DNA of 64,000 nucleotides from an uncultured Actinomycetes bacterium (lineage in GTDB: Bacteria > Actinomycetota > Thermoleophilia > Solirubrobacterales > 70-9). The position numbers and the translations under genes are program-made. Shown in pieces: positions 1 to 64,000 of this stretch. The stretch is from the NCBI GenBank assembly GCA_963773445.1, contig CAVZAU010000005.1, forward strand, positions 280,944 through 344,943, given 5' to 3'. Under the pieces are notes generated by a model, which did not search any database, was not told the DNA's origin, and saw only the letters and a program-made list of their open reading frames with translations. The number at the start of each line of letters is the position of its first letter. Within the stretch, counting starts at the first letter, position 1.

Positions 1-750
1 GACGAAGATCGTGTCGAAGACGCGGAAGGCGTCGAGGGTGCGGAAGAGCAGCGCGACGAGGATCGCCGGCTTCATCAGCGGCAGCGTGATCCGGGTGAAG
101 CGCTGCCAGGCGGTGGCGCCGTCGACCCGCGCCGCCTCGTAGAGCTGGCTGTCGATCGTCACCAGCCCGGCGAGCAGCAGCAGCGCCATGAACGGGGTCG
201 TTTTCCAGACCTCGGCGAGGATGATCACGGCGAAGGAGCTGAAGCGGCCGCCGAACCAGTCCATTTCGTCGGAGATCAGCGGCAGGTTGTTGACGAACCC
301 GGTTTCCGGCGAGAAGGCGAACTGCCAGGCGAAGGCGGCGACGACGGTGATGATCCCGTAGGGGATCAGGACCGAGGTGCGGACAACGCCGCGGCCGAAG
401 ATCGCCCGGTACATGACCATCGCGATCGCCATCCCAAGCACCAGCTCGACCGCGACTGAGATCACCATGATGAAGACGGTGTTGAAGATGTCCGTCCACC
501 AGAGGTCGGAGGTGAGGACGGAGGTGTAGTTGCTGAGCCCGGTGAAGCCGCCCTCATCGGGGAAGCGGAGGTCGACGTCCTGCAGCGAGAGGACGATCGC
601 GTAGGCGATCGGGTAGGCGGTGACGAGCAGCATCGCCAGCACCGCCGGCGCGCAGAGCATCCAGGCCAGTTTGCGCTCGGAGCGGGTGCGCGAGGACGCC
701 TTCGGGGCGGCCTCCGGCGGCGCGGGGTTGGCGGGCGCGTTGACAGTCAT
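1..750 (-). CDS. Carbohydrate ABC transporter permease (MalF/UgpA type); 3' end runs off the window
   Basis: My minus-strand translation from ATG 750-748 (MTVNAPANP...) is multi-TM and ends ...QLYEAARVDGATAWQRFTRITLPLMKPAILVALLFRTLDAFRVFDTIFV (EAA-loop region). The start overlaps the stop of the upstream binding-protein gene (ATGA). Confidence 0.85.
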   Translation of the reverse strand, partial: MTVNAPANPAPPEAAPKASSRTRSERKLAWMLCAPAVLAMLLVTAYPIAYAIVLSLQDVDLRFPDEGGFTGLSNYTSVLTSDLWWTDIFNTVFIMVISVAVELVLGMAIAMVMYRAIFGRGVVRTSVLIPYGIITVVAAFAWQFAFSPETGFVNNLPLISDEMDWFGGRFSSFAVIILAEVWKTTPFMALLLLAGLVTIDSQLYEAARVDGATAWQRFTRITLPLMKPAILVALLFRTLDAFRVFDTIFV

Positions 751-2021
751 CAGAGCAGCCCTTCCCGCTTGACGGCGTCTTCGACCTTCGACTTCAGTTC
801 GTCGTAGACGGATTCGGTGTCTTCGGGGTCGATCTTGTCCGGCGGGTGCAGCGAGCGCTGGACCGCGAGGCTGACGTCCTGGTAGGCGGGGGTGGTCGGC
901 CGCGGACCCGAGGCTTCGATCGATTCCTTGACCAGCCCGGCGAAGCCCGGGTAGGCGGAGGTGACGGTTTTGTCGGTGTAGAGGTCAGAGCGCGAGGGCG
1001 GTAGGCCGTCGAGTTCGACCGCGGTTTTCTGGCTGTCCTTGTTCGCCAGGCAAGTTGCTGCTTCGAAGGCGACGTCCTTGTTGGCGGAGTAGGAGCTGAC
1101 CGCGAGGTTGAAGCCGCCGAGCGGCGGTTTGCTCGGGGTGTTGGCGTCGACCCGCGGGAAGCGCGCGTAGCCCATGTTCTTGAATACGTCCGGCGCTTCT
1201 TCTTTGGCGCTCGCGTAGGCGAAGGTGTAGTTGGTCATGAAGGCCGATTCCCCCGCCTCGAAGCCGAGCCGGGCGGTGTCCTCGTCAGAGGTCGAGAGGC
1301 TCGGCGGCGCGGCGCTCCCGTTGGCGAGCTTGCCGATCACTTCCAGTGCCTTTTCGGTCGGCCCCTGTTCGAGGTCGACTTCTTCGGGGCCGGAGAGGAT
1401 TTCGGTGCCGGCGCTCTCGATCAGCGCGTTGACGAGGACCATGTAGCCCTCGTAGCGGTTCGCCTGGACCTGGATCGAGCTCGCTTCTTTCAGCCCTTCG
1501 GCCTCTTCGATCATCTGGTCCCAGGTTTTCGGCGGCTGTTTGACCAGGTCTTTGCGGTACCAGAGCAGCTGGGTGTTGGTGTTGAACGGCGCCGCGTAGA
1601 GCTTGTTCTCGAAGGAGGCGGTTTCGATCACGTTGGGGAAGACCTTTTCGGTGACCGCCTCCTTGTCGGCCCCGGTCCACTCTTCGACCCATCCGGCGTT
1701 GGCGAACTCGCCGGTCCAGATCACGTCCATGCCGACGATGTCGATCGAGGAGTCCTCGGCGCCTAGCCGGCGGACCAGCTGTTCGCGCTGCTGGCTGGCG
1801 TCGGTGGGGAGGAATTCCGGCGTGATCGTGTACTTGCCGTTCGATTCTTCCGAGCACCGTTTCGAGACTTCCTCGATCGTCCCGCCCGGCTGGATCGCGA
1901 CGAAGAAGGTCAGCTCCCGCGGCCCCGACCCGTTCGAGCTGCCGCCACAGGCGGCGAGGGCGGCCGCAGCGAGGGCGGCGAGGGCAAGACAGGCGGCTCG
2001 CAAAGCCCAAATGGATTTCAC
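750..2021 (-). CDS. ABC transporter extracellular solute-binding lipoprotein (sugar family 1)
   Basis: 423-aa ORF with signal peptide and lipobox (LAACGG). Typical sugar-binding protein length and composition, directly upstream of the permease. Confidence 0.9.
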   Translation of the reverse strand: MKSIWALRAACLALAALAAAALAACGGSSNGSGPRELTFFVAIQPGGTIEEVSKRCSEESNGKYTITPEFLPTDASQQREQLVRRLGAEDSSIDIVGMDVIWTGEFANAGWVEEWTGADKEAVTEKVFPNVIETASFENKLYAAPFNTNTQLLWYRKDLVKQPPKTWDQMIEEAEGLKEASSIQVQANRYEGYMVLVNALIESAGTEILSGPEEVDLEQGPTEKALEVIGKLANGSAAPPSLSTSDEDTARLGFEAGESAFMTNYTFAYASAKEEAPDVFKNMGYARFPRVDANTPSKPPLGGFNLAVSSYSANKDVAFEAATCLANKDSQKTAVELDGLPPSRSDLYTDKTVTSAYPGFAGLVKESIEASGPRPTTPAYQDVSLAVQRSLHPPDKIDPEDTESVYDELKSKVEDAVKREGLL

Positions 2022-2100
2022 GGTCTCTCCTCCATCCCCGCACCCCTTCCCAGGGGTGCATTGATGAAGCTGCCCGCGAGGGCCTTTGTCTAAACGCCGC

Positions 2101-2147
2101 TTCGTCTGTTCCTTTTCGTTGCTAGAGACCGAAAAGGAACAGACGAA
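2101..2147. terminator. Perfect 18-bp stem hairpin 3 nt downstream of the TetR stop
   Basis: TTCGTCTGTTCCTTTTCG (2101-2118) pairs with CGAAAAGGAACAGACGAA (2130-2147) across an 11-nt loop. Its terminator role is inferred from position only. Confidence 0.5.
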
Positions 2148-2150
2148 CTG

Positions 2151-2771
2151 CTAACCGTTGGCGAGCAGCGCGGTCAGGGCCCGATGCAGGCCGGCGACGG
2201 CCGAGTCGAGCGGTGCCTGGTCGCCGGCGGCGCGGGCGCGGATCAGGGCGCCCTCGATCGTCGTGACCACGAGCCCGGCGAAATCGTCCGCGTCCTTCTT
2301 CGTCACGCCTTCGCTGCGCAGGGCGGCGGCGATCGGGGCTTCCCAGCTTCCAAAGGCTGCGGTCGCCGCGGCGGCGAGCGCCGGGTCCTCGGGTCGGGCG
2401 AGCGCCGCGGCGGCGACGGGGCAGCCGAGCCGCTCCGGCTTGTCCTTGACGCGGCGGCGGAACATCTCGCCGAAGGTGCTCAGCGTCTCGGCGAGGCCGA
2501 GCTCGGCCAGCGAGCTTTCGATCGCGGCGCGGATCTCCCGCCCCTCGAGTTCCGCCGCCTCGACGGCGAGCTGCTTCTTGCCGCCGGGGAAGTGGTGGTA
2601 GATCGAGCCACGCGGGGCCTTGCCGCGGTCGGCGACGTCGCGCAGCTCCATCCCGGCGTACCCCTTCTCGGCCAGCAGCTTGCGGGCGCCGTTCAGCAGC
2701 CGTTCGCGGCCGTCGCGGCGCGTCGGCTCGGCCGCTCTCGCATCGGCGATTCGCGTTATGCCCATGGTCAT
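2151..2771 (-). CDS. TetR family transcriptional regulator
   Basis: N-terminal HTH RERLLNGARKLLAEKGYAGMELRDVADRGKAPRGSIYHHFPGGKKQL. The 538-aa track ORF was trimmed to the in-frame ATG at 2771. Divergent from the MFS gene. Confidence 0.9.
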   Translation of the reverse strand: MTMGITRIADARAAEPTRRDGRERLLNGARKLLAEKGYAGMELRDVADRGKAPRGSIYHHFPGGKKQLAVEAAELEGREIRAAIESSLAELGLAETLSTFGEMFRRRVKDKPERLGCPVAAAALARPEDPALAAAATAAFGSWEAPIAAALRSEGVTKKDADDFAGLVVTTIEGALIRARAAGDQAPLDSAVAGLHRALTALLANG

Positions 2772-2789
2772 AGTATAGTCGCGGCCACA

Positions 2790-4199
2790 ATGTATGACCG
2801 TGGTCATAAAGTTGGCGTGCTGATCGCCTGCACCGGCGCCTTTCTCGCCTTCCTCGACACGACGATCGTCAACATCGCCTTCCCGGACATCGCATCCTCG
2901 TTCCCGGAGGCAAGCCGGGGATTGCTCTCCTGGGTGCTTGACGGCTACTTCGTCGTCATCGCCGCGCTGCTTGTCCCGGCCGGCGGCCTGGCCGACCGCT
3001 TCGGCCACAAGCGCGTCTTCCTCTGGAGCCTCGGCGGGTTCACCGCCGCCAGCCTGCTCTGCGCCCTCGCGCCCTCGCTGGAGATGCTGATCGCCTTCCG
3101 AATCATCCAGGGGATCGGCGCGGCGGCGATCGCCCCGACCTCGTTGGCGATCGTCCTCGACAGCTTCCCGCCCGAGAAGCGCGCCACCGGCGTCGGCATC
3201 TGGGGTGCCGGTGCGGCGGCGGCGGCCGCGGTCGGCCCGACCCTCGGCGGGGCGCTGGTCGAGCTCTCCGACTGGCGTCTCGTCTTCCTCGTCAACCTGC
3301 CGCTCGGCGCCGCCGCCCTGCTCGCCGGCAGGCGCCTGTTGCCGGAGCGGCCCGTCTCCGACAGCCGCCTGCCCGATCTTCCCGGGGCGCTGGCGCTGGC
3401 CCTCGGCCTGGCCGCAATCACCCTCGGGATCGTCGAGGGCAACGACTGGGGCTGGGCCTCGGCCGGCGTGCTCGGCTGCTTCGCTGCCGGCACCTTCCTG
3501 CTGGCTGCCGTCGTCATCCGCAGCCTGCGCCACCCGCGCCCGATCGTCGAACCGGACCTCTTCGCCCACCGTTCCTTCGCGATCGGCAACCTCGGCACCC
3601 TGCTCTTCGCCACCGCCTTCTTCTCGCTGATCCTCGGCAACGTCCTCTTCCTCACCTCGATCTGGGGCTACACGGTGCTGCAGGCTGGGGCGGCGACCCT
3701 CCCCGGGCCGGCGCTGACGACCGTCGTCTCCGGCCCCGCCGGCCGCCTCGCCGACCGCTTCGGCCACCGCGCCGTGGTCGTTCCCGGCGCCCTCGTCTTC
3801 GCCGCTGGGGTGATGGTCCTGCGCTCGGCCGGGTCGGAGCCCGACTGGCTCGGACTCTGGCTTCCCGGGGCGGTGCTGACCGGCATCGGCATCGGTCTCG
3901 CTTTCCCGACCCTCAGCTCCGCTGCCGTCCGCGATGTCGCCGACGACCGCTTCGCCACCGCCAGCGCCGTCAATGCCGCCTTCCGCCAGGTCGGCGCCGT
4001 CCTCGGCACCGCGATCCTCGTCGCCATCGTCGGCGAACCGGCCAACCTCGCGGAGGCCCTGCGGGTAAGCGACGCCGCCTACCTCTTCGCGGTGATCGCC
4101 GCGATCGCCTCAGGCGCGGTCGCCTTCGGCCTCCGCGGACGGCCGGCGCGAGCCCCACTCGAGATCGGTGAGGCCGTGCCCGCCGGCTACGGCGAATAG
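2790..4199 (+). CDS. MFS transporter, DHA2 (EmrB/QacA-like, 14 TMS) drug efflux type
   Basis: LDTTIVNIAFPDI and GGLADRFGHKRVF motifs with many TM segments. ATG 2790 is in frame within track ORF 2184..4199; the start is uncertain by a few codons. Confidence 0.9.
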   Translation: MYDRGHKVGVLIACTGAFLAFLDTTIVNIAFPDIASSFPEASRGLLSWVLDGYFVVIAALLVPAGGLADRFGHKRVFLWSLGGFTAASLLCALAPSLEMLIAFRIIQGIGAAAIAPTSLAIVLDSFPPEKRATGVGIWGAGAAAAAAVGPTLGGALVELSDWRLVFLVNLPLGAAALLAGRRLLPERPVSDSRLPDLPGALALALGLAAITLGIVEGNDWGWASAGVLGCFAAGTFLLAAVVIRSLRHPRPIVEPDLFAHRSFAIGNLGTLLFATAFFSLILGNVLFLTSIWGYTVLQAGAATLPGPALTTVVSGPAGRLADRFGHRAVVVPGALVFAAGVMVLRSAGSEPDWLGLWLPGAVLTGIGIGLAFPTLSSAAVRDVADDRFATASAVNAAFRQVGAVLGTAILVAIVGEPANLAEALRVSDAAYLFAVIAAIASGAVAFGLRGRPARAPLEIGEAVPAGYGE

Positions 4200-4200
4200 G

Positions 4201-5199
4201 TCAGCGTTTCGCCTGACCCTTCAGCTTCACTTTCAGCGTCTTCTCGGTCACCGCACCGGCGACGCTGGTGCCGGTGACCGTGGCCTTCAGCGTCAACCTT
4301 TGTTTCGGGCTGAGCCGCGCCAGCTTCGCCTTTACCCTTTTGCTGAATTTGAGCGTGAACTTGCCGAGGGTTCCGGCGGTGAGGTTCTTGGTCCCGCCGC
4401 TGAGTTTCGCTTTCTTGCCTTTGCCGAGCTTGACGACGCCGCTTACCGTGACCGGTGCCGCCGTGTCGGTGGCGACGACGATCAGGACCGACCCTTTCCT
4501 CACCTGCTTGCTGGTCGAGAGCGTGACCGGCGGGCAAGCGCTTTGGAGAGCCGCGCTCTGCGGGCAGGCGTCCTGGGTCTCGTCGCCGAAACCGTCGTTA
4601 TCGACATCGGGCTCGAGGACGGCTACGGCGGGGACGCGCGCCCCGGCGCCTTCTTCATAGGCCGCCGTGCCACCGACCGCAACGCTCCCGGGGAAGCCGC
4701 CGTACAGGTCGCTCGGTCCCGCGATCCCTTCCCCGCAGAAGAGGGTGCCGATTTCGCTTTCGCTCCCTTCGAAGGTGATGGTCCCGCTGCCGAACAGAGC
4801 CAGCCGGTCGCCGGCCTGGACCGGGATCCGGGTTGCCACGGTGTTGAGGCCCGAGCCGACGATGCCGCTCGATTCGCCGATCGCCCGTGCGGTTTTGGCC
4901 GCGGTGTCCAGGCGCATCACCTTCAGGGTCTGCGGGATGATCGTGGGGATCGGTTTGGAAGGCGGAGGCGGAGTGACCAGGCTGAGCTTCCAGGCGGTGA
5001 TCACGCCTGCCGATGGGGCTGCCAGGGGCATAGCCGAGGACGGGGAGTTGAGGCCGAAGAGCGTTATCTGCGTTTTGCCCGTCGTGTTGTTCGCAGTGCA
5101 TGAGTCGCCGAATTCAGAAGCGGCCATGGCACCAGCGGGGGCAAGCATCGCGACAGCCAAGCAAGCGCCGAGGGCGCTGGAAATCAACCTGCACTTCAT
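4201..5199 (-). CDS. Secreted hypothetical protein with Asp-rich Ca-binding-like motif
   Basis: Signal peptide MKCRLISSALGACLAVAMLAPAGAMA, a DVDNDGFGDETQDACP segment (thrombospondin-type-3-like) and a Lys-rich C-terminal domain. No function assignable. Confidence 0.7.
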   Translation of the reverse strand: MKCRLISSALGACLAVAMLAPAGAMAASEFGDSCTANNTTGKTQITLFGLNSPSSAMPLAAPSAGVITAWKLSLVTPPPPSKPIPTIIPQTLKVMRLDTAAKTARAIGESSGIVGSGLNTVATRIPVQAGDRLALFGSGTITFEGSESEIGTLFCGEGIAGPSDLYGGFPGSVAVGGTAAYEEGAGARVPAVAVLEPDVDNDGFGDETQDACPQSAALQSACPPVTLSTSKQVRKGSVLIVVATDTAAPVTVSGVVKLGKGKKAKLSGGTKNLTAGTLGKFTLKFSKRVKAKLARLSPKQRLTLKATVTGTSVAGAVTEKTLKVKLKGQAKR

Positions 5200-5278
5200 C
5201 TGTGTCCCTTTCGATCGAGCGGTTCAGCCAGCATAGCCGTGATCGACCTATTTGGTTCGGAAAACCTACCTTTGTGGC

Positions 5279-7450
5279 TCAGGCTGGATCGAGAGAGCGC
5301 CAGGCGCTCTTCGCCTCGGTCAAGCTGACCGAGAGGCTGCGGTCGCCGGCTCCGATCGCGATCTCCTCGCCGCCGACCGTGCCGATCAGGACGGCGCCCA
5401 GCTCTTCGAGATCCGGTCGGTCGCCGCTGACGAGGAAGCCGCCTGGACCCTCGCCGAAGAGGGCTTCCTCGGGTTGGGCGCCGCGCTCGCGCAGGTGTTC
5501 GACGTTGGCGTCGCACCCGATGCCGCCGGCGATCGCGGACTCGGCGAGGGCGCAGGCGAGGCCGCCGTCGGAGACGTCGTGGACGGAGGAGAGCCTGCCG
5601 GCGCGGACCGCGTCCCGGACGACGTCGCAGGCGGCGGCGACGGCGGCGACGTTGGGGCGGGGGAGGCCCATCTTCAGCTCGCCCCGCTGCTTGGCCAGCT
5701 CCGAGCCGGCGAGGCTCGGTTCGAAGGGGCCGACGAGGCCGATCGCGTCGCCTTCCTTGACGAAGGCGCTGCCGGCGACCTGGGCGGCGTCGGGCAGCTC
5801 GCCGACCATCGCCACGACCGGGGTCGGGTAGATCGGGCCGTCGGGCCCCTCGTTGTAGAGGGAGACGTTGCCGCCGACGACGGGGACGCCGAGGGCGTTG
5901 CAGGCGTCGGCGAGGCCGCTGACGGCGTGGTCGAGCTGCCAGGCGCCGGCCGGCTTCTCGGGGTTGCCGAAGTTGAGGCAGTTGGTGAGGCCGAGCGGCT
6001 CGGCGCCGACGCAGGCGAGGTTCTGCGCGCACTCGAGGACCGCCTCGATCGTCCCCTCGTAGGGGTCGCAGGCGACGCGGCGGCCGTTGCCGTCGATCGA
6101 GACGGCGATCGCGTTGCCGGCCTCGGGCAGCTGCAGGACGGCGGCGTCGGCCTGCTCGGGCCGGCGCACCGTGCGCGAGCCGACGATCGAGTCGTACTGC
6201 TCGAAGGCCCACCGCTTGGAGGCGATGTTGGGGGAGGAGAGCAGGGACAGCAGCTCCTGCTCGGGCGCGGCGCCCGGCGCCAGCGTCTCGCGGTTGCCGT
6301 AGATCCAGCCGTCCGGCTCGGCCGGATCGAGGTCGTAGAGGGGGCAGCCGTCGACCAGCGCCTCGACCGGCATCTCGCCGACGACGTCGCGCTCGCGGAG
6401 GATCCGGATCTGGCCACCCTCGGTGACGGTGCCGATCTCAGCCGAGCCGGTCTGCCATTTCTCGCAGATCGCCCGCACCTCCTCGACCCGGCTCGGCTCG
6501 ACCACCGCCAGCATCCGCTCCTGGCTCTCGGAGACCATGATCTCGAAGGGCTCCATGTCGGACTCCCGCAGCGGCACCCGGGCGACGTCGATGTCGATCC
6601 CGACCCCGCCGGCGCTCGCCATCTCCCCGGCCGAGGAGGTCAAGCCCGCGGCGCCGAGATCCTGCAGCGAGACGAGCAGCCCCTTCGCCAGCAGCTCCAG
6701 GCAGCACTCCAGCAGCTTCGACTCCTCGAAAGGGTCGCCGATCTGCACCGTCGGTCGCTTCGCCTCGTCGCCCTCGCCGAGCTCGGCCGAGGCGAGGACC
6801 GAGGCGCCGCCTATCCCGTCGCGCCCGGTCGAGGCGCCCATCAGGACGATCGAGTTGCCGACGCCGGCCGCCGCCGCCCGCACCATGTCCGCGGTCTTGG
6901 CGAAGCCGATGCACATCGCGTTGACCAGGCAGTTGTGCTCGTAGGGCTCCTCGAAGTAGATCTCGCCGCCGACCGTCGCCACCCCGATCGAGTTGCCATA
7001 GTGGCCGATGCCCCGCACAGCGCCGTCGAGCAGGTGGCGCGAGCGGACCGAGTCGAGCTCGCCGAAGCGGAGGCTGTCGAGGAGCGCGATCGGCCGCGCC
7101 CCGATCGCGAAGACGTCGCGCATGATGCCGCCGACTCCCGTCGCCGCGCCCTGGAACGGTTCCACCGCGCTGGGGTGGTTGTGGCTCTCGACCTTGAAGG
7201 CGACCGCGTACCCCTTGCCGACGTCGACGGCGCCGGCGTTCTCGCCGGGCCCCATCACCACCCGCTCGCCCTCGGTCGGCAGCCGCCGCAAGAGCTTGCG
7301 CGAGTGCTTGTAGGCGCAGTGCTCGGACCAGAGCAGGCTGAACATCGCCAGCTCGACGTCGTTCGGCTCCCGCCCCAGCTTCTCGACGATCAGCTCGTAC
7401 TCGGAGTCGGTGAGCCCGAGCTCGCGGTATTTCGGCGTCTCAACCGTCAT
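5279..7450 (-). CDS. purL: Phosphoribosylformylglycinamidine synthase subunit PurL (FGAM synthase II)
   Basis: 723 aa with two AIR-synthase-like halves (GVGGIMRDV, DVSDGGL). Sits in purS-purQ-purL order with 4-nt overlaps. Confidence 0.97.
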   Translation of the reverse strand: MTVETPKYRELGLTDSEYELIVEKLGREPNDVELAMFSLLWSEHCAYKHSRKLLRRLPTEGERVVMGPGENAGAVDVGKGYAVAFKVESHNHPSAVEPFQGAATGVGGIMRDVFAIGARPIALLDSLRFGELDSVRSRHLLDGAVRGIGHYGNSIGVATVGGEIYFEEPYEHNCLVNAMCIGFAKTADMVRAAAAGVGNSIVLMGASTGRDGIGGASVLASAELGEGDEAKRPTVQIGDPFEESKLLECCLELLAKGLLVSLQDLGAAGLTSSAGEMASAGGVGIDIDVARVPLRESDMEPFEIMVSESQERMLAVVEPSRVEEVRAICEKWQTGSAEIGTVTEGGQIRILRERDVVGEMPVEALVDGCPLYDLDPAEPDGWIYGNRETLAPGAAPEQELLSLLSSPNIASKRWAFEQYDSIVGSRTVRRPEQADAAVLQLPEAGNAIAVSIDGNGRRVACDPYEGTIEAVLECAQNLACVGAEPLGLTNCLNFGNPEKPAGAWQLDHAVSGLADACNALGVPVVGGNVSLYNEGPDGPIYPTPVVAMVGELPDAAQVAGSAFVKEGDAIGLVGPFEPSLAGSELAKQRGELKMGLPRPNVAAVAAACDVVRDAVRAGRLSSVHDVSDGGLACALAESAIAGGIGCDANVEHLRERGAQPEEALFGEGPGGFLVSGDRPDLEELGAVLIGTVGGEEIAIGAGDRSLSVSLTEAKSAWRSLDPA

Positions 7451-8112
7451 CGAGGCGGGTTTCCGTCCCCCTGGGACGCAAAAACGCCCCGGCTCAGCCG
7501 ATCGAAGACGCGCAGCCCGTCCGTGCTTCCCGTCAGCGGATCCACCGCGTGCTCGGGATGCGGCATCAGGCCGAGGACGTTCCCCCGCTCGTTGCTGACG
7601 CCGGCGATGTCGCGGGCGGAGCCGTTGGAGTTGTGGCCGTCGGCGTAGCGGTAGGCGACCTGGCCGTTCGCCTCGAGCCGGTCGAGCATCTCCTCCGGCG
7701 CGTAGTAGCGGCCTTCGCCGTGCTTGGCCGGGATCGAGAGCCTGGAATCGCCCCCCTCTTCGATCAGCTCGACCTGGTGGCAGCGGAAGCGCAGCTCGAC
7801 GTTGCGCAGCAGCGCCCCCGGCAGCAGCCCCGCCTCGCAGAGGACCTGGAAGCCGTTGCAGATGCCCAGCACCGCCATCCCGCCCGTGGCGGCCTCGGCC
7901 ACCGCCTCCATCGCCGGGCTGAAGCGGGCGATCGCCCCGGCCCGCAGGTAGTCGCCATAGGAGAAGCCGCCGGGGACGACGACGCCGTCGACGCCGTCGA
8001 GGTCGCGGCTCTCGTGCCAGATCAGCCGGGCGCCGTCGCCGTGCACCTCGCAGGCGTGCAGCGCGTCCCGCTCGTCACACGAACCAGGGAACTGGAGGAC
8101 CCCCCAGATCAC
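7447..8112 (-). CDS. purQ: Phosphoribosylformylglycinamidine synthase glutaminase subunit PurQ
   Basis: 221-aa class I amidotransferase with GICNGFQ nucleophile elbow and MPHPE. Confidence 0.97.
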   Translation of the reverse strand: MIWGVLQFPGSCDERDALHACEVHGDGARLIWHESRDLDGVDGVVVPGGFSYGDYLRAGAIARFSPAMEAVAEAATGGMAVLGICNGFQVLCEAGLLPGALLRNVELRFRCHQVELIEEGGDSRLSIPAKHGEGRYYAPEEMLDRLEANGQVAYRYADGHNSNGSARDIAGVSNERGNVLGLMPHPEHAVDPLTGSTDGLRVFDRLSRGVFASQGDGNPPR

Positions 8113-8330
8113 AGGGTCTGGATCTCGTAGTCCTCGATCAGGGTGTTGGCGAGGAGCTTCTCGCAGAGCTCGCCGAGCCGCTCCGGGTCCTCGGCCTCGA
8201 GCTCGACCATCCGCCCAACGTGGACGTGCTCGATTCCCTCGAAGCCGAGCGCCGGCAGCGCCCGCTCCACCGCCTTGCCCTGAGGGTCGAGGATTCCCTC
8301 CTTGGGGCGGATCAGCACCCGTGCCTTCAG
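8109..8330 (-). CDS. purS: Phosphoribosylformylglycinamidine synthase subunit PurS
   Basis: C-terminal 73 aa of track ORF 8109..9116 read LKARVLIRPKEGILDPQGKAVERAL...EDYEIQTL (PurS fold). Start is either CTG 8330-8328, overlapping the purC stop as CTGA, or GTG 8318. Confidence 0.85.
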   Translation of the reverse strand: MKARVLIRPKEGILDPQGKAVERALPALGFEGIEHVHVGRMVELEAEDPERLGELCEKLLANTLIEDYEIQTL

Positions 8331-9157
8331 AACGTCTCTCCGGTGATCCGCTCGTAGGCCTCGATGTATTTGGCCCGCGTCTGCTCGACCACGTCGGCCG
8401 GCAGCTCCGGCGCCGGCGGCTTCTTGTCCCAGCCGGTCTCCGAAGCCCAGTCGCGGACGAACTGCTTGTCGAAGGAGGGGGGCGTGGCGCCCGGCTGGTA
8501 GCTGGCGGCGGGCCAGAAGCGCGAGGAGTCCGGGGTCAGGACCTCGTCGCCGAGGACGACCTCGGCGCCGGCGTGGCGGCCGAACTCGAACTTGGTGTCG
8601 GCGAGGATGATCCCCCGCTGGACCGCGTGCTGGGAGCCGCGCTTGTAGACCTCGATCGAGACCCGGCGCAGCTCTTCCAGCAGCGCCCGATCGCCGACGA
8701 TTTCGGCGGCGCGGTCGAAGTCGACGTTCTCGTCGTGGTCGCCGATCTCGGCCTTGGTCGAGGGGGTGAAGATCGGCTCCGGCAACTGGTCGGACTCGAC
8801 CAGGCCGGAGGGCAGCTCGATCCCGCAGACCGCTCCCTCTTCCTTGTATTCCTTCCAGCCCGAGCCGGAGAGGTAGCCGCGGACCACGCACTCGACCGGG
8901 TACATCTCCAGCTTCCGCACCCGCATCCCTCGTTCGGCGACCTCCTCGGGCACGTCCTCGGAGATGAAGTGGTTGGGGACGATGTCCTCGGTCAGCCCGA
9001 ACCAGAAGACCGACATCCGGTTCAGCACCTTGCCCTTGTCGGGGATCGGCGTCGGCATCACCACGTCGTAGGTGGAGATGCGGTCGGAGGCGACCATCAG
9101 CAGGTCGTCCTCCCACTCGTAGATCTCGCGGACCTTCCCCGAGGAGAGGAGGTTCAT
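8327..9157 (-). CDS. purC: Phosphoribosylaminoimidazole-succinocarboxamide synthase (SAICAR synthetase)
   Basis: GKVREIY, ASDRISTYD and ADTKFEFG motifs. Start chosen at ATG 9157 (MNLLSSGKV...); the track ORF extends further upstream. Confidence 0.93.
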   Translation of the reverse strand: MNLLSSGKVREIYEWEDDLLMVASDRISTYDVVMPTPIPDKGKVLNRMSVFWFGLTEDIVPNHFISEDVPEEVAERGMRVRKLEMYPVECVVRGYLSGSGWKEYKEEGAVCGIELPSGLVESDQLPEPIFTPSTKAEIGDHDENVDFDRAAEIVGDRALLEELRRVSIEVYKRGSQHAVQRGIILADTKFEFGRHAGAEVVLGDEVLTPDSSRFWPAASYQPGATPPSFDKQFVRDWASETGWDKKPPAPELPADVVEQTRAKYIEAYERITGETF

Positions 9158-9182
9158 CTCGGCGACGCTCGGCACGAAGCCG

Positions 9183-10601
9183 ATGCTAACCATCCGCGGC
9201 GGCGGACCGATCTGCGGCCTGTCTGCGACTTCGCTCACAGCGGAGAAGAACCTCCTCTGCGATGCTCTTCCCGTGGCCCTTCCGCCCGAGCCGAGCAGTT
9301 CCCCGCTGGTGCAGACCCTGCGCTGGGCCTTCCGGCCGATCCCCTTCATGGAGGACTGCCGGCGCCAGTTCGGCGATTCTTTCGGCGTTCGCTTCCTCGG
9401 CTTCGAGCGGCCGATGGTGCTGATCTCCGACCCCGAGGCGATCAAGGCGCTCTACCGCGAGCGTGAGCACGGGTTGCCGCCGGGGCGCAACGCCGTCCTC
9501 AAGCCGATCGTCGGCTCGAAATCGCTGCTGATCCAGCAGGGGGCAGAGCACCTGAGCCGGCGCCGGTTGATGCTGCCGCCCTTCCACGGCGAGCGGATGC
9601 GCTCCTACGAGGCGACGATGAACGAGATCGTCGGCGCCGAGATCGACTCCTGGCCGCTGAACAGAGAGTTCCCGATCCACGCGCGGATGCAGGCGGTGAC
9701 GCTGGAGATCATCCTCCGCGTCGTCTTCGGCGTCTCCAGCGGGCCGCGGCTGGACCGGCTGCGGGAGATGCTCGCCACCGTCCTCACCGAAACCGCAACG
9801 CCGGGGCGGCAGGTGCTGGGGCTGGCGCTGCAGCGCTTCGGCATCGGCGGCGGCATGTTCGCCCGCTTCGAGGGGCAGCTGCGCGAAGTCGACGAGCTGC
9901 TGCTGGCGGAGATCGCCGAGCACCGGGAACGGCCGGACCTCGAGCAGCGGGAGGACATCCTCTCGATGCTGATGGGGGCCGAGTTCGAGGACGGGACGCG
10001 GATGGAGGACCGGGAGCTGCGCGACCAGCTGATGACGCTGCTGCTGGCCGGCCACGAGACGACCGCGACCGCGCTGGCCTGGACCTTCGACCTGCTGCTG
10101 CGTCACCCGGCGGTGCTGGGGCGCCTGCGCGAGAGCCTGCTGGCCGATGAGGAGGAGTACCTGCGGGCGACGATCTCGGAGTCGCTGCGCCTGCGGCCGG
10201 TGATCCCGCTGGCGGGGCGGCGCCTCGCCAAGCCGCTCGTCGCCGACGGCCTTACCCTGCCCGAGGGGACCGACGTCACTCCGGCGATTTGGCTCACCCA
10301 CACCAGGGCCGACGTCTATCCCGAGCCATTCGCCTTCAAGCCCGAGCGGTTCCTCGAGGATGGCCCCGACACCTACGCCTGGATCCCCTTCGGCGGCGGC
10401 GTCCGCCGCTGCATCGGCGCCACCTTCGCCGAGTTCGAGATGCGCGTCGTCCTCCGCGAGGTCCTCACCCGCTGCGAGCTGCGCAAGGCGAGCCCGATGC
10501 CCGAGCGCACCGGCCGCCGCAACATCACCCTCTCCCCGAAGGACGGCACCCCGGTCCTCGTCACCTCACGCGAGCCGGCCCGCGAGCCGGTTGCGGTCTG
10601 A
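9183..10601 (+). CDS. Cytochrome P450
   Basis: FGGGVRRCIGATFAEFEM Cys-heme loop, AGHETTA I-helix and ESLRLRP (ExxR). An alternative GTG start at 9273 would leave a more plausible divergent promoter gap. Confidence 0.9.
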   Translation: MLTIRGGGPICGLSATSLTAEKNLLCDALPVALPPEPSSSPLVQTLRWAFRPIPFMEDCRRQFGDSFGVRFLGFERPMVLISDPEAIKALYREREHGLPPGRNAVLKPIVGSKSLLIQQGAEHLSRRRLMLPPFHGERMRSYEATMNEIVGAEIDSWPLNREFPIHARMQAVTLEIILRVVFGVSSGPRLDRLREMLATVLTETATPGRQVLGLALQRFGIGGGMFARFEGQLREVDELLLAEIAEHRERPDLEQREDILSMLMGAEFEDGTRMEDRELRDQLMTLLLAGHETTATALAWTFDLLLRHPAVLGRLRESLLADEEEYLRATISESLRLRPVIPLAGRRLAKPLVADGLTLPEGTDVTPAIWLTHTRADVYPEPFAFKPERFLEDGPDTYAWIPFGGGVRRCIGATFAEFEMRVVLREVLTRCELRKASPMPERTGRRNITLSPKDGTPVLVTSREPAREPVAV

Positions 10602-10637
10602 CAACACGTTACGAACGTTTTTGTCTACACTTCTCCC

Positions 10638-10940
10638 ATGGAGGCACTTCTGGAGAAGGAGGCGGACGTGGAGAGCTGGAACGACGAGCGAATGGACGAA
10701 CTCAGCCAGCGGGTGGATGCGGGGTTCGAGAAGACGGCTACCAAAGAGGAGATGGATCGCCGCTTCGGCGAGGTGAGTGGGCGGTTCGATCGCTTCGAAA
10801 GAACTGTCAGTTCCCGGTTTGACGAAGTCGCCGGAGAGCTCCGTCATCTGAACGAACGCTTCGACCGCCTCTTGAACACGCTCACCGTCGGTCTGATCGG
10901 GGTGGTCGCCGCCCTCTTGGCAGGCGGAATCTTCGGCTGA
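10638..10940 (+). CDS. Hypothetical tail-anchored coiled-coil membrane protein
   Basis: 100 aa with a charged helical repeat-like region (RFGEVSGRFDRFERTVSSRFDEVAGELRHLNERFDRL) and a C-terminal TM (LTVGLIGVVAALLAGGIF). Confidence 0.55.
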   Translation: MEALLEKEADVESWNDERMDELSQRVDAGFEKTATKEEMDRRFGEVSGRFDRFERTVSSRFDEVAGELRHLNERFDRLLNTLTVGLIGVVAALLAGGIFG

Positions 10941-10943
10941 GGC

Positions 10944-11246
10944 TCAACCCCCGGACTTGGCCGGCGAGTGCGGATGCTCCTTCGCCCAGCGGGCGATCGT
11001 GCCGGAGCCGGAGATCACCTCGCCGTCGTCGAGGACGAGGATCGGAACCTCGTTGGTGCCGCTGAGGCGCTTGATCTCCTCGCGGTCGGCGCCCCGCGAA
11101 CCCCAGGTCCAGGCGGCCATCCGGTAGCCGCCGACGGTCTTGACCTCGTACTCATAGCCGGCCGCGTCGAGTGCCTTGCCGGCCTTGGCGCAGGGATGGG
11201 CAAAGCCCGGCCCCCGCTTCTCCTGCCCGCACGTGTAGAGGATCAT
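10944..11246 (-). CDS. Glutaredoxin/GST-N-like thioredoxin-fold protein
   Basis: 100 aa with an MILYTC..HPCAKA N-terminus and NEVPILVLDDGEVISGSGTI, typical of glutaredoxin-like folds. Confidence 0.75.
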   Translation of the reverse strand: MILYTCGQEKRGPGFAHPCAKAGKALDAAGYEYEVKTVGGYRMAAWTWGSRGADREEIKRLSGTNEVPILVLDDGEVISGSGTIARWAKEHPHSPAKSGG

Positions 11247-11287
11247 CGCCCGCAGCCTATCGCCACTCCCGGTGCTACATTCGTAGC

Positions 11288-11572
11288 ATGAACGTAGAAG
11301 CTGCTCCCCGGAATAAGGAAGTTGCCTCCCGAGAGTTGCGAAACGACACCGCGGGGCTGCTGCGCAGGGTTGAGGAGGGGGAGACGATCGTGATCACGCG
11401 GCGAGGTAAGCCGGTGGCTGATTTGGTTCCACACAGACCGACGGTGGGCCGGGGGTTGACTCCAACTGAGGTGATCGAAATTCGCGAGATCGCGTCCGGT
11501 GACCCGACCTGGGCAGCGGACCTGGCGAAGTTGCGAGAGGAAACCACCGACGATCTTGGGCCGATTCGATGA
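11288..11572 (+). CDS. Type II antitoxin (Phd/YefM-VapB type)
   Basis: SRELRNDTAGLLRRVEEGETIVITRRGKPVADLVP is a Phd/YefM-like N-terminus. Overlaps the PIN toxin gene by 4 nt (ATGA). Confidence 0.85.
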   Translation: MNVEAAPRNKEVASRELRNDTAGLLRRVEEGETIVITRRGKPVADLVPHRPTVGRGLTPTEVIEIREIASGDPTWAADLAKLREETTDDLGPIR

Positions 11573-11979
11573 GTGCGGAGCGGGCGAACGTAGGGTTACT
11601 TGACACCTCCGCAGTTATTGCTTCGGAGGAGGGTCGCCCACTCAGAGAGGAGGCGCTGCCTACCGAAACCGTGATCTCCATCATCACGGTGGCCGAGCTG
11701 CGTGCCGGTGTCCTTGGGGCACCGGATGTGGGAACGCGGGACCGTCGTCTCGCGACCCTTGAGCGAGCCTCAAAGGCTGCCGTTTTCCCGATCGACCATC
11801 GAGTCGCCGAGACCTGGGCAGGGATGCGCGCCTACCTTGCTGCTTCAGAAGGGCGGGTGAGCGTCAACGATCTCTGGATCGCTGCGACCGCTGCTGCCAA
11901 TCGGATGCCGGTGATCACCCAGGACCGCGACTTCTATGCCCTTTCGGGCGTCAACGGCCTGACGGTGATCGAGGTCTGA
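11569..11979 (+). CDS. vapC: PIN-domain ribonuclease toxin VapC
   Basis: 136 aa with LLDTSAVIA (first acidic residue), NDLWIAATA and VITQDRDF, the PIN signature. Confidence 0.9.
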   Translation: MSAERANVGLLDTSAVIASEEGRPLREEALPTETVISIITVAELRAGVLGAPDVGTRDRRLATLERASKAAVFPIDHRVAETWAGMRAYLAASEGRVSVNDLWIAATAAANRMPVITQDRDFYALSGVNGLTVIEV

Positions 11980-13263
11980 TCAGGACCGCAGCGCTTCCAG
12001 CCGCGCGAATATCTCGGGAACGTGGGTGAGGTAGGCGTTGTAGTCGAAGACAGCGTCGAGGTCGAGGTCGGGCGCGGCCTCGGCGAGGAGGTCGCGGAAC
12101 TCGGTGCGGGTGTCCCAGGCGCGCTGGGCGTTCTCCTGGACGACGCGGTAGGCGTCGTCGCGGGTCATCCCGGACTCGACCAGCGCCGTCAGCGCCCGTT
12201 GGCTGAAGAGGGCGCCGTAGGTGATGCCGAGGTTCCCGCGCATCCGCTCCTCGTTGATCTTCATTCCTGACGCCACTTTGGCCGCCAGGTCCTGCATGTA
12301 GTCGAGCGCGATCGTCGCGTCGGGGAGGATCACCCGCTCGGCGCCGGAGTGGGAGATGTCGCGCTCGTGCCATAGGGCGACGTTCTCGACCGCCGCCTGC
12401 GCGTAGCCGCGGAGGACGCGGGCCAAGCCCGTGATCCGCTCGGTGCGGATCGGGTTGCGCTTGTGCGGCATCGCCGAGGAGCCCTTCTGGCCGGCGGCGA
12501 ACGGCTCTTCGACCTCGCGCACCTCGGTTCTCTGCAGGTTCCGCACCTCGGTCGCGAAGCGCTCGAGGCCGGCGCCGGCGATCGCGACCGCGCTCAGCAG
12601 CTCGGCGTGGCGATCGCGCGGGACGACCTGGGTGGCGACGTCCTCGCGGCCGAGGCCCAGCTTCTGCATCACCCGCGCCTCGACTGCGGGCGGGACCGAG
12701 GCGTAGGTGCCGACGGCGCCGGAGAGCTTGCCGACGGCGAGCTGGGCGAAGGCCTCCTCGAGCCGATCGAGGTTGCGGTCGGCCTCGAAGGCGAAGCCGG
12801 CGAGCCGCAGGCCGAAGGTCGTCGGCTCGGCGTGGACGCCGTGGGTGCGGCCGACGCAGAGGGTGTCGCGGTGCTCGAGCGCCCGCGCCACCAGCGCGTC
12901 GCGGTAGGCGCAGGCGCTGGCGAGGACGACTTCGCCGGCGCGGCGCAGTTGCAGCGCCAGCGCCGTGTCGAGCACGTCGGAGGAGGTGAGGCCGTAGTGG
13001 ATCCAGCGGCCGTGCTCGCCGACCGAGGCGGCGACGACGTCGACGAAGGCGGCGACGTCGTGGTCGGTCACCTTCTCCCGCTCGTCGACCGCCTCGACCG
13101 TGAAGGCCGCCCGCTCGCGCGCCTCGCGCGCCGCCTCCTCCGGGACGACGCCCTCCGCGGCCCAGGCCTCGGTGGCCGCCAGCTCGACCTCGAGCCAGCT
13201 CTCGAGCTTCGCCTGCTGCGTCCAGACCGCCCCGATCTCGGGGCGGGTGTAGCGGGGGATCAC
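11980..13263 (-). CDS. purB: Adenylosuccinate lyase
   Basis: 427-aa fumarate-lyase superfamily protein with signature GSSAMPHKRNP. Confidence 0.97.
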   Translation of the reverse strand: MIPRYTRPEIGAVWTQQAKLESWLEVELAATEAWAAEGVVPEEAAREARERAAFTVEAVDEREKVTDHDVAAFVDVVAASVGEHGRWIHYGLTSSDVLDTALALQLRRAGEVVLASACAYRDALVARALEHRDTLCVGRTHGVHAEPTTFGLRLAGFAFEADRNLDRLEEAFAQLAVGKLSGAVGTYASVPPAVEARVMQKLGLGREDVATQVVPRDRHAELLSAVAIAGAGLERFATEVRNLQRTEVREVEEPFAAGQKGSSAMPHKRNPIRTERITGLARVLRGYAQAAVENVALWHERDISHSGAERVILPDATIALDYMQDLAAKVASGMKINEERMRGNLGITYGALFSQRALTALVESGMTRDDAYRVVQENAQRAWDTRTEFRDLLAEAAPDLDLDAVFDYNAYLTHVPEIFARLEALRS

Positions 13264-13784
13264 GCGTTGATTATCCGCGCGGCGAGGACGCCGGCGTTCT
13301 TCGCCCCGTCGATCGCGACGCAGGCGACCGGAATCCCCGGCGGCATCTGCACCGCCGAGAGCAGCGCGTCGAGCCCGCCCAGGCTCTTGCCGAGGATCGG
13401 CACCCCGATCACCGGCAGGTCGGTGTGGGCCGCCGCGACCCCGGGCAGCGCCGCCGACATCCCGGCCCCGGCGATGATCACCTTCAGCCCCCGCATGCGG
13501 GCGTTCTGGCAGTACTCGCGGACCATCTCGGGGTCGCGGTGGGCGCTCATCACCCGCACCTCGTAGCGGATGCCCGCTTCCTCGAGGGATTTCCCGGCCG
13601 GTTCCATCTTCGGCTTGTCGTTCTTCGAGCCCATGATGATCCCGACGTGCGGCTCGTCGACGTCGATTTCGGTGAAGGCTTCCTCGACCGTGGCCATCGT
13701 CGCGGTCTCGGTGGGATCGGCGGGGCCGCCCCCTGCGGGCGTCGCGGTCCCGGTCGGCTGCGGCTCCTCTGAGATCTCGCTCAT
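13260..13784 (-). CDS. purE: 5-(carboxyamino)imidazole ribonucleotide mutase PurE with ~45-aa low-complexity N-terminal extension
   Basis: GIIMGSKNDKP...VRVMSAHRDPE...IIAGAGMSAALPG core. ATG 13784 is preceded by AAGGAG. 4-nt overlap with purB. Confidence 0.93.
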   Translation of the reverse strand: MSEISEEPQPTGTATPAGGGPADPTETATMATVEEAFTEIDVDEPHVGIIMGSKNDKPKMEPAGKSLEEAGIRYEVRVMSAHRDPEMVREYCQNARMRGLKVIIAGAGMSAALPGVAAAHTDLPVIGVPILGKSLGGLDALLSAVQMPPGIPVACVAIDGAKNAGVLAARIINA

Positions 13785-13830
13785 CTCGCTCCTTCGGATT
13801 CTGTTGGTGAGATTCTGTTGATGAACTGGG

Positions 13831-15105
13831 TTAGCTAGGGACGCGCTCGACGGCGCGGGCGGCGATGTCGGTGCGGATCTGCATTCCCTCGAAGGTGATC
13901 CGGCTGGCGGCATCGTATGCACGATCGCGCGCCTCGGCGGGACTGCTACCCAGCCCCGTCACGTTCAGCACCCGGCCACCGGCGGTGACGATCTGGCCGC
14001 CGCGCTCGGCGGTACCCGCGTGGGTCACCTCGGCGATCTCCGCCGCCTCGGCGAGGCCGCTGATTACATCCCCCCTGGAGGAGGACTCCGGGTAGCCGGC
14101 GGAGGCGAGGACGACGGTCACCGCCCAGTTGTCGTCGAATTCGGCGGTGACGCCGGCGAGGCCGCCGGGCTCGCGGGAGGCGAGGAAGAGCTCACCGAGG
14201 TCGGAGCGTAGGCGCGGCAGCACCGCCTGGGTCTCGGGGTCGCCGAAGCGGGCGTTGAACTCGAGCACCTTCAGTCCCTCGGGTCCAATCATCAGCCCGG
14301 CGTAGAGGACGCCGTGGAAGGGGACGCCGCGGGCGGCCATCGTCGCCACCACCGGGCGGTGGACCCCCTCGACGATCTCCTCGACCTCGGCGGCGCCGAA
14401 GCCGGGGACGGGGGAGTAGCTGCCCATGCCGCCGGTGTTGGGTCCCTCGTCGCCGTCGAAGATTCGCTTGTAGTCCTGGGCGGGTGCGAGGGGGACGACG
14501 TTCTCGCCGTCGCAGAGCGCCAGCAGCGAGAGCTCCTCGCCCTCGAGGAAGTCCTCGAGCACGACCGTGGTGCTGCCGAAGCGCTGCTCGGTGAAGAAGA
14601 CGTCGACCGCCTCGCGCCCCTCGCCCTCGTCCTGGCAGATGATCACGCCCTTGCCCGCGGCGAGTCCGTCGGCCTTGAGCACGGTGGGATAGGAGCAGCT
14701 CGCCAGCCGCTCGAGCGCTTCCTCGCGGCTGCGCAGCAGCAGGTGTGAAGCGGTCGGCACTCCGGCCTCCTCCATCAGCTCCTTGGCAAACGCCTTCGAC
14801 CCCTCCAGCGCGGCCGCGTCCCTGAGCGGGCCGAAGGCGGGGATGCCCGAGCCCTCCAGCGCGTCGACCGCTCCGGCGACCAGCCCAGCCTCGGGGCCGA
14901 TCACGACGAGGTCGACGCCGTTCTCCTTGGCCGCGGCGACGATCGCGGCGGCATCGTCGGCCGCGACGTCGGGGAGGCAGCCGGCATCGGCCGCGATGCC
15001 CGCGTTGCCCGGCGCGCAGAGGACGTCGGTGACCTGCGGCGAGCGCCGCAGCGCCCGCACGATCGCGTGCTCGCGCCCGCCTCCGCCTACGACCAGCGCC
15101 TTCAA
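13831..15105 (-). CDS. purD: Phosphoribosylamine-glycine ligase
   Basis: 424-aa ATP-grasp protein: [15 protein letters not shown]-terminus and later [12 protein letters not shown]. Confidence 0.97.
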
Positions 15106-15110
15106 CGCGG

Positions 15111-15392
15111 CTACAGCGAACCGGCCAGGTCGCCGGCCGGAATCGCGGCCAGCGTCTGGCTCGTCATCGTCCCGCGTGAGCCCAGCTCGACGGAGACCTT
15201 CGCCATCGTCTTGTCATCAGGCGCCTCGACCACGGTGACGAAGTCGTACTGCCCGAGCGTGGCGTACTGCGAGACCACCTTCACCCCCATCTGTTCGACC
15301 TCGCGGTTCACCTCGTCGATCCGCCCCGGGTTGTTCTTCAGCGTTCGAACGCCCTCGGCGGTCAGGTTGGTCAGCATCAAGAAAGTCGGCAT
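15111..15392 (-). CDS. GYD domain protein
   Basis: 93 aa, [22 protein letters not shown]...[14 protein letters not shown], typical of the GYD family. Confidence 0.85.
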
Positions 15393-15455
15393 CTCCGCCC
15401 CCTTCAGATCAATGGTCGAACCTCTGCTTCAACCGTACTGCTTCCGGGCGGGTGA

Positions 15456-15558
15456 GGGGACCGGGTGCCCCTCTCCCGAAGACCGTCGCGCAGCTGGGAC
15501 GTGCTGCTGGGCGCCACCGTGGTCTCAGGAGCCTTCGTGAGAGGGGCACCCGGTCCCC
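15456..15558. repeat. Hairpin-bounded repeat unit 1 (103 nt) with perfect 18-bp terminal stem
   Basis: GGGGACCGGGTGCCCCTC (15456-15473) is the exact reverse complement of GAGGGGCACCCGGTCCCC (15541-15558). The interior is homologous to the reverse complement of unit 2. Confidence 0.9.
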
Positions 15559-15580
15559 TTGCTCCTCCGATGAGGGGGCA

Positions 15581-15617
15581 TGGCGCTTTTGTTACCCATA
15601 GGTTCACAAAAGCGCCA
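15581..15617. repeat. Central 12-bp stem hairpin between the two units
   Basis: TGGCGCTTTTGT (15581-15592) pairs with ACAAAAGCGCCA (15606-15617) across a 13-nt loop. Confidence 0.85.
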
Positions 15618-15642
15618 ATGGATCTAGCCGGCGGAGTCGGAA

Positions 15643-15747
15643 GGAGGGTTCTATGCCCCTCCCACAGAGGCTCCTGAGACCACAAATGCGCCCTGCACAC
15701 CGCCCCAGCTGCGCGACGGTCTCTGGGGGAGGGGCATAGAACCCTCC
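15643..15747. repeat. Hairpin-bounded repeat unit 2 (105 nt, inverted relative to unit 1) with perfect 20-bp terminal stem
   Basis: GGAGGGTTCTATGCCCCTCC (15643-15662) pairs with GGAGGGGCATAGAACCCTCC (15728-15747). Interior blocks 15669-15683 and 15706-15723 are exact reverse complements of 15519-15533 and 15481-15498. Confidence 0.9.
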
Positions 15748-15756
15748 ACCCACGCC

Positions 15757-17409
15757 CTAGTACGCGTAGTAGCCGGCGTGAATGTGGTCGCAGTGGTCCG
15801 GCAGGGCGAAGGCCGGGCCGAGGCCGTCGAGGTCGAAGCAGTAGATCAGCTCGGTCGGGTGCAGCGGGTCCGGCAGCTGGGCGAGGGCGTAGCCGAGCTC
15901 GGCGCAGGGGGCGGTGGTGGAGGTGTCGGTGCAGGAGACGCCGTCGACGGCTGCGATGTCCATCGCCCGGCCGTAGAAGTGGTTGGAGACATTGCCCGAG
16001 GCGGTCATCTGCGAGTGGTCGGAGCGCAGGGCGGTGATCGTGATCTGGTGGTCCTTGGTCATCAGCGCCAGCAGGCCGACGACGCGCTGGTCGAGGAGGC
16101 CGGCCTGGATATCCCGCAGCTCGAGGTCGTTGGAGAGGGTGAGGTTCTGCCAGTTGATCTGGGAGGCCGTGTCGCCGGGGAGGACGATCGTCCACTCCTT
16201 GCTGGTGACCGCGCACTTGCCGGCCAGCTGGTCGGCCTCGCTGGCGACGGCGTCGACGTACCAGGCGGCCTGGTTGTGGGTGAAGACGCCGGCGTCGATG
16301 CCCCCGCGCGACCACATCAGGCGGGCCAGGGTCGCCGCCGAGTCGTCGACGTCGCCGTGGCGGATGCGGCCGTCTTCGTCGCCGTCGACTGCGTAGTTGC
16401 TCCACTCCATCTTGTCGAGGCCGAGTGGCCCGAAGGTGCGCAGCTGCTGCTTGCTCATGCCGCGTCCGAAGTTCGACTCCAGGCGGGTGATCGCCGCCAG
16501 CGTCCAGACGCCGCGCTTGCCCAGTTCGTAGCGGCCGGCGGCTGCCTCGAAGGCCCCCAGGTAGTCCTCGGGGATCTCCTTCTTCCAACCGTCGGACGGG
16601 GTGCACTTGAGGACCTGGATCTGCGGCGTCAGGGTCAGCGTCGTGTAGCTGCCCCCGACTTCGTCGGCGTAGCAGCCGGCGTTCTGCAGCACCTCTTCGA
16701 CGTACCAGTCGGCGTGGTTGTAGGCGAAGATCGCGCCCCAGACGTCTGCCGGCATGCCGGCGGCGCTGAGGTAGCGGGCGGCGGCGTAGATCGCGTCTTC
16801 GGGGTTGTTCGGGTCCGTGACCCCGTCGCCGTTGGCGTCGACCCCGTACATCGCCCAGGTTTCCGGCATGAACTGCATCCAGCCGACCGCACCGGCTGAG
16901 GAGGGGCCGAGGTTGGTCCCGAAGGCGGTCTCGATTGCGTTGATCCCGGCCAGGATCGCCGGCCCCTGCGGACCCAGCGCGTACTGGTCGGAGGCGCGGT
17001 GGTAGATCGGGATCAGCACCGGCGGCACGCCGTTGATCGCGCAGCTGGAGCTCGGCAACGAGGGGATCGTGAAGGCGCCGGGGCCGGGCGCGGTGGTGGC
17101 GCCGATGCCGGGGGTGGCGTCGGCTTCTTCGGGGGCTTCGGCTTCGACCCCGCCTTCGCCGTCGCCGACTCCGCCGTTGGGGGCGGGCGATTCCGTTGCC
17201 GGGGCCGGCGGCGGGACCAGAGTTTCGTTCTGCTTGACCGGCGGTTGGTTTGCTTCGGTCGGACTGCCGGCGCCTTCGAGGGCCGATCCCGGCACCAGGC
17301 CGCTGGCGGGCGCCGCCCCCTCGGCTTGTGCCACGGCGATCGGTACCGCCAACGCCGCGGTCGCCGCCGCGGTCGCCAGCGCCGCCTTGATCTTGCGCGT
17401 GTGCTCCAT
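15757..17409 (-). CDS. Secreted multidomain peptidoglycan hydrolase (two lytic-transglycosylase-like domains plus LAS/M15-type metallopeptidase)
   Basis: Signal peptide MEHTRKIKAALATAAATAALAVPIAVAQA. Motifs: AIETAFG...GWMQFMPETW (SLT-like), a second ITRLESNFG domain, and C-terminal SNHFYGRAMD (Hx6D) with DHIH (HxH). ATG 17409 overlaps the upstream stop (ATGA). Confidence 0.88.
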   Translation of the reverse strand: MEHTRKIKAALATAAATAALAVPIAVAQAEGAAPASGLVPGSALEGAGSPTEANQPPVKQNETLVPPPAPATESPAPNGGVGDGEGGVEAEAPEEADATPGIGATTAPGPGAFTIPSLPSSSCAINGVPPVLIPIYHRASDQYALGPQGPAILAGINAIETAFGTNLGPSSAGAVGWMQFMPETWAMYGVDANGDGVTDPNNPEDAIYAAARYLSAAGMPADVWGAIFAYNHADWYVEEVLQNAGCYADEVGGSYTTLTLTPQIQVLKCTPSDGWKKEIPEDYLGAFEAAAGRYELGKRGVWTLAAITRLESNFGRGMSKQQLRTFGPLGLDKMEWSNYAVDGDEDGRIRHGDVDDSAATLARLMWSRGGIDAGVFTHNQAAWYVDAVASEADQLAGKCAVTSKEWTIVLPGDTASQINWQNLTLSNDLELRDIQAGLLDQRVVGLLALMTKDHQITITALRSDHSQMTASGNVSNHFYGRAMDIAAVDGVSCTDTSTTAPCAELGYALAQLPDPLHPTELIYCFDLDGLGPAFALPDHCDHIHAGYYAY

Positions 17410-18260
17410 CAGCCGAGGACGTTGACCACTCGCCACTGCTTGTCTTTCAGCCGTTCCATTTCCAGCCGCAGCTCGCTGGTGGCGCCGACTCGCAGGAGCG
17501 AGACGCTGACCGGATAGATGCGGTCGTGCGAGGGGGCGGGGACGACGTTGAGGACTTTCGCCTTCGGGACCTTGACCCCGGCAGGCTGGCGCGGCGGCCG
17601 CTGCAGCAGCGCCTTCGTCACCTGCGGCGTCGCGGTTGCCTTGAAGGCTTTGCGGACCTCGCTCTTCCCAGCGCCGGTCTCGTAGACGACGAAGGCGTCG
17701 GCGAACTTGCGGGCGACGGCGATCGCGGCGGGACCTGCGGGCGGGCCGTCGACGCTGGCGGCGGCCGAGGCGGTGGCGCCGGCCGCGGGCTGGGCGGAGG
17801 GGTTGGTTGAGAAGGTGTCGGTGGCGGGGTTGCCGGTGTTGCTGGCGGTGGCGACCGGCGCTTCGCTCGGGTGGGCCTTCGACCCCTCGACCTGGGAGCG
17901 GTCATCCGCCGAAGCCTTGAAGACCGGGGTCGCCCCCTGCAGGGTCGGGACGGGGTCGGGCTTCGGCGCTGCTTCGACCGGCGCGGGCTCGGGTGCCGGC
18001 GCGCTCGTCACGGCGACCTGGGGCGCGGGCGCCGGCCCACTGCCGCCCGATGAAGCGAGCGAGTAGCCGCCGATGCCCAGCGCCAGCGCCAGCACCACGG
18101 CGCCGCCGGCGACGAGGGCGCGGCCGCCCTCGCCGAGACTGCGGAAGTAGTCCTCACCTCGCCAGAGCAGGTTGTCGCGCAGGGCCAGCGAGAGGTCCTC
18201 GAGGGCCTCCTCCCGGCGCCGCTGCGGGCGCGTGTTGATCGGGGTCTGGTCGTCGTTCAT
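17409..18260 (-). CDS. Membrane-anchored Pro/Ala-rich hypothetical protein
   Basis: 283 aa with one TM (LVAGGAVVLALALGIGGYSLA), a P/A-rich linker and a ~100-aa C-terminal globular domain. Translationally coupled to the hydrolase gene. Confidence 0.7.
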   Translation of the reverse strand: MNDDQTPINTRPQRRREEALEDLSLALRDNLLWRGEDYFRSLGEGGRALVAGGAVVLALALGIGGYSLASSGGSGPAPAPQVAVTSAPAPEPAPVEAAPKPDPVPTLQGATPVFKASADDRSQVEGSKAHPSEAPVATASNTGNPATDTFSTNPSAQPAAGATASAAASVDGPPAGPAAIAVARKFADAFVVYETGAGKSEVRKAFKATATPQVTKALLQRPPRQPAGVKVPKAKVLNVVPAPSHDRIYPVSVSLLRVGATSELRLEMERLKDKQWRVVNVLG

Positions 18261-18315
18261 CTGGTCTTGCCGGGGCTCTCCCTAAGCCTACGGTGGCTGG
18301 CCTTATTAAAGAGCA

Positions 18316-18344
18316 CCTATATGAGGTTCTTGTTTCGGCAGCAA
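18316..18344 (-). promoter_or_regulatory. Candidate sigma70-type promoter of the 17409-18260/hydrolase operon
   Basis: The minus strand reads TTGCTG-N17-TATAGG inside the only AT-rich patch of this spacer. Sequence inspection only. Confidence 0.3.
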
Positions 18345-18372
18345 TCGCCGCAAAGATGAGCCCCGTTCCGAT

Positions 18373-20954
<2,582 letters not shown>

Positions 20955-20955
<1 letters not shown>

Positions 20956-21314
20956 CAGCTCGTCCCCCCGTTCTCGCTGCCGCTTTTCGCTCCGACTTCC
21001 TCCAGCCGCTTGCGCAGCCGCGCCACCTCGGCCCGCAGCCTCTGCACCTGGCTTTCCAGCGCCAGCACAGTTTCCACCCCGGCCAGGTTCAGCCCTTCGG
21101 CGGTCATCTCCTGGATCCGCCGCAGCCGCTCGACGTCCCGCTGGGAATAGAGGCGGGTGTTCTTCGGCGAGCGCTTCGGCGCGATCAGCCCCCGCTGCTC
21201 GTACATCCGCAGCGTTTGCGGGTGCATCTCCGCCAGTTCGGCGGCGACCGAGATCATGAAGACGCCCTGCTCTTTGTCGAAGGTCGCTTTGACCCGGCGG
21301 CGGTAGGTGGCCAT
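20955..21314 (-). CDS. hspR: MerR-family heat-shock repressor HspR
   Basis: 119 aa, [46 protein letters not shown]. Located directly after dnaJ, as in actinobacterial dnaK operons. Confidence 0.9.
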
Positions 21315-22423
21315 CAGCCCCCCGCCTTTCGCAGCAGCTCGGCGCGCGGGTCAGACCCGTTGAGCGCCTCGGCGAGGGTCTCCACCGCCTCGTTCTGCTC
21401 CTCGCTGAGGTCAGCGGGGATCGCGATCTCGAGGCGGTAGCGGATGTCGCCGCGGCCCGAGCCCTTCGGCTTTGGCGGGCCCTCGCCGCGCAGTCTCTGG
21501 ATCGTGCCGTGCTTGGTCCCGGGCGCGACCTTGATCCGTTTCGTCCCGTTCAGCGTCGGCACCTCGATCGTGCCGCCGCGGATCGCCTCGACGACCGAGA
21601 TCGGCACCGTCACCTCGAGGTTGCCGCCGTCGAGTCGTTTGAAGACGGGTGAGGAGGCGACGCGGGTCGTCACGTAAAGGTCGCCGGCAGGACCGCCGCG
21701 CGGCCCGTCCTCGCCCTTGCCGGCGAGGCGGATGCGGGTGCCGTCCTTGACCCCGGCCGGGATGTTCACTTTGTAGCGCTTGGTCTGCTGGGTGAGGCCG
21801 GAGCCGCCGCAGGTCGGGCAGGGCTCCTCGATGATCTGGCCCGAGCCGCCGCACTGCGAGCAGGGCTGGCTGATCGAGAAGAAGCCCTGGCCCTGCGCCT
21901 CGACGCCGCGCCCTTCGCAGCGCGGGCAGGTGGTGGGGGAGGTGCCGGGCTTGGCGCCGCTGCCATGGCAGGTGCCGCAGCGGGAGGACTTGGGGACGGT
22001 GACGCTGACCTGGGCGCCGTTGATCGCCTGGTCGAAGCTGAGCGACACTTCGGTTTCCAAGTCGCGGCCGCGGACCTGTTGCGCCTGCGCCCGCCCTCCC
22101 CCGCCGCCGCGGTTGAACACGCCGCCGAGGATGTCGCCGAAGTCGAAGCCGCCGAAGCCGCCCGGCCCGGTCCCGAACGGGGCCCCACCACCACCGCCGG
22201 CGAAGCCGGCGAAGACGCCGCCCTCGTCGTACTCCTTGCGCTTCTCGGGATCGCCGAGGACGTCGTAGGCGGCGGAGATCTCCTTGAACCGCTCCTCCGC
22301 CTCAGCGTCGTCCGGGTTGCGGTCAGGGTGGTACTTCCGGGCCAGCTTCCGGTACGCCTTCTTGATCTCCTCGTCGGTCGCCTTCTTCGAGACGCCGAGC
22401 GTCTTGTAGAGCTCGTCAGCCAC
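21314..22423 (-). CDS. dnaJ: Molecular chaperone DnaJ
   Basis: J domain (KYHPDRNP), a Gly-rich linker and four CxxCxGxG zinc-finger repeats. Confidence 0.97.
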
Positions 22424-22430
22424 GGTTCAC

Positions 22431-23059
22431 CTACGCGCTCACGACCACCCGCGCGGGCCGGACGAGCTGCTCGCCCATCCGATAGCCCTTCTGCATCACC
22501 TCGACCACCGTCCCGCCCTCGGTTCCCTCGACCGGCATCGTCGAAAGCGCCTCGTGCTGGTTGGGGTCGAACTTCTCCCCCTTGGGATCGACTACGTCGA
22601 TCCCGTTTCGATCCAGGGTCTCGCGAAGTCCCTTCAGCACCATCTCGACGCCCCCCCGGAGGCCGTCTCCATCCTGAGCCTCCGCCTCCAGCGCCCGCTC
22701 GAGGTTGTCGACCGCGTCGATCACTTCCCGCGCGACTTCGATCTTCCCCCGCGACTGCGCAGCCTGGATGTCCACGGCCACCCGCTTCCGAAAGTTCTCG
22801 AAGTCGGCCTTCGTCCGCCTGGCGAGATCGAGGTACTCCTCCTTCTCGCGGTTGGCGTCTTCCAGCAGCTTCTCCAGGTCCTCCTGGACGGCCTGAGCCT
22901 GAGACTCATCCGCCTCTCCCGCGGGTGGCGACGATGCCGAGGACTCTCCCGCTAGGGAGAGCCCGGCATCGGAGACAGGACCCGCGGGCCGAGCGCCTGG
23001 ACCCGCGGGCCCCGCGCCTTCGTCCTGAAGGTCGTCCCGAGGCTCCTCCTGAGGAGACC

Positions 23060-23063
<4 letters not shown>
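22431..23063 (-). CDS. grpE: Nucleotide exchange factor GrpE
   Basis: 210 aa with a coiled-coil N-terminal part and [10 protein letters not shown]...FDPNQHEA motifs. Confidence 0.95.
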
Positions 23064-24949
<1,886 letters not shown>

Positions 24950-25005
24950 TTTTCCGCCTACCTCCAGCTGGGTTGGGTTGTTGAAGCTCTAAAAATCTAA
25001 GTGGC

Positions 25006-25033
25006 AGTATGGCAGATTCCTGGGGAAGTTCAA
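25006..25033 (-). promoter_or_regulatory. Candidate dnaK operon promoter
   Basis: The minus strand reads TTGAAC-N16-CATACT in the AT-rich spacer about 55-85 nt upstream of the dnaK GTG. No exact HAIR consensus seen. Confidence 0.3.
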
Positions 25034-25128
25034 GCGCCGGATTTTCTGCTCTCCGATTCGTTCTGGCCCGAAGTGGGTTACAGATAGAGCAGGCTGTGGG
25101 AGGCCGGAACCGACGAGGAGGAAGACCC

Positions 25129-26280
25129 TTGAACCGCATTTCCAGAAGCGCACTTCTTTTGGCGCTTGCCGTCCCCCTGATCCTGAGCCTGTTCGCTGGC
25201 ACCGCCGGCGCCAAGTACGGCCCCGGACACCAGGTCAACGTGATGACCCGCAACCTCTACCTGGGCGCCGACCTGACCCCGGCGATCGCCGCCAAATCGA
25301 CGAAGGAATTCGTCGAAGCGAACGGGAAAATTTTGCGCGACGTCACCGCCAACAACTTCCCCGTACGGGCGAAGGGGCTGGCGAAGGAGATCAACAAGAA
25401 GAAGCCCGACCTCGTCGGCCTGCAGGAGGTGGCGCTATGGCGGACCGGCCCGCCGAGCCTCGAACCGCTGCTCGGCACCACCGGTGCGACCGCGACGACG
25501 GTCCGTTACGACTACCTGGACGAACTGCTCGACCGGCTGAACAAGGGCAAGAAGCGCTACCGCGTCGCCGTCGTCCAGCAGGAGTTCGACTTCGAGGCTC
25601 CGGCGGACGAGAACCAGGTGCCGAACGACGGCCCCAACGGGTTGATCAAAGACGCGGAGATCAACGGCCGCCTGACCATGCGCGACGTGATCCTCGTCCG
25701 GCTCGGCGCCGGCGTGGTCACCAGCCACCCGCAGAAGGGCAACTTCCAGAACATGCTGACCGTGCAGCTCTCCGGGGTGGAAGTACGCGTCCTGCGCGGC
25801 TGGACCGCGCTCGACGCCAAGGTCCGCGGCAGCAAGAAGTTCCGCTTCGTCAACACCCACCTGGAGGCGTTCGACGACTCCAGTCAGGTGCCGAGCATCC
25901 GCGCCCTGCAGGCGGGCGAGCTTGTCGCCAAAGGCGGTCCGGCGACGACCAGCCTGCCGGTGGTCCTGGTCGGCGACCTCAACTCCGATGACAACACCGT
26001 CGAGGGCGGCGACCGCCAGGCCTACCAGGCCTTGGTCAAAGCTGGGATGCGCGAGCGCAGCACCGCCAAACCGCTGGGCTGCTGCCTGAAGTCGAGCCTG
26101 CTCGCGGTCGGCGCCGGCGGCAGCGTCGCCGATTTCGACCACCAGGTCGACCACGTGATGACCCGCGACCCGAAACAGGTGAAGCTGATCACCTCCGGGG
26201 TCACCGGGCGCCAGCCGGTCAACGGCTTCTGGGACTCCGACCATGCGGGGCTCTTCAGCTCCCTGTGGCTGCTCCGGTAG
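25129..26280 (+). CDS. Secreted endonuclease/exonuclease/phosphatase (EEP) family protein
   Basis: TTG 25129 is preceded by GGAGGA. Signal peptide LNRISRSALLLALAVPLILSLFAGTAGA, then VMTRNLYLGADL, GLQEV, NTHLE and SDHAG, the EEP motifs. Confidence 0.85.
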   Translation: MNRISRSALLLALAVPLILSLFAGTAGAKYGPGHQVNVMTRNLYLGADLTPAIAAKSTKEFVEANGKILRDVTANNFPVRAKGLAKEINKKKPDLVGLQEVALWRTGPPSLEPLLGTTGATATTVRYDYLDELLDRLNKGKKRYRVAVVQQEFDFEAPADENQVPNDGPNGLIKDAEINGRLTMRDVILVRLGAGVVTSHPQKGNFQNMLTVQLSGVEVRVLRGWTALDAKVRGSKKFRFVNTHLEAFDDSSQVPSIRALQAGELVAKGGPATTSLPVVLVGDLNSDDNTVEGGDRQAYQALVKAGMRERSTAKPLGCCLKSSLLAVGAGGSVADFDHQVDHVMTRDPKQVKLITSGVTGRQPVNGFWDSDHAGLFSSLWLLR

Positions 26281-26294
26281 GGGCAGTCCTCGCC

Positions 26295-26337
26295 GAGACC
26301 GCAAAATTCCTTCCTCGAGAGGGAATTTTGCGGTTTC
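26295..26337. terminator. Hairpin between convergent genes; variant of the GAGACCGCAAAA hairpin family
   Basis: GAGACCGCAAAATTCC (26295-26310) pairs with GGAATTTTGCGGTTTC (26322-26337) with one mismatch. Lies between stops at 26280 (+) and 26347 (-). Confidence 0.5.
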
Positions 26338-26346
26338 GCGGGGGGC

Positions 26347-26766
26347 TCAGCCGTTGCCGGCGGTGCGGGCGACGAATTCGGAGACTTCCTTCGCCTGCTC
26401 TTCGTTGAGGATGCCGCCCGGCATCCGGCCCGGGGTGGTCGAGCTGTCGACGCCCTGTTCGATCGCGTTGAGGACGCGGCCTTCGGTCTGTTTGATCGTT
26501 TCCTCGGCGGTTTTGCCTTCCGGCGGACCGTTGGGTGCGAGCAGTTCGTCGAGGTTAGGCGCGTAGTTGCCGTCGGTTCCGGCGCTGTAGAGCGCGTGGC
26601 AGGTGCCGCAGTTGGTGACGAAGAGGGACTGGCCGTCCTCGAGGCTCGCCGGGACCTTGTCCTCCCCGTTCTCCCCGTCGCCCTTGGCGCGGAAGGCGGC
26701 GAAGGGGATGACCACGGCGAGGACGAGGACGAAGACCCCGAACCAGATGAAGGTGCGCTTGCTCAT
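26347..26766 (-). CDS. Membrane-anchored class I cytochrome c
   Basis: N-terminal TM, CGTCH heme-binding motif and distal GRMPGG. The start overlaps the upstream stop (ATGA). Confidence 0.85.
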   Translation of the reverse strand: MSKRTFIWFGVFVLVLAVVIPFAAFRAKGDGENGEDKVPASLEDGQSLFVTNCGTCHALYSAGTDGNYAPNLDELLAPNGPPEGKTAEETIKQTEGRVLNAIEQGVDSSTTPGRMPGGILNEEQAKEVSEFVARTAGNG

Positions 26767-27479
26767 TCGGCGGCGCGCATATTACTGCCGGTCGCCGCTG
26801 CGCGGTTCTCGCGGTACCAGGGACACATCCGGCGCAGGGCGCACTCGCCGCAGCGCGGTTTCGGCCGGCAGACGGCGCGGCCGTGCCGGATCAGGTTGAC
26901 GTGGAGCTCGTGGGCGTCCTCGGACGGGACGACCGCCAGCATCTCGTCATGGGCTTTTTCGAAGGAAGCCTTGGCGGGGAAGAGGCCAAGGCGGCCGCCG
27001 ACGCGGTGGACGTGGACGTCGACTGGGATCTCCGGGATCCCCCAGGTGAAGATGAGGACGCAGGCAGCGGTTTTGCGGCCGACGCCCGGTAGCGAGAGGA
27101 GGAACTGGAGCGACTCCTCGCGCGGCGCGGTCTCGGTCCAGTCGAGGTCGGGCGGGTCGCCCAGCCGCTCGAGGATCGCCTGGATCCGCGGCGCCTTCTG
27201 CTTGGCGAGGCCGCCGGGGCGGATCGCCTCCTCCAGCTCCTCGACCGGCGCCTCGCGCACCGCCTCCCAGGTCGGGTAGCGCTCGCGCAGCCGTGCGAAG
27301 GCGACGTCGCGGTTGCGGTCGTTGGTGTGCTGGGAGAGGACCGTCTTCACCAGCTCGGCGATCGGGTGCCCGTGCGGTTCCTGCGGCGGCACCCCGTACA
27401 TCTCCCGCAGGCGGTCCCGAATCGCCCCCACCCGTCGCCTGTCCGGCCGCTTCCACGTCATCGAGCGGACCCTAGTCAT
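26763..27479 (-). CDS. Endonuclease III-like HhH-GPD DNA glycosylase with Fe-S loop
   Basis: LPGVGRKTAACVL helix-hairpin-helix, VDVHVHRV, and C-terminal CRPKPRCGECALRRMC. The start is uncertain. Confidence 0.85.
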   Translation of the reverse strand: MTRVRSMTWKRPDRRRVGAIRDRLREMYGVPPQEPHGHPIAELVKTVLSQHTNDRNRDVAFARLRERYPTWEAVREAPVEELEEAIRPGGLAKQKAPRIQAILERLGDPPDLDWTETAPREESLQFLLSLPGVGRKTAACVLIFTWGIPEIPVDVHVHRVGGRLGLFPAKASFEKAHDEMLAVVPSEDAHELHVNLIRHGRAVCRPKPRCGECALRRMCPWYRENRAAATGSNMRAAE

Positions 27480-27561
27480 CGGGCTGTTCCTTTTGGTCGC
27501 ATAACAACAAGAAGGAACAGCTGAATCGCCTCATCGCCGTCAATGGCGGAGCTACAATCGT

Positions 27562-28347
27562 TTGTTCGTGTCGCGTGCCTTCGCCGCCATAACCGCCCGC
27601 CTGCCCAAGGGCTGGGGCGACCTCGGTCGCCAGGTCGCCGTGCTCGTCTCGGTCGACCTCGCCTACACCTTCGTCCGCGGGATCGCCGACGGCGAGCGGG
27701 GGATCGCGATGACCCACGGGCAGCAGGTGATCGACCTCGAGCAAGCTACTCACACCTTCTTCGAGCCTAGCCTGCAGGCGTTTTTCTTGCCGGCGCAGGG
27801 CCTGATCGACGTTGCCAACCAGATCTACCTCAACGCCCAGTTCTCGATCGCGCTCGGGTTCCTCGTCTGGCTCTACCTCTTCCGCAACGAGTCCTATTAC
27901 TTCGTGCGCAACATGTTCGTCGTCTCCATGGGCCTGGCGCTGGTCGGCTACTCGCTGTTCCCGACGGCGCCGCCGCGGATGTTCCCGGAGTACGGCTTCG
28001 TCGACACCCTCAACGCCTTCGCCGGGGTCAACCACGACTCGGCGCTGGCCAAGTCGTTCATCAACCCCTACGCGGCGGTGCCGAGCATGCACTGCGCCTT
28101 CGCGATGATGATCGGCGGCAGCGGGATCATGGTCTGCCGCCACTGGTGGTCGAAAGCCTGGTGGGCGTTTTGGCCGCTGCTGGTCTCCTGGGTGACGATC
28201 GTCACCGCCAACCACTACTGGGTCGACGCCGCCCTCGGCTGGATGGTGGCGCTGACCGCCGCCGTGGTCGCCCACCGGCTGGCGCTGGCCCGTCCCGAAG
28301 CCTGGTCTTTCCGCGGAGCTCCTGCCCCGCAAGAGGCCGAGGCGTAA
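27562..28347 (+). CDS. PAP2-superfamily membrane protein (PAP2_C / AUR1-SMS-like phosphotransferase or lipid phosphatase)
   Basis: Multi-TM protein with PSMHCAF and NHYWVDAALG, matching the His/His-Asp motifs of this superfamily. TTG start per track. Confidence 0.85.
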   Translation: MFVSRAFAAITARLPKGWGDLGRQVAVLVSVDLAYTFVRGIADGERGIAMTHGQQVIDLEQATHTFFEPSLQAFFLPAQGLIDVANQIYLNAQFSIALGFLVWLYLFRNESYYFVRNMFVVSMGLALVGYSLFPTAPPRMFPEYGFVDTLNAFAGVNHDSALAKSFINPYAAVPSMHCAFAMMIGGSGIMVCRHWWSKAWWAFWPLLVSWVTIVTANHYWVDAALGWMVALTAAVVAHRLALARPEAWSFRGAPAPQEAEA

Positions 28348-28361
28348 TAGCCTGACGCTGG

Positions 28362-29036
28362 ATGGGACCCTCAGCGCCGCCGCGGCGCGGTAATCGCGGC
28401 AACGCCCGTAACGGGCAGGAGCTGCGCGCCTACGCGCGCGACCGGCTGATCGAGTCCCGCCTCACCCCGAACGCGATCTCGATGATGGGCCTGGTCGGCA
28501 ACCTCGTCGCCGCCGCGCTCGTCACCCAGCGCCTCTTCTTCCTCGCCGGCGTCGCCTTCGTCCTCGGCTCGGTGATGGACACCCTCGACGGTCGCTACTC
28601 GCGGATGTCGGGCAAGGGAACCCTCTTCGGCGCCTTCCTCGACTCGACCCTCGACCGGATCGAGGAGGGGATCGTGCTCGCCGCCGTCGCCGGCTACTTC
28701 GCGGCCGAGGGCGAAGACTTCGCGGCGGCGATGTGCGTGGTCGCCGTCCTCTTCTCGCTGATGGTCTCCTACACCCGCGCCCGGGCCGAGGCGCTCGGGG
28801 TCGAATGCAAGGTCGGTTTGGCCACGAGGCCGGTGCGCGTGGTGATACTTTCGATCGGCTTGATCTTCGCCAAGGGCGCCGGTTTGGGCGACTTCGAACT
28901 GCTGGCCCCGGCGGTCTACGCAATCGCCGCCTTGACGATATTCACGACGTTCCAGCGGGTATGGCATGTGAGAAACGAGCTTTCCGGCGAGGTCTCCGGC
29001 GTCAAGGACGACGGCGGCGCCGCTGGGGACGTGTAA
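28362..29036 (+). CDS. CDP-alcohol phosphatidyltransferase (phosphatidylinositol-phosphate synthase-like)
   Basis: DTLDGRYSRMSGKGTLFGAFLDSTLDRIEE matches Dx2DGx2(A/S)R...Gx3Dx3D. About 6 TMS. Adjacent to ino1. Confidence 0.88.
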   Translation: MGPSAPPRRGNRGNARNGQELRAYARDRLIESRLTPNAISMMGLVGNLVAAALVTQRLFFLAGVAFVLGSVMDTLDGRYSRMSGKGTLFGAFLDSTLDRIEEGIVLAAVAGYFAAEGEDFAAAMCVVAVLFSLMVSYTRARAEALGVECKVGLATRPVRVVILSIGLIFAKGAGLGDFELLAPAVYAIAALTIFTTFQRVWHVRNELSGEVSGVKDDGGAAGDV

Positions 29037-29096
29037 CCAGCGAAGCCGCCCGGTGTCTTCAGCCACCCAGCGCAATCCAGGAGGACTTCCGAATCA

Positions 29097-30275
29097 ATGA
29101 GTGAGAGCAACGGAGCCAACGGCCACAGCAACGGCGCCGCCCGCCCGGACGAGAAGGTCCGCGTCGCGATCGTCGGCGTCGGCAACTGCGCCAACAGCTT
29201 CATCCAGGGCGTCCAGTACTACAAGGACGCCGATCCGGGCGACGAAGTCCCGGGTCTCATGCACGTCGACCTCGGCGGCTACCACGTCCGCGACGTCGAG
29301 TTTGTCGCCGCCTTCGACATCGACGCCGAGAAGGTCGGCAAAGACCTCGGCGAGGCGATCTGGTCGGGGCAGAACGACACGATCAAGTTCGCCGACGTCC
29401 CCAACCTCGGGGTCACAGTCCAGCGGGGGATGACCCACGACGGCCTCGGCAAGTACCTGAAAGAGAAGATCACCAAAGCCCCGGGCGAAACCGCGGACGT
29501 CGTCGGCATCCTCAAAGAGACCAAGGCCGACGTCCTCGTCTGTTACCTGCCGGTCGGCTCCGAGGAGGCGACCAAGTGGTACGTCGAGCAGGCGCTCGCC
29601 GCCGGCGTCGGCTTCGTCAACTGCCTGCCGGTCTTCATCGCCCGCGAGGACTACTGGGACAAGCGCTTCCAGGAGGCCGGGCTGCCGATCATCGGCGATG
29701 ACATCAAGAGCCAGGTCGGGGCGACGATCGTCCACCGCTCGCTGGCCCGTCTGTTCCACGACCGCGGCGTGCGGCTGGAGCGGACCTCGCAGCTCAACGT
29801 CGGCGGCAACATGGACTTCTACAACATGCTCGAGCGCGAGCGGCTGGACTCGAAGAAGATCTCGAAGACCAACGCCGTCACCTCGATCATGGGGCACGAG
29901 CTGCCGCCCGAGAACGTCCACGTCGGCCCCTCCGACTACGTGCCGTGGCTGACCGACCGCAAGTGGGCACACATCCGGCTCGAGGGCAAAGCCTTCGGCG
30001 ACGTGCCGCTGACCGCCGAGCTGAAGCTCGAGGTCTGGGACTCGCCGAACTCCGCCGGCGTCGTCATCGACGCGGTGCGGCTGATCAAGCTGGCCCTGAA
30101 CAACGGCATCGCCGGCCAGCTCGACGGGCCCTCCAGCTACCTGATGAAGAGCCCGCACACGCAGCGGCCCGACGACGAGGCCCGCGAACAGACCGAGGAG
30201 TTCATCGCCGCCAACGCGCGCGGCACCTCGCTGCCGGGCCAGCTGGACGAGTCGCCGAGCACGGCTTCCGCTTAG
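29097..30275 (+). CDS. ino1: myo-Inositol-1-phosphate synthase
   Basis: 392 aa with [19 protein letters not shown]-binding N-terminus. Length and sequence are typical of actinobacterial/archaeal MIPS. Confidence 0.95.
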
Positions 30276-30291
30276 TCCAAGCCCAAACGCC

Positions 30292-30334
30292 GAGACCGCA
30301 AAAACCCGGGTTGTAGACGGGTTTTTGCGGTCTC
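30292..30334. terminator. Perfect 17-bp stem hairpin downstream of ino1; member of a repeated hairpin family
   Basis: GAGACCGCAAAAACCCG (30292-30308) pairs with CGGGTTTTTGCGGTCTC (30318-30334). 30296-30337 is 40/42 identical to 62805-62846. Confidence 0.5.
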
Positions 30335-31656
30335 GCGCTTTTCTGGGCTCTTATTCTGCTCCCGTGGCCTCTGAACCCCTCTCGATCGCCCAGGTCTTTC
30401 CCGTTCGCCGGGCGGGTGAGAACCCGGCGGCGCGATTTGCCACCGCCGTCAGCGAGGAGCTGGAGCGGCGGGGGCACGAGGTGCTGCGGGTCAAGACCGG
30501 GGACCCGGTCAGACGGCTGCTGAAATCCCGGCCGCTCGACGTCGTCCACGTCCACGACCCGTTCGCGCCGAGCGCCCCCTCGGCGGCGCTGCGGCACTCG
30601 TTTTCACTCAACGTCGCCACCTTCCACGACCCGCGGGAGCGGGTGCTGGCGACCCAGGTGGCGCGGCCGCTGGTCGAGATCTTCTTCGGCCGGATCGACG
30701 CGCGAACGGTGACGCGACCGGAGACGGCGCAGCTGCTGGAGCAGTTCTTCCCGGCCGGATACGAGCTGCTCAACGGGGTCGCTCCCGATGGCGACCAGGA
30801 CTGGGGGCGGATCGCCGACGAACTGGAAGCGACCTACCGCCGCCTGCTGGCGCGCCGGCACGATCCGACCGGAGACCCCGCGGTGCGCGAGCGGATCTCG
30901 AAGCGGCCCTTGATCGAGGTCGACCTGCACATGCACACCGACCACTCCGGCGACTGCGCGACGCCGGTCGACGTCCTCATCAATACCGCCCGCGACCGCG
31001 GCCTGGGGGCGATCGCGGTCACCGATCACAACGAGGTCTCGGGCGCGATCGAGGCGCGCAGGCTGGCCGAAGAGCTGGGCGACATCAAGGTGATCGTCGC
31101 CGAGGAGGTGAAGACGGCCGAGCAGGGAGAGGTGATCGGCCTCTTCCTCGAGGAGAAGATCCCAAAGGGGCTGACGATGGCGGAGACGATCCGCGAGATC
31201 CGCGCCCAGGGCGGGCTCGTCTACGTTCCCCACCCGTTCGACCGCTTCCATTCGGTGCCCGACTACGAGCACCTGCTGGACATGGTCGAGGAGATCGACC
31301 TGCTCGAGGTCTTCAACCCGCGGGTGGCGGTGACCGCGTTCAACGAGGAGGCGGTGCGCTTCGCCGCCAAGTACCGGATCGTCCCCGCCGCCGGCTCCGA
31401 CAGCCACGTCGCCCAGGGGCTCGGCAGCGTGCGGCAGCGGATCCACGACTTCGACGGGCCGGCCGAGTTCCTCGAGGCGATGCGGGATGCCGACATCACC
31501 CGCAAGCACAAGAACCTCGTCTACGTGCAGACGCTGAAGTTCCTGCAGACGACGGGGCGGCCGAAGGCGCCGAAACGGCGGGTGCCGGACGCGAAACCGG
31601 TGCGGGGCGGGCGGCCGCGGAGGGGCAAAGAGGGGCGGCGGGCGAGCAAGTCCTGA
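30325..31656 (+). CDS. Fusion protein: truncated GT4-like glycosyltransferase N-terminal half plus PHP-family metal-dependent phosphoesterase
   Basis: The N-terminal ~190 aa resemble a GT-B N-half (RGHEVLRV, DVVHVHDP, TFHD, ...LLNGV). The C-terminal part is PHP (DLHMHTDHSGD, VTDHN, YVPHPFD, GSDSH). TTG 30325 lies inside the hairpin; GTG 30364 is an alternative start. Confidence 0.85.
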   Translation: MRSRAFLGSYSAPVASEPLSIAQVFPVRRAGENPAARFATAVSEELERRGHEVLRVKTGDPVRRLLKSRPLDVVHVHDPFAPSAPSAALRHSFSLNVATFHDPRERVLATQVARPLVEIFFGRIDARTVTRPETAQLLEQFFPAGYELLNGVAPDGDQDWGRIADELEATYRRLLARRHDPTGDPAVRERISKRPLIEVDLHMHTDHSGDCATPVDVLINTARDRGLGAIAVTDHNEVSGAIEARRLAEELGDIKVIVAEEVKTAEQGEVIGLFLEEKIPKGLTMAETIREIRAQGGLVYVPHPFDRFHSVPDYEHLLDMVEEIDLLEVFNPRVAVTAFNEEAVRFAAKYRIVPAAGSDSHVAQGLGSVRQRIHDFDGPAEFLEAMRDADITRKHKNLVYVQTLKFLQTTGRPKAPKRRVPDAKPVRGGRPRRGKEGRRASKS

Positions 31657-32315
31657 TGCAGACGGACCGTCGCAAAGGAGCCGCGTCCGCCCTGTCAAAG
31701 AACGCCCCGATGCGCAGCATCGACGACGAGATCCGAGAGAAGTACCTGGAGCGGGCGATCCGCGAGCTCAACCAGATGAGCCGCGAGGTCCAGGAGTGCC
31801 AGCACTGCCCGCGGGGCAAGCTGATGCCGGTCCTCGGCTCCGGCCATCCGCAGGCGGACATCTTCATGCTCAAGCAGGCGCCGCTGGCCTCGGAGATCGA
31901 GGAGGGGGTGGCCTTCTACGGCCGTTCCGGCAACGCGCTGATGAAAAGCTTCAAGCGGCTCGGCATCGACCCCCTCGTCGTCTACGGCACCCTCTGCGTC
32001 AAATGCCCAATTCCCGAGCCCGACCTGGCGGCGGGCGAGTGCGTCGGCCGCCTGGTCGAAGAGCTCGCCATAGTCCAGCCGAAAATCGTCGTCGTCATGG
32101 GCGAGCCCGCCCTCCGCATCCTCAACGGCCTTTCCGTCCCCCTCTCCCGCCCGATCGAGCAGCGCGAGGGGGAGATCCAGCCCTTCACCCCCACCATCGA
32201 CGCCCTCTACGTCCCCGACATCGACGTCTCCCTGGACGAAGAGGGCGCCAAGCAGCGCTTCTGGCGAGCGTTCAAGGCGCTGGGCGCCTGGTACGACGAC
32301 CTGCCCCCTTACTGA
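31656..32315 (+). CDS. Uracil-DNA glycosylase, family 4/5 type
   Basis: CQHCPRGK, GSGHPQADIFMLKQAP and FYGRSGNAL motifs. The start overlaps the PHP gene stop (TGATG). Confidence 0.85.
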   Translation: MQTDRRKGAASALSKNAPMRSIDDEIREKYLERAIRELNQMSREVQECQHCPRGKLMPVLGSGHPQADIFMLKQAPLASEIEEGVAFYGRSGNALMKSFKRLGIDPLVVYGTLCVKCPIPEPDLAAGECVGRLVEELAIVQPKIVVVMGEPALRILNGLSVPLSRPIEQREGEIQPFTPTIDALYVPDIDVSLDEEGAKQRFWRAFKALGAWYDDLPPY

Positions 32316-32511
32316 TTTCCGGAAACCCGCCGATGCTCCCGAGGTTGGGAATCGGGATGTTGCTCTCGTGGGTGACAATTCGCTTGGGCAGGGGTTCGCC
32401 CGAGCTCGAGCCGCTGCCATCCAGCTGCTGTCCAAGCAGAAAGCCGGAGGCGCCGATCAGGAGGGCGCATACTGTTCCTGGAAGTGCCCGGCGCCTCACG
32501 GTCCTCAACAT
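32272..32511 (-). CDS. Possible small membrane-anchored/secreted protein (weak)
   Basis: 79-aa ORF with an N-terminal hydrophobic segment (ALPGTVCALLIGASGFLLG) and moderate third-position G+C. Its 3' end overlaps udg by 44 nt. Confidence 0.3.
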   Translation of the reverse strand: MLRTVRRRALPGTVCALLIGASGFLLGQQLDGSGSSSGEPLPKRIVTHESNIPIPNLGSIGGFPEISKGAGRRTRRPAP

Positions 32512-32522
32512 AAACTGGCGGA

Positions 32523-34298
32523 GTGCTGCTCGCTGGGACGATGGTCCGCGGTTACCGCGTCATCAGGACGATCGGCAAGGGCGGGATGGGCACGGTCTAC
32601 GAGGCCGAAGAGGTCGCGCGGGGGCGGATGGTGGCGCTGAAGGTTCTCTCGAACGAGGCAGCCGGTGGCGACCCCACCTTCCCCCGGCGTTTTGAACGGG
32701 AGTGCCGGGCGCAGGGGGAACTCGACCATCCCCACATCGTCACCATCTTCAACAACGGCAACAGCCCGCAAGGGCGGTGGCTGGCGATGCAACTGGTTGA
32801 AGGGCGGACCCTCGAGCAGGTGCTCGAGGCGGAGCGGCTCGCCCCGAAGGAGGTCTTGGAGCTCCTCGCGCCGATTGCCGATGCGCTCGAAGCTGCTCAT
32901 GCGAAGGGCTTGATCCACCGCGACGTCACCCTGCGGAACATCCTCGTCGCCGACGACGGCACATCGTTCCTCGCTGACTTCGGGGTGACGAAGAGAGTCG
33001 ACGAGTGCAGCCTCACGAAGGCCGGCGACTTCGTCGGCAGCTTGAGGTACGCGGCGCCGGAGCAGATCCTGCAGGCGACGGTGCCGCGCAGCGACATCTA
33101 CTCGCTGGCGGTCGTCCTCTACCGGTGTCTGTGCGGCCGCTTCCCGTTCGAATCGCACGGGGAAGACGCCCTCTTCGTCGAGCAGTTGCTTCGGGCGCAT
33201 CCGTCGCCCACCTCGGTCAACCCGGGCCTGCCCCGGCCCCTCGACGATGTGCTCGCAACAGGCCTCGCCAAGGAGGCGACGGAGCGCTACCGAAGGCCAT
33301 GCGAGTTGATCGATGACGCACGGGCGAGCCTCGAAGGGAAAGAGCTGAGGCATCTCGCGGCTCGGTCCGCTCTTCCCGCAAGGTCCCTGGTGATCGTGGC
33401 GGTGGTCCTGTTCGTTCTGGGGCTCGGAGCCGGAGCGCTTGCCAGCGGGTCGGCTCGGCACAAAGGACACCACGTTCGCGCCGGGTCGCTCGAAGTCGCG
33501 GTTCCGAGAGGATGGGTCCGCGAAAATGGGGTCGTCGCCCGATTTCCACACCTTCAGCTCGCCGACCCTCTGACGCTGGTCCCTGCGAGTGGGAGAGGGA
33601 AGGAAGCCGCAATCGTCGGCATGTCCCTCACCCGTGGAAAGACGCTCCTGCCCTTTTATCTTCGGCCCTATGCGAGTAACCCACCGGTTACGGCCCTTTC
33701 GCTGGGCTCGCTGCAGGCTCTGCGCTACGACGGGATGGGACCGAAGTCGAAGACCGACCCGTGGACGGTGATCGTGTCCCCGACGAGTATCGGGGTCGCC
33801 ACGATCGCCTGCAGACCAGGTCCTCGCCAGGTTGACTCGCGCCGCATCTGCGAAAGGCTTGCCGCCAGCCTGAAGCTGCTGGATGGCAGCTCATACCCGG
33901 TTGGTCCTTCAGCCCAGTTCGCGGCGCTTCTGAGGCAGCAGTTCCGCGATCTCAACCACGGAATCCGGCGGCTCAAACGGCAGTTGCAGGAGGCGGAGGG
34001 AAGCGGGGCTCAGGCGGACGCATCCGGTGCTCTGGCAGATCTGTTCCGCCGCTGTGCGAGGACGCTCGCCGCGGCCTCGGTCTCTCCTCAAGCCGCCGCT
34101 CACCTGACGGGGTTGGTCACGGCTCTCCTCTGGGTCCGGGACTCCTATGAGGATCTAGCCGCCGCCTATAGAACCGAAAGGCCCGAGGCCTACAGCACCG
34201 CCCTCGGCGAGATCGGCATGTCGGAATCGGTCCTCTACAACCGGATCCATTGGCTTACCGGCCTTGGCTATCGTGTCCTGGAGGACTATCCCTATTAG
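32523..34298 (+). CDS. Hanks-type Ser/Thr protein kinase with TM segment and extracellular domain
   Basis: GKGGMGTVYEA, VALKVL, HRDVTLRNILV, DFG and APE motifs, followed by a TM (LVIVAVVLFVLGLGAGALA) and a ~270-aa C-terminal domain. Confidence 0.92.
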   Translation: MLLAGTMVRGYRVIRTIGKGGMGTVYEAEEVARGRMVALKVLSNEAAGGDPTFPRRFERECRAQGELDHPHIVTIFNNGNSPQGRWLAMQLVEGRTLEQVLEAERLAPKEVLELLAPIADALEAAHAKGLIHRDVTLRNILVADDGTSFLADFGVTKRVDECSLTKAGDFVGSLRYAAPEQILQATVPRSDIYSLAVVLYRCLCGRFPFESHGEDALFVEQLLRAHPSPTSVNPGLPRPLDDVLATGLAKEATERYRRPCELIDDARASLEGKELRHLAARSALPARSLVIVAVVLFVLGLGAGALASGSARHKGHHVRAGSLEVAVPRGWVRENGVVARFPHLQLADPLTLVPASGRGKEAAIVGMSLTRGKTLLPFYLRPYASNPPVTALSLGSLQALRYDGMGPKSKTDPWTVIVSPTSIGVATIACRPGPRQVDSRRICERLAASLKLLDGSSYPVGPSAQFAALLRQQFRDLNHGIRRLKRQLQEAEGSGAQADASGALADLFRRCARTLAAASVSPQAAAHLTGLVTALLWVRDSYEDLAAAYRTERPEAYSTALGEIGMSESVLYNRIHWLTGLGYRVLEDYPY

Positions 34299-34313
34299 TC
34301 GAGGCGATGGTGT

Positions 34314-34353
34314 GTGGCGACTTATAGGTCCTATAGGGACCAAAAGTCGCCAC
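34314..34353. terminator. Hairpin between convergent kinase and LLM genes
   Basis: GTGGCGACTT (34314-34323) pairs with AAGTCGCCAC (34344-34353), enclosing a second near-palindrome GGTCCTATAGGGACC. Confidence 0.45.
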
Positions 34354-34356
34354 TCG

Positions 34357-35145
34357 TCACGAGGCTGTGGGGGCGGCGGACTCGGCCAGCGCCGTCATCG
34401 CCTCGACCTTGGCACTGGCCAGGCCGCGGACGACGATGGTGTCCAGGGCGCTGTAGGCGCTGAGGGCTTCTTGGGCTGCGGCCGCGTCGGGGGCGGCGAC
34501 GCCGACGGTGCCCTCGGGCTCGGCGAGGCGGTCGAAGTGGTCGCGGTAGCCCTTGTGGAGGTCGCGGTAGAAGGACTCCTCCTTGGCGAGGCGGTCGGCG
34601 GCGTCGGGGCCGACGGCGGTGCGCACGTAGCCGAAGACCGGTGGGGTGGGGCGGTCGGCGGCGGCGGCGCCGGCCTCGACCTTCTCGCGGGCGCCGGCGG
34701 CGAAGCCGGGGGTCATCCAGTTGAAGAAGACGCCGTCGTAGGAGCTACCGGCGAGTTCGCACATCTTCGGGCCCATCGCGGCGAGGACGAGTTTCACGCC
34801 CGGCAGCAGCTCGCGCAGCTCCGGCAGCGCCTCGCGCATCTTCGTCAGCGGCTTCTTGGTGAAGCCGGCGCCGACGCCGAGCCAGAGGTTCGCTGGATCG
34901 ATGCCGAACTCATCGAGGTCGGCGGCGATCTGCTCGGGCGGGGTGCGGTCGAGGGCGATTACGGCGACGCCGAGCTCGAGACCGGGCGCCGCCGCGGCGA
35001 ACTCGGCCAGCGTCGCCAGGCCTTTCGCCCCCGGGTGGTCGTTCGACCAGATCGAGTCGTAGCCGAGCTCGGCGCAGCTCGCGGCCAGCGGCCGCGCCAC
35101 CTCCGGGTCCAGGCCCGCTGCCACTCCGAACGCCCTACTCGCCAT
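34357..35145 (-). CDS. LLM-class (luciferase-like) F420-dependent oxidoreductase
   Basis: 262 aa, GYDSIWSNDH... Typical short LLM/F420 family length and sequence. Confidence 0.88.
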   Translation of the reverse strand: MASRAFGVAAGLDPEVARPLAASCAELGYDSIWSNDHPGAKGLATLAEFAAAAPGLELGVAVIALDRTPPEQIAADLDEFGIDPANLWLGVGAGFTKKPLTKMREALPELRELLPGVKLVLAAMGPKMCELAGSSYDGVFFNWMTPGFAAGAREKVEAGAAAADRPTPPVFGYVRTAVGPDAADRLAKEESFYRDLHKGYRDHFDRLAEPEGTVGVAAPDAAAAQEALSAYSALDTIVVRGLASAKVEAMTALAESAAPTAS

Positions 35146-36478
35146 CGCTCGCCGCCTCCTCCGTTTCGCGTCCCGGGGCGGGTATCCGCTTCGGGTCGCG
35201 CTCGAAGAGTGCCACGCACTCGATGTGCGGGGTCTGGGGGAACATGTCGACCGGCCTCACGCGGGCCAATCTATAACCGGCCTCTCCCAGCTGGGCGGCG
35301 TTGGGGGCGAGCGTGGTCGGGTTGCAGGAGACGTAGACGATCTTCCGCGCCTCGCACTCGAGCACGCGGCGGACGATTTTCTGCGAGAGCCCCGCCCGCG
35401 GCGGGTCGACGATGACGACGTCCGGCTTGCCGGCTTTCTCGACCAGCGGCCGTACCCCGGTGCGCGCGTTCCCCGCCATGAAGTGGGCGTTCTCGATCTT
35501 GTTGCGGCGGGCGTTGCGCTCGGCGTCTTCGATCGCCTCGGGGACGATCTCCAGGCCCCAGACCTCACCGGCCTGCCCCGCCATCGTTAGCCCGATCGTC
35601 CCGATCCCGCAGAAGAGGTCGAAGACCCGCTCGCTCCCGCTCAGCCCCGCGAACTCGGCGGCGACGGCGTAGAGCTTCTCGGCCATCTCGGTGTTGGTCT
35701 GGAAGAAGGCGCCGTGGGACATCTCCAGCCGCAGGCCGCAGAGCTCCTCCCGCAGCCGTTCGGAGCCGAGCACCCCGGTCGGGCCGTCGCTGCCGCCGGC
35801 GTTGCCCTCGACGATCGTGTGCAGGTCGACCGGTGGTCGCGGGAAGCGCGCTTTCACCGTCACCAGCCGGGTCTGGATCTGCCCGGTCCGCCGCCCCTCG
35901 CGCACCGCGAGGTTGCGCAGGACGCCGCGGTGGGCGCGGCGGTCGTAGGCCGGGATCGCCTCCGCCCGCGCCCACTCGCGCACCGCGTTCCGCGCCTCGT
36001 TGCCCGCCGCGCTCCCGAGGTGGCAGTCGTCGACGTCGACGATCAGGTCCCAGCGGCCGCGGGCGTGGAAGCCGAGCGCCAGCTCGTCGTCCGCTTCGCC
36101 GAAGGAGTATTCGAGCTTGTTGCGGTAGCGCCACTGCTCCACCGCCGGCACGATCTCCTCCAGCTCGTAGCCCTCGAGGCCGCCGATTCGGTTCAGCGCC
36201 TCGCCGACCTGTTCCTGCTTGTAGACGAGCTGCCGCTCGTAGGGAAGGCCCTGCCACGGAGCACCCGGACAGGGCTCGCCGCCGTGGACGCAGACGTCAG
36301 GCAGGCGGTCGGCGGCGGCCTCGACGACCTCGACCGCCCGCGCCTCGGCGAAGCGCTTCTTCGCCTTCGTCACCTCGGCGCGGACTCGGTCCCCCGGCAG
36401 CGCCCCGGTGACGAAGACGACGAAGCCGTCGCTGCGGGAGATCCCTCGCCCGCCGAAGGCGAGCGAGTCGATCTCCAG
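35135..36478 (-). CDS. 23S rRNA (uracil-C5)-methyltransferase RlmD/RumA-like with N-terminal TRAM domain
   Basis: SAM-MTase core (DLFCGIGTIGL, DPPRAGL, YVSCNP). The TRAM sequence LEIDSLAFGGRGISRSDGFVVFVTGALPGDRVRAEV is encoded in frame upstream of the track GTG (36373). There is no ATG/GTG/TTG in that stretch, so the 5' end is placed at CTG 36478 and remains uncertain. Confidence 0.85.
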   Translation of the reverse strand: MEIDSLAFGGRGISRSDGFVVFVTGALPGDRVRAEVTKAKKRFAEARAVEVVEAAADRLPDVCVHGGEPCPGAPWQGLPYERQLVYKQEQVGEALNRIGGLEGYELEEIVPAVEQWRYRNKLEYSFGEADDELALGFHARGRWDLIVDVDDCHLGSAAGNEARNAVREWARAEAIPAYDRRAHRGVLRNLAVREGRRTGQIQTRLVTVKARFPRPPVDLHTIVEGNAGGSDGPTGVLGSERLREELCGLRLEMSHGAFFQTNTEMAEKLYAVAAEFAGLSGSERVFDLFCGIGTIGLTMAGQAGEVWGLEIVPEAIEDAERNARRNKIENAHFMAGNARTGVRPLVEKAGKPDVVIVDPPRAGLSQKIVRRVLECEARKIVYVSCNPTTLAPNAAQLGEAGYRLARVRPVDMFPQTPHIECVALFERDPKRIPAPGRETEEAASDGE

Positions 36479-36518
36479 CTCGAGCTGATCCCCGGGGGGT
36501 AGGGGTATGGGAGGCGCT

Positions 36519-37028
36519 TTATGGCAGGGCTTTGCGCGCCTGGTTGACCAGCCGCTCGAGTTCTTTGATCAGCGAGTCGCGCTGTTTCTTGCCCCGTTTG
36601 ACGAGTTCAGAGAGCAGTTTCTCGGCGTCGCTGCGGGTCATCCGGCCCCGTTTGACCGCGTCGTCGACAACGTCCTGGATGCGGTCGCGGCTCAGGGTCA
36701 CGCTCTGCTCGAGGCTCTCGCGGAACTGGGCGACGCTCTTGTCGAGCCCGCTCGTCGCTTTGCTGGAGGCTTTGCCTTTCGTGGTCCTGTTGGAGGCGCC
36801 TTTGCTGCCTTTTTTAGAGGACGATTTCGAGCTCGATTTGGATTTCGAGGGTGAGGCGCTTTTCCTGGCTGCTTTCGAAGTCGCTTTTCTGGCTTTGGTC
36901 GCTTTGCCTTTGGCTTTCGATTTCGTCGATTTCGCCCCTTTGGCCGATTTCGTCGATTTCGATTTCGCGGCGGCTTTCGCTTTTGATTTGCTGCTTTTCG
37001 ATTTGCCGGTCGCTTTTTTCTCCGCCAT
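36519..37028 (-). CDS. Lys/Ser/Ala-rich histone-H1-like protein with helical (phasin-like) C-terminal domain
   Basis: 169 aa. The N-terminal ~95 aa are low-complexity KSKSSKSKAKAAAKSK... The C-terminus reads VAQFRESLEQSVTLSRDRIQDVVDDAVKRGRMTRSDAEKLLSELVKRGKKQRDSLIKELERLV. Confidence 0.8.
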   Translation of the reverse strand: MAEKKATGKSKSSKSKAKAAAKSKSTKSAKGAKSTKSKAKGKATKARKATSKAARKSASPSKSKSSSKSSSKKGSKGASNRTTKGKASSKATSGLDKSVAQFRESLEQSVTLSRDRIQDVVDDAVKRGRMTRSDAEKLLSELVKRGKKQRDSLIKELERLVNQARKALP

Positions 37029-37077
37029 CTAGGTCTGCCTCCGTTGTCGGTTGTCCCGCTGGTGGGACTCGACTATC

Positions 37078-37917
37078 TCAATTCCGCAGGAGGTCTGGCT
37101 CGGCGGCGCGAAATCGTGCCTGCACGGGTGCATGATCGGAGAGCCGCAGCGCCCGTCCCTCGTACGGCAGCTCGCGCTGCTCGGGGGGCCAGCGGGTCGG
37201 GTGGTCGATCACCTCGAGGCCGCGGCAGAGGATGTGGTCGATCGCGTCCGGCGCGGTCGAGGGCGCCAACCCGAGCTCGTTCTGCAGCTGCTCGAACACC
37301 TGCGGGTTCTTGCCGGGACGGAGGTTGAGGTCCCCGCCGAAGATCAGCGGCGCGCCGCCGGCCCACTCGAGCGCCACCCGCGCCGCTTTCTCCACGTCCT
37401 CGGCCGCCAGTCGCGGCCAGTCGTTGGTCGCGTGCAGGTTGGCGACGCAGAGGCCAGAGGCGGTGCGGACGAAGCCCATCGCCCGCCGCTCCGGCTCGCC
37501 TTCGTGGATCGCCATCTCGCGCCGCTCGGCGATCCCGCCGAGCTTGCCGGGGACGCGGACGAGGATCAGGTTCGAGCCGCCCTCACCGGAGGCCATCAGG
37601 TCCGGGTTCTGCCGCGCCAGCAGGCCACGCAGGGCGCCGAACCCGTTGCGCGAGGTCAACGTCCGGTGCCACTCGGCCCGGCAGGCGCGGGCCAGCGGCC
37701 CGGCGAAGCGCGGCGGGCACTCCTGCAGCATCGCCACGTCCCACTCGGCCCGCGAGAGCAGCGTCGCGAACTCCTCGCTGAGGTCGCGGTTGACCTGGAC
37801 GTGGGTCGCGTTCCGCTCCTCCAGTCGCAGCAGCCGCGAGCGCCGGGTGCGCAGCGCCGGGTCGGGCGGGAAGTCGCGCCCGTGGAAGAGGTTCCAGCTC
37901 AGTGCCGTCAGCTCCAT
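37078..37917 (-). CDS. Endonuclease/exonuclease/phosphatase (EEP) family protein, cytoplasmic
   Basis: 279 aa with LSWNLFHG, MLQEC, NLHATN, GGDLN and SDHAPV motifs. Confidence 0.85.
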   Translation of the reverse strand: MELTALSWNLFHGRDFPPDPALRTRRSRLLRLEERNATHVQVNRDLSEEFATLLSRAEWDVAMLQECPPRFAGPLARACRAEWHRTLTSRNGFGALRGLLARQNPDLMASGEGGSNLILVRVPGKLGGIAERREMAIHEGEPERRAMGFVRTASGLCVANLHATNDWPRLAAEDVEKAARVALEWAGGAPLIFGGDLNLRPGKNPQVFEQLQNELGLAPSTAPDAIDHILCRGLEVIDHPTRWPPEQRELPYEGRALRLSDHAPVQARFRAAEPDLLRN

Positions 37918-38135
37918 CCGCCGTAGTCCTGTGTTGGGTGACGTTCGCCCGGTTCTGGCTCAGGCATCGCCGTGACTGGCAAGGACGCAGACCCGAAGGC
38001 GTGGCGGCGCCACGCCGAGCGGTCGAGGACGCCGCCAGGCGCGGCGAGGGCAAGCCAGAGAGGGGGAACGTTGCCTGACACAGGACTAGTATCCGCAAGC
38101 TTGTTGATCGCGAAGCGAAGCGGAGCGCACTCTTG

Positions 38136-39014
38136 ATGAATTTCCTCACCGGCGAAGAGCTCGGAGCGTTCGAGCTCGGCAAGCTGCTCGACCGCGCGGC
38201 CGAGCTGAAAGCGGGACGGCGCGACGGCGTCGGCCGCGACTCGCTCGCTGGCCGCAACATCGCGCTCGTCTTCGAAAAGCCCTCGACGCGGACGCGGATT
38301 TCCTTCGACGTCGGCGTCGCCGAGCTCGGCGCCCACGGGGTGATGCTGCGCGGGGACGAACTGCAGCTGGCGCGCGGCGAGTCGACCGGCGACACCGCCC
38401 GCGTCCTCTCCCGCTACGTCGACGCGATCGTGATCCGCTCCGGCTCCCATGAGGTGGTTGCCGAGCTCGCCGAGGCGGCCGAGGTGCCGGTCGTCAACGG
38501 CCTCACCCCGCTGCACCATCCCTGCCAGGCAATCGCCGACCTGCTGACGATGCGGGAGCGCTTCGGCGACCTGCAGGGCTTGCGCCTCGCCTACGTCGGC
38601 GACGGCAACAACGTCGCCCGCTCGCTGGCGATCCTCGGCGAGCTGACCGGGGTCGAGGTGGTCGTCGCCGCGCCCGAGGGCTACCAGCTGGAGGAGGGTC
38701 ACGGGGCGAAGCTGACCGGCGACCCGCGCGCCGCCGCTGCCGGCGCCGACGCCCTCTACACCGACGTTTGGGTCAGCATGGGCGACGAGACCGAGGCCGA
38801 GCGGCGACGCGCCGACCTCGCTCCCTTCCGGCTTGACCGCGACCTGCTCGCCGCCGCCAAGGAGCGGGCGATCGTCCTCCACTGCCTGCCCGCCCACCCC
38901 GGCGAGGAGATCACCGCCGACGTCCTCTACGGCGACCGCTCGGCCGTCTGGGACCAGGCCGAGAACCGGCTGCACGCGCAGAAGGCGCTGCTGGAGATGC
39001 TGCTCACCGAGTAG
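38136..39014 (+). CDS. argF: Ornithine carbamoyltransferase
   Basis: STRTR, HPCQ, DVWVSMG and HCLP motifs. ATG 38136 is preferred over the adjacent TTG 38133. Confidence 0.93.
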   Translation: MNFLTGEELGAFELGKLLDRAAELKAGRRDGVGRDSLAGRNIALVFEKPSTRTRISFDVGVAELGAHGVMLRGDELQLARGESTGDTARVLSRYVDAIVIRSGSHEVVAELAEAAEVPVVNGLTPLHHPCQAIADLLTMRERFGDLQGLRLAYVGDGNNVARSLAILGELTGVEVVVAAPEGYQLEEGHGAKLTGDPRAAAAGADALYTDVWVSMGDETEAERRRADLAPFRLDRDLLAAAKERAIVLHCLPAHPGEEITADVLYGDRSAVWDQAENRLHAQKALLEMLLTE

Positions 39015-39023
39015 CGGCGCCCG

Positions 39024-39809
39024 ATGCACCCCGAGATCCAGATCGGCCCGCTGACGCTGCAGACCTTCGGGCTGATGTTCGCGCTCGCCTTCCTCGCGGC
39101 GGGCGCGCTGATCTGGAAGCGTTTCGAGGAGATCGGCAGGCCGGTCGACTGGGCCTACGAGATGGGGTTCGCGGCACTCGTCGGCGGCGTCATCGGCTCC
39201 CGCGTCTATTTCATCGTCGACAACTACAGTGAGGTCAAGGACGACCTCCTCGGCAACATCTTCAGCGGCTCCGGCCTCACCTGGTACGGCGGCGCGATCG
39301 GCGGCGCCATCGCCGTCTTCCTCTGGGCCTGGTACCGCGGCTTCCTCGGCTTGGCTCTGCTCGACGTGGCGGCGCCGGCGCTGGCGCTCGGCTACGCGAT
39401 CGGCCGCTGCGGCTGCCAGCTCTCCGGCGACGGCGACTACGGCAAGGCCTGGGACGGTCCCTGGGCGATGTCCTACCCCGACGGCACCGTGCCCACCGAC
39501 CAGACCGTCCACCCGACGCCGATCTACGAGACGCTGGCGATGGGGCTCGGCGCCTGGATGCTGTGGCAGCTGCGCGACCGGGTGCGCCCGGGGATCCTCT
39601 TCGCGATCTACCTGCTCTACGCGGGGACCGAGCGCTTCCTCGTCGAGTTCCTCCGCCGCAACACCGACGTGGTGCTGGGGCTGACGCAGGCGCAGCTCGA
39701 GAGCCTGGTGATGATCGGCGCCGGCGGGCTATGGATCGCTATCGTGAGCCGCCGCTACGGAGGCATCGGGCGGCCGGCGGCGAATGGAGTGGCTCGCGCT
39801 GGGGCTTAG
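39024..39809 (+). CDS. lgt: Prolipoprotein diacylglyceryl transferase
   Basis: 261-aa multi-TM protein with GGVIGSRVYF, WYGGAIGG, GRCGC and HPTPIYE motifs. Confidence 0.93.
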   Translation: MHPEIQIGPLTLQTFGLMFALAFLAAGALIWKRFEEIGRPVDWAYEMGFAALVGGVIGSRVYFIVDNYSEVKDDLLGNIFSGSGLTWYGGAIGGAIAVFLWAWYRGFLGLALLDVAAPALALGYAIGRCGCQLSGDGDYGKAWDGPWAMSYPDGTVPTDQTVHPTPIYETLAMGLGAWMLWQLRDRVRPGILFAIYLLYAGTERFLVEFLRRNTDVVLGLTQAQLESLVMIGAGGLWIAIVSRRYGGIGRPAANGVARAGA

Positions 39810-39885
39810 AACTCCCAAGAGCCTCGTATCACTGGTATCTTGCGCAAAATCTTTGGAGCGGTACGGACAGGGAGGATTGGCGGTA

Positions 39886-40734
39886 ATGGCGGCTATCGAT
39901 GTTCAGAGCGAGGGGCCTTCGGCTCGCACCGTGGGAGCGATCCTCGACGACGCGGCTGAGCGGATCGCCGCCGCCGGGGTCGAGGACTCCCGCACCGAGG
40001 CCGAAATCCTGGTCGCCGACGCGCTTGGCGTCGCGCCCAGCGAACTCAGCGTCGAGAGCGCCGGCGAGGTTGGCGCCGAGGCGGCCGAGAAGATCGAGCG
40101 CAACGTCCAGCGCCGGGTCGAGCGCGAGCCGATGGCCTACATCCTCGGTCGCGCGCCCTTTCGCAACCTCGAGATTTACGTTGACGAGCGCGTGCTCTGG
40201 CCGCGCCGGGAGACCGAGCTGCTGGTCGAGGTGGGAGCGTCGCTCCCCGAGGGCGCGCGCGTGCACGAGATCGGCACCGGCTCCGGCGCGATCGCGCTGG
40301 CGCTGATGTCAGAGCGCCCTGACCTGAAGGTGACCGCCTCGGACCTCTCGCCGGAAGCGGTCGAAGCGGCGCGGGAGAACGCCGAGCGGCTCGGGCTCGA
40401 CCTCGAGGTGACGGTCGGCAAGGGGCTGCCGGAGTCGGTCGAAGCCGAAGACGTCGACCTCGTGATCGCCAACATGCCCTACGTCACCGACGAGACCATC
40501 TTCGAGCGCTCGCCGGAGATCCAGAAGGAGCCGCGGATGGCGGTGACCGGCGATTGCGGCGAGGACGGCCTCGGCGTGATCCGCGGCGTCATCGCCGAAA
40601 CGCCCTCGGGCTGGAAGCTGGCGATGGAGCACGACACCCATCACGGGCCGGCGATGCGCGAGCTGCTGCGCGACGCGACTACCCTTCAGGACTATGAAGG
40701 GGATGACCGGGTCACCGTCGGCTACGCGCCCTGA
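39886..40734 (+). CDS. prmC: Release-factor glutamine N5-methyltransferase PrmC/HemK
   Basis: HEIGTGSGAIAL SAM motif and VIANMPYV (an NPPY-motif variant). ATG 39886 is preceded by GGAGGA. Confidence 0.9.
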   Translation: MAAIDVQSEGPSARTVGAILDDAAERIAAAGVEDSRTEAEILVADALGVAPSELSVESAGEVGAEAAEKIERNVQRRVEREPMAYILGRAPFRNLEIYVDERVLWPRRETELLVEVGASLPEGARVHEIGTGSGAIALALMSERPDLKVTASDLSPEAVEAARENAERLGLDLEVTVGKGLPESVEAEDVDLVIANMPYVTDETIFERSPEIQKEPRMAVTGDCGEDGLGVIRGVIAETPSGWKLAMEHDTHHGPAMRELLRDATTLQDYEGDDRVTVGYAP

Positions 40735-42224
40735 GGGGTTCCGGCGACCGCTCGGTTGCCGTCTCCACCGAGGAGCAGCGCCGGGCCAAGGTCGAGCGCC
40801 TGCGCGCGGAGGGGGTCGATCCCTACCCGCACGCGTTCCCGGGGCGGACGCACGTCGAGGAGATCGAAGCGAAGCACGACCCGGCCGAGCTGGGGGAGGG
40901 CGAGCACGAGGACTTCAGCTACCGGGTGATGGGCCGGGTCACCGGCAAGCGCGGGCACGGCAAGACGGCCTTCCTCGACGTCCGCGACATCACCGGCACG
41001 ATCCAGGCCTACGCGCGGCGCGACGCGCTGGGCGAGGAGGCGTTCGGGCGGGTCGAGGAGCTCGACATCGGCGACCTGGTCGGCGTCGAGGGGCCGCTGC
41101 ACGTGACCAAGCGCGGGCAGCTGGCGATCGGCGTGCGCGAGTGCACGCTGCTGGCAAAGGCGCTGAAAGACCCGCCGGACCTCTTTCACGGGATCTCCGA
41201 CCCGGATACGCGCTACCGCCAGCGCGAACTCGACCTGATGGCGAACGCCGACTCGCGGGAGATCTTCAAGAAGCGCGACGACCTGCTGTTCGCGATCCGC
41301 TGCCACATGCACGAGCGCGGCTGGGTCGAGCTGGAAACGCCGGTGCTGCAGCGGCTGACCGGCGGCGCCGCGGCGCGGCCGTTCGTCACCCATCACAACG
41401 CGCTCGACCGCGAGCTGTTCCTGCGGACGGCGACCGAGCTGTATCTGAAGCGGGCGATCGTCGGCGGCTTCGAGGACGTCTACGAGTTCGGCAAGTTCTT
41501 CCGCAACGAGGGAATGTCGCCGCAGCACAATCCCGAGTTCACGATGCTGGAGATGTTCGTCGGCGGCGCCGACTACAACGGCGTCATGGAGTTCATCGAG
41601 GTCCTGGTCGCGACCGTGGTCGAGAAGGTGATGGGGACGACGGTGGTGGAGCGCGACGGAGTCGAGATCGACTTCGCGGCGCCGTGGCCGCGGGTGCGGC
41701 TGCGCGACGAGCTGCTGCGGGAGATCGGGCTCGACATCTACGAGGCGAGCCGGGACGAGCTGGCCGAGGCGGCGGGGGACGCGGTCGACGAGAACGACGA
41801 CTGGGCCGGGGTGGTCGACACGCTGCAGGGCAAGTTCGTCGAGCCGAAGCTGATCCAGCCGACCTACATCATCGACCTGCCGGTCGACATCTGGCCGCTG
41901 GTCAAGGTCCACCCCGAGAGCCCGCGCATCTGCGAGGCCTTCGATGGCATCGTCGCCGGGATGGAGATCGTCGGCGGCGGGACCGACCTCAACGACCCGA
42001 TCGAGCAGCGCGAGCGCTTCATCAAGCAGCGCGAACGGCAGGAGAAAGGCGCCGAGCCCGATCCGCATCCACACGACGAAGAGTTCGTGCGGGCGCTCGA
42101 ATACGGGATGCCGCCGGCGAGCGGCTGCGGCCTGGGGATCGACCGGTTGCTGATGATCATGACCGGGGCGAAAACGCTTAGGGATGTGATCATCTACCCC
42201 GCGATGCGTGAGCAGAAGGACTAG
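40731..42224 (+). CDS. lysS: Lysine-tRNA ligase (class II)
   Basis: OB-fold N-domain, FRNEG (motif 2 region) and GLGIDRL (motif 3). The conserved N-terminus EEQRRAKVERLRAEGVDPYPHAF lies upstream of track GTG 40926, and the frame has no ATG/GTG/TTG back to the stop at 40704. The 5' end is placed at CTG 40731, overlapping the prmC TGA. Confidence 0.9.
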   Translation: MRGSGDRSVAVSTEEQRRAKVERLRAEGVDPYPHAFPGRTHVEEIEAKHDPAELGEGEHEDFSYRVMGRVTGKRGHGKTAFLDVRDITGTIQAYARRDALGEEAFGRVEELDIGDLVGVEGPLHVTKRGQLAIGVRECTLLAKALKDPPDLFHGISDPDTRYRQRELDLMANADSREIFKKRDDLLFAIRCHMHERGWVELETPVLQRLTGGAAARPFVTHHNALDRELFLRTATELYLKRAIVGGFEDVYEFGKFFRNEGMSPQHNPEFTMLEMFVGGADYNGVMEFIEVLVATVVEKVMGTTVVERDGVEIDFAAPWPRVRLRDELLREIGLDIYEASRDELAEAAGDAVDENDDWAGVVDTLQGKFVEPKLIQPTYIIDLPVDIWPLVKVHPESPRICEAFDGIVAGMEIVGGGTDLNDPIEQRERFIKQRERQEKGAEPDPHPHDEEFVRALEYGMPPASGCGLGIDRLLMIMTGAKTLRDVIIYPAMREQKD

Positions 42225-42235
42225 AACACTGCGCC

Positions 42236-43027
42236 ATGCCGCACCGTCGGCTTCGCGTCGTGCAGAGCACTGCCGCTTCGCCGCCGGCACGCCCTTGCTT
42301 GGTTCTACTCCTTCTGCTGCTGCTTCTTGCGCCAGCGGCAGCTGAGGCAAAGCCGTGGTACCCGGACGTGGCGGCGGCGCGGCACTACGCGCAGAGGCGG
42401 GCGGGGGAGGTCGCGTTTGCGGTGATCGACCAGCGCGGGCGCTTCCGCGGGTACCGGGTGGCGGACACGGCGCCGGCGGCGAGCGTCTTCAAGGTGATGC
42501 TGCTGGCCGCGCTGTTGCGCAAGCGGAACGAGCACCCGCTGCGGCGCAGCGACCGGCGGCTGCTGGCGCCGATGATCCGCTGGAGCGACAGCGTCGCGGC
42601 GACGCGGGTGCGGGACATGGTCGGCCCGCGGCGGATCCGCCGCCTGGCGCGCGTCGCCGGCATGCGGGACTTCCGCTACCGCTCCTGGTGGGGCCTCAGC
42701 CGGACCAGCCCCCGGGACCAGGTGCGGTTCATGGCCCACCTGCAGCGCTACGTCCCGAAGCGCCACCGGGCCTACGCGCGCGACCTGCTCTCGCACGTGG
42801 TGCCCCCGCAGCGGTGGGGCGTCGGCCGGGTCGTGCCGCGCGGCTGGAAGCTCTTCCTCAAGGGCGGCTGGGGGAGCGGCAGCGGCCGGGTCGACCACCA
42901 GGTGGCGCTGCTGAAGCATGGCCGGCGACGGGTCGCCCTGGCGATCTTCACCGAGTTCGACCCCAGTCACGCCTACGGGAAGCGGACGCTGCGCGGGGTC
43001 GCCGCGCGCCTACTACGCGGGCTCTGA
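42236..43027 (+). CDS. Secreted class-A beta-lactamase-like serine hydrolase
   Basis: Signal peptide with a poly-Leu core, plus ASVFKV (SxxK), WSDS (SDN-like) and KGGWG (KTG-like) motifs. Confidence 0.75.
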   Translation: MPHRRLRVVQSTAASPPARPCLVLLLLLLLLAPAAAEAKPWYPDVAAARHYAQRRAGEVAFAVIDQRGRFRGYRVADTAPAASVFKVMLLAALLRKRNEHPLRRSDRRLLAPMIRWSDSVAATRVRDMVGPRRIRRLARVAGMRDFRYRSWWGLSRTSPRDQVRFMAHLQRYVPKRHRAYARDLLSHVVPPQRWGVGRVVPRGWKLFLKGGWGSGSGRVDHQVALLKHGRRRVALAIFTEFDPSHAYGKRTLRGVAARLLRGL

Positions 43028-43031
43028 CCAC

Positions 43032-43076
43032 AGCGGTGGGAGTTATCGCTGTATAGCGGCGATAAGTCCCACCGCT
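43032..43076. terminator. Hairpin between convergent genes
   Basis: AGCGGTGGGAGTTATCGC (43032-43049) pairs with GCGATAAGTCCCACCGCT (43059-43076), an 18-bp stem with one mismatch. Confidence 0.45.
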
Positions 43077-43851
43077 ACACGGTCGAGCGCATCAAACCGC
43101 CGTCAATCGGGATCACGGCGCCCGTGATGTAGGCGGCGCGCTCGGAGCAGAGGAAGGCGACGAGGTCGCCGTACTCCTCGACCGTGCCGAGCCGTCCCGC
43201 CGGCACTTCCTCCCGGGCGGCTGCTTCGACCGGCTCGATCGAGCCGGCGAGCTCGGCCATGCGGTCGGTGGCGAAGCGGCCGGTGGCGACGTTGTTGACG
43301 GTGATCCCGTCGCCGGCGACCTCGCGCGCCAGCGTCTTCAGGAAGCCGACGGTTGCCATCCGGTGCGCGTTCGAGAGGCCGAGGGACGGGATGAGCTCGA
43401 TCGTCGTAGTCGAGCCGACGTTGACGATCCGCCCCCAGCCTTCGCCGCGCATCCCGGGGACGACGGCGCCGGCGAGCACCCGCGGCGCCAGGACCAGCGA
43501 GCGGTAGGCCTCCTCCCATTCCTCGAAGCCGTGGTCGAGGGCCCCGCCCGGCGGCGGCCCGCCCGTGTTCGTCACGAGGATGTCGACCGACCCCAGCTCC
43601 TCGGCGACCTCGAGCGGCAACCGCGCCAGCCCCTCCAGGTCCGTGGCGTCGGCGACGAAGGGAGTTCCGCCTCCGATCTCCGCCACCGCCTCCTCGAGCC
43701 GCCCCCGCGACCGGCTCGCCAGGGCGACCCGCGCCCCTTCCCGCGCCAGGGCGCCGGCGATCCCCCGCCCGATCCCCCGGCTCGCGCCCATCACCAAAGC
43801 GACCTTCCCCTCGATCCCAAGCTCCACCCCATGGACTCTAGCCGCGCTCAC
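43075..43851 (-). CDS. SDR family oxidoreductase
   Basis: 258 aa with GASRGIGRGIA Rossmann motif. Short-chain dehydrogenase length and layout. Confidence 0.9.
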   Translation of the reverse strand: MSAARVHGVELGIEGKVALVMGASRGIGRGIAGALAREGARVALASRSRGRLEEAVAEIGGGTPFVADATDLEGLARLPLEVAEELGSVDILVTNTGGPPPGGALDHGFEEWEEAYRSLVLAPRVLAGAVVPGMRGEGWGRIVNVGSTTTIELIPSLGLSNAHRMATVGFLKTLAREVAGDGITVNNVATGRFATDRMAELAGSIEPVEAAAREEVPAGRLGTVEEYGDLVAFLCSERAAYITGAVIPIDGGLMRSTV

Positions 43852-43890
43852 GATGCTCAGAACCCCTTGCGCGGGTATCGTTCCAGTCGA

Positions 43891-43986
43891 GCGCCCGTAG
43901 CTCAGTGGTCAACGGGTCCCTTCGGGGGCCCAAAGAGCGTCGGTCTTTCAAGCCGAAGGTCGCCGGTTCGAATCCGGTCGGGCGCA
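43891..43986 (+). tRNA. Atypical tRNA, anticodon UUC (Glu) by position, with an 18-nt hairpin inserted in the D-loop
   Basis: Hand-folded arms: acceptor GCGCCCG/CGGGCGC (7/7), D-stem GCTC/GAGC, anticodon arm TCGGT-CTTTCAA-GCCGA, T-arm GCCGG-TTCGAAT-CCGGT, discriminator A. The D-loop carries GGGTCCC-TTCG-GGGGCCC (43914-43931). 96 nt instead of ~76. Confidence 0.7.
43945..43962 (+). repeat. Direct repeat copy 1 (candidate attL core) inside the tRNA
   Basis: CTTTCAAGCCGAAGGTCG spans the anticodon loop to the variable loop. Identical to 49473-49490. Confidence 0.6.
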
Positions 43987-44150
43987 TTCTTTGGTGTTCC
44001 GCTTTGCACCGCGCGTTGCCAGGTGCAGAGCCAAGTCTTCGGTCTATCGTCGGATCGGCGTTCCGGTGGCGTCCTGGCGATTCCCCCGGGTTCCGGGGCG
44101 TCATGGTCTCATCTCGGTCTCATTTGTCCGCGCCGATTAGGGTCTCAGCG

Positions 44151-44348
44151 GTGCCGCCAGAGAAGGCCAAATCCCTCAAAGCTGTCCGCGCTGCGCAAAA
44201 GCAGTTCGAGCGCGACTCCTCTGCGGCTCAACGGGCACGCCGCAAAGCCTTCACCCAGGCTCAGAAAGAAGGGCTCTCTCTTCGCGAGATCGGCGAGGTG
44301 GTCGGCCTGCACCACACGCGCATCAGCCAAATCATCCGGGGAGAGTAG
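44151..44348 (+). CDS. Small HTH DNA-binding protein (sigma-70 region-4-like)
   Basis: C-terminal LSLREIGEVVGLHHTRISQIIRGE. Start is GTG 44151 or ATG 44103, both in frame in track ORF 43905..44348. Confidence 0.6.
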   Translation: MPPEKAKSLKAVRAAQKQFERDSSAAQRARRKAFTQAQKEGLSLREIGEVVGLHHTRISQIIRGE

Positions 44349-44437
44349 GGCGAGTTTGGAGAGTTTGACTCTCCAAAACTGCTAGCCTGCTGACATAAAA
44401 CAAAAAGCGCCCCCGCGCTGGTGGAACAGCCGGGGGC

Positions 44438-44755
44438 ATGGCACAGGAGGGGTTAGCTCCCATGCACGACAAGCCTAGAGGCGGCGGCGATGACGGCGCC
44501 GCGACCACCGCCGAATTGGACGCTCGCGACCAAGCGGCAGTTCTGAGACACGTCCTCTCGCTCCACCCGCAGACGCTTACGGAGCTTGAGTTGCTGAAGG
44601 AAATGACCGGGGGAGGGGAGGCGACCTTCGCCGACCGCGACCGGTACCGGCGAGCGGTCCGCGATCTCGCCGCAGGCGGCCTGCTCAGGCCGGAGGGAAG
44701 CCTGGTCGTCCCGACGAGAGCCGCCGTCCTCTTCCACGAGCTGGCCGAACTCTGA
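44438..44755 (+). CDS. Hypothetical small protein (possible winged-helix)
   Basis: 105-aa ORF, first gene of an overlapping three-gene set (TGATG junction with the next gene). No family recognised. Confidence 0.55.
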   Translation: MAQEGLAPMHDKPRGGGDDGAATTAELDARDQAAVLRHVLSLHPQTLTELELLKEMTGGGEATFADRDRYRRAVRDLAAGGLLRPEGSLVVPTRAAVLFHELAEL

Positions 44756-45042
44756 TGGACGGCAGAAGCGTGGACCGCGAGGTCGCCGGGCAGCTCGGAA
44801 GGAACGTGTGGCTGGCGCGTCGCCGCGCCGGCTTCTCCCAGGAAGCGCTCGGCGCCATCGCCTCGCTCCACCGCACCGAGATCGGGCTGATCGAGCATGG
44901 CCAACGACTGCCGCGCGTGGACACGCTGATGAGGCTCGCTGGAGCCCTCGACGTGCGCGTGGAAAGCCTGCTGGAGGGCATCGCCTGGATTGCGCCGGGT
45001 CCGAGCGCACGAGGCAGCTTCGTCGTCAGGAGGTTCGGATGA
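44755..45042 (+). CDS. XRE-family HTH transcriptional regulator
   Basis: GRNVWLARRRAGFSQEALGAIASLHRTEIGLIEHGQRLPRVDTLMRLAGAL is a classic Cro/C1-type HTH. Confidence 0.85.
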   Translation: MDGRSVDREVAGQLGRNVWLARRRAGFSQEALGAIASLHRTEIGLIEHGQRLPRVDTLMRLAGALDVRVESLLEGIAWIAPGPSARGSFVVRRFG

Positions 45043-45269
45043 ACCCCAAGAACCAGATGAACACCAAGCTCACGAGCGTCCGGCTTCCGAAGGACCTGGC
45101 CGACGAACTCGATGCCGTCGCCAGGGCGGACCACCTCCCGGTCTCAGAACTGGTCCGCGCGGCGCTCTACCGCTTCATCGCGGAACGACGCACCGAGCCC
45201 GACTTCAAGGAGCGACTGAAAGAGGTGCTTGAAGAAGACCGCAAGACCCTAGAGCGGCTGGCGACGTAA
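45039..45269 (+). CDS. Ribbon-helix-helix (CopG-like) protein
   Basis: TKLTSVRLPKDLADELDAVARADHLPVSELVRAALYRFI. ATG 45039 overlaps the upstream stop (ATGA). Confidence 0.85.
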   Translation: MNPKNQMNTKLTSVRLPKDLADELDAVARADHLPVSELVRAALYRFIAERRTEPDFKERLKEVLEEDRKTLERLAT

Positions 45270-45696
45270 GAGCGATCACTTCATGGATCGCGTCGCGCGG
45301 GGGGGAAGGAGGACCGCCCCCAGTCCCCGCCGACTTTCAAAGAACCCCGAGACCCGAATCAAAGACCCCGATCCAGCTCTGAGGATGCAACCACCGAGCC
45401 CGAACCTGATGCACGAAGCACAGACTCCCCACGAAGCTTCGCTACGGGCCTATGGCCCTACTCGAAGCCCCGACACACTACGAACCCTCCGGATTCGGCT
45501 ATTTCAAGCTGCCCTTCCCGCCCCTCCGGGCGGCCGATTTTGGCACGGCTTCGCCGTGCGGAGGCCGCCTTTAAGGAGGGCCGGGAGGGGTCTGACCTTC
45601 GGTCGGATTTCGATGCACACGCCGGTCTTGCCGGACAGAAGGGGCATGGCGGCAACTCACCCCGTGCAGATCGTCTTCTCCGGTGGCAAGGAGGGC

Positions 45697-45891
45697 ATGC
45701 AGACCAAAGCCAGCGACCCGACCTTCTTCACCGAGCGGACGCTTGCCGACTACCTGGCGGTCTCGGATCGGACCGTCCGCAACTGGATCAGACGCGGCGA
45801 GCTGCCCAGCTACAAGCTCGGCGCATCCAGACGGATTGACCCTGCCGACGTCGAGGACTTCCTCTTGCGCCACAGGGACGAGGCATCGTGA
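45697..45891 (+). CDS. xis: Excisionase-family (MerR-like HTH) DNA-binding protein
   Basis: TLADYLAVSDRTVRNWIRRGELPSYKLGASRRIDPADVEDFL. 4-nt overlap with the integrase start. Confidence 0.85.
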   Translation: MQTKASDPTFFTERTLADYLAVSDRTVRNWIRRGELPSYKLGASRRIDPADVEDFLLRHRDEAS

Positions 45892-46991
45892 GGCGCGACT
45901 CTCCCGTCAAGCGCCAAAACCCGTCCGGCCAGGTCGTGTGGGTCGCCAGGTACACCGGCCGCGACGGCAAACGCCATATCGCCAAGCCGACCTGGAACCG
46001 AGGCAAAGGAACCTTCGCCAGGAAAGGCGATGCGCAGAAAGCCATCGACGAGGCATACGGGCTCTCGGATCGTCCCGACACCCTCGGCGACTATGGCGCC
46101 ACCTGGACCGAGCGGCATCCGCGATCCGAGCGCACCAACGCGACGAACGACCACCGCATCAGCCGGGTTGCCGACGTCGAGATTGAGGGCATCCCGTTGA
46201 AGGACTGGTCGCTCCGCGAGCTGCGCCGTCGTCACACGCTCGCCCTGGTGGACCACATGTTGAGGACCGAAGGTCGAGCAACCACCGGAGCCGTGGGCAT
46301 CCTCCGCGCCCTCTCGGCGATGGCCGAGGACGCGATCACCGACGAAGTCTGCGACCTCAACCCGTTCAAGGGCGTCCGCATCCGAGCCAATGATCCGAGA
46401 GCGCAGAAGAAGCCAAGGCCGATCCGCGTCTTCAACTTCGAGGAGATGCACCGCTTCGGAAAAGCCGCCGGTCGCTACGAGGCGATGGTCCGCGTCTTCA
46501 CCGACTGCGGCCTCAGGCTGGGGGAGGTGCTGCCGCTGCGCCGAGAAGACTTCGACGGCGAGACCCTCCAAGTCCGCCGCACCGCCCACGAGGGTCAGAT
46601 TCTCGAAGGCACCAAGACCGACCACGGCGAGCCCGACGCGGGACGCATCGTCCCCGTGCCGGCGACCCTTGCCTGGATGCTCGAAGCTCAGATCAACCTC
46701 AACGGCGAGGGCTGCGAACTGCTCTTCACGACCCCGAGAGGCCGCCTCTGGCGTGAGCGCACCTTCTACCGCGACCTCTGGAAACCGACCCAGGAATCCT
46801 CCGGACTAGACATCCGCCCCCACGAGTGTCGCCACAGCTACATCACGCATCTACGGGCAGCTGGCGTTAACGACGCCGATTTGGCCGAGATTGCAGGGCA
46901 CCGGGTTGAGACGATGTTGGCCCGCTACACGCATGCGATGCATATGAGCCATCCGAGAATTCGGGAAGCAATCGAGCAAATCGACCCCTGA
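45888..46991 (+). CDS. int: Tyrosine-type site-specific integrase
   Basis: 367 aa. The C-terminal catalytic region has HECRHSYITHL (HxxR) and AGHRVETMLARYTH (His...Tyr). Confidence 0.95.
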   Translation: MRRDSPVKRQNPSGQVVWVARYTGRDGKRHIAKPTWNRGKGTFARKGDAQKAIDEAYGLSDRPDTLGDYGATWTERHPRSERTNATNDHRISRVADVEIEGIPLKDWSLRELRRRHTLALVDHMLRTEGRATTGAVGILRALSAMAEDAITDEVCDLNPFKGVRIRANDPRAQKKPRPIRVFNFEEMHRFGKAAGRYEAMVRVFTDCGLRLGEVLPLRREDFDGETLQVRRTAHEGQILEGTKTDHGEPDAGRIVPVPATLAWMLEAQINLNGEGCELLFTTPRGRLWRERTFYRDLWKPTQESSGLDIRPHECRHSYITHLRAAGVNDADLAEIAGHRVETMLARYTHAMHMSHPRIREAIEQIDP

Positions 46992-47010
46992 GCCGGCGAA
47001 CTTTCATGAG

Positions 47011-48471
47011 CTAAATGATTTCGGAAAATCGATCAGCCATATAGTCGAAGACGGCACTGGCTCCGTGCTCGTCATCTTCTTTTCGAGCTTCGACTAGATC
47101 CTGCAAATCATTGTCGTCTAGGACGATGACAAAGCCTCGATCATCGCTTGCCGTGTCGCGGCATTTCTGAATGAAACGCGGCTTGTCTTTGAAGCTCCGA
47201 CAGACCAAGAGACCGAAAGTGCCCCTCGCCTTGCTGAAGCGACCGGAAATCTGGTCAAGCGCGTCGTTTTTCAGATCACCTTTGTAGTTCTTGCACTCTA
47301 CGAAGCAGTAGGGCTGGGGCTTGTAGTTGGATTGTGCCCAGCCGAAGAAGCCGCCGATCCCGTTATTGGTGTATCGGATATCAACCCTCTTTCGACCCTG
47401 GTGCAGCTCCGACTCAATTCTGGGGGCCGAAAGCGATGGATAGAACATCGCCGTCAGAAATTTCTCTACCGCTCGATGGTAGTCGGACGCAGCGGCGCTT
47501 CCAGTTGGAACTTGAACCACCCTGGCGAGAAGCGAATCCCAATCCGGCGCAGGGGCCCCCGTTAGATTCTCAAGGTCGTCGTAGGAGAGCGGGGGGTCGC
47601 GAAATGCCTGTTTCGACTTGTCTTTCCTGTATTGCTCAAGAAGGCCAGGTTCTTCCAGCGTGGTTTCTTCGTTGGCGGGCTTGATAGCAGGGTTGACCCC
47701 AAAGTATTTCTTTTGCACGTCCTTCTTGTAGACGCGCTTTTCCCCGCTTTTAAGCGTATGGACGAGGTTAGTTCCCGCCGAAAGCTCGCGGTTCTGAAGC
47801 GCCTCCAGAATGTATCCACGGAAGTACTCGCCAGGGTTGAAATCCAGGCGCGTCCGCACGATCACTTTGGGGACGAGGATTAAAGGACCAACCGGCGTCA
47901 TCGGTAAGTGCCCATATTCTTCGGAGCTCCAAGCACCGGTGGCCGTGTCCCAAATATGCCCAGTGCCCACCTGCTCAATTGGAATGCCGTAATGCTCGGC
48001 CATCTCTTGCGTATAGTCGATGAGAGGTTGACGAATAATGTTGGTCGTAATGTCTGAGATGCGGTCTACATCGATCCCGTAGATCACCAGAGCAGTGTCC
48101 TCAAGATCCTTCAGTAGGCCAGTTTTGGCCGCCTCGCTCTTTCTCATTCGCTCCCAAACACGATCCACTAAGCCCGGCCCTAGACCGCTTCCCCGGGGGC
48201 GATCTGCCGAAAGGCCAAGGTGCGTCTCGTTCGGCTCTCGCAACCCTTCAAGGAGGTCAAGGCCCCGATCGCGGTCGTCGTTGCGAACTGCTTTCAGGAC
48301 CTGCTTGAAAAAATCCTGAAGCAGTCCTACGCAGCCTTCCGCCCACTCGCTTTCTATCCGGCGAATTGCACGCGGCTCTACAAATGCCCGGGTATCTCCT
48401 TCCAACTCAACATCGATGAAGTCGAGTGCCCCTTGGGACTGGTCGAGACCGAAATGCTCTGAGATTCGCAT
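47011..48471 (-). CDS. Hypothetical 486-aa protein: unrecognised N-terminal ~340 aa plus PD-(D/E)xK (Mrr/restriction-endonuclease-like) C-terminal domain
   Basis: The C-terminus has ...GRKRVDIRYTNNG... followed ~27 residues later by CFVECKNYKG (a D...ExK pattern). The gene sits in the lowest-G+C stretch of the window. Confidence 0.85.
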   Translation of the reverse strand: MRISEHFGLDQSQGALDFIDVELEGDTRAFVEPRAIRRIESEWAEGCVGLLQDFFKQVLKAVRNDDRDRGLDLLEGLREPNETHLGLSADRPRGSGLGPGLVDRVWERMRKSEAAKTGLLKDLEDTALVIYGIDVDRISDITTNIIRQPLIDYTQEMAEHYGIPIEQVGTGHIWDTATGAWSSEEYGHLPMTPVGPLILVPKVIVRTRLDFNPGEYFRGYILEALQNRELSAGTNLVHTLKSGEKRVYKKDVQKKYFGVNPAIKPANEETTLEEPGLLEQYRKDKSKQAFRDPPLSYDDLENLTGAPAPDWDSLLARVVQVPTGSAAASDYHRAVEKFLTAMFYPSLSAPRIESELHQGRKRVDIRYTNNGIGGFFGWAQSNYKPQPYCFVECKNYKGDLKNDALDQISGRFSKARGTFGLLVCRSFKDKPRFIQKCRDTASDDRGFVIVLDDNDLQDLVEARKEDDEHGASAVFDYMADRFSEII

Positions 48472-48708
48472 TCAAGCATCTTACTGTGCTGTGAATTATC
48501 TAGAATACTGCAAGTAATTTTACACGCGAGTTCTTCTTCCTAACACCATGTTGGTCATGGTCGCGCGCCTGAGAGTGGCGGGGCAAGGTCTAGCGAGTCG
48601 AGAATGGTGCGAATCGGCGAAAGTCGCGGCAGATTGGGGTCGCATGGTGTGAGTCTTTGGCGCGCGCCATTACCCGATTCGTTCAGTGGCCATTACGATT
48701 TCGGGGGC

Positions 48709-49026
48709 ATGCAGCTAGTTGATGAGACTTTGATCGCTGAGGCCGGGCGTCGCCTGGCAGCGGCTGCTCCTGACTCCCAGGTCATTTTGTTCGGCTCCCA
48801 CGCTCGTGGAGATGCGACTCCGCACAGCGATGTCGACTTCTTGGTCGTGGAGCCGGAGGTCGCTAACGAGGCTGAGGAGTCGGTTCGCCTTCATCGCACC
48901 CTGCGCGATCTGCGCCTGCCGGCCGATGTCATTGTCGTCAGCCGCGAGTACGCCGACCGGTGGCGAGAGGTGCGCGGCGGCGTTGTCCACGCTGCTCTTT
49001 CGCAGGGGCGGGTGCTGGCCGGATGA
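48709..49026 (+). CDS. MNT-type nucleotidyltransferase (antitoxin of HEPN/MNT module)
   Basis: LFGSHARGDATPHSDVDFLVV (GSx10-ish DxD). ATG 48709 is in frame in track ORF 48604..49026. Confidence 0.88.
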   Translation: MQLVDETLIAEAGRRLAAAAPDSQVILFGSHARGDATPHSDVDFLVVEPEVANEAEESVRLHRTLRDLRLPADVIVVSREYADRWREVRGGVVHAALSQGRVLAG

Positions 49027-49415
49027 GTGCCACGCCGGACCTGCCCGCTGATCTTCTCGCTCTTGCCCGTGAGGATCTTGCATCTGCCGAAGCGCTTGAC
49101 CGGGCGGAGCAAGTGTCGGATGCGCCGGTCGGGTTCCATGCCCAGCAGGCCGTCGAGAAGGCGCTGAAGGCGGCCATCGCGAGGGGCGACCAAGATTTCC
49201 CCTTCACCCACGATCTCGGCCTTCTCATGCAGCTCTGCCAAGACGCGGGGCTTGAGCTGCCCGCTGATCTCACCGACGCTGATCGCCTCACCCCTTACGC
49301 GGCGGCTGTTCGATACGGCCTCGGCGACCCGGGTGCTGTCGCTACCGCTGATGCTCTGCGATGGGCTGGGCTCGCCGTCGAGTGGGCTGACACTCAGCTT
49401 CGCTCGGATTCCTAG
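49023..49415 (+). CDS. HEPN-domain protein (toxin of HEPN/MNT module)
   Basis: FHAQQAVEKALKAAI HEPN helix. The ATG overlaps the MNT stop (ATGA). Confidence 0.85.
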   Translation: MSATPDLPADLLALAREDLASAEALDRAEQVSDAPVGFHAQQAVEKALKAAIARGDQDFPFTHDLGLLMQLCQDAGLELPADLTDADRLTPYAAAVRYGLGDPGAVATADALRWAGLAVEWADTQLRSDS

Positions 49416-49472
49416 TCTCATCCCGGTCGCATCGCCGCCGCAATTCCGCTGCCCGCGCGGAGGACCTTTCTC

Positions 49473-49490
49473 CTTTCAAGCCGAAGGTCG
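49473..49490 (+). repeat. Direct repeat copy 2 (candidate attR core)
   Basis: CTTTCAAGCCGAAGGTCG, identical to 43945-43962, starting 58 nt after the HEPN stop. No recognisable tRNA 3' half follows it. Confidence 0.6.
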
Positions 49491-49511
49491 ATCCCGCACA
49501 TCCCTTGTGTA

Positions 49512-50921
49512 ATGAGGGAGAATGCAGGTATGCGGGCCGGCGGCGGTGAGGCGAGATGGGGAGGTCGGGAGCTGCGTCGGGCCGTGGGGCTCGGGGCGGT
49601 GGTTGTTTTGATGCTTTGGGTCTGGGCTGGATCGGCGTCGGCTACTGAGCCGGGGACGAATGGGCCGATCGTGTTTTCGTCCGGTGGGAAGATCTACACG
49701 ATCCAACCTGATGGGTCCGGGTTGACGCCGGTCGTTCGTGAGGAAGAGGAGTACAAGTACGACTTCTATCCGAGCTGGGCGCCTGATGGCCTGCGGATCG
49801 CGACGAGTGGGCAGAAGCGGGAATCGAATGGCTACTGGACCGTCTCGGGGCTGCACGTGTTCGCGCCGGACGGGTCGGGTTTCGAGCGGCTACCGATCGG
49901 GGGGTACATCGAATCCCCGGCCTGGTCGCCCGACGGCGCCCACATCGCCTTCATCAGGGACCGTGAACTCCTTAGCACGACCCCCGAGGGTGCTCCGCCA
50001 ACGCTGATCATGAGCAACGCTTGGTCTCCGGCCTGGTCGCCGGACGGGCAGCGGATCGCGTTCATCCGTCCCATCGAGTCAGACGAGGAAACCAACCTCT
50101 ATGTGATGGCCGCCAAGGGTGGCCCTGCCCAGAAAATCCTCGATCCTCCCGGGCGGGTATCGTCCCCCTCGTGGTCCCCCGACGGCTCCACGATTATCTT
50201 CGACTTCAGGGAACTGGTTCCCCGCGAGGACCCGGGTCCCGGTGAGCCCCCGTACACCTACTCAGGGCCCAACGTGTACGCGATCTCGGCGACTGGCGGA
50301 GAGCCGGTCCAGCTGACCGAGTCGGGCGTCGACCAGGATCCCGTCTGGTCGCCCGACGGCTCGACGATCGTCTTTCAGAGCGACCGTCCCTCTGTGTCCC
50401 CGACCGCAGGGCCGCATCTGTACCTGATGGACGCGGACGGAAGCAACGAGCGCCAGCTGACCACTACCATCAACTGCTCGCAATGTGGTCCGGACTGGGC
50501 CTCGCTCCCGCCGCATTCCCAACCGTCTCCTGCCCCGCCGGCGGCAGCCGACGCCGCGCCGCGCCGCAGGCAGAAGTTCTCCCACCTGTCGCTGACGCGC
50601 TCGCGGTTCGCCCGGCCCGCGGGGGTTTGGCTCCGTTTCCGGGCAGCGGTCGCCGAGAAAGTCAGCCTCACGATTCGCCGCGCCGTTCCGCCGGCTCGCG
50701 CCTCCCGCTGCAGCAGGAGACCCGGCACCTGCCTGTGGGTGGGGCAAAGGAAGCGCCAGGCGCATAAGGGGTTCAACCGGATCTCGCTGGGCGCGCTGCT
50801 GAGCGACGCACCGACTCCCGGCTGCTACTGGCTGCAGCTTGGATCCTCGAGCGACGGCGCCCGTGCTGGCATCGCCTTTCGGGTGATGCCGCCGCACGGG
50901 GCGCAGCGGCGCGGTCACTAG
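49512..50921 (+). CDS. Secreted TolB-like beta-propeller (PD40 repeat) protein
   Basis: Signal peptide, then at least five WSPDG/WAPDG-containing repeats and a basic C-terminal domain. Confidence 0.85.
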   Translation: MRENAGMRAGGGEARWGGRELRRAVGLGAVVVLMLWVWAGSASATEPGTNGPIVFSSGGKIYTIQPDGSGLTPVVREEEEYKYDFYPSWAPDGLRIATSGQKRESNGYWTVSGLHVFAPDGSGFERLPIGGYIESPAWSPDGAHIAFIRDRELLSTTPEGAPPTLIMSNAWSPAWSPDGQRIAFIRPIESDEETNLYVMAAKGGPAQKILDPPGRVSSPSWSPDGSTIIFDFRELVPREDPGPGEPPYTYSGPNVYAISATGGEPVQLTESGVDQDPVWSPDGSTIVFQSDRPSVSPTAGPHLYLMDADGSNERQLTTTINCSQCGPDWASLPPHSQPSPAPPAAADAAPRRRQKFSHLSLTRSRFARPAGVWLRFRAAVAEKVSLTIRRAVPPARASRCSRRPGTCLWVGQRKRQAHKGFNRISLGALLSDAPTPGCYWLQLGSSSDGARAGIAFRVMPPHGAQRRGH

Positions 50922-50968
50922 CCCTGCCAGGGGTCATAGCTTTAGAGCGGCGCCGCTAATGTCATCCC

Positions 50969-52150
50969 ATGGCCAAAGCGAGGGTGCAGCGGCGTGGGAG
51001 CGGCTCGCGTTCAGGGGAGCCGCGGACGCTGCTGGCACGCCGCCTGCGCGAGCGGCTGCCGGAGCTGCAGAAGGCGGTGGCGACGCGGGTCTACGCGATC
51101 GCGGACCCATATGAGGTGGCTGATCCCACCTACCTGGAAGGTCTGAACGCGGCGGTTGCCGCGGCAGTCGACTACCGGCTCGCGGTGCTCGAGGTGGGGG
51201 AGCGGCGGGCGCCGGCGGTGCCGGAGGTGCTGCTGGCGCAGGCGCGGCTGGACGCGCGGGACGGGGTGGCCCTGGACACGGTGCTGCGGCGGTACTTCGC
51301 GGGCAACAGCCTGGTCGGCGACTTCCTGGCCGAAGAGGCGGAGCGGGCGGAGGTGCCGAGCTCGGAGCTGCGGCGGCTGCTGGCCGAGCAGGCGACCCTG
51401 GGTGATCGGCTGATCGCGGCTGTCAGCGCCGAACACGCGCGGGAAGCGACGAGCCGGCCGAGCAACGCGGCGGAGCGGCAGCGGGAGCTGGTGAAAAGCC
51501 TCCTCGCCGGCGAGCTGGTCGACGCCTCCGAGCTGGGATACGACCTCGACGCGCACCACCTCGCCCTGATGGCGAGGGGGCGGGGAGCCGCGGAGCTGAT
51601 GCGGGCGCTGGCGACCCGGCTCGACCGGCGCCTGCTGATCGTGCAGCGGGAGGAGGAGCCCAAGTGGGCCGCCTGGCTCGGCGGCCGAGCGCCGCTCGAC
51701 GCCGCCGAGGCGGTCGCGGCGCTCCGCCAGCTCGCCCCCGGGGGCGTCTTCGTCACCGTCGGCGAGCCCGGCGAGAGCCTTGCCGGCTGGCGCTTCAGCC
51801 ACCACCAGGCGAAGGCAGCGCTACCGGTCGCCGAACGCCGGAGCGAGCCGGTCCTCCGCTACGGCGACGTCGCCGTGCTGGCGGCGATCGGGCGCGACGA
51901 TCTGCTCGAGGCCTCGCTGCGCCAGCTCTACCTGGAGCCGCTCGAGCACGGCCGGGACGGCGGCAAGGTAGCGCGCGAGACCCTGCGCGCCTACTTCGAC
52001 GCCGACCGCAACATCTCTTCGACGGCGGCGGCGCTCGGCGTCGACCGCCGCACCGTCCGCAACCGCATCCGCTCGATAGAGGAGCTGCTCGGCCGTCCCC
52101 TTCGCGGCTCCCTCGCAGACCTAGAGATCGCGCTGCGGCTCGACGACTGA
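50969..52150 (+). CDS. PucR-family transcriptional regulator
   Basis: 393 aa with C-terminal PucR-type HTH ISSTAAALGVDRRTVRNRIRSIEELLG. Confidence 0.88.
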   Translation: MAKARVQRRGSGSRSGEPRTLLARRLRERLPELQKAVATRVYAIADPYEVADPTYLEGLNAAVAAAVDYRLAVLEVGERRAPAVPEVLLAQARLDARDGVALDTVLRRYFAGNSLVGDFLAEEAERAEVPSSELRRLLAEQATLGDRLIAAVSAEHAREATSRPSNAAERQRELVKSLLAGELVDASELGYDLDAHHLALMARGRGAAELMRALATRLDRRLLIVQREEEPKWAAWLGGRAPLDAAEAVAALRQLAPGGVFVTVGEPGESLAGWRFSHHQAKAALPVAERRSEPVLRYGDVAVLAAIGRDDLLEASLRQLYLEPLEHGRDGGKVARETLRAYFDADRNISSTAAALGVDRRTVRNRIRSIEELLGRPLRGSLADLEIALRLDD

Positions 52151-52254
52151 CGGCGCTGCTGCGCAGGCCCCGCTTCCCACATTGGCGCATCGGTGCCGCC
52201 CGAAGGCTCAGATTGGGGAGGAAGCGATCACCCCGGCTCAGCGAGGATCGGGGC

Positions 52255-53028
52255 ATGAGGAAGAACTTGCTCCGAGCCACCCCCATCGCGCTCGCCGCGG
52301 CGCTGGCCCTTGCGACCGGCGCCACCGGCGAGCCCAAAGTCGAGTGCGCCGGCAACATCTGCGTCAGCGACGACGGCGGCATCTCCCCGACCAAGCTGCC
52401 GCGGCACGGCAAGGCTCCGGTCACGGCGCGCCTGCTCGCCGGGGTCGAGACCCGCGACGGCAGCCATCCCCCGGCGCTGCAGTCCGTACGGATCGACGTC
52501 GACAGGACGATCGCCGTCGACGCCGTCGGTCTCCCCACCTGCCGCAAGTCCCAGCTCGAAGCAAGCAGCTCGACGGCCGCCCGCCGCGCCTGCCCGGACG
52601 CGATCGTCGGCTCGGGCGAGGCCGAAGTCGAGGTCGCCTTCCCCGAACAGGCGCCGTTCCGCTCGACCGGCTCCTTGATCCTCTTCAACGCCGGCGTCCA
52701 TGGCGGCACCACCACTGTCCTGCTCCATGCCTACGTCAACGTCCCGGCCCCGACTGCGATCGTTACCAAGGCGACGATCACCCGCATCCACCAAGGCCCC
52801 TACGGCCTGCGCATCGAGGCCCGCGTCCCCCGTATCGCGGGCGGCTCCGGCTCGGTGACGCGCTTCGAGCTGAAGGTCGGCCGCCGCTACACCTACAAGG
52901 GTCGCAAGAAGAGCTTCCTCGAAGCCGGCTGCCCGACCGGCACCTGGCCGGTCAAAGGCCACGCCGAGTTCGCCGACGGCACCGAGCTCGGCCTCTCCCA
53001 CCTGTTCTCCTGCACCTCGACGGGTTGA
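52255..53028 (+). CDS. Secreted Cys-containing hypothetical protein
   Basis: ATG 52255 is in frame in track ORF 51664..53028. Signal peptide MRKNLLRATPIALAAALALATGATG. No family recognised. Confidence 0.7.
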   Translation: MRKNLLRATPIALAAALALATGATGEPKVECAGNICVSDDGGISPTKLPRHGKAPVTARLLAGVETRDGSHPPALQSVRIDVDRTIAVDAVGLPTCRKSQLEASSSTAARRACPDAIVGSGEAEVEVAFPEQAPFRSTGSLILFNAGVHGGTTTVLLHAYVNVPAPTAIVTKATITRIHQGPYGLRIEARVPRIAGGSGSVTRFELKVGRRYTYKGRKKSFLEAGCPTGTWPVKGHAEFADGTELGLSHLFSCTSTG

Positions 53029-53032
53029 TCCT

Positions 53033-53266
53033 TCAGGACGGCGGAGCCCCAGCGCCTGATTTCTTGCGAGCTAAAAAGCCCAGCACCCAAAGGATCGTCA
53101 CGATCTCGACACCGCAGTGAACGATCCACCAAAGAGCTACAGCTCGTGCGTAAGCACCCCCCGTTGCGTAATAGCCGCGGGCGCCGGGATCTCGTAGCCG
53201 GCCATCCTGCCGGTCGACCTTCTGGGGATACGGGAAGAGAATCGGCGTTGGACCGCCTGATGCCAT
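53033..53266 (-). CDS. Possible small C-terminally TM-anchored protein (weak)
   Basis: 77-aa ORF starting 7 nt after the upstream gene stop, with TM AVALWWIVHCGVEIVTILWVLGFLA. Third-position G+C is lower than in core genes. Confidence 0.35.
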   Translation of the reverse strand: MASGGPTPILFPYPQKVDRQDGRLRDPGARGYYATGGAYARAVALWWIVHCGVEIVTILWVLGFLARKKSGAGAPPS

Positions 53267-53273
53267 GGGGAAA

Positions 53274-53732
53274 TCATAGGGCGAGCAACAGGGCTACGGT
53301 CTCGACAACGACGGCCGCGCTGGCGAGCCGTCCGTAGAGACGCAGTTGGTCCAGCACCCGCTCGTTCGTCTCGTGGTGTTCGTCCTGGCGACGGGCGAGG
53401 AAGTCGAAAAGCTCGGTGACCGAGGACGCCGGCTTGCCGGCATGGTCCTCGAGAATCACGGTCGCGCCCAGCCGGAAGATGAAGCTGCGTGGCCACAGAA
53501 CGGCGAGCACCAGCACCATCACCACGACCAGCGCAGCGACCCCCACCGTGACCCAGCCTCCAAGGGAGCCCGCATTCGCTCGGATCGCCTCCGGTCCGAC
53601 GAAGGAGGCCACGAGCGCTGCGGCTGCCAGGATCGTCGCGCTCTGCGCCCTTAGCCCGACCAGCGCTTCGTACTGCCGGTCGATCGCTCGCACGGATGCC
53701 TCGTAAGCGACCTCCTCCACCGATGCCGGCAC
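53274..53732 (-). CDS. Three-TM membrane protein (architecture reminiscent of DUF5706/Pycsar-type TM effectors; unverified)
   Basis: 152 aa. An N-terminal amphipathic helix is followed by TM1 (ATILAAAALVASFVG), TM2 (WVTVGVAALVVVMVLVLAVLW), a ~50-aa soluble segment and TM3 (ASAAVVVETVALLLAL). Confidence 0.7.
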   Translation of the reverse strand: MPASVEEVAYEASVRAIDRQYEALVGLRAQSATILAAAALVASFVGPEAIRANAGSLGGWVTVGVAALVVVMVLVLAVLWPRSFIFRLGATVILEDHAGKPASSVTELFDFLARRQDEHHETNERVLDQLRLYGRLASAAVVVETVALLLAL

Positions 53733-53763
53733 GGCACCGACGATATCCGTGCTCGCGGATAGC

Positions 53764-54021
53764 TCAGCCGGTGCGCAGCCGGTCGGCCAGGCTCGTCAGC
53801 TCGCCGACTTCCGTCCCTAGCGCGTCGGACAGTCGCAGCAGCGTCGTGTAGCTGGGGTTGCGGACGCCGCGCTCGATGCCGCCGACCTGGGTGAGGTCGG
53901 TGCCGGCTGCCTCGGCCAGTTCCTCCTGGCTCATCTCCGCCTTGGCGCGGAGTTGGCGGACCGCCTCGCCGAGGGCAGCGTGCTCGGGCGAGCGGGGTTT
54001 GCTGCGGCGCGGGGGCGGCAT
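53764..54021 (-). CDS. XRE-family HTH regulator
   Basis: LGEAVRQLRAKAEMSQEELAEAAGTDLTQVGGIERGVRNPSYTTLLRLSDAL. Confidence 0.85.
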   Translation of the reverse strand: MPPPRRSKPRSPEHAALGEAVRQLRAKAEMSQEELAEAAGTDLTQVGGIERGVRNPSYTTLLRLSDALGTEVGELTSLADRLRTG

Positions 54022-54127
54022 CGCGCCCCGGAGCCTCTCTATTAAAAGACTCCAGTGTTAGGGTATTTATGGCATAACATCCGGAGCGCCGGAAATGGGC
54101 TGAACGGTCGGCCTTTCCGGGTCCCTC

Positions 54128-54433
54128 ATGCCACCCTCTTCTTCAGAGCTGATCAGCGCCGTCGGCCATCCCTTGCGCCGGCGGATCCTCGGTGCCTATC
54201 TCGACGGATCGCTCGAGTGCGCCTCGGCGCGGGAGCTGGCGGAAGCACTCGACCAGCGAGTGGGGCAGGTCGCCTATCACCTGAAGACGCTGGCGAGGAA
54301 CGAGATCCTGCGGCCGGTCCAGCGCCGCGATGGGCAGGAGGCGGAGGACGCCCATTGCTGGGCGCTCGACGTCGAGGCGGTGTGGCTGCGCGTGGTGCTC
54401 GAGGTCTGGGTCGAGTCGGACCTAGCCAACTGA
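54128..54433 (+). CDS. ArsR-like winged-helix regulator
   Basis: HPLRRRILGAYLDGSLECASARELAEALDQRVGQVAYHLKTLARNEIL. Confidence 0.8.
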   Translation: MPPSSSELISAVGHPLRRRILGAYLDGSLECASARELAEALDQRVGQVAYHLKTLARNEILRPVQRRDGQEAEDAHCWALDVEAVWLRVVLEVWVESDLAN

Positions 54434-55033
54434 GCCGTCGACCAGGTGGAACGGAGCGCGCAGGCGCGAGCGCAGTTCTTCGGCCGCGCCGGCGCCGGTA
54501 CCGGGATCGGCGACGAGGAAGACCTCGGTCGCCGGGTACTCGCGCAGCTGGTCGGTGACCGTCTGCACCACGTCCTCGTCGCCGATCCGGGCGGTGGCGG
54601 CCACCCCGACGCGGGCCAGCGAGGCGAGGCTGAGGACGAGGCTGCGCTGGGCGCGTTCGCGGCCGGGGCGGGTGTCGGAGGCCCAGCGGTCGAGGAAGCG
54701 GTTGGGGGTCGGGGCGAGGACCAGGACCTCGGGCTCCGGCTGGGCAGGGTCGCGCCGCTTGGAGGCGGCGGCGATGCGTTCGATCGCGGCGCCGTCCTCA
54801 AGCGGCTGCTCGACGATGACCAGCAGGTGCTCCCGCAGGTCCGGCGCCGGCGCCGGGACGATCGGCACCAGCGGCGGCTTGCGCACCGCCATGACGATGA
54901 TCGTCGCCGCGGCGAGGGCGCCAACCGCCATCCCCAGGCCCGGCCCGCCGAGGTAGAAGCCGCCGACGATCGAGAGGATGATCACCAGCACGATCAAGGG
55001 AAGCTTCCATGCCGCTATGCCCTGATCGCCCAT
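54422..55033 (-). CDS. Membrane-anchored hypothetical protein
   Basis: 203 aa with two N-terminal TM segments followed by a soluble alpha/beta-like domain. No family recognised. Confidence 0.65.
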   Translation of the reverse strand: MGDQGIAAWKLPLIVLVIILSIVGGFYLGGPGLGMAVGALAAATIIVMAVRKPPLVPIVPAPAPDLREHLLVIVEQPLEDGAAIERIAAASKRRDPAQPEPEVLVLAPTPNRFLDRWASDTRPGRERAQRSLVLSLASLARVGVAATARIGDEDVVQTVTDQLREYPATEVFLVADPGTGAGAAEELRSRLRAPFHLVDGSVG

Positions 55034-55063
55034 GCTTCGAATGTAAAGGGTCGGCGGCGCCAG

Positions 55064-55300
55064 TCAATCCTTTTGGCGATCGACGAGGTCGCGGAGGCTG
55101 CGGAAGTCCTCGGCGCAGGCGGGACAGCCGTCGAGGTGGGCGCGCATGCCGGGGACCCGCTCGTCGGCCCGCTCGCCGGCGAGGACCAGCTCGACGTAGC
55201 GGTCGAGCTCGGCGAAGCACTCCTCGCAGGTCAGCTCCGGGCCGCCGGGGCCGAGCGACCCGGCCGAGCGATCTGGGCGTCGCGGTCGTCGCTGGCTCAT
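55064..55300 (-). CDS. Zinc-binding anti-sigma factor (ZAS type)
   Basis: 78 aa with CEECFAELDRYVE and HLDGCPAC (HxxxCxxC). Located immediately downstream of the sigma-factor remnant. Confidence 0.8.
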   Translation of the reverse strand: MSQRRPRRPDRSAGSLGPGGPELTCEECFAELDRYVELVLAGERADERVPGMRAHLDGCPACAEDFRSLRDLVDRQKD

Positions 55301-55954
55301 CGCTCCTCCTCTCCGCGCCGACTGCGAAGCCGCGCACGGCAAGGGCGCCCCGCAGCTTGCGGCGGGCGTCGTGCAGGTTCTTGTAGAGAGCGCCGCGGGT
55401 GCTGCCGAGGCGCTCGGCGAGAACGTCGATCGGGACGCCGTTAAGGGCGACGGCGACAGCACCTCGCGCTGGCGCGGCGCTGAGGCTGCGCTCGATCTCC
55501 TCGCGCAAGGCGCGCGAGGAGCTCGCGCGTCCTCGGCTCGGCGGCCGGCGCCGAGCCGGCGTCGGCAGAACGCTGCCAGGCCTCGTCCTCGAGCGGGACC
55601 TCGCGTCCCTGCCAGGCACGGCGCCGCACCTTGACCGCCGCCTCGAGCAGGGCGAACTTGTAGGCCCAGGTGGTGAAGCGGCTTTCGCCGCGGAACTCGT
55701 CGAGCTTGCCGAGCACCGCGACGAGCGCGTCGTCGGCGCTCTGCTGGGCGAGGTCCTCGTGGTCGCCGCCGCGCAAATGGGCGCAGCGCGGCGCGGCGGC
55801 GGCCGACCTCGAAGCGGGCGGCCTTCAGCAGCAGCGCGTGGAGCTCGGCGACCGCGGCGACGCGCGTCGGGCCCCGGGTCGCCGGGCGCGCAGCCGCCGA
55901 CGGGACCGGTCGCTCGGCGGCCGGCTCGGCGGGTATCTGCGTCGGCGTCGTCAT
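55297..55954 (-). pseudogene. ECF sigma-70 factor gene disrupted by several frameshifts
   Basis: Sigma-like segments lie in three frames. The N-terminus (ELHALLLKAARFEV) is in frame A. Region 2 (DHEDLAQQSADDALVAVLGKLDEFRGESRFTTWAYKFA) is in frame B. Region 4 (ALNGVPIDVLAERLGSTRGALYKNLHDARRKLRGAL) is in frame C, with PRQREVL back in frame A. Confidence 0.7.
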
Positions 55955-56128
55955 AGCGCGGTCGCCATGAATTGTTAGCGACCGGCGGCCGCCGACTCCT
56001 TACCCGTGATGTCGCATCCTTTGTGTTGCACAGAGCAACTAAAAGTCGAGGAAACGACGCGGGAGGGGAGGTAAGACGGCGGGCGGGCGACGCAGAGGGA
56101 GCACAAGCCAAACGACTAGGGAGGTCCC

Positions 56129-56575
56129 ATGTCCACCACCGCCACCCTCGACCCGCGCGACGCGACGCTGGCGCCCGTTCGGCGAACGCCTCAAGGCGGA
56201 CCCCGCCTACCAGGCCTTCCTGCTGCTGCGCATCGCCTTCACCGTCGCCCCGATCCTCTTCGGCCTCGACAAGTTCTTCGACGTGATGGTCGACTGGGAG
56301 AGTACCTGGCGCCCTGGATCAACGACATCGTCCCCGGCAGCGCCTCGACCGCGATGCACCTCGTCGGCGCGATCGAGATCGTCGCCGGCATCGTCGTCGC
56401 GCTGAAGCCGCGCTACGGCGCCTACCTCGTCGCCGCCTGGCTCGGCGGCATCATCGTCAACCTGCTCACCTACTCGGGCTACTACGACATCGCCCTGCGG
56501 GACTTCGGGCTGATGCTGGGCGCGCTCACCCTGGCGCGGCTGGCGAGCGGTACGACCCGCCGGGAGCCGAGGTGA
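56129..56575 (+). pseudogene. Four-TM membrane protein gene (DoxX-like family by recollection) with two compensating frameshifts
   Basis: The ends are in the frame of ATG 56129. The conserved-looking middle FGERLKADPAYQAFLLLRIAFTVAPILFGLDKFFDVMVDWE (56178-56300) is in another frame. The annotated frame reads Arg/Pro-rich junk there. Confidence 0.6.
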
Positions 56576-56604
56576 GGTTCTAGGGCGCTCCTAGACTGGG
56601 AGGG

Positions 56605-57615
56605 ATGCCGCCGCTGCTCGAGCGCCTCGGGGTGGAGCTGCCCGTCGTCCAGGCAGGGATGGGCGGCGGGCTGAGCCGGCACGAGCTGGCGGCGGCGGTC
56701 TCGGAGGCCGGTGGCCTGGGGACGATCGCGGTCAGCGGCGCGGCGGCGATCCGCCGCGAGCTGGCGGCGGCGCGGGCGCTGACCAGGCGCCCGCTCGCCG
56801 TCAACGTGCTGCTGCCGTTCGCGCGGCGGGACTGGTTCGAGGCCGGAGCCGCGGCGGAGGTCGTCGTCACCTTCTGGGGTAAGCCGCGGCGCCGCACGCC
56901 GGGCGCTTGGCTGCACCAGTGCGGCTCGGTCGCCGAGGCGCGGGAAGCGCAGGCGGCGGGCGCCGACGGCGTCATCGTCCAGGGCGTCGAGGCGGGCGGC
57001 CACGTGCGCGGGACGACGCCGGCGCTGGAGCTGCTCGAGCGGGTGCGCGAGGCACTGCCGCTGGACTATCCGCTGCTCCTCGCCGGGGGCATCGCCGAGC
57101 GCGCCGACGTCCACGCCGCCCTCGAGGCGGGAGCGACGGCGGCCGTCGCCGGCACCCGCTTCCTCCTCAGCGAGGAGAGCCGCGCCCACGCTCTATATAA
57201 GGAGCGCCTCCTCGCGGCAGACGAAACGCTCCTCACCGACCTCTTCGGCGCCGCCTGGCCCGCACCGCACCGGGTCGTCCCAAACGCCGCGACGGCCCGT
57301 TGGTTGGGCGGCGTTCGTCCTTTTCCGGGCATATGCCCGGAAAAGGACGAACGCCGGGTGGTTTTGCGCGCTCCTTCCGCGAATCGCGCCCTCAACCGCC
57401 TGCTGGCGCCTGGGGCTCGCTACACGCCGCCGTCCCTGCAGCTGCGGATGATGCGGGGGCAGCGGCCGGGGAGCCGGCTGCTGACGCCGGCGGGCCCGAC
57501 GGACGACGGGCCGGCGACGCTGGTCGACGCCGGGGCGCTCTACGCGGGGGAGACGGTGGCGCGAATCGACGCGGTTCGTCCCGCCGCCGACCTCGTCCGA
57601 GAACTTGCGGGTTGA
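56605..57615 (+). CDS. Nitronate monooxygenase / NPD-family FMN oxidoreductase carrying an in-frame palindromic insertion
   Basis: LPVVQAGMGGG, IVQGVEAGGH and LLAGGI motifs. 336 aa. Confidence 0.85.
   Translation: MPPLLERLGVELPVVQAGMGGGLSRHELAAAVSEAGGLGTIAVSGAAAIRRELAAARALTRRPLAVNVLLPFARRDWFEAGAAAEVVVTFWGKPRRRTPGAWLHQCGSVAEAREAQAAGADGVIVQGVEAGGHVRGTTPALELLERVREALPLDYPLLLAGGIAERADVHAALEAGATAAVAGTRFLLSEESRAHALYKERLLAADETLLTDLFGAAWPAPHRVVPNAATARWLGGVRPFPGICPEKDERRVVLRAPSANRALNRLLAPGARYTPPSLQLRMMRGQRPGSRLLTPAGPTDDGPATLVDAGALYAGETVARIDAVRPAADLVRELAG
57309..57356. repeat. Perfect 48-bp palindrome inside the NMO coding region
   Basis: CGGCGTTCGTCCTTTTCCGGGCAT|ATGCCCGGAAAAGGACGAACGCCG, with no mismatch and symmetry centre at 57332/57333. 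Confidence 0.95.
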
Positions 57616-58080
57616 ATCGGCGGCTTCCTCGACATCGGCGACCTCGTCTTCACCACCCAGGCCGGCGCGCTCTTCCGCTACGACCTGCTCTGGGCCGTCG
57701 TCCTCGGCGTCCTCGGCATCGCCGTCTACGCGGAGATGTCGGGACGGGTCGCCGCGGTCAGCGGCCGCCCCGTCTTCGACGTGATCCGGATGCGGATGGG
57801 TTTCGGCCTCGGGCTCCTCGCCCTCCTCGCCAGCACCGCGGTCAACCTGCTCACGCTCGCCGCCGAGCTGGGCGGGATCGCGATCGTCCTCGAGCTCCTC
57901 CTCGACGCCCCCTACAGCATGTTCGTCGTCACCGCGGCCGCCGCCCTCGTCCTCATCGTCGCCCTGCTCCCCTTCGGTCGCCCTGCTCCCCTTCGGCGGC
58001 ATCGAGCGCGTCTTCGCCAGGCGTTTCCCTGGGAGGCGGTGGTCGAGCTGACCGGCGATGCCGTCGTGGTGCGGACCTAG
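57616..58080 (+). pseudogene. Nramp/MntH-family transporter remnant (N- and C-terminally truncated, frameshifted)
   Basis: The frame opens at the NMO stop and reads IGGFLDIGDLVFTTQAGALFRYDLLWAVVLGVLGIAVYAEMSGRVAAVSGRPVFDVIR... It has no start codon, and a 19-bp duplication shifts the frame after ...LLPFG. Confidence 0.75.
57958..57995 (+). repeat. Perfect 19-bp tandem duplication
   Basis: GTCGCCCTGCTCCCCTTCG occurs at 57958-57976 and again at 57977-57995. Confidence 0.95.
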
Positions 58081-58104
58081 AAGACGGGCCGGCAAACCGC
58101 TCCT

Positions 58105-58482
58105 GTGAGAATTGAGGGCATGGCGGGGGGACGGATCCTGCGGATCGCCGAGCGCGATCTCGGCGCAGACCGGTGCGAGCTGCAGCTCGACGGCGAGCTC
58201 GACCTCTGGAGCGTCGAGCGCCTGCAGGCGGTGCTGCAGCGGGTGGCGCGCGATAACAACGCAGTGGTCGTCGGCCTCGAGAGCTGCGAGTTCGTCGACT
58301 CGACCGGGATCGCCCTCTTCCTCCAGGTGCGCCGCCAGCTCGAAGACGAAGGCGGCCGCCTCGTTCTCTACGGCTGCTCCGAGCAGGTCCTCCGCATCTT
58401 CACCGTCGCCGGCCTGACCGACGCCGGCATCGTCTTCGGCAGCCGCGGCGAAGCACTGGCCGAGCTGGCCGCGGTCGAGTAG
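58105..58482 (+). CDS. STAS-domain anti-sigma-factor antagonist
   Basis: 125 aa, LQLDGELDLWSVERL...CEFVDSTGIALFLQV...VLRIFTVAGL, a SpoIIAA-like pattern. Confidence 0.85.
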   Translation: MRIEGMAGGRILRIAERDLGADRCELQLDGELDLWSVERLQAVLQRVARDNNAVVVGLESCEFVDSTGIALFLQVRRQLEDEGGRLVLYGCSEQVLRIFTVAGLTDAGIVFGSRGEALAELAAVE

Positions 58483-58539
58483 GGGCGTCAGTACTCGCCG
58501 GCGCAGAGGATCCAGTGGGGAGGCTCATCCCCGCCGAGG

Positions 58540-58908
58540 CTATTCGACGACGATCTTGCCCTTCATGAAGGAGTGGATCTTGCAGTGGTAGGCGAAGGTG
58601 CCGCGCTTGTTGAACTGGACCGTCTTCGTCTTCCCGGGGGCGATGTTCTTGGTGTCGAAGACGCCGCCCTTGGTCGCGGTGTGGGTCGTGTTGGCGGTGT
58701 TGGCGAAGGCGACGCGGGCGCCGCGCTTGACCTTCAGCGTCCCGGGCTTGAAGGCGAAGTTGACGATCGAGACCTTCTTCGTGGCGCTCGCCGTGGCCGT
58801 TGCCGGTCCGGAGGCCTCGCTCTGCCGCACCGCAAGGGAGCCGAGCAGGGCCAGTCCGAGCACCAGGGCGAGAGCCCCCCATCTGTATCGCTGCAGTGAA
58901 GTTGTCAT
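58540..58908 (-). CDS. Secreted cupredoxin (plastocyanin/azurin-like blue copper protein)
   Basis: Signal/anchor segment WGALALVLGLALLGSLA. C-terminal YHCKIHSFMKG (Cys-His-Met ligands) plus an upstream His. ATG 58908 chosen. Confidence 0.85.
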   Translation of the reverse strand: MTTSLQRYRWGALALVLGLALLGSLAVRQSEASGPATATASATKKVSIVNFAFKPGTLKVKRGARVAFANTANTTHTATKGGVFDTKNIAPGKTKTVQFNKRGTFAYHCKIHSFMKGKIVVE

Positions 58909-58974
58909 GACCGGGGTACGGCTGGCACTCGCAGGGGGTTCACCGGCCCGCTCCGGCGGGCCATAATGGCGCAT

Positions 58975-59047
58975 GGGCGGTTAGCTCAGTTGGGAGAGCA
59001 CTTCCCTTACAAGGAAGGGGTCACTGGTTCGAGCCCAGTACCGCCCA
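58975..59047 (+). tRNA. tRNA-Val (anticodon UAC)
   Basis: Hand-folded canonical cloverleaf: GGGCGGT/ACCGCCC acceptor, GCTC-AGTTGGGA-GAGC D-arm, CTTCC-CTTACAA-GGAAG anticodon arm, ACTGG-TTCGAGC-CCAGT T-arm. Confidence 0.95.
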
Positions 59048-59050
59048 TTC

Positions 59051-59446
59051 GTGAATCGTCCGGCGCAAACGCAGACCACGGTCATCGAGCGTCTCTTCAA
59101 GAGGGTGCTCAAGGGGGAACCCGAGCGAGTTCTCGCTCTGCTGCACCCGAAGATCGAATGGACGCCGACCGTCTGGAGCGGCGAAGCGATGTACCGCGGC
59201 CACGAAGGGGTCCACCTCTGGCTCTCCCAGTTCGGCGAGAGTCTCGAGCACCTCGACATCCGGGTCCTCGAGGTCGAGGTACGGGAGGGCCGCGGCGCCG
59301 TCCTCGGCATGGTCTTCGACACCCGCGGCGAGCAGACATTCGCCGTTGAAGTTCCCTGGAGCTACGAGATGGAGGAGGACCTCCTGCGCCGCGGCCGCGC
59401 CCACGGCAGCTGGGAGGAAGCGCTGCAGGCGGCCGGCCTCAGCTGA
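59051..59446 (+). CDS. SnoaL-like / NTF2-fold protein
   Basis: 131 aa. The pattern IERLFKRVLKGEPERVLALLHPKIEW is typical of SnoaL-like domains. GTG start 4 nt after the tRNA. Confidence 0.65.
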   Translation: MNRPAQTQTTVIERLFKRVLKGEPERVLALLHPKIEWTPTVWSGEAMYRGHEGVHLWLSQFGESLEHLDIRVLEVEVREGRGAVLGMVFDTRGEQTFAVEVPWSYEMEEDLLRRGRAHGSWEEALQAAGLS

Positions 59447-60185
59447 GCGCCTGCACGGCCAGCACCGCTGCCACCACCAGCCCGATCACCGCGATCGAGA
59501 TCCGCAGCGGGTTGGCCGGGACGCGGCGGGCGTAGTGGGCGCCGATGCGGCCGCCGGCGAAGGAGGAGACCATGATCGTCAGCGCGTAGCGCCACTCGAC
59601 CGGGGCGAGGAAGGCGTAGGCGACGGCGGCGAGGAGGTTGGCGCAGCCGGCGAGGAGGATCTTCATCGCGTTGACGTGCTGGATGGTGTCGGCGACGAAG
59701 AGGGTGAGGAGGGCGAAGAGGAGGATGCTGACGGCGGAGCCGAAGTAGGCCGCGTAGGCGCCGCAGAAGAAGATGCCGGCGGTGAGGTAGGGAGAGTGCT
59801 CGTTGCCGGCGTGCGAGAGGCGCGGGCCGATGCGGGGCTGGAGGAGGAGCAGCAGGCAGGAGAGGGCGATCAGGAGCGGGACGATCGCTTCGAAGGCGGC
59901 ATCGGAGGTGAGCAGGAGGAGGACGGTCCCGGCCACTGCGCCGAGCAGCATCGGCACCAGCAGGCGCGCGAACCGCTGGCCCTGCTCGCGCAGCAGATCG
60001 CTGTAGCCGAGGGCGCCGCCGACCGAGGCAGGGACGATGCCGACGGTGTTGGTGACGTTGGCGGCGAGCGGCGGCAGCCCGAGCGCGACCTGGGTTGGGA
60101 AGGTGATCAGGGCGCCGCCGCCGGCGATGGAGTTGGCGAACCCCGCCGCGGCCCCGGCCGCCGCGACAGCGAGGAGCTCGAGCAT
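59439..60185 (-). CDS. TauE/SafE-family sulfite/anion exporter
   Basis: 248 aa, about 8 TMS, internally repeated Gly-rich TM pattern. Confidence 0.88.
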   Translation of the reverse strand: MLELLAVAAAGAAAGFANSIAGGGALITFPTQVALGLPPLAANVTNTVGIVPASVGGALGYSDLLREQGQRFARLLVPMLLGAVAGTVLLLLTSDAAFEAIVPLLIALSCLLLLLQPRIGPRLSHAGNEHSPYLTAGIFFCGAYAAYFGSAVSILLFALLTLFVADTIQHVNAMKILLAGCANLLAAVAYAFLAPVEWRYALTIMVSSFAGGRIGAHYARRVPANPLRISIAVIGLVVAAVLAVQALS

Positions 60186-60209
60186 GCGCCCCAGTCTCGC
60201 CGAAAACGG

Positions 60210-61082
60210 TCAGGCGACGGCGCGCGGGACCGGGGTGCCGCCGCGGCGCTTCTCGCCCTTGGTGACGACGTCGAAGAAGTAGTCGTTGCGGCCGCGGCGC
60301 AGGGGGCGCGGCATCGCGCGGCGGGCGCGGCGGTGGGCGGCGGTGACCGAGCGGAAGGCCCGCTCGTGGGTCTGGCCCCAGCGGATCCCGAAGACCTCCC
60401 GCACCCGCGGCGGCAGGGTTCCCTTGAGGATCAGGTTCTGCGTCTCCAGGTTGAGCCGGGCGTGCCGCGGCACCGGCTGGCGGAAGGCGACCAGCGGCGC
60501 CATCTCCAGCGCGTGTGCGGTCGCATGCATCTCGGGGGAGGCAAGCTTGCCCTCGAACCAGGCGCGGAACTCGCGGTAGCTGGCGGGGACCTCCGAGCGG
60601 GGCAGGCCGAAGAGCTCGCCGAAGCGGACGTAGTCCTGCCAGAGCGCCTCGCGCTCGCCTTCGTTCAGCGGCGCCGCCATCGTTTCGTACATCGCCCGGC
60701 CGGAGTCGGCGATCACCGCCAGCGTCCACAGCATCAGCTCCGGATCGAAGGCGGAATAGGCGCTGCCGGCGGCGTGGACGCCCGCCGCTTCGGCCAGCTC
60801 GCCCTTCACCCGCTCGTGCAGCCGGTGCACCGCCGCCAGCGCCTTGTCGGCTTCGTCTCTAGTGCCGAGGAAGACGGTCTCCTGGATCTTCGCCGTGCGG
60901 GCAAGCCGGGTGAAGGGATGGTCGCCCGCGTTGCTGCTCTGCATCGTGCCGGTGTAGGTGAGGGGTTCCAGCGCCCCGATCAACAGCGCTCGTTGCCCGT
61001 AGAGCAGGCCGACGGAGCGCTCGCCATGGACGCGGCGGGCCATCGATCGGCCGGGCGGGAAATAATGCTCAGAGTCGCTCAC
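60210..61082 (-). CDS. MpaB/DUF2236-family oxygenase-like protein
   Basis: 290 aa, RRVHGERSVGLLYGQRALLIGALEP...FTRLARTAKIQETV...AVHRLHERV, resembling DUF2236 (recollection only). Confidence 0.75.
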   Translation of the reverse strand: MSDSEHYFPPGRSMARRVHGERSVGLLYGQRALLIGALEPLTYTGTMQSSNAGDHPFTRLARTAKIQETVFLGTRDEADKALAAVHRLHERVKGELAEAAGVHAAGSAYSAFDPELMLWTLAVIADSGRAMYETMAAPLNEGEREALWQDYVRFGELFGLPRSEVPASYREFRAWFEGKLASPEMHATAHALEMAPLVAFRQPVPRHARLNLETQNLILKGTLPPRVREVFGIRWGQTHERAFRSVTAAHRRARRAMPRPLRRGRNDYFFDVVTKGEKRRGGTPVPRAVA

Positions 61083-61162
61083 TGGTCGTCTGGCCAGCCA
61101 GTCTAACCGCCCGAGTGCCAGATTGGACGATTAATCAAACCATTGCCCATTGCAGCGCCCTT

Positions 61163-62758
61163 CTACCGGGGCGTGTCGCGGCTCATCGCCACCAGCGCCG
61201 CGCCGGAACCTGCCGACTCGACCAAGCCGCGCAGCTCGTGCGCGTCGAAAATCTCGTCCAGCTCCTCCCGCGTCAGCGTCTCCCGCTCCAGCGCCAGGAC
61301 CGCGAGGTGGTCGAGCACCTCGAGGTTGGCGGAGAGCAGGGCGCGGGCGCGGCGATAGGCCTCGCGGGCGAGCGTCATCGCCGCCTGGTCGACCTCGCGC
61401 CGGGTCTGGTCGGAGACCGCGTAGTCGCCGGTCGGCAGCGCGATCGGCGCCGGCCCGTCGTGGTCGAGCGCGACCCCCATCCCGAATTCGGAGACCATCT
61501 GCTTGCAGACGAGGTGGACCCGGTTGAGGTCGTCGGAGGCGCCGGAGTAGGACTCGCCGAGGACGATCTCCTCGGCGGCGCGGCCGCCCAGCAGCGTCAC
61601 CACCTCATCCAGCAGTTCGTCGCGGGACTTCAGGTAGCTGTCCTCCTGCGGCGAGTGGGCGACGAAGCCGAGCGCGGGGCCGCGGGGGACGATGCTGAGG
61701 ATCTCCGGCGGGTCGAGCCCGAGCAGCTTGCGGCAGAGGGCGTGGCCGGCCTCGTGGTAGGCGACGATCCGCCGCTCCTTGGCGTTGAGCCGGCGGGCCT
61801 GCTGGGAGCCGACCGCCTGCCGCAGCAGCGCCTCGTCCAAGTCCTCGCGGCTCATGTAGAAGCGGCCGGCGCGGCCGGCGATGATCGCGCCCTCGTTGAG
61901 CGCGTTCGCGAGCTGGGCGCCGGTCATCCCGGTGGTCTTACGGGCGACGTCGCCGAGGTCGAGGTCAGGCGCGAGCGGCTTGTCCTTGGCATGGCTGCGG
62001 AGGATCGCCTCGCGGCCGGCGCGGTCGGGCGAGGCGACGAGGACGCGGCGGTCGAAGCGGCCTGGCCGCAGCAGCGCCTTGTCGAGCTTTTCGACATGGT
62101 TCGAGGCGGCAATCACGATCACCATCCCCGGGTCCTTCTCGAAGCCGTCGAGCTCGACCAGCAGCTGGTTCAGTGCCTGCTCGCGCTCGCTGGTGCCGCC
62201 GTCGCCACCGCCGCTGGAGCGGGAGCCGCCGATCGCGTCGAGCTCGTCGATGAAGATGACGGCGCGGCCGGAGCGGCGCGCCTCCTTGAAGAGGCGGCGG
62301 ATGCGGGCGGCGCCGCGGCCGACGAACATCTCGACGAAGCTGGAGCCGGAGGCGGCGAAGAAGTCGACGCCGGCCTGGGCGGCCACGGCGCGGGCCAGCA
62401 TCGTCTTGCCGGTGCCGGGCGGGCCGTGGAGGAGGACGCCGCGGGGGGCCTTGGCCCCGAGGGCGGAGAAGCGGTCGGGTTCGCGCAGCCAGGCGGCGAC
62501 GTCCATCAGCTCCTCCTTGGCGGCGTCAACGCCCTGGACCTGCTCCCAGAGGACCGGCTCGGTGCGGGAGGACTTCACCGTCTCCGGCTTGGTCGATCCC
62601 ATCATCCCCCGCATCATTTTCAGGAAGACGAAGCAGAGGATCGACATGAAGAGGACCCCGAAGACGGGGTACCAGTTGAAAAAGAATTCCTGCACGTTCG
62701 CCGCCATCCACGCAGTGTGGAGACATAACCGCGATTCCCCCATCGCACATCCGTCCAA
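61163..62758 (-). CDS. FtsH-like AAA+ zinc metalloprotease, short form lacking the extracytoplasmic domain
   Basis: GPPGTGKT, IFIDELD and HEAGHAL motifs with a single N-terminal TM. ATG 62707 is a plausible alternative start. Confidence 0.9.
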   Translation of the reverse strand: MDGCAMGESRLCLHTAWMAANVQEFFFNWYPVFGVLFMSILCFVFLKMMRGMMGSTKPETVKSSRTEPVLWEQVQGVDAAKEELMDVAAWLREPDRFSALGAKAPRGVLLHGPPGTGKTMLARAVAAQAGVDFFAASGSSFVEMFVGRGAARIRRLFKEARRSGRAVIFIDELDAIGGSRSSGGGDGGTSEREQALNQLLVELDGFEKDPGMVIVIAASNHVEKLDKALLRPGRFDRRVLVASPDRAGREAILRSHAKDKPLAPDLDLGDVARKTTGMTGAQLANALNEGAIIAGRAGRFYMSREDLDEALLRQAVGSQQARRLNAKERRIVAYHEAGHALCRKLLGLDPPEILSIVPRGPALGFVAHSPQEDSYLKSRDELLDEVVTLLGGRAAEEIVLGESYSGASDDLNRVHLVCKQMVSEFGMGVALDHDGPAPIALPTGDYAVSDQTRREVDQAAMTLAREAYRRARALLSANLEVLDHLAVLALERETLTREELDEIFDAHELRGLVESAGSGAALVAMSRDTPR

Positions 62759-62800
62759 ATGCGGGCGCAGGGCTAAAGGTCGTGCCTAGTCCCGTTTCGC

Positions 62801-62843
62801 GAAGCCGCAAAAACCCGGGCTGTATACGGGTTTTTGCGGTCTC
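62801..62843. terminator. Hairpin of the GCAAAAACCCG family downstream of the MBL gene
   Basis: GAAGCCGCAAAAACCCG (62801-62817) pairs with CGGGTTTTTGCGGTCTC (62827-62843). 62805-62846 is 40/42 identical to 30296-30337. Confidence 0.5.
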
Positions 62844-62846
62844 GCG

Positions 62847-63590
62847 TTATTTCTCGACCTGGGAGCCGCCGACGATGGCGTCCTCGCCGGAGTCGCCGAA
62901 GACGACCCAGGCCTTGTTGCCGCCGTCGTAGTCGGGGGCCCAGAGCTTCAGGGTCGCCGGCCGGCCCCAGACCGTCACCTGCTCCTCGCCGGTCGAGTCG
63001 AGGCCGCGCCAGATCCGCACGAACGGGTTGCGCTCCCACTCGGCGGCGATCGTCGTCGGCTCGCGGTGACCGGGATGGACGGTGGTGTTCGGCGGCAGCT
63101 CCAGCAGCCGCATCACCGAGGCCTGGAGGTCGGCGAAGCCGCTGGCTCCGGGCGCCATCGTCCCGCCCACCGTCCCCTTGAAGAGGACGTCGGCGGTGAA
63201 GACGTCGGTGCCGTTGACGAGGTAGGCGAGGTGGCCGGCGGCGTGGCCGGGGGTGTAGATCGCTTCGATCTCGAGGCCGCCGGCCTCGAGCTTCTCGCCG
63301 TCGCCGAGGACGATCTCGACCTCCTCGTCGAGCTCGGCGGCGCAGTCCGCGTGGGCGACCAGCGGCGGGTTGCCGAGCTGCGCCCGCGCCTCGGCGAGGC
63401 CGGCGACGTGGTCGCCGTGGGGATGGGTGACGAGGACGTGGGTGATCTCGATCCCCTCGCGCTCGGCCCGTTCCAGCAGCGGCCCCAGCTCGTCGTTGCC
63501 GTCGACGAGGACGCCGCTGCCGCGGCCGGGGTCGGCGACCAGGTAGGCGTTCGACAGCCACATCGGGTTCTCGGTCCTCTCGACGATCAC
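62847..63590 (-). CDS. MBL-fold metallo-hydrolase (glyoxalase II-like) with C-terminal extension
   Basis: THPHGDHVAG (HxHxDH) and TPGHAAGH motifs. 247 aa. Confidence 0.9.
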   Translation of the reverse strand: MIVERTENPMWLSNAYLVADPGRGSGVLVDGNDELGPLLERAEREGIEITHVLVTHPHGDHVAGLAEARAQLGNPPLVAHADCAAELDEEVEIVLGDGEKLEAGGLEIEAIYTPGHAAGHLAYLVNGTDVFTADVLFKGTVGGTMAPGASGFADLQASVMRLLELPPNTTVHPGHREPTTIAAEWERNPFVRIWRGLDSTGEEQVTVWGRPATLKLWAPDYDGGNKAWVVFGDSGEDAIVGGSQVEK

Positions 63591-63654
63591 TGCTCCTCCT
63601 CGGGTCCGCGCTTCAGGGGTGTCTGAGATTAACCGTCATATATGGGGGTCAAGC

Positions 63655-64000
63655 TCAGACACGTCCGCGGCTGGGGGTGGCGCTGCCGTCGAGCAGGGTG
63701 CGCGCGACGAGCTCGGGGTTGTCCCAGGTGGGGGTGTGGCCGACGCCGGGGAGGACGAGGAAGCGGGCGTGGGCGGGGCGGCGGTGCGGCTTCGGCGGGC
63801 CGAGCAGGCGGTCCTTCTCGCACCAGGCGATCGTCACCGGCACCTCCTCCGGGTGCCCCGTCGGGTCGAAGACGTGGTTGCGCATTGCCCGGTTGGCGGC
63901 GTCGTAGCCCTCGCCGTCGAGCCAGCCGAGGGCGAGGGCTCGCGCCGCGTCGGGCGGGATCCGCTCGGGGTGGGCGGCGATCGACTGGAAGGCCGCGGCG
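63655..64000 (-). CDS. Alpha/beta hydrolase, C-terminal part (5' end beyond window)
   Basis: VLPGVGHTPTWDNPE (catalytic His region). My translation stays open in frame from 63885 to the window edge. Confidence 0.7.
   Translation of the reverse strand, partial: AAAFQSIAAHPERIPPDAARALALGWLDGEGYDAANRAMRNHVFDPTGHPEEVPVTIAWCEKDRLLGPPKPHRRPAHARFLVLPGVGHTPTWDNPELVARTLLDGSATPSRGRV

Follow-up and report, generated by a model that had tools for sequence, protein, structure and literature searches.

We conclude that the intergenic region studied here carries members of a previously undescribed family of hairpin repeats. With a probability of about 55%, it is a mosaic of interspersed palindromes of the REP/BIME/REPIN kind that is reshuffled at the DNA level and either tolerated or used as a barrier at gene 3' ends. 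Our literature searches found no described repeat or terminator family for Solirubrobacterales or Conexibacter. The region lies in a 64-kb stretch of Solirubrobacterales DNA, the whole of which we call the window, where 364 bp separate the start codon of a GYD-domain gene (15392) from the stop codon of a 559-aa hydrolase ORF (15757). This gap was first described from the sequence-only reading, and its extent is confirmed; it is filled by two inverted hairpin units of ~105 nt and a central hairpin. The features of the locus are as follows.

13831-15105, minus strand: purD, following the GYD gene (Pfam GARS_N/A/C)
15111-15392, minus strand: gene for a 93-aa GYD-domain protein (Pfam GYD, 9e-32)
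15393-15445, minus strand: conserved block upstream of the GYD gene, GGAAGCAGTACGGTTGAAGC...GAAGGGGGCGGAG then ATG (sequence comparison)
15455-15559, sense strand plus: unit 1, a type-1 hairpin repeat with 27-nt arms and a 51-nt asymmetric inter-arm module
15479-15498, plus strand: 5' loop motif of unit 1, AAGACCGTCGCGCAGCTGGG, with the invariant core CCGTCGCGCAGCTG (sequence conservation)
15529-15534, plus strand: 3' loop motif GAGCCT of unit 1 (alignment A2)
15581-15617, no strand assigned: central "H" hairpin, GGCGCTTTTGT..ACAAAAGCGCC, with 17-nt arms of 88% complementarity
15643-15747, sense strand minus: unit 2, a type-1 hairpin repeat 8-9 nt past the stop codon of the SLT-domain hydrolase gene
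15668-15673, minus strand: counterpart of the 3' loop motif in unit 2 (alignment A2)
15704-15723, minus strand: 5' loop motif of unit 2, as in unit 1 (sequence conservation)
15757-17436, minus strand: gene for a 559-aa SLT transglycosylase-domain protein (Pfam SLT_2, 1.6e-15; SLT, 7.2e-10)

Each unit has two 27-nt arms of 96% complementarity (15455-15481 with 15533-15559 in unit 1; 15643-15669 with 15721-15747 in unit 2), and within them lie the perfect stems of 18 bp (unit 1) and 20 bp (unit 2) that had been claimed from the letters. The two units together form an inverted repeat of 83 nt (82%). The claim of exact shared interior blocks also holds: the 18-mer GACCGTCGCGCAGCTGGG occurs in exactly two places (15481-15498 on the plus strand and 15704-15721 on the minus strand), and GTGGTCTCAGGAGCC is likewise found exactly twice. 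The predicted minimum free energies are -82.6 kcal/mol for unit 1 (z = -8.1) and -72.8 kcal/mol for unit 2 (z = -7.2), and the fold of the whole region has z = -16 on both strands; the structure of the region is far beyond chance. Unit 2 has the orientation of the hydrolase gene upstream of it, and unit 1 faces the GYD start, with no plus-strand gene upstream. Our covariance model R1 matches unit 1 at 15449-15567 (plus strand, 118.5 bits) and unit 2 at 15635-15753 (minus strand, 116.9 bits); this is the only locus of the type-1 model in the window, which also holds no type-2 loops, type-4 loops, or arm boxes elsewhere.

The central H hairpin sits where the sequence-only reading had placed it, folds with -22.4 kcal/mol (z = -4.4), and belongs to a second family of hairpin repeats. 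Orthologues occur at the same locus in relatives (L127, L128, L204, L205, L206, and L207), with arms that co-vary even among near-identical genomes and with one mismatched intermediate (L204); related hairpins are found in a composite element of the metagenome-assembled genome (MAG) CAWEOH01 and at L125. The H hairpin was rejected as a promoter: TTGACA is present in relatives, but without a suitably spaced -10. The block at 15393-15445, kept at every orthologous locus including an empty one, marks the right border of the variable sequence. It is the presumed promoter and ribosome-binding region of the GYD gene; a consensus promoter scan found none in the region, this block included. The ORFs that overlap the region (15404-16606 on the minus strand, 15465-15677 and 15067-15540 on the plus strand) were rejected as an explanation. 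Contigs with an identical GYD protein lack the region or have other sequence in its place, so that these ORFs are not conserved; this is in keeping with the earlier view that no plausible coding sequence accounts for it.

The sequence-only reading had proposed a search for other genomic copies, and this brought to light a repeat family in which compensatory changes are kept. When one genome per species was scanned with the 18-mer, the matches listed included ~73 true units, nearly all of those listed being in Solirubrobacterales or actinomycete MAGs, with at least several loci per genome or MAG; by a rough estimate, each 60-180 kb of flanking sequence holds ~1 further site. Every unit lies outside called genes, and viral contigs gave five chance matches to the 18-mer and zero units. 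The type-1 unit (~105 nt) consists of two inverted arms and an asymmetric, orientation-specific inter-arm module of ~51 nt. Its arms pair into a G+C-rich hairpin of 27-33 bp that is almost purely Watson-Crick, but they are also self-complementary (of the type GGAGGG-N7/8-CCCCTC) and look like REP palindromic units. Single 24-nt arms fold alone (mean of -10.0 versus -6.1 kcal/mol in shuffles; p = 3e-20), and one locus (L126) carries one arm standing alone. As in REP-type elements, the palindromic arm is short and extragenic; as in REP/BIME mosaics, arms face each other in inverted orientation across conserved modules (type 1, type 2, or type 4), and whole units follow one another as sense and then antisense, with spacers and H hairpins between them.

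The pairing of the arms is preserved while their sequence is not. Stem sequences vary from copy to copy and between orthologues, and the outer 12-14 bp are not the same in unit 1 and unit 2, nor at different loci within one MAG. In the alignment of 62 family members (A2), 23 of 26 long-stem pairs (29 predicted pairs overall) show compensatory changes; 98.3% of cells are paired (shuffles, 77.4%; slid controls, 40-56%), and 361 cells are changed on both sides, compared to 84 in shuffles. The outer-stem co-variation first proposed from the two copies of the window, which alone were insufficient, is thus borne out by the family. Compensatory stem changes are seen as well among the orthologous units behind ftsI in seven genomes. 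Mispairs of the G-U kind (17 cells) and the A-C kind (14 cells) are equally rare in the main stem, with no strand asymmetry, and therefore there is no wobble tolerance. A stem without wobble fits a DNA-level origin of the complementarity.

The hydrolase-GYD locus itself has been turned over rapidly. Orthologous spacers contain type-1, type-2, or type-4 loop modules, H hairpins, or nothing, and they range from 59 to 433 bp across six contigs that encode an identical (100%) GYD protein; five module architectures occur among these contigs and the window. One of the contigs (L208) has an empty spacer of 59 bp from which the whole repeat block is absent. Another locus (L203) has an orthologue of the window's unit 1 with the same stem but a different left unit, and a unit similar to unit 1 is present at L120. 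The repeat block is a hot spot of insertion and deletion. In addition, MAG CAWEOH01 shows a recent burst, with at least nine copies of an ~800-bp composite of such modules at 93-97% identity; terminal stems are common to copies of this burst only.

Bursts and presence/absence polymorphism, together with the repeated, hairpin-ended, noncoding character of the units, are what would be expected of a pair of classical MITEs or of IS200/IS605-type PATEs whose conserved ends are recognized by a transposase. We nevertheless consider this origin very improbable. The terminal arms differ among the copies of one genome, the two units of the window included, and a comparison of the empty site of L208 (TAG CCCGCC GGAAGC) with filled sites revealed no direct repeat at the borders; on these grounds, namely, differing terminal repeats and no target-site duplication, the classical MITE was rejected. 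The PATE was rejected because paired units are inverted, unlike the co-oriented ends of IS200/IS605 elements, and because no Y1 transposase signal was found. The latter test is weak, as tblastn of 1.3 Mb with approximate queries for IS608 TnpA and the Escherichia coli RAYT gave nothing below E = 0.1; the IS200/IS605-type transposase envisaged by the sequence-only reading was accordingly not seen in that sequence. The family was also not found in viral contigs.

REP-type elements typically exceed 100 copies per genome, carry a conserved tetranucleotide (GTAG or CGTC) at one palindrome end, and are accompanied by a cognate RAYT (a Y1 HUH transposase). Of 80 units, only 9 have GTAG close to the 5' base of the stem; TAG on the 5' side (10) is matched by CTA on the 3' side (11), and CGTC is present inside the loop core, not at the palindrome foot. 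We count as points against a REP-like mosaic the lack of a RAYT-like gene (in the same weak, approximate-query test), the lack of a GTAG tag, the nonconserved stems, and the presence of just one locus in the 64-kb window.

The inter-arm module of the type-1 unit has the invariant signature CCGTCGCGCAGCTG...GAGCCT. The GAGCCT element (columns 84-89 of A2, which lay outside the search seed) is conserved in 59-62 of the 62 sequences. The 14-nt core CCGTCGCGCAGCTG is conserved in 23-24 of 24 units at each position, these 24 being free of seed bias in that a protein search led to them or their sequence departs from the 18-mer seed. An invariant, asymmetric loop core combined with co-varying stems is what one classically expects of a functional RNA, and it is possible, though on balance unlikely, that the type-1 unit is primarily a cis-acting structured RNA of the 3' UTR (for protein binding, processing, localization, or catalysis) that presents the invariant loop on a long stem and that its mobility and turnover are secondary. 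Such a role would agree with a candidate inner helix (positions 37-42 with 72-78, GUCGCG with YGYGRY) that is 80% paired and rich in G-U, many of these pairs being mismatches on the opposite strand, and with pair 45:87, where all three changes are G-C to G-U. However, G-U is no commoner than A-C in the main stem, and the 51-nt loop has no consistent fold: per-sequence folds disagree, a 3-bp loop helix predicted by RNAalifold never co-varies, and the candidate inner helix has an invariant 5' side. A tetraloop signal in the variable part of the loop was not significant (TTCG 13 versus CGAA 9). Moreover, stems of the type-1 kind also carry other loop types (type-2 and type-4 modules), and the Rfam scan that had been suggested from the sequence gave no relevant match: at the gathering score, Rfam 15 found two tRNAs only in the 64-kb window, and the best matches of a permissive search were microRNA hairpin models far below threshold.

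The position of the units relative to genes is strongly biased. Of 89 units, 53 lie 3-33 nt past a stop codon, and solo units adjoining a stop codon are sense-only in 33 cases and antisense-only in 3 (p = 2e-7). Close pairs are arranged sense then antisense in 17 of 17 cases, many of them between convergent genes; the spacers of these other doublets have no shared hairpin, only a recurrent GAGCTTCC-like word. The suggestion of a bidirectional 3'-end element thus came close, as an inverted pair is the architecture of the family where two transcription units meet. Units are kept across species at orthologous sites behind ftsI, ftsZ, an acyl-CoA dehydrogenase gene, and a cupin gene, and several lie inside conserved operons, the ftsI unit being ~13 nt from the next ORF. 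Both the 33:3 bias toward the sense of the upstream gene and this retention across species speak for a structured RNA, whereas presence/absence and module swaps beside an identical GYD protein speak against an essential locus-specific role. The orientation bias, the invariant asymmetric loop, and the orthologous retention are explained by a dedicated RNA function at least as well as by a selfish element.

Hairpins that directly follow stop codons, are very stable, and form pairs between convergent genes could also be an ordinary bidirectional terminator, in which three hairpins end the hydrolase transcript without any family or mobile character. We regard this as improbable. A terminator scan of 15000-16200 returned 0 terminator-like sites, and the 3' flanks in A2 are C-rich rather than T-rich, with no U-tract 3' of the stem. 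The units are G+C-rich hairpins behind stop codons, but they are not canonical intrinsic terminators because they lack the U-tract, and true termination is therefore doubtful. Mycobacterial RNA polymerase has been reported to require a U-tract (PMC3993855), which makes the terminator activity of the units uncertain. In addition, the 14-nt invariant core is common to dozens of loci in many species, some copies lie within operons, and the element is missing from a contig with an identical GYD protein, where the spacer is just 59 bp.

Stems that are perfect Watson-Crick palindromes without wobble, found at gene 3' ends and between convergent genes, might instead bind a protein as DNA, for example, a nucleoid-associated protein or gyrase, to relieve supercoiling between transcription units, as has been proposed for some BIMEs. 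A role in supercoiling is mentioned for REPs (PMC3733652). We think this reading highly improbable, as a double-stranded palindrome would hardly be expected to show such a bias toward the sense of the upstream gene. Of the three origins offered by the sequence-only reading (a structured RNA, a MITE/PATE pair, or a complex bidirectional terminator), the co-varying stems and the repeated elements stand, and the MITE, the PATE, the canonical terminator, and a known RNA family do not. That reading had overlooked the second repeat family to which the central hairpin belongs, the palindromic nature of the stem arms, and the insertion/deletion hot spot.

Returning to the mosaic of REP-like palindromes, we envisage that the elements spread and reshuffle as DNA, either by recombination or gene conversion between shared arm boxes or through a mobilizing enzyme. 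Intrastrand template switching (quasi-palindrome correction), together with selection, would keep the arms perfectly complementary and would give stems that seem to co-vary yet contain hardly any G-U pairs. A unit that is transcribed as the 3' UTR of the gene before it would form a very stable hairpin, and the units probably act as transcript-end barriers. Such a barrier could attenuate read-through, block 3'-to-5' exonucleases, or insulate neighboring transcription units; in the window, it would shield GYD-purD from read-through of the hydrolase gene, and the antisense partner would offer the same barrier against transcription from the opposite side. One observation counted against a barrier is that a strong terminator would be harmful where units sit inside operons, as at ftsI. 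The invariant loop is most likely a recognition site for a trans-acting factor, which may be a mobilizing enzyme or an RNA-binding protein. More speculatively, and with a good deal of doubt, the CCGTCGCGCAGCTG...GAGCCT module could be a new functional RNA motif (a docking site for an RNA-binding or processing factor, or a fold like that of a small ribozyme) borne by a mobile hairpin. If so, interchangeable 3'-UTR modules (types 1, 2, and 4) behind genes such as ftsI and ftsZ would constitute a mobile layer of posttranscriptional control.

Much work has been done on the interspersed palindromic repeats of proteobacteria but hardly any on those of Solirubrobacterales, an abundant and poorly cultured order of soil bacteria. 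The family described here inverts the usual logic of REPs, as its arms are variable and its inter-arm module is invariant and orientation specific, and it follows a placement rule, being in sense orientation shortly after a stop codon. It is a natural example of palindromes that stay perfect despite fast turnover, and its invariant loop is a candidate handle on the factor that reads it, be this a mobilizing enzyme or an RNA-binding protein. For annotation, the family accounts for long "structured" intergenic regions that would otherwise be mistaken for novel RNAs or genes, and covariance model R1 is ready for use in annotating gene 3' ends in Solirubrobacterales genomes.

Among known systems, REPs are described as extragenic palindromes that alternate in orientation within BIMEs and are linked to termination, mRNA stabilization, and supercoiling (PMC2817692, PMC3733652). 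The family resembles the REPs and BIMEs of enterobacteria in that small extragenic palindromes stand head-to-head with conserved motifs between them, form mosaics of modules, occur at gene 3' ends and between cistrons, and are hot spots of strain variation. The proposed roles (termination or attenuation and protection of mRNA 3' ends) are also alike. In contrast to REPs, whose stems are conserved, the Solirubrobacterales arms vary by copy around an invariant inter-arm module. The family also differs in its strong orientation bias relative to the upstream gene and in its host, an actinomycete order, and it has no GTAG or CGTC tag at the palindrome foot and no RAYT in the 1.3 Mb covered by the approximate-query test.

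The REPINs of Pseudomonas are similar in that two inverted REP-like palindromes and a spacer form one hairpin of ~100 nt, and the family shares with them a singlet remnant (L126) and a population-like burst (the CAWEOH01 composite). REPIN arms are conserved and their spacer is variable, however, which is the reverse of what we find here; REPINs also have a known cognate transposase, RAYT, and no marked gene-orientation rule, whereas the orientation bias of our family is strong.

Correia/NEMIS elements of Neisseria and ERIC elements of enterobacteria are imperfect palindromes of ~100-150 nt that are cotranscribed with neighboring genes and form long RNA hairpins affecting mRNA processing and stability. 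They can be likened to the family in their size, imperfect palindromy, and hairpin formation, but have conserved terminal inverted repeats and target duplications, both of which the family lacks. Finally, the U-tract-less "terminator" hairpins of high-G+C actinobacteria are, like the units, G+C-rich stem-loops directly behind stop codons; the units differ from them in being much longer (27-33 bp) and in having a loop that is invariant across loci and species.

We conclude that the structural insight of the sequence-only reading, which described a 292-bp quasi-palindrome of two inverted hairpin units around a third hairpin, is right, but that the block is most likely a repeat-element mosaic, not a unique regulatory RNA. 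The description is borne out at 15456-15747, the third hairpin is present, and the block does fill the 364-bp gap between the flanking genes.

15392, minus strand: start of a 93-aa ORF, a GYD-domain protein (Pfam), followed by purD
15455-15481 and 15533-15559, plus strand: unit 1, two 27-nt arms, 96% complementary, with 51 nt between them
15581-15617: central hairpin (H hairpin)
15643-15669 and 15721-15747, minus strand: unit 2, two 27-nt arms, 96% complementary, with 51 nt between them
15757, minus strand: stop of a 559-aa ORF, an SLT-transglycosylase-domain protein (Pfam), the hydrolase

Units 1 and 2 form an 83-nt inverted repeat (82%), and the two exact blocks that they share are confined to them within the window. 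Unit 2 lies in sense behind the hydrolase gene; unit 1 is its antisense partner, adjoining the GYD upstream block. The whole region folds far beyond shuffles on either strand (z = -16), and the single units fold at -83 and -73 kcal/mol (z about -8 and about -7 against shuffles). No Rfam family matches the hairpin region.

The units belong to a family that we call type 1. A scan of one genome per species with the 18-mer GACCGTCGCGCAGCTGGG returned at least 117 stretches. About 73 of the 120 listed matches are type-1 hairpin units, almost all from Solirubrobacterales or actinomycete MAGs and often from several loci per MAG; the other listed matches are chance occurrences inside genes of other phyla. 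In the consensus of 62 distinct aligned units, the long stem includes a conserved CCCCTC/GAGGGG box, and 36 of the 62 units have a C-U mismatch five pairs away from the loop; the loop is asymmetric, with an invariant 5' part (AGACCGTCGCGCAGCTGGG), a variable middle, and an invariant 3' part (GAGCCT). Compensatory changes occur at 23 of the 26 long-stem pairs (29 pairs are predicted in all). Paired cells make up 98.3%, compared to 77.4% in column shuffles and 40-56% with partners slid, and both partners are changed in 361 cells, compared to 84 in shuffles. The co-variation proposed from the two stems in the window was therefore correctly inferred and is family-wide. Wobble pairs are nearly absent from the stem (G-U in 17 and A-C in 14 of about 1,800 cells). 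The core CCGTCGCGCAGCTG is conserved in 23 to 24 of 24 units at every position, as counted in units free of seed bias (those without the exact seed or reached via protein search).

The arms are small palindromes in their own right, with the pattern GGAGGG-N7/8-CCCCTC (mean minimum free energy, -10.0 kcal/mol, versus -6.1 kcal/mol in shuffles; p = 3e-20). Thus, a unit is a pair of REP-like palindromic units in inverted orientation with a conserved inter-unit module between them, the same design as in REPINs and BIMEs. Weak matches of the family model on both strands are perfect hairpins with unrelated interiors, i.e., the same stem design with other loops. Two such modules, type 2 (…AGACACTCAACCTCGAGCCATAGCGAGAGGTGTCT…) and type 4 (GGGAGCACCTCCGCCG…GGCTCCATGCTGAGTACCC), occur singly or as inverted doublets at the hydrolase-GYD locus of relatives. 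In the spacers of the retrieved loci L118-L128 and L203-L207, these modules share the stem design and differ in their interiors; the 5' part of type 4 (GCAGCTCGGCGGG in L018:6775) is similar to type-1 GCAGCTGGGGCGG. The central hairpin is a member of a second repeat family, with orthologues at the hydrolase-GYD locus (L127, L128, L204-L207); related hairpins occur in L125 and within a composite repeat of the MAG CAWEOH01. At L005 4676-4720, a truncated unit beside a full one ends exactly after GCGCAGCTG, and at L064 6068-6199 a unit carries two copies of its 5' loop motif at a spacing of 45 nt; both suggest that the invariant loop core undergoes breakage or slippage. The word GAGCTTCC / GGAAGCTTC is repeated in paired-unit spacers (L014, L064, L076, L084, L097, and the CAWEOH01 composite) and is absent from the window's spacer.

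The hydrolase-GYD spacer is hypervariable among metagenomic loci whose hydrolase is 85-91% identical, and in six contigs with a GYD protein identical to that of the window (L203-L208), it ranges from 59 to 433 bp.

L126, L121: lone arm or short remnant
L122: single type 2
L123: double type 2
L118: single type 4
L119, L120: type 4 plus antisense type 1
L127: type-4 doublet plus H hairpin
L192: chimeric type 1
L208 (identical GYD): empty spacer, TAG CCCGCC GGAAGCAGTACGG…
L203 (identical GYD): unit 1 as in the window, type 4 replacing unit 2, H hairpin absent
L204, L206, L207 (identical GYD): type-4 doublet plus H hairpin
L205 (identical GYD): type 4 plus H hairpin

The GYD-side arm is homologous regardless of the enclosed module, and no direct repeat borders the variable block in the identical-GYD contigs compared. 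The mosaic of L128 contains, at 1024-1512 between the H hairpin and the type-1 unit, an ORF of 162 aa that lacks obvious relatives in the other loci. Among near-identical genomes, the H-hairpin arms vary while complementarity is kept (ACTT/AAGT in L128, CCTT/AAGG in L205, CTTTT/AAAAG in the window), with a mismatched intermediate in L204. In CAWEOH01, a composite of about 800 bp (a type-1 unit, 35/36-bp tandem repeats, H hairpins, and an inverted type-1 unit) is present in at least nine copies of 93-97% identity. It reaches about 890 bp in L024 (3986-4872), occurs also in L001, L020, L050, L052, L057, L058, L072, and L085, has no convincing ORF, and looks like a recently amplified nonautonomous element. 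Thus, module gain, loss, exchange, and occasional amplification far outpace change in the neighboring proteins.

Gene context at the fetched loci (GC3-based gene caller) reveals a strict placement. Solo units are found 3-33 nt past the stop codon of a same-strand gene, 33 sense only versus 3 antisense only (p = 2e-7, with independence overstated, as orthologous loci were counted separately). All 17 close pairs (L004, L014, L026, L029, L056, L067, L084, L093, L097, L113, L171, L176, L181, the window, and three composite copies) read sense unit, spacer, antisense unit, and convergent genes flank many of them, one unit per gene end. Units occupy orthologous positions across species behind an ftsI-like PBP gene, ftsZ, an acyl-CoA dehydrogenase gene, a cupin gene, and ilvC; the outer stem of seven ftsI-linked orthologues varies in a compensatory way. 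The orientation bias, the retention at orthologous sites, and the invariant loop would also suit a dedicated structured 3'-UTR RNA, as would a candidate inner helix that is rich in G-U pairs, with 80% pairing on the sense strand and about 50% on the other. However, the loop has no consistent fold, loop types are swapped on the same stems, and the site is empty in a contig with an identical GYD protein; we consider such an RNA unlikely. At least one tested feature speaks against each of the remaining alternatives: a plain terminator, a classical MITE or PATE, and a binding site that acts purely at the DNA level.

In the repeat-element mosaic, arm complementarity may be kept largely at the DNA level by quasi-palindrome template switching, which would correct one arm to the other and so explain "co-variation" without G-U intermediates on very short time scales; selection for the hairpin probably helps. 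Modules may move or be swapped when the shared arm boxes undergo recombination or gene conversion or, alternatively, through a putative enzyme that reads the invariant loop. Units would be tolerated, perhaps favored, only in sense and close behind stop codons, where the transcribed hairpin could act as a 3'-end barrier (attenuation, exonuclease protection, and insulation of the next unit) and a sense-antisense doublet as a barrier in both directions. Full intrinsic termination is unlikely, because the stems have no U-tract 3' of them and copies lie inside operons (between ftsI and the next gene, about 13 nt from the next ORF); a terminator scan of the window region found nothing. Stabilization or partial attenuation would be a better guess.

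The window holds other hairpins. Near-identical 45-49-nt hairpins (CGAGACCGCAAAAACCCG..CGGGTTTTTGCGGTCTCG) at 30291-30335 and 62798-62846 and a related third at 26285-26347 each follow a stop codon at a distance of 0-16 nt; their 5' arm carries an A-tract and their 3' arm a T-tract. They seem to form a repeat family of their own, similar to bidirectional terminators. A perfect 48-bp palindrome at 57309-57356 (CGGCGTTCGTCCTTTTCCGGGCAT/ATGCCCGGAAAAGGACGAACGCCG) has a relative in the hairpin at L077:640. This palindrome and a similarly styled hairpin at 2101-2147, with a T-tract in its 5' arm, share the style of the central H hairpin. An 18-bp hairpin at 43032-43076 (AGCGGTGGGAGTTATCGC..GCGATAAGTCCCACCGCT), unrelated in sequence to the other hairpin families, sits exactly between the ends of two convergent genes, at distances of 5 nt and -1 nt. 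The tRNA call at 43891-43986 (96 nt against a 71-position model; 66 bits) is either a tRNA whose variable arm is long or one that carries an insertion.

REP/BIME elements and REPINs are the closest known systems to the Solirubrobacterales hairpin family. In two papers (PMC2817692, PMC3733652), these systems are described as extragenic palindromes in alternating orientation that carry GTAG or CGTC tags and are linked to termination, mRNA stabilization, and supercoiling. Two REP surveys do not mention Solirubrobacterales or Conexibacter. A weak test, tblastn with IS608 TnpA and E. coli RAYT probe sequences, found no RAYT in 1.3 Mb of retrieved sequence. The present family has the mosaic architecture and genomic behavior of these systems in common, but it differs in five respects: it has no tag at the palindrome foot, its arms are variable and its inter-arm module invariant, it obeys a strict gene-orientation rule, no RAYT was found by the weak test, and its host is an actinomycete. 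Given these differences, and as full-text literature searches found no published description of it, we count the family as REP-like but new.

Follow-up and report, generated by a model that had tools for sequence, protein, structure and literature searches.

Is a tRNA gene with a hairpin inside its D-loop a genuine bacterial tRNA and, if so, what does the additional arm do? Few known RNAs are as constrained in shape as elongator tRNAs, and the question is raised by positions 43891-43986 (+) of the window, by which we mean the whole 64-kb stretch of DNA that was analysed.

The tRNA gene and its extra arm

Rfam model RF00005 and ARAGORN place a 96-nt tRNA gene with anticodon UUC at identical coordinates. 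The RF00005 match is full-length (model positions 1-71 of 71) and reaches 66.2 bits, where the gathering score is 29, with the extra D-loop sequence treated by Infernal as a 25-nt insertion; hairpin tRNAs of relatives score 64-68 bits with the same model, and our family model R1 gives the window tRNA 117.9 bits. The gene reads GCGCCCG TA GCTC AGTGGTCAAC-GGGTCCC-TTCG-GGGGCCC-AAA GAGC G TCGGT CTTTCAA GCCGA AGGTC GCCGG TTCGAAT CCGGT CGGGCGC A, and its parts are as follows:

43876..43881 (+): TATCGT, a -10-like TANNNT hexamer and putative own promoter, ending 10 nt before the start of the tRNA; suggested by the conserved motif
43891..43986 (+): tRNA gene, anticodon UUC (Glu codon GAA), CCA unencoded; RF00005, ARAGORN, R1
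43891..43897 (+): acceptor stem, 5' strand, 7 bp, partner 43979-43985; 100% of cells paired
43900..43903 (+): D-stem, 5' strand GCTC, partner GAGC at 43935-43938; invariant in alignment A5
43904..43934 (+): 31-nt D-loop, made up of A14 G15 U16 G18 G19 U20, linker CAAC, hairpin, linker AA and A21; sequence reading
43914..43931 (+): extra arm, 7-bp stem GGGTCCC/GGGGCCC with UUCG cap, at D-loop position 20a/20b; alignments A3 and with phage copies
43940..43956 (+): anticodon arm, stem TCGGT/GCCGA, loop CTTTCAA at 43945-43951, anticodon TTC at 43947-43949; loop invariant, stem with compensatory changes
43957..43961 (+): variable loop AGGTC, 5 nt, nucleotide 47 present; sequence reading
43962..43978 (+): T-arm GCCGG TTCGAAT CCGGT; comparison with L002-L004
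43986 (+): discriminator A73

The insert sits between U20 and A21, one of its seven stem pairs is U.G, and the nucleotides of the tertiary interactions (U8, A14, G18 G19, A21, U33, G53 T54 T55 C56 and A58) are all present in the Infernal alignment. The predicted fold, at -46.2 kcal/mol, is 2.9 sd better than that of shuffled sequences, none of 200 shuffles being equal to it. The hairpin was also considered as an intrinsic terminator and rejected: a T-run is absent after it on both strands, and the sole terminator-like call corresponds to the T-arm.

An earlier note, made from the letters of the window, had described the tRNA at 43891-43986 and the hairpin at 43914-43931, and RF00005, ARAGORN and the sequence agree with this description in every detail. 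Its expectation that tRNA finders may mishandle the gene holds in part: ARAGORN mislabels the gene but does not miss it, and Infernal copes well. The ARAGORN labels are 'tRNA-???' in the window and 'tRNA-Pro/Thr/Ala' in relatives because the program sets the anticodon within the hairpin stem. We rejected this parse (Pro(ggg/agg), Thr(ggt/agt), Ala(agc) and '???'): its "anticodon" shifts with the covarying stem between genomes, CUUUCAA is invariant, and Infernal backs the D-loop insert. A 73-nt 'tRNA-Glu' lacking the hairpin, called by ARAGORN in L018 and L085, is likewise an artefact, starting inside the hairpin. Owing to this mislabelling, errors may be present wherever the tRNA inventory or codon capacity of Solirubrobacterales genomes and their phages was derived with ARAGORN, with the gene counted as Pro, Thr, Ala or undetermined.

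Upstream, a TANNNT hexamer ending at -10 to -12 is found at 76 of 115 orthologous loci, compared with 0 in a control window 30 nt farther upstream; a generic sigma-70 scan at the tRNA locus returned no promoter, and the motif is visible solely through the 115-locus comparison. The gene neighbourhood is of the housekeeping kind, with prmC and lysS, the latter 1.7 kb away; in the window, the start of lysS exhibits a 46-nt deletion.

Conservation and covariation in bacterial and viral copies

Within the window the 18-mer hairpin occurs once, and even at 3 mismatches a single copy is found in the 64 kb, so that a dispersed palindromic repeat or miniature insertion element was rejected as its source. 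Since 37 of 100 shuffles also yield at least one match at 3 or fewer mismatches, the single copy cannot rule out chance, and it is the comparative data that decide. All 117 full-length copies from other assemblies (117 Solirubrobacterales genomes) contain the insert; 112 of the full-length copies came from the scan of species genomes, in which the D-loop was left unconstrained, and again all have the insert. Complete Solirubrobacterales chromosomes with the gene include OY970241.1, OY970365.1, OY968772.1, OY970161.1, OY970074.1, OY969103.1, OY969574.1, OY970219.1, OY970329.1, OY969580.1, OY970236.1, OY969812.1, OY970316.1 and OY970377.1. At the orthologous locus downstream of lysS and an SDR gene, the tRNA is present in all four relatives obtained through LysRS, and the Val, Thr and Ser tRNAs also found at these loci have ordinary lengths. 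A hairpin-less copy was found neither among the 117 host genomes nor in any high-GC viral contig.

The host copies are uniform in the parts that surround the stem: the anticodon loop CUUUCAA is invariant in 117/117, the linkers are invariant apart from one C/A variation, and the hairpin is exactly 18 nt long in 116 of the 117. The stem itself retains its pairing while its sequence and that of the loop are both free to vary. In the host-only ungapped alignment A3, double changes occur at 4 of the 7 hairpin pairs, a pair can show as many as 6 pair types, and 98.5% of cells are paired; with phage copies added, all 7 pairs exhibit double changes and 96% of cells are paired. Over the whole structure, pairing is found in 99.6% of cells versus 34-52% with the partners slid. 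Compensatory changes are seen in the acceptor, anticodon and T stems, with acceptor pairs 1-3 invariant and pairs 4-7 compensatory once phage members are added; the D-stem GCTC/GAGC is invariant in 36/36 members of alignment A5, which consists of 36 host and phage sequences. Judged by these comparisons, the hairpin tRNA is a real, conserved gene and neither an artefact nor a pseudogene. The earlier view that a four-arm tRNA(UUC) with a structured D-loop insertion is abnormal for bacteria is confirmed by RF00005, the 117 genomes and the covariation, and can be widened to the whole order.

By their gene sequences, copies are also carried on phage-like viral contigs, the hosts of which we infer. 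In the viral tRNA arrays L133, L135 and L144 (14, 28 and 29 tRNAs) and in L136, the hairpin-type tRNA is the only UUC species within the contig parts examined. L135 and L136 also encode a Glu(CUC) with a canonical body next to it; in L144 a Glu(CUC) is recognised by tRNA call alone, not by body. The canonical-bodied viral Glu(CUC) genes show a D-stem GUCU...GGAC and a 4-nt variable loop. The arm is retained on viral contigs of 39-69% GC, where hairpin length ranges from 16 to 22 nt and the linkers become CAAA...GAA. The low-GC viral contigs L137, L141 and L143 hold UUC tRNAs without the hairpin on a similar generic body, which indicates that some GluRS enzymes accept such bodies without the arm. 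Rare family members on viral or metagenomic contigs exhibit the same acceptor stem, D-stem and arm with the anticodons CCU, GCG, ACC and UGC (L126/L130/L131, L128, L129, L134). A search of annotated phage and plasmid collections gave nothing beyond generic similarity to the tRNA 3' half.

Identity elements and the meaning of GAA

The E. coli tRNA-Glu identity set comprises U34, U35, C36 and A37, the U11-A24 pair, the U13-G22:A46 triple, the absence of nucleotide 47 and, as weak elements, G1-C72 and U2-A71 (PMC9976931). The window tRNA contains U34, U35, C36 and A37 in its loop CUUUCAA as well as G1-C72, whereas position 2-71 is C2-G71, the D-stem GCUC/GAGC gives C11-G24 (invariant across the family) instead of U11-A24, and C13-G22 with the 5-nt variable loop AGGUC replaces the triple and the absent nucleotide 47. 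By these positions the body is without the augmented D-helix that defines canonical tRNA-Glu, and the claim of the earlier note that the body is unlike typical tRNA-Glu is borne out both by this comparison and by the canonical-bodied viral Glu(CUC). The nearest-isotype identity of the body is 0.72-0.75 for Lys/Thr/Val/Asp versus 0.61-0.70 for canonical Glu(CUC), differences of a few percent, and a single substitution separates the anticodon loop from CUUUUAA, the loop of Lys(UUU). What the gene shares with canonical bacterial tRNA-Glu(UUC), besides the anticodon with its loop determinants and G1-C72, is its probable GAA = Glu decoding and extra D-loop material at 20a/20b: one flipped-out base in canonical tRNA-Glu, but 24 nt forming a helix in the hairpin tRNA.

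The meaning of GAA was read from 121 aligned GAA codons in 33 orthologous gene pairs: 70 stay GAA, 31 change to GAG and none changes to AAA or AAG. As GAA exchanges with GAG in orthologous genes, GAA still means Glu. A CUC anticodon on the hairpin-tRNA body was not found in the host scan, though the pattern permitted it, and neither a GluRS gene nor a canonical tRNA-Glu was present in the approximately 1 Mb of Solirubrobacterales DNA examined.

Proposed function of the arm and known systems

We consider it probable from the sequence comparisons that this gene encodes the Solirubrobacterales tRNA-Glu(UUC), that it decodes GAA, that the arm is kept in the mature tRNA and that it acts by shape in discrimination during charging or amidation. 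The tRNA-Glu(UUC) would normally be single-copy and built on a generic class-I body instead of the canonical tRNA-Glu body, with a fifth helical arm of ~7 bp that conserved short linkers join to the D-loop at position 20a/20b. The arm most likely stays in the mature tRNA and would leave the elbow where the supernumerary 20a/20b bases of canonical tRNA-Glu flip into solvent; given this solvent-facing exit, the L-shape, the contact between G18G19 and the T-loop, and use by the ribosome can persist, as they do in class II tRNAs despite their long variable arm. Since structure is conserved and stem and loop sequence are not, the arm probably works by shape or steric bulk.

The ND-GluRS/GatCAB route is the general one in actinobacteria, and within the Glu/Gln charging network the arm is a probable discrimination element. 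It could be a GluRS determinant that makes up for the absent augmented D-helix, or else an enlarged anti-determinant that bars Glu-tRNA(UUC) from GatCAB or from a non-cognate synthetase, e.g. LysRS. A precedent for the second option is the extra 20A/20B base of tRNA-Glu and tRNA-Asp, which is extruded from the D/T-loop region, collides with the tail of GatB and, jointly with G1-C72, blocks amidation (PMC2811023, PMC1635274). The D-loop position is identical and G1-C72 is shared, but the known element is a single base and ours a ~7-bp hairpin, so the likeness is positional; moreover, G1-C72 is already a strong GatCAB anti-determinant, and a large arm seems excessive for that role.

Class II tRNAs (Leu, Ser and bacterial Tyr) also exhibit a fifth helical arm from the core that is ribosome-compatible and conserved in structure over sequence, and in known cases synthetases read the shape and orientation of their long variable arm. 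That arm, however, is formed by the variable region between 44 and 48, whereas here the variable region is a normal 5 nt and the extra helix lies inside the D-loop at 20a/20b; the isotype differs as well. tRNA-Sec and the allo-tRNAs are likewise natural bacterial departures from the standard cloverleaf, and rare members with other anticodons occur here too, but those departures consist of 8/5, 8/4 or 9/3 acceptor/T-stems, 6-bp D-stems or long variable arms, none of those listed in this 2020 review of non-canonical tRNAs having a helix in the D-loop (PMC7609411). Our literature search did not find a description of a D-loop-armed bacterial tRNA. The five-armed tRNA-Glu appears to depart naturally from the four-armed cloverleaf in a way not described before.

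Alternative explanations

Of the other explanations, neutral expansion survives best, although we regard it as unlikely: a small palindrome may have been fixed in the D-loop of the ancestor of the order, at a sterically permissive site and with neither partner nor function. On such an account the hairpin would persist only since an unstructured or misfolding insert would do harm. The preservation of pairing alone, with stem and loop letters free, speaks for it, 20a/20b naturally tolerates extra flipped-out bases, and the drift of the viral copies in hairpin length (16-22 nt) and linkers fits it too. Deletion, however, is a simple event, and yet a copy without the arm was found in none of the 117 host genomes and in no high-GC viral contig; the hairpin is no dispersed repeat, its 18-nt length in 116/117 hosts and its linkers are conserved in a search unbiased toward the linkers, and viral contigs over the range of 39-69% GC retain it.

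Appreciably less probable is an intervening sequence, in which the ~24-nt insert would be cut out by a bacterial endonuclease and resealed by a ligase such as RtcB to leave a mature tRNA of ~72 nt with the D-loop AGUGGUA. Exact removal of CAAC-hairpin-AA would indeed restore a perfectly standard D-loop, the conserved linkers and hairpin could act as a processing signal, and Archaea have introns at tRNA D-loop positions. The archaeal introns, spliced by EndA, resemble our insert in being short and lying in the D-loop of an otherwise canonical tRNA gene; they are defined by a bulge-helix-bulge of two 3-nt bulges with a 4-bp helix between, whereas the host here is bacterial and the insert forms a continuous, covarying 7-bp stem, capped mostly by stable tetraloops and flanked by single-stranded CAAC and AA, according to the predicted fold as well as the structure backed by covariation. 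Since the stem is continuous and the bulge-helix-bulge is absent, an allusion in the earlier note to archaeal-type introns finds no support. Bacteria are, to our knowledge, not known to encode the EndA splicing endonuclease, we know of no bacterial protein-dependent tRNA splicing pathway, and in the tRNA genes of bacteria no introns other than those of group I are known to be established. A self-splicing group I intron requires ~200 nt or more and lies in the anticodon loop, for which the insert of 24-25 nt in the D-loop is far too short; the Rfam scan of the window gave no match to an intron family, and nothing similar is contained in the review cited above (PMC7609411).

By analogy with SerRS and the long variable arm, the D-loop arm rather than the anticodon might be the dominant identity element, which we hold to be similarly improbable; its reader would be a dedicated enzyme or a feature of GluRS peculiar to the lineage. 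If it were so, the CCU, GCG, ACC and UGC variants would be charged with Glu and would insert it at Arg, Gly or Ala codons. They would then be natural tRNAs, carried by phages, that recode or mistranslate, and the scaffold would already have the makings of an orthogonal tRNA.

Hardly more credible is a specialised extra isoacceptor, with a canonical tRNA-Glu(UUC) elsewhere in the genome serving translation and the hairpin tRNA reserved for regulation or for a non-ribosomal use of Glu-tRNA; examples of such uses would be glutamyl-tRNA reductase in haem synthesis and tRNA-dependent peptide modification. Glu-tRNA has recognised non-translational users, and the body is atypical for Glu; nevertheless, the viral arrays, which support translation, hold the hairpin type as their only UUC tRNA with canonical Glu(CUC) alongside in the contig parts examined, which argues indirectly against a second gene, and the neighbours prmC and lysS are housekeeping genes with no linkage to haem or peptide-modification genes.

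That the tRNA is a recoding or mischarged one, whose Lys/Val-like body with a UUC anticodon carries a non-Glu amino acid so that GAA is partly or wholly reassigned, is very improbable. It would draw on the single substitution that separates its anticodon loop from that of Lys(UUU), on lysS at only 1.7 kb and on isotype identities slightly in favour of Lys/Thr/Val over canonical Glu; these identities differ by a few percent, however, and in the 33 orthologous gene pairs GAA swaps mainly with GAG and never with Lys codons. Finally, a pseudogene or assembly artefact, both named beforehand as outcomes that would overturn the earlier note and conceivable for a lone copy in a window whose deletion at the lysS start could signal local damage or misassembly, is already refuted by the comparative data: the feature is present in 117 assemblies from separate projects and on viral contigs, every variable stem shows compensatory substitutions, and the anticodon loop does not vary.

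Returning to the five-armed tRNA-Glu as the preferred reading, a natural tRNA of this shape appears to serve an ordinary sense codon throughout an abundant order of soil bacteria, and copies occur on viral contigs. Retention of the arm would mean that a helix beside the elbow is tolerated by the ribosome, EF-Tu, RNase P and modification enzymes. It would also make the tRNA a new system in which to study the discrimination of tRNAs by GluRS, GatCAB and other synthetases without the classical Glu D-arm signature, and would give tRNA engineering a natural scaffold that already includes a structural handle.

The tRNA gene as attachment site of an integrated island

Immediately within the 3' part of the gene, an integrated island begins, with the following features:

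43945..43962 (+): attL core, left copy of the 18-nt direct repeat CTTTCAAGCCGAAGGTCG; exact direct repeat D16
43963..49472 (no strand): 5.5-kb integrated island, 59-65% GC; Pfam, NCBIfam, GC dip
within 44808-45269: RHH protein; Pfam/NCBIfam
within 45283-45891: HTH_17 excisionase-like protein; Pfam/NCBIfam
45888-46991: tyrosine integrase; Phage_integrase domain, E = 1.8e-15
47011-48471 (minus): uncharacterised 486-aa protein
48604-49026 / 48960-49415: MNT / HEPN pair
49473..49490 (+): attR core, right copy, with the remainder of the displaced tRNA 3' part missing; direct repeat

In seven relatives (L017, L023, L024, L035, L066, L107 and L116) the second repeat copy extends from CTTTCAA through to the tRNA 3' end, and L094 has the same right end of the element, terminating at the repeat. 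About 43 of the 117 genomes have integrase homologues downstream of this tRNA. By its repeats and integrases, the hairpin tRNA is the attB of a family of tyrosine-integrase islands, in which crossover in the anticodon loop replaces the tRNA 3' part. The 18-nt repeat, the integrase and the full repeats of the seven relatives thereby substantiate the proposal of the earlier note that the tRNA is the integration target of the adjacent element. The island resembles other tRNA-targeting islands with anticodon-loop crossover in its tyrosine integrase and excisionase-like HTH protein, in a repeat that starts from the anticodon loop and in the 3' duplication seen in relatives; it differs in that the far-end copy of the window is shortened to 18 nt, and is otherwise in no way unusual.

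We also considered whether the T-arm type of the window tracks a downstream integrase and discarded this, as there is no clean correspondence and integrases are found with T-arms of several types. In L002-L004, the nearest relatives by LysRS, the T-arm is GCGGG TTCGACT CCCGT, unlike that of the window, which was probably supplied by the integrated element.

A conserved hairpin in the D-loop of a tRNA(UUC) gene

The earlier note had described a tRNA gene with a UUCG-capped hairpin inserted in the D-loop, and all of the elements that it listed were found in place in the sequence, the ARAGORN output and the match to the Rfam tRNA model:

43891-43986, plus strand: hairpin tRNA gene, GCGCCCG TA GCTC AGTGGTCAAC GGGTCCC TTCG GGGGCCC AAA GAGC G TCGGT CTTTCAA GCCGA AGGTC GCCGG TTCGAAT CCGGT CGGGCGC A

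The expectation that tRNA finders would mishandle this gene was borne out in part: ARAGORN places it at exactly 43891-43986 but leaves the isotype unnamed ('tRNA-???'), whilst the gene is not missed, with the Rfam tRNA model matching it end to end at 66.2 bits and treating 25 nt of the D-loop as an insertion. The predicted fold surpasses those of 200 out of 200 shuffled sequences (z = -2.9), and the minimum-energy and centroid structures alike contain the hairpin; no dispersed copies of the hairpin were found within the 64-kb window. Across loci fetched from other assemblies (L001-L124), the ARAGORN labels for the hairpin tRNA were Pro(GGG/AGG), Thr(GGU/AGU), Ala(AGC) or undetermined, and at two loci a 73-nt 'tRNA-Glu' starting inside the hairpin was called. 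ARAGORN-based tRNA inventories of the carrier genomes are likely to be wrong.

Next to the gene lie prmC, lysS, a beta-lactamase-like gene and, on the minus strand, an SDR gene. LysRS homologues with 87-94% identity all came from metagenome-assembled Solirubrobacterales genomes, and the comparison with orthologous loci of relatives that the earlier note had suggested revealed the insert in every case: 4 of 4 lysS loci from different projects carry the same 96-nt tRNA with the 25-nt insert downstream of the SDR gene, and in one of them a G-C pair of the hairpin stem has become C-G by compensatory change. A genome collection was then scanned with a pattern of the D-stem 3' strand, anticodon loop (UUC or CUC), variable loop and T-loop that left the D-loop unconstrained, which matched at least 120 loci. 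Among the matches listed, at least 112 are full-length family members, all with the insert; the others are 3 partial copies and 5 unrelated sequences (UUC tRNAs of other phyla or tRNA-like sequence), and a CUC anticodon was found on the hairpin-tRNA body in none of them, though the pattern permitted it. The carriers among these matches bear the labels Solirubrobacterales, Solirubrobacteraceae, Thermoleophilia or generic actinobacteria, except for one 2.6-kb contig assigned to a Dormiibacterota bin. Together with the window and the four lysS loci this brings the total to at least 117 copies, which comprise 29 different sequences and 19 different hairpins. Of the 117 listed copies, 116 have a hairpin of 18 nt, and the linkers (U20-C/A-A-A-C 5' of the hairpin, A-A between it and A21) and the anticodon loop do not vary among the listed host copies.

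In order to analyse covariation we used an ungapped alignment of 28 distinct host sequences, in which 99.6% of cells are paired, compared to 34-52% when the partners are slid by 1-3 columns. For the hairpin helix itself the pairing is 98.5%, with 4 of 7 pairs changed on both sides and as many as six pair types seen at one pair; RNAalifold independently recovers the hairpin. A covariance model built from this alignment scores family members at 76-119 bits and ordinary tRNAs at no more than 62 bits. Fitting 36 host and phage members to the model gave double changes in 7 of 7 hairpin pairs, with the D-stem and the first three acceptor pairs invariant; this alignment is biased towards the structure of the model, a bias from which the host-only result is free.

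Several features of individual loci were also observed. The metagenome-assembled genome CRAIB_MAG25 (L020, L100) holds two different hairpin-tRNA subtypes on separate contigs, which would reflect either a genuine second copy or a bin of mixed origin. In MohnsGC08_bin146 (L040, L044) the gene is found at two contig ends, as if the assembly had broken at the integration hotspot. In some subclades the hairpin tRNA belongs to a small tRNA cluster in which all neighbouring tRNAs are of normal length: it lies 5 nt from tRNA-Val(UAC) in L012 (7226-7398) and within 3 kb of tRNA-Thr(GGU) and tRNA-Ser(CGA) in L008, L017, L020, L067 and L087. Within the window, a deletion of about 46 nt relative to L001 and L002 (40690-40940) has removed the prmC-lysS spacer together with the lysS ATG and first codons; the LysRS frame is open from 40707 with no ATG, GTG or TTG before 40926, and would thus either use an unusual start codon or miss about 70 N-terminal residues. 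A LysRS homologue of 433 aa (P0069) is also on record.

Copies on viral contigs and probable decoding of GAA

The family is also found on viral contigs, of which part of each was fetched and whose hosts are inferred. Large tRNA arrays are present on L133 (at least 14 tRNAs), L135 (28 tRNAs and a tmRNA) and L144 (29 tRNAs), and in the fetched parts of L133, L135, L136 and L144 the hairpin type is the only UUC species (ARAGORN or Infernal). A tRNA-Glu(CUC) whose body is of the classical kind (UCGUCUAG...GGAC, variable loop of 4 nt) is additionally present on L135 and L136, and L144 has a Glu(CUC) call, as a call only. Other members of these arrays form isoacceptor pairs, for example Lys(UUU) with Lys(CUU) and Gln(UUG) with Gln(CUG), so that the Glu(UUC) slot appears to be filled by the hairpin tRNA. 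The hairpin has stayed in place on viral contigs of 39-69% GC although its stems are new ones (GTACAC/GTGTAC, CTGAACC/GGTCAG, GAGAACC/GGTCTC); L138 has a GNRA loop, and CAAA...GAA occurs as an alternative pair of linkers.

A -10-like hexamer of pattern TANNNT ends 10-12 nt upstream of the tRNA 5' end at 76 of 115 loci, compared to 0 at a control position:

43876-43881, plus strand: TATCGT, putative -10-like hexamer

GAA behaves as a Glu codon as far as gene alignments indicate: of the two Glu codons it is the less used one in lysS, where it swaps mainly with GAG, and across 33 orthologous gene pairs the 121 GAA codons are aligned to GAA in 70 cases, to GAG in 31 and to Lys codons in 0. The hexamer, this codon behaviour and the viral carriage make the hairpin tRNA a putative working tRNA for GAA, and we consider it highly probable from sequence evidence that it is a genuine, selected and translation-competent tRNA(UUC) with a conserved fifth arm.

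Rare family members share the acceptor stem, D-stem and D-loop hairpin but carry other anticodons, scoring 64-65 bits as tRNAs:

L126 4638-4735 (= L127, L130, L131): CCU; contig with tail sheath and tape-measure genes
L128 892-986: GCG
L129 10031-10124: ACC; adjoins an IS1595 transposase
L134 2235-2329: UGC; viral contig; 64.1 bits

Stranger tRNA-like genes with a similar acceptor stem also occur on viral contigs that hold the hairpin tRNA:

L144 801-892: second UUC tRNA, 92 nt, different D-loop hairpin
L140 1003-1125: 123 nt, inserts in D-loop and anticodon loop, degenerate T-loop
L142 9631-9719: 89 nt, enlarged anticodon loop with a hairpin inside

L135 further shows a tmRNA match (6699-7089; 48 bits) and a tRNA-Sec model match with anticodon loop UGA (5452-5539), the latter probably a tRNA-Ser(UGA).

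A body atypical for tRNA-Glu

The determinants of E. coli tRNA-Glu have been graded as strong (U34, U35, C36, A37), major (U11-A24, the U13-G22:A46 triple, no nucleotide 47) and weak (G1-C72, U2-A71) (PMC9976931). The hairpin tRNA possesses the anticodon-loop part and G1-C72 but lacks every D-arm and variable-loop determinant of this published set (PMC9976931), so that the body is indeed as atypical for tRNA-Glu as had been proposed. Its anticodon loop is one substitution away from a Lys(UUU) loop and the gene adjoins lysS, which may offer a lead, and a lead only, to the origin of the body. A plain identity comparison with reference tRNAs taken from these loci gave values that differ by a few percent (0.72-0.75 for Lys, Thr, Val and Asp, 0.61-0.70 for canonical Glu(CUC)) and singled out no isotype as the source. 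Normal-length UUC tRNAs on a generic (Lys/Val-like) body were also encountered in unrelated bacteria, one archaeon and low-GC viral arrays:

L019 78-150: Lachnospiraceae
L006, L072, L082: further loci
L137/L145, L141/L147, L143, L139: viral

The augmented D-helix may be less universal in tRNA-Glu than the E. coli identity set suggests.

Position and proposed role of the arm

The arm has been inserted into the variable 20a/20b stretch, with U20 on one side and A21 on the other. In tRNA-Asp and tRNA-Glu the extra 20A/20B base flips out where the D- and T-loops associate and clashes with the tail domain of GatB; together with G1-C72 it keeps Asp-tRNA(Asp) and Glu-tRNA(Glu) that have been charged correctly from being amidated (PMC1635274, PMC2811023). 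As 20a/20b points to the solvent, a helix could probably leave the core here without breaking the G18G19-T-loop contact, at a site that, by analogy, would already serve discrimination in the Glu/Gln system. Pairing alone is conserved, rather than stem or loop sequence, and therefore a role in shape or bulk fits best. A discrimination role is nevertheless proposed tentatively, as somewhat less than an even chance: the arm could be a GluRS determinant replacing the missing augmented D-helix, an enlarged GatCAB anti-determinant or an anti-determinant against another synthetase, the three being similarly likely.

The main alternative, neutral expansion of the D-loop, is unlikely: arm length and linkers do drift in the viral copies, but arm loss is seen in no host copy listed and in no high-GC viral copy. 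The arm is most probably kept in the mature tRNA, and its excision as an intron, for which there is no known motif or machinery, is improbable. A specialised, non-translational isoacceptor is distinctly improbable and disfavoured by the viral tRNA arrays, a recoding tRNA is highly improbable with the codon data against it, and a pseudogene or artefact is excluded. A D-loop-hairpin tRNA was found undescribed in a full-text search covering part of the journals, a helix in the D-loop is missing from a review of naturally non-canonical tRNAs and annotated phage and plasmid collections gave zero matches to the 5' half of the gene; within the literature searched, this is a tRNA with a previously undescribed fifth arm.

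The integrated island and its attachment site

The hairpin tRNA is followed downstream by an island of 5.5 kb with a lower GC content, encoding an RHH protein, an excisionase-like HTH_17 protein, a tyrosine integrase, a 486-aa protein and an MNT/HEPN pair:

47011-48471, minus strand: 486-aa protein without a match in Pfam or NCBIfam, flanked by the integrase and the MNT/HEPN pair
43945-43962 and 49473-49490: exact 18-nt direct repeat bounding the island, starting at the first base of the anticodon loop

A direct repeat of tRNA sequence thus bounds a tyrosine-integrase island, in agreement with the earlier suggestion that the tRNA is an integration target. About 43 of the 117 listed genomes have a homologous integrase (48-95% identity) no more than 6 kb downstream of the hairpin tRNA. 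In seven genomes the second repeat copy begins at the same CTTTCAA and runs to the tRNA 3' end: this is the displaced native 3' part expected from an anticodon-loop crossover. In the window, L092 and L094 the far end keeps only the 18-nt core, and in the island-free relative L002 other genes follow downstream, with synteny returning near window position 50951. The window T-arm reads GCCGG/CCGGT versus GCGGG/CCCGT in the closest relatives, a difference that would fit an origin in the element for all of the tRNA sequence 3' of the anticodon loop; the hairpin sits in the chromosomal 5' part. A lone tRNA 3' fragment starting from the D-stem 3' strand (GAGCG...), with no upstream 5' half, was also observed in L098 (1727-1790); its block of identity is longer than that of the anticodon-loop type, and it represents a further kind of attachment-site remnant.

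Follow-up and report, generated by a model that had tools for sequence, protein, structure and literature searches.

A DUF8370-family protein on a tRNA-linked island of a Solirubrobacterales bacterium joins a conserved N-terminal module to a predicted PD-(D/E)xK nuclease domain and is a candidate anti-phage protein

Results

Organization of the island and its genes

Analysis of the window, the whole 64,000-nucleotide stretch of DNA from an uncultured Actinomycetes bacterium (Thermoleophilia, Solirubrobacterales), revealed a tRNA-linked island of 5.5 kb (~43945-49490) that carries its own integrase and an excisionase-like gene. The left edge of the island lies in a plus-strand tRNA gene of 96 nt (43891..43986), identified with ARAGORN and matched by the Rfam tRNA model (66.2 bits, E 3.8e-13), which has UUC at the anticodon position and a D loop that contains an inserted hairpin of 25 nt. 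This tRNA gene is conserved, with compensatory changes, beside an orthologous island, L001. A repeat search identified two 100% identical copies of an 18-nt direct repeat, CTTTCAAGCCGAAGGTCG, both read on the plus strand: the left copy (43945..43962), a candidate attL core, spans the tRNA anticodon loop and stem, and the right copy (49473..49490), a candidate attR core, marks the right edge of the island. By our own estimate, an 18-nt match between the 96-nt tRNA gene and 15 kb of sequence would arise by chance with a probability of ~1e-5 to 1e-4, and homology between the island and L001 stops at the end of the right repeat. The displaced 3′ half of the tRNA that would be expected beyond the attR core if crossover took place inside the tRNA was sought in the window and in L001, and in neither is the sequence at this position tRNA-like.

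The left part of the island contains three plus-strand genes: an Xre-type regulator (44755..45042; Pfam HTH_3, E 1.9e-8), an excisionase-like ORF with a C-terminal HTH_17 domain (45283..45891; E 6.6e-13) and a tyrosine integrase (45888..46991; Pfam Phage_integrase, E 1.8e-15). The integrase is convergent with the gene under study, with 19 bp between their ends. This gene (47011..48471, minus strand) has an ATG start and encodes 486 amino acids, the length given in the preliminary description, followed by a stop codon, and the peptides quoted there, MRISEHFGLDQSQGALDFIDVELEGDTRAFVEP and GRKRVDIRYTNNG...CFVECKNYKGDLKNDALDQISGRF, are found in the translated ORF. The int/xis context described earlier was likewise borne out by the Phage_integrase and HTH_17 ORFs, and the gene is cargo of the tRNA-linked island. 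Comparison with its L001 orthologue (88% amino acid and 78% nucleotide identity) gave a dN/dS of 0.033, so the ORF is more than a chance open frame. In the public record of the source genome the gene is called 108 codons too short; the database protein P0007 is 100% identical to residues 109-486 of the protein analyzed here.

The low G+C content seen by eye was reproduced by profiling in 500-nt windows, which gave values of 0.52-0.56 within the gene and 0.65-0.76 on either side of it, making the gene the lowest G+C stretch of the profiled 38-58 kb region. Overall G+C is 0.546 for the gene, 0.618 for the island and 0.693 for the remaining window.

Upstream of the gene, a divergent intergenic spacer (48472..48708, G+C 0.53), which presumably holds both promoters, separates it from a plus-strand pair encoding a minimal nucleotidyltransferase (MNT; 48709..49026; NTP_transf_2, E 1.4e-11; PADLOC PDC-S09, E 7.5e-13) and a HEPN protein (48960..49415 as the longest ORF; Pfam HEPN, E 1.2e-14), whose identity and divergent orientation agree with the earlier account. 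Taking the ATG at 48709 as the MNT start gives the spacer the length of 237 bp first reported; this ATG is preceded by GGGGG and yields a typical 105-residue MNT with GSxxRG...DVD; the longest ORF starts at 48604. A scan of the spacer for sigma-70-type promoters and terminators found none. We considered MNT/HEPN as a partner of the gene and rejected it, as the pair does not recur beside homologues and other genes take its place in L001, where a DRT gene (RT_UG5-nitrilase, E 1.7e-63) replaces it and the alignment retains no more of the HEPN gene than its final ~40 nt. We infer that MNT/HEPN is a separate cargo module. In L001 the integrase aligns only in its 3′ part (46557-46991), beside the orthologue, and the xis and HTH genes are unaligned.

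Membership in the DUF8370 family

The protein had been described as an orphan and a candidate uncatalogued effector, and neither term survived comparison with family databases. The phrog_27295 profile matched it end to end (residues 1-485 aligned with positions 1-468 of the 469-position profile, E 3.7e-119), and precomputed annotation places Pfam PF28123.1 (DUF8370) on P0007 and on all 119 other homologues listed (47-88% identity, mostly full length), so that the DUF8370 assignment is made through annotated homologues, P0007 included, rather than by a direct PF28123 profile score. By sequence the protein is a typical member of DUF8370/phrog_27295, and we saw no difference between it and this uncharacterized family. 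A search of NCBIfam gave no match, PDB sequence searches with the protein, the full-length profile and the C-domain profile returned nothing usable, and tblastn with the protein matched none of 50,697 deposited phage genomes; relatives are present in PHROGs and on 21 IMG/VR viral contigs. A literature search turned up no paper in which DUF8370 or PDC-M36 is named, searches with the RefSeq accessions of three relatives likewise returned nothing, and neither was included in a study that validated other PDC candidates.

Among PADLOC models, only PDC-M36A matched the protein (E 3.5e-38), in two stretches of which the best aligned residues 2-228 with positions 7-233 of the 457-position profile. The match is far weaker than that of a true member, the PDC-M36A protein of a Methylobacterium plasmid (E 5.6e-241), to which the protein aligns by BLASTP from end to end at 24% identity (E 1e-32). 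Both proteins have an N-terminal module followed by a C-terminal domain in which D and ExK are aligned, the ExK of the island protein with E-M-K. In contrast to these similarities, the low identity and the separate Pfam and PHROG family (DUF8370, phrog_27295) set the island protein apart from PDC-M36A. In addition, two copies of PDC-M36B (~120 residues) adjoin the Methylobacterium gene, whereas none lies beside the gene studied here: the PDC-M36B model matched no island protein, and B-like ORFs were absent (six-frame translations, E<=1) from positions 36-58 kb of the window and from ~110 homologous DUF8370 loci. Under the rules of PADLOC, this locus would therefore not count as a PDC-M36 system. 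PADLOC PDC entries are predicted, guilt-by-association candidates, and the protein is best read, on these alignments, as a B-less variant of the candidate kind PDC-M36.

The C-terminal domain is a predicted PD-(D/E)xK nuclease

Residues 311-486 (47014..47541, minus strand) form a PD-(D/E)xK domain of the Mrr/restriction-endonuclease-like type by AF2 fold prediction and Foldseek. The D...ExK arrangement noticed from the sequence is present: the predicted catalytic aspartate D364 (codon 47380..47382, minus strand) lies on the strand 361-369, and E392-C393-K394 (47290..47298, minus strand), the (D/E)xK motif, lies on the predicted strand 388-398, with a spacing of 27 residues between the two. D364, E392 and K394 are invariant in 73 close homologues and conserved in 92%, 94% and 92%, respectively, of 78 distant representatives. 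The AF2 model of the full protein (pLDDT 91.1, pTM 0.89) gives a predicted secondary structure with the core order alpha-beta-beta-beta-alpha-beta, in which helices 325-343 and 402-409 flank the motif strands, the second and third of the core. Together, conservation of the three residues, the predicted fold and Foldseek uphold the nuclease assignment made at first sight.

Foldseek comparison with the PDB returned VC1899 (1xmx; E 0.018, probability 0.96), FokI, Nt.BspD6I, Can2 and Cap4 (entries including 8bao, 6sce and 6vm5/6vm6), with E values of 0.018 and up, and comparison with phage 'Restriction endonuclease' models gave probabilities of 0.99-1.0 at modest E values of 1.5e-3 to 5e-2. Mrr_cat was the best Pfam match, at a sub-threshold level (E 0.061; 13.9 bits, the cut-off being 21). 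Matches to APOBEC and RPB5 had low probability and were disregarded; our guess is that they reflect a shared alpha/beta core. The matches retained are all to domains of the restriction-endonuclease type. In sum, the models show the C-terminal ~170 residues to have a predicted restriction-endonuclease (PD-(D/E)xK) fold with the predicted catalytic residues intact.

The N-terminal module is shared by proteins of several architectures

The remainder of the protein is an N-terminal module (N-module; residues 1-305; 47557..48471, minus strand), which is mostly helical with a small sheet. Modeled alone, it was predicted with a pLDDT of 90.5, and its best-conserved positions are D26, E79, G94, D136, S139, D140, T154, W181 and P201. 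A Foldseek search of the N-module against the PDB returned noise only (best E 1.8, probability 0.11). The fold thus has no match in the PDB; the sequence is catalogued under DUF8370, phrog_27295 and PDC-M36A. Readings of the N-module as a FokI-like recognition domain or as SAVED/CARF were unsupported, Foldseek giving only noise, and Toprim, HD and MazG-like readings, raised by inspection of motifs and secondary structure alone, were unsupported by Foldseek as well.

Searches for the N-module identified 1,328 representative clusters (50% identity). The module occurs in three architecture classes: fusions to the nuclease, stand-alone proteins and fusions to other effectors (CHAT, PNP). Fusion to a PD-(D/E)xK nuclease is the commonest architecture among the 148 representatives listed. 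Elsewhere the module is fused to a CHAT protease, to a PNP_UDP_1 nucleosidase placed after the nuclease, or to glycine-rich helical tails, effector parts of the sort usual in abortive-infection systems, and the PNP_UDP_1 partner matches the CBASS 'PN-superfamily' effector model. Stand-alone copies occur on complete plasmids, and proteins with the N-module are found on plasmids of 4.5-15 kb. One plasmid-borne N-module gene adjoins a RelE/HTH toxin-antitoxin pair. All three classes share an invariant site made up mostly of acidic residues (D26, E79, D136, S139, D140 and T154).

The modeling and conservation show the N-module to be an autonomous, strongly conserved unit with a predicted fold that lacks a solved relative. 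Its occurrence as a stand-alone protein on tiny plasmids indicates that the module works without a fused effector, and a role as the core enzyme fits at least as well as one as a sensor. The N-terminal region, called sensor-like in the preliminary description, need not be only a sensor, since it is also a stand-alone protein. More broadly, DUF8370 is a widespread, uncharacterized family in which a restriction-endonuclease-like domain is joined to a conserved N-module of ~300 residues.

Distribution and neighborhoods of DUF8370 genes

DUF8370 genes are present in Actinomycetota (Streptomyces, Thermoleophilia), Pseudomonadota, Chloroflexota, Planctomycetota and CPR bacteria, as well as on plasmids and prophage-like contigs. 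Their distribution is sporadic over many phyla, with at least 380 of 185,579 species positive in a pattern-based scan, a lower bound. In 71 loci where gene and distal flanks were compared, the genes are lower in G+C by a mean of 11 points.

All-against-all clustering of 1,423 neighboring ORFs from 80 loci revealed no conserved partner gene, the commonest cluster occurring in 12 of the 80. Of 80 genome loci, 16 have a tyrosine recombinase no more than 10 kb away; one is also present in 8 of 21 viral-contig loci, in five of them within 1.5 kb of the gene. The signal from tRNA genes is modest, with one within ~10 kb in 18 of 60 loci and directly adjacent in four. Streptomyces copies are found inside pSAM2-type elements with RepSA, FtsK/SpoIIIE and a GntR regulator, and in five Streptomyces loci a neighbor has a weak SRA-like match (SAD_SRA, E 2.7e-4, below the Pfam cut-off). 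Many other copies lie outside recognizable elements; some homologues stand alone between housekeeping genes, as in L007 between pheS/pheT and aroE.

Neighbors with likely defense functions include those on the B. mycoides plasmid p419, where the order is Gabija-like TOPRIM and UvrD, DUF8370, integrase and McrBC, and AbiJ/Abi_C genes in loci L009-L011. Other immediate neighbors, recorded as raw occurrences, are Type I restriction-modification (RM), mads, AbiEi and GajA/AriA-like genes, a CBASS cyclase and a dCTPase; this cyclase is the only one among 150 neighbors, and no cyclase is conserved. The idea that a single protein combining the module and the nuclease occurs in a defense or mobile context thus extends to other genomes; of the neighbors asked about there (integrases, toxin-antitoxin modules and RM systems), integrases and Type I RM genes were frequent in raw counts, and the RelE/HTH pair lay beside a single N-module gene.

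Discussion

Comparison with known systems

The order of domains in the island protein resembles that of CBASS and type III CRISPR effectors (Cap4 with SAVED; Can1/Can2/Card1 and VC1899 with CARF), in which a regulatory domain precedes a restriction-endonuclease-like domain, and the N-module is combined with a set of alternative effectors (nuclease, CHAT, PNP-type nucleosidase) that mirrors the one in these systems. The Foldseek matches to these proteins, which rank among the best PDB hits, come from the nuclease domain alone. Unlike SAVED or CARF proteins, the protein has an N-module that lacks a PADLOC or Pfam match to these domains and a fold match, and it has no conserved cyclase. By analogy with SAVED and CARF, the N-module could be a receptor for a small-molecule or nucleotide signal from elsewhere in the cell or from the invader.

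Shedu (SduA, DUF4263) and other single-gene PD-(D/E)xK proteins are similar in that a variable N-terminal part without assigned function is followed by a C-terminal nuclease in a defense-island context, but no sequence relationship to the island protein was detected, PDC-M36A being the sole PADLOC model to match. Mrr and Type IV enzymes (Mrr_cat, PF04471) share with it D...ExK on the expected strands and a solitary gene without a methyltransferase; they differ in that its Mrr_cat match falls below the gathering score, no Mrr_N winged helix was matched and the N-terminal 300 residues are unlike solved DNA-recognition domains.

Proposed function and alternatives

We propose, with a probability of roughly 0.55, that the gene encodes a single-polypeptide, horizontally mobile, defense-type nuclease of the DUF8370 family, carried as island cargo and a candidate for anti-phage function. 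In such a mechanism the N-module would be the controlling part, either binding a cue of phage or plasmid entry or performing a first catalytic step; this event would license the C-terminal nuclease to cut DNA, and cutting would stop the invader or kill the infected cell. A further-reaching proposal, which we hold only tentatively and consider less likely than not, is that the N-module is an unrecognized sensing or catalytic domain that defines a large modular immune family (~1,300 clusters), driving interchangeable effectors or, as PDC-M36B and the stand-alone copies may indicate, effectors in trans, with DUF8370 as a single-gene abortive-infection system.

Several observations could also be accommodated by a solitary restriction endonuclease, Type IV or Type IIS-like, in which the N-module would recognize DNA, such as a particular sequence or, as in modification-dependent Type IV enzymes, a modified base, and the Mrr-like domain cleave it, giving direct immunity without a methyltransferase or suicide. 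Mrr_cat is the top Pfam match, one source names a homologue (P0091) 'Restriction endonuclease', Foldseek aligned FokI and Nt.BspD6I over long stretches as well as the phage restriction endonuclease models, and the gene is solitary, with no cognate methylase, as expected of Type IV; the weak SRA-like neighbor in five Streptomyces loci and the adjacent McrBC elsewhere point in the same direction. Nevertheless, the TM-scores for FokI are 0.2-0.25 and therefore globally not meaningful, and Foldseek with the isolated N-module matched no DNA-recognition domain, that of FokI included. Acidic residues, moreover, make up most of its invariant positions (D26, E79, D136, D140), an unusual composition for a surface that binds DNA, and a dedicated DNA-recognition domain would not be expected on CHAT or PNP proteins or without any effector. 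We consider this explanation unlikely. Still less probable, in our judgment, is that the protein works to the benefit of the mobile element and not of the host, as an addiction or toxin module or as an exclusion factor against competing plasmids or ICEs. Integrases are often adjacent, copies lie inside pSAM2-type AICEs and on the 21 IMG/VR contigs, and the N-module occurs on plasmids of 4.5-15 kb, once beside the RelE/HTH pair, all of which such a role would explain. It would not explain the many copies outside recognizable elements or the lack of a conserved antitoxin-like neighbor, nor the strong purifying selection on the L001 orthologue (dN/dS 0.033) in an island whose integrase aligns only in its 3′ part and whose xis and HTH genes do not align at all; furthermore, anti-plasmid activity is itself a defense function, so that the two explanations overlap.

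PD-(D/E)xK domains are common among repair enzymes, and the homologue located between pheST and aro genes would suit a housekeeping nuclease of DNA repair or recombination that lies near an integrase by accident. This explanation appears very improbable given the sporadic occurrence across phyla (~380 of 185,579 species, as a lower bound), a mean G+C content 11 points below that of the hosts, variable neighborhoods with no repair operon, copies on plasmids and prophage-like contigs and the lack of an NCBIfam match.

Implications

If the gene is not a defense gene, it would be an ordinary cargo gene of the island. If DUF8370 proteins do defend cells, a widespread single-gene system would be added to those known. 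The two-gene candidate PDC-M36 of PADLOC has a far commoner sister family without the partner. For annotation, a 'hypothetical protein' becomes a testable candidate. Finally, a control module without structural precedent that is coupled to at least three kinds of effector may offer a clean case for learning how a new domain senses infection.

The DUF8370 family and its predicted nuclease domain

The reading frame at 47011-48471 on the minus strand starts with ATG and comprises 486 codons plus a stop, as the preliminary description had it, and both peptides quoted there are found in its translation, with 27 residues separating D364 from E392-C-K394. The gene shares 88% amino-acid and 78% nucleotide identity with its orthologue in L001, a related metagenomic contig with an orthologous island, with a dN/dS of 0.033; it is a real gene. 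An identical public protein, P0007, is annotated in NCBI/ENA at only 378 aa, starting at M109. This start, which leaves out window positions 48148-48471 (codons 1-108, including the conserved D20, D26 and E79-P-N81), is 108 codons late, because homologues align from residue 1.

The earlier claim that the protein is an orphan fails. It matches phrog_27295, annotated as function unknown, over its full length (E 3.7e-119), and all 120 listed homologues (47-88% identity, most of them 470-490 aa) carry PF28123 (DUF8370). Our local Pfam copy returned Mrr_cat alone, below threshold (E 0.061), NCBIfam gave no match, and in PADLOC the N-terminal half matched the candidate PDC-M36A (E 3.5e-38). A large protein search yielded more than 1,326 clusters, and relatives turned up in at least 380 species when one genome per species was scanned by pattern, including hosts in Thermoleophilia, Streptomyces, Chloroflexota, Planctomycetota, Alpha-, Beta- and Gammaproteobacteria, Chlorobium, Spirochaetes, Deinococcales and CPR bacteria; relatives were also seen in 21 IMG/VR contigs and 44 plasmids. 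The protein thus belongs, as an ordinary member, to a family that is catalogued but uncharacterised. Literature searches on DUF8370 and on PDC-M36 found nothing for either.

An AlphaFold model built with 73 homologues (pLDDT 91.1, pTM 0.89) supported the PD-(D/E)xK-like C-terminus first proposed from the sequence. Residues 311-486 follow the PD-(D/E)xK core order of helix, three strands, helix and strand, with strand two bearing D364 and strand three E392/K394, and Foldseek returned only restriction-endonuclease-type domains, namely VC1899, FokI, Nt.BspD6I, Can2, Can1 and Cap4 in the PDB (E 0.018 and up) and phage proteins named 'restriction endonuclease' in BFVD (E 1.5e-3, probability 1.0). 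D364, E392, K394 and Q407 are 92-94% conserved in 78 distant representatives. The active site is of restriction-endonuclease type and intact.

An autonomous N-terminal module

Residues 1-305, the N-module, gave a pLDDT of 90.5 when modelled alone, and no PDB entry matched them in Foldseek (best hit E 1.8, probability 0.11). A full scan with these residues of 1.84 billion representatives recovered 1,328 proteins at a cut-off of E≤1e-3, of which 246 reached E≤1e-30. Architectures were counted in 148 listed proteins and are given as ranges because the figures vary with the classification used: the DUF8370 nuclease domain is present in 78-90, the protein stops after the module in 28-43 and it runs on into another region in 15-20. 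Continuations include glycine-rich helical tails and, in the public protein P0258, a CHAT protease; in two others, P0143 and P0173, a PNP_UDP_1 nucleosidase that matches the CBASS 'PN-superfamily' effector model follows the nuclease.

The stand-alone copies are genuine; they are annotated as genes of 288-318 aa on complete plasmids. They include one on a 4.56-kb Bacillus cereus plasmid with few other ORFs (L113, 2500-3456), one adjoining a RelE/HTH pair on a 9.47-kb Acinetobacter baumannii plasmid (L114, 3980-4924) and one on a 111-kb Rhodococcus ruber plasmid (L115, 5031-5897); tblastn matches to other plasmids of Rhodococcus and Prescottella were shorter. D26, E79, G94, D136, S139, D140, T154, W181 and P201 are 95-100% conserved in all three architecture classes, so the N-module has a binding or catalytic site of its own, largely acidic, regardless of what comes after the module. 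The module is both autonomous and modular.

The two-domain plan is shared with PDC-M36A of PDC-M36A/PDC-M36B, a predicted two-gene PADLOC candidate defence system. Residues 2-461 of the window protein align, at 24% identity (E 1e-32), with a bona fide PDC-M36A of 456 aa from a Methylobacterium plasmid (E 5.6e-241 to the model), with the D and ExK residues also in register. This end-to-end alignment makes DUF8370 the sister family of PDC-M36A. In the Methylobacterium locus PDC-M36A is followed not by one PDC-M36B gene but by two paralogues, of 127 and 120 aa (L116, 7371-8116); by contrast, neither the window nor any of about 110 DUF8370 loci yielded a PDC-M36B-like ORF. Our gene is a partner-less relative of an unvalidated candidate.

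A tRNA-linked island

The setting of the gene was as originally described. Its G+C is 0.52-0.56 in 500-nt windows, versus 0.65-0.76 around it (0.546 for the gene, 0.618 for the island and 0.693 for the remainder of the window). On its low-coordinate side lie a tyrosine integrase (45888-46991, plus strand), convergent with it and ending 19 bp from its stop codon, and, upstream of the integrase, an excisionase-like HTH_17 ORF (45283-45891) and an Xre-type HTH gene (44755-45042). On the other side, MNT and HEPN genes are divergent from it across a 237-bp spacer, with the MNT ATG at 48709. This pair (48709-49415, plus strand) resembles a type VII toxin-antitoxin module; its MNT has a match to the single-gene PADLOC candidate PDC-S09 (E 7.5e-13) and a weak one to PDC-M05A. 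In E. coli, according to a 2026 paper (PMC12881386), PDC-M05 is protective and PDC-S09 is not.

An exact 18-nt direct repeat, CTTTCAAGCCGAAGGTCG, occurs in the anticodon loop and stem of a tRNA gene (43945-43962) and at 49473-49490, just ahead of the next chromosomal gene. Comparison with L001 supports these repeats as the island limits: the left flank is syntenic, including an SDR gene and the tRNA, and homology on the right stops where the repeat ends. The islands have in common our gene and the integrase 3' end, the only part of the L001 integrase that aligns. Where the window has MNT/HEPN, L001 (381-7856) holds four other genes: two small ORFs, a gene for a defence-associated reverse transcriptase of 957 aa (RT_UG5-nitrilase, E 1.7e-63) and one for a 917-aa protein that matches AAA_16 weakly. 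The island is therefore an old tRNA-linked hotspot with cargo turnover, of which our gene is the conserved cargo. The displaced tRNA 3' half expected at the distal junction was absent after the right repeat (window 49473-49540; L001 150-221).

The tRNA gene (43891-43986, plus strand; L001 10521-10616, minus strand) owes its length of 96 nt to a 25-nt hairpin (GGGTCCC-TTCG-GGGGCCC) inserted into the D loop. Outside the hairpin it aligns as a normal tRNA (Rfam, 66 bits), and UUC occupies the anticodon position; ARAGORN assigned it no identity. It looks functional, because L001 retains the insertion with compensatory changes in the hairpin and T stem.

Beyond the island, the first gene encodes a PD40/WD40-like beta-propeller (49512-50921, plus strand), whose internal repeats appear as direct DNA repeats (families D1, D3, D6 and D11). 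Elsewhere, a 19-nt unit, GTCGCCCTGCTCCCCTTCG, is duplicated exactly in tandem within a predicted coding region (57958-57995; family D4).

Genomic context and proposed function

Clustering of 1,423 ORFs from 80 homologue loci revealed no conserved partner gene, the top cluster being a GntR/UTRA regulator (12/80). The recurrent neighbours are, descriptively, mobile-element and defence genes. Tyrosine integrases lie within 10 kb in 16 of the 80 loci and occur in 8 of 21 viral-contig loci (five within 1.5 kb), and Type I HsdM/HsdS are among the neighbours. Others include pSAM2-type RepSA and FtsK/SpoIIIE in Streptomyces, serine recombinases, TraG/TrwB, MADS genes, AbiEi, AbiJ, Abi_C, AbiL/GajA/AriA-like ATPases, a CBASS cyclase and a dCTPase. 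Bacillus mycoides p419 carries Gabija-like TOPRIM and UvrD genes, DUF8370, an integrase and McrBC, in that order; some homologues are single-gene insertions amid housekeeping genes. Of 60 loci, 18 have a tRNA within about 10 kb, directly adjacent in four, and homologue G+C averages 11 points below distal flanks (71 loci; lower in 92%).

The gene is mobile, sporadic, low in G+C and often found amid defence genes; in its family, the N-module exchanges effectors and a partner gene is absent. We favour a defence nuclease, with a probability of roughly 0.55. The N-module would bind an infection cue or perform a first catalytic step, and in one of these ways control the effector; the C-terminal nuclease would then cut DNA, so that the infection is aborted or the invader is destroyed directly. 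Gating is the least secure step, because stand-alone N-modules show that the module acts by itself.

The restriction-type nuclease core could instead be that of a solitary Type IV or IIS-like restriction enzyme, which we regard as unlikely; for a gene on mobile elements, a toxin or exclusion function selfish to the element seems less probable still. That it is a housekeeping nuclease, a reading to be set beside the insertions amid housekeeping genes and the sporadic distribution, is very improbable.

Another nuclease-bearing candidate from a defence island would not surprise a specialist; it is the N-module, which lacks a recognised fold and swaps effectors, that deserves experiment.
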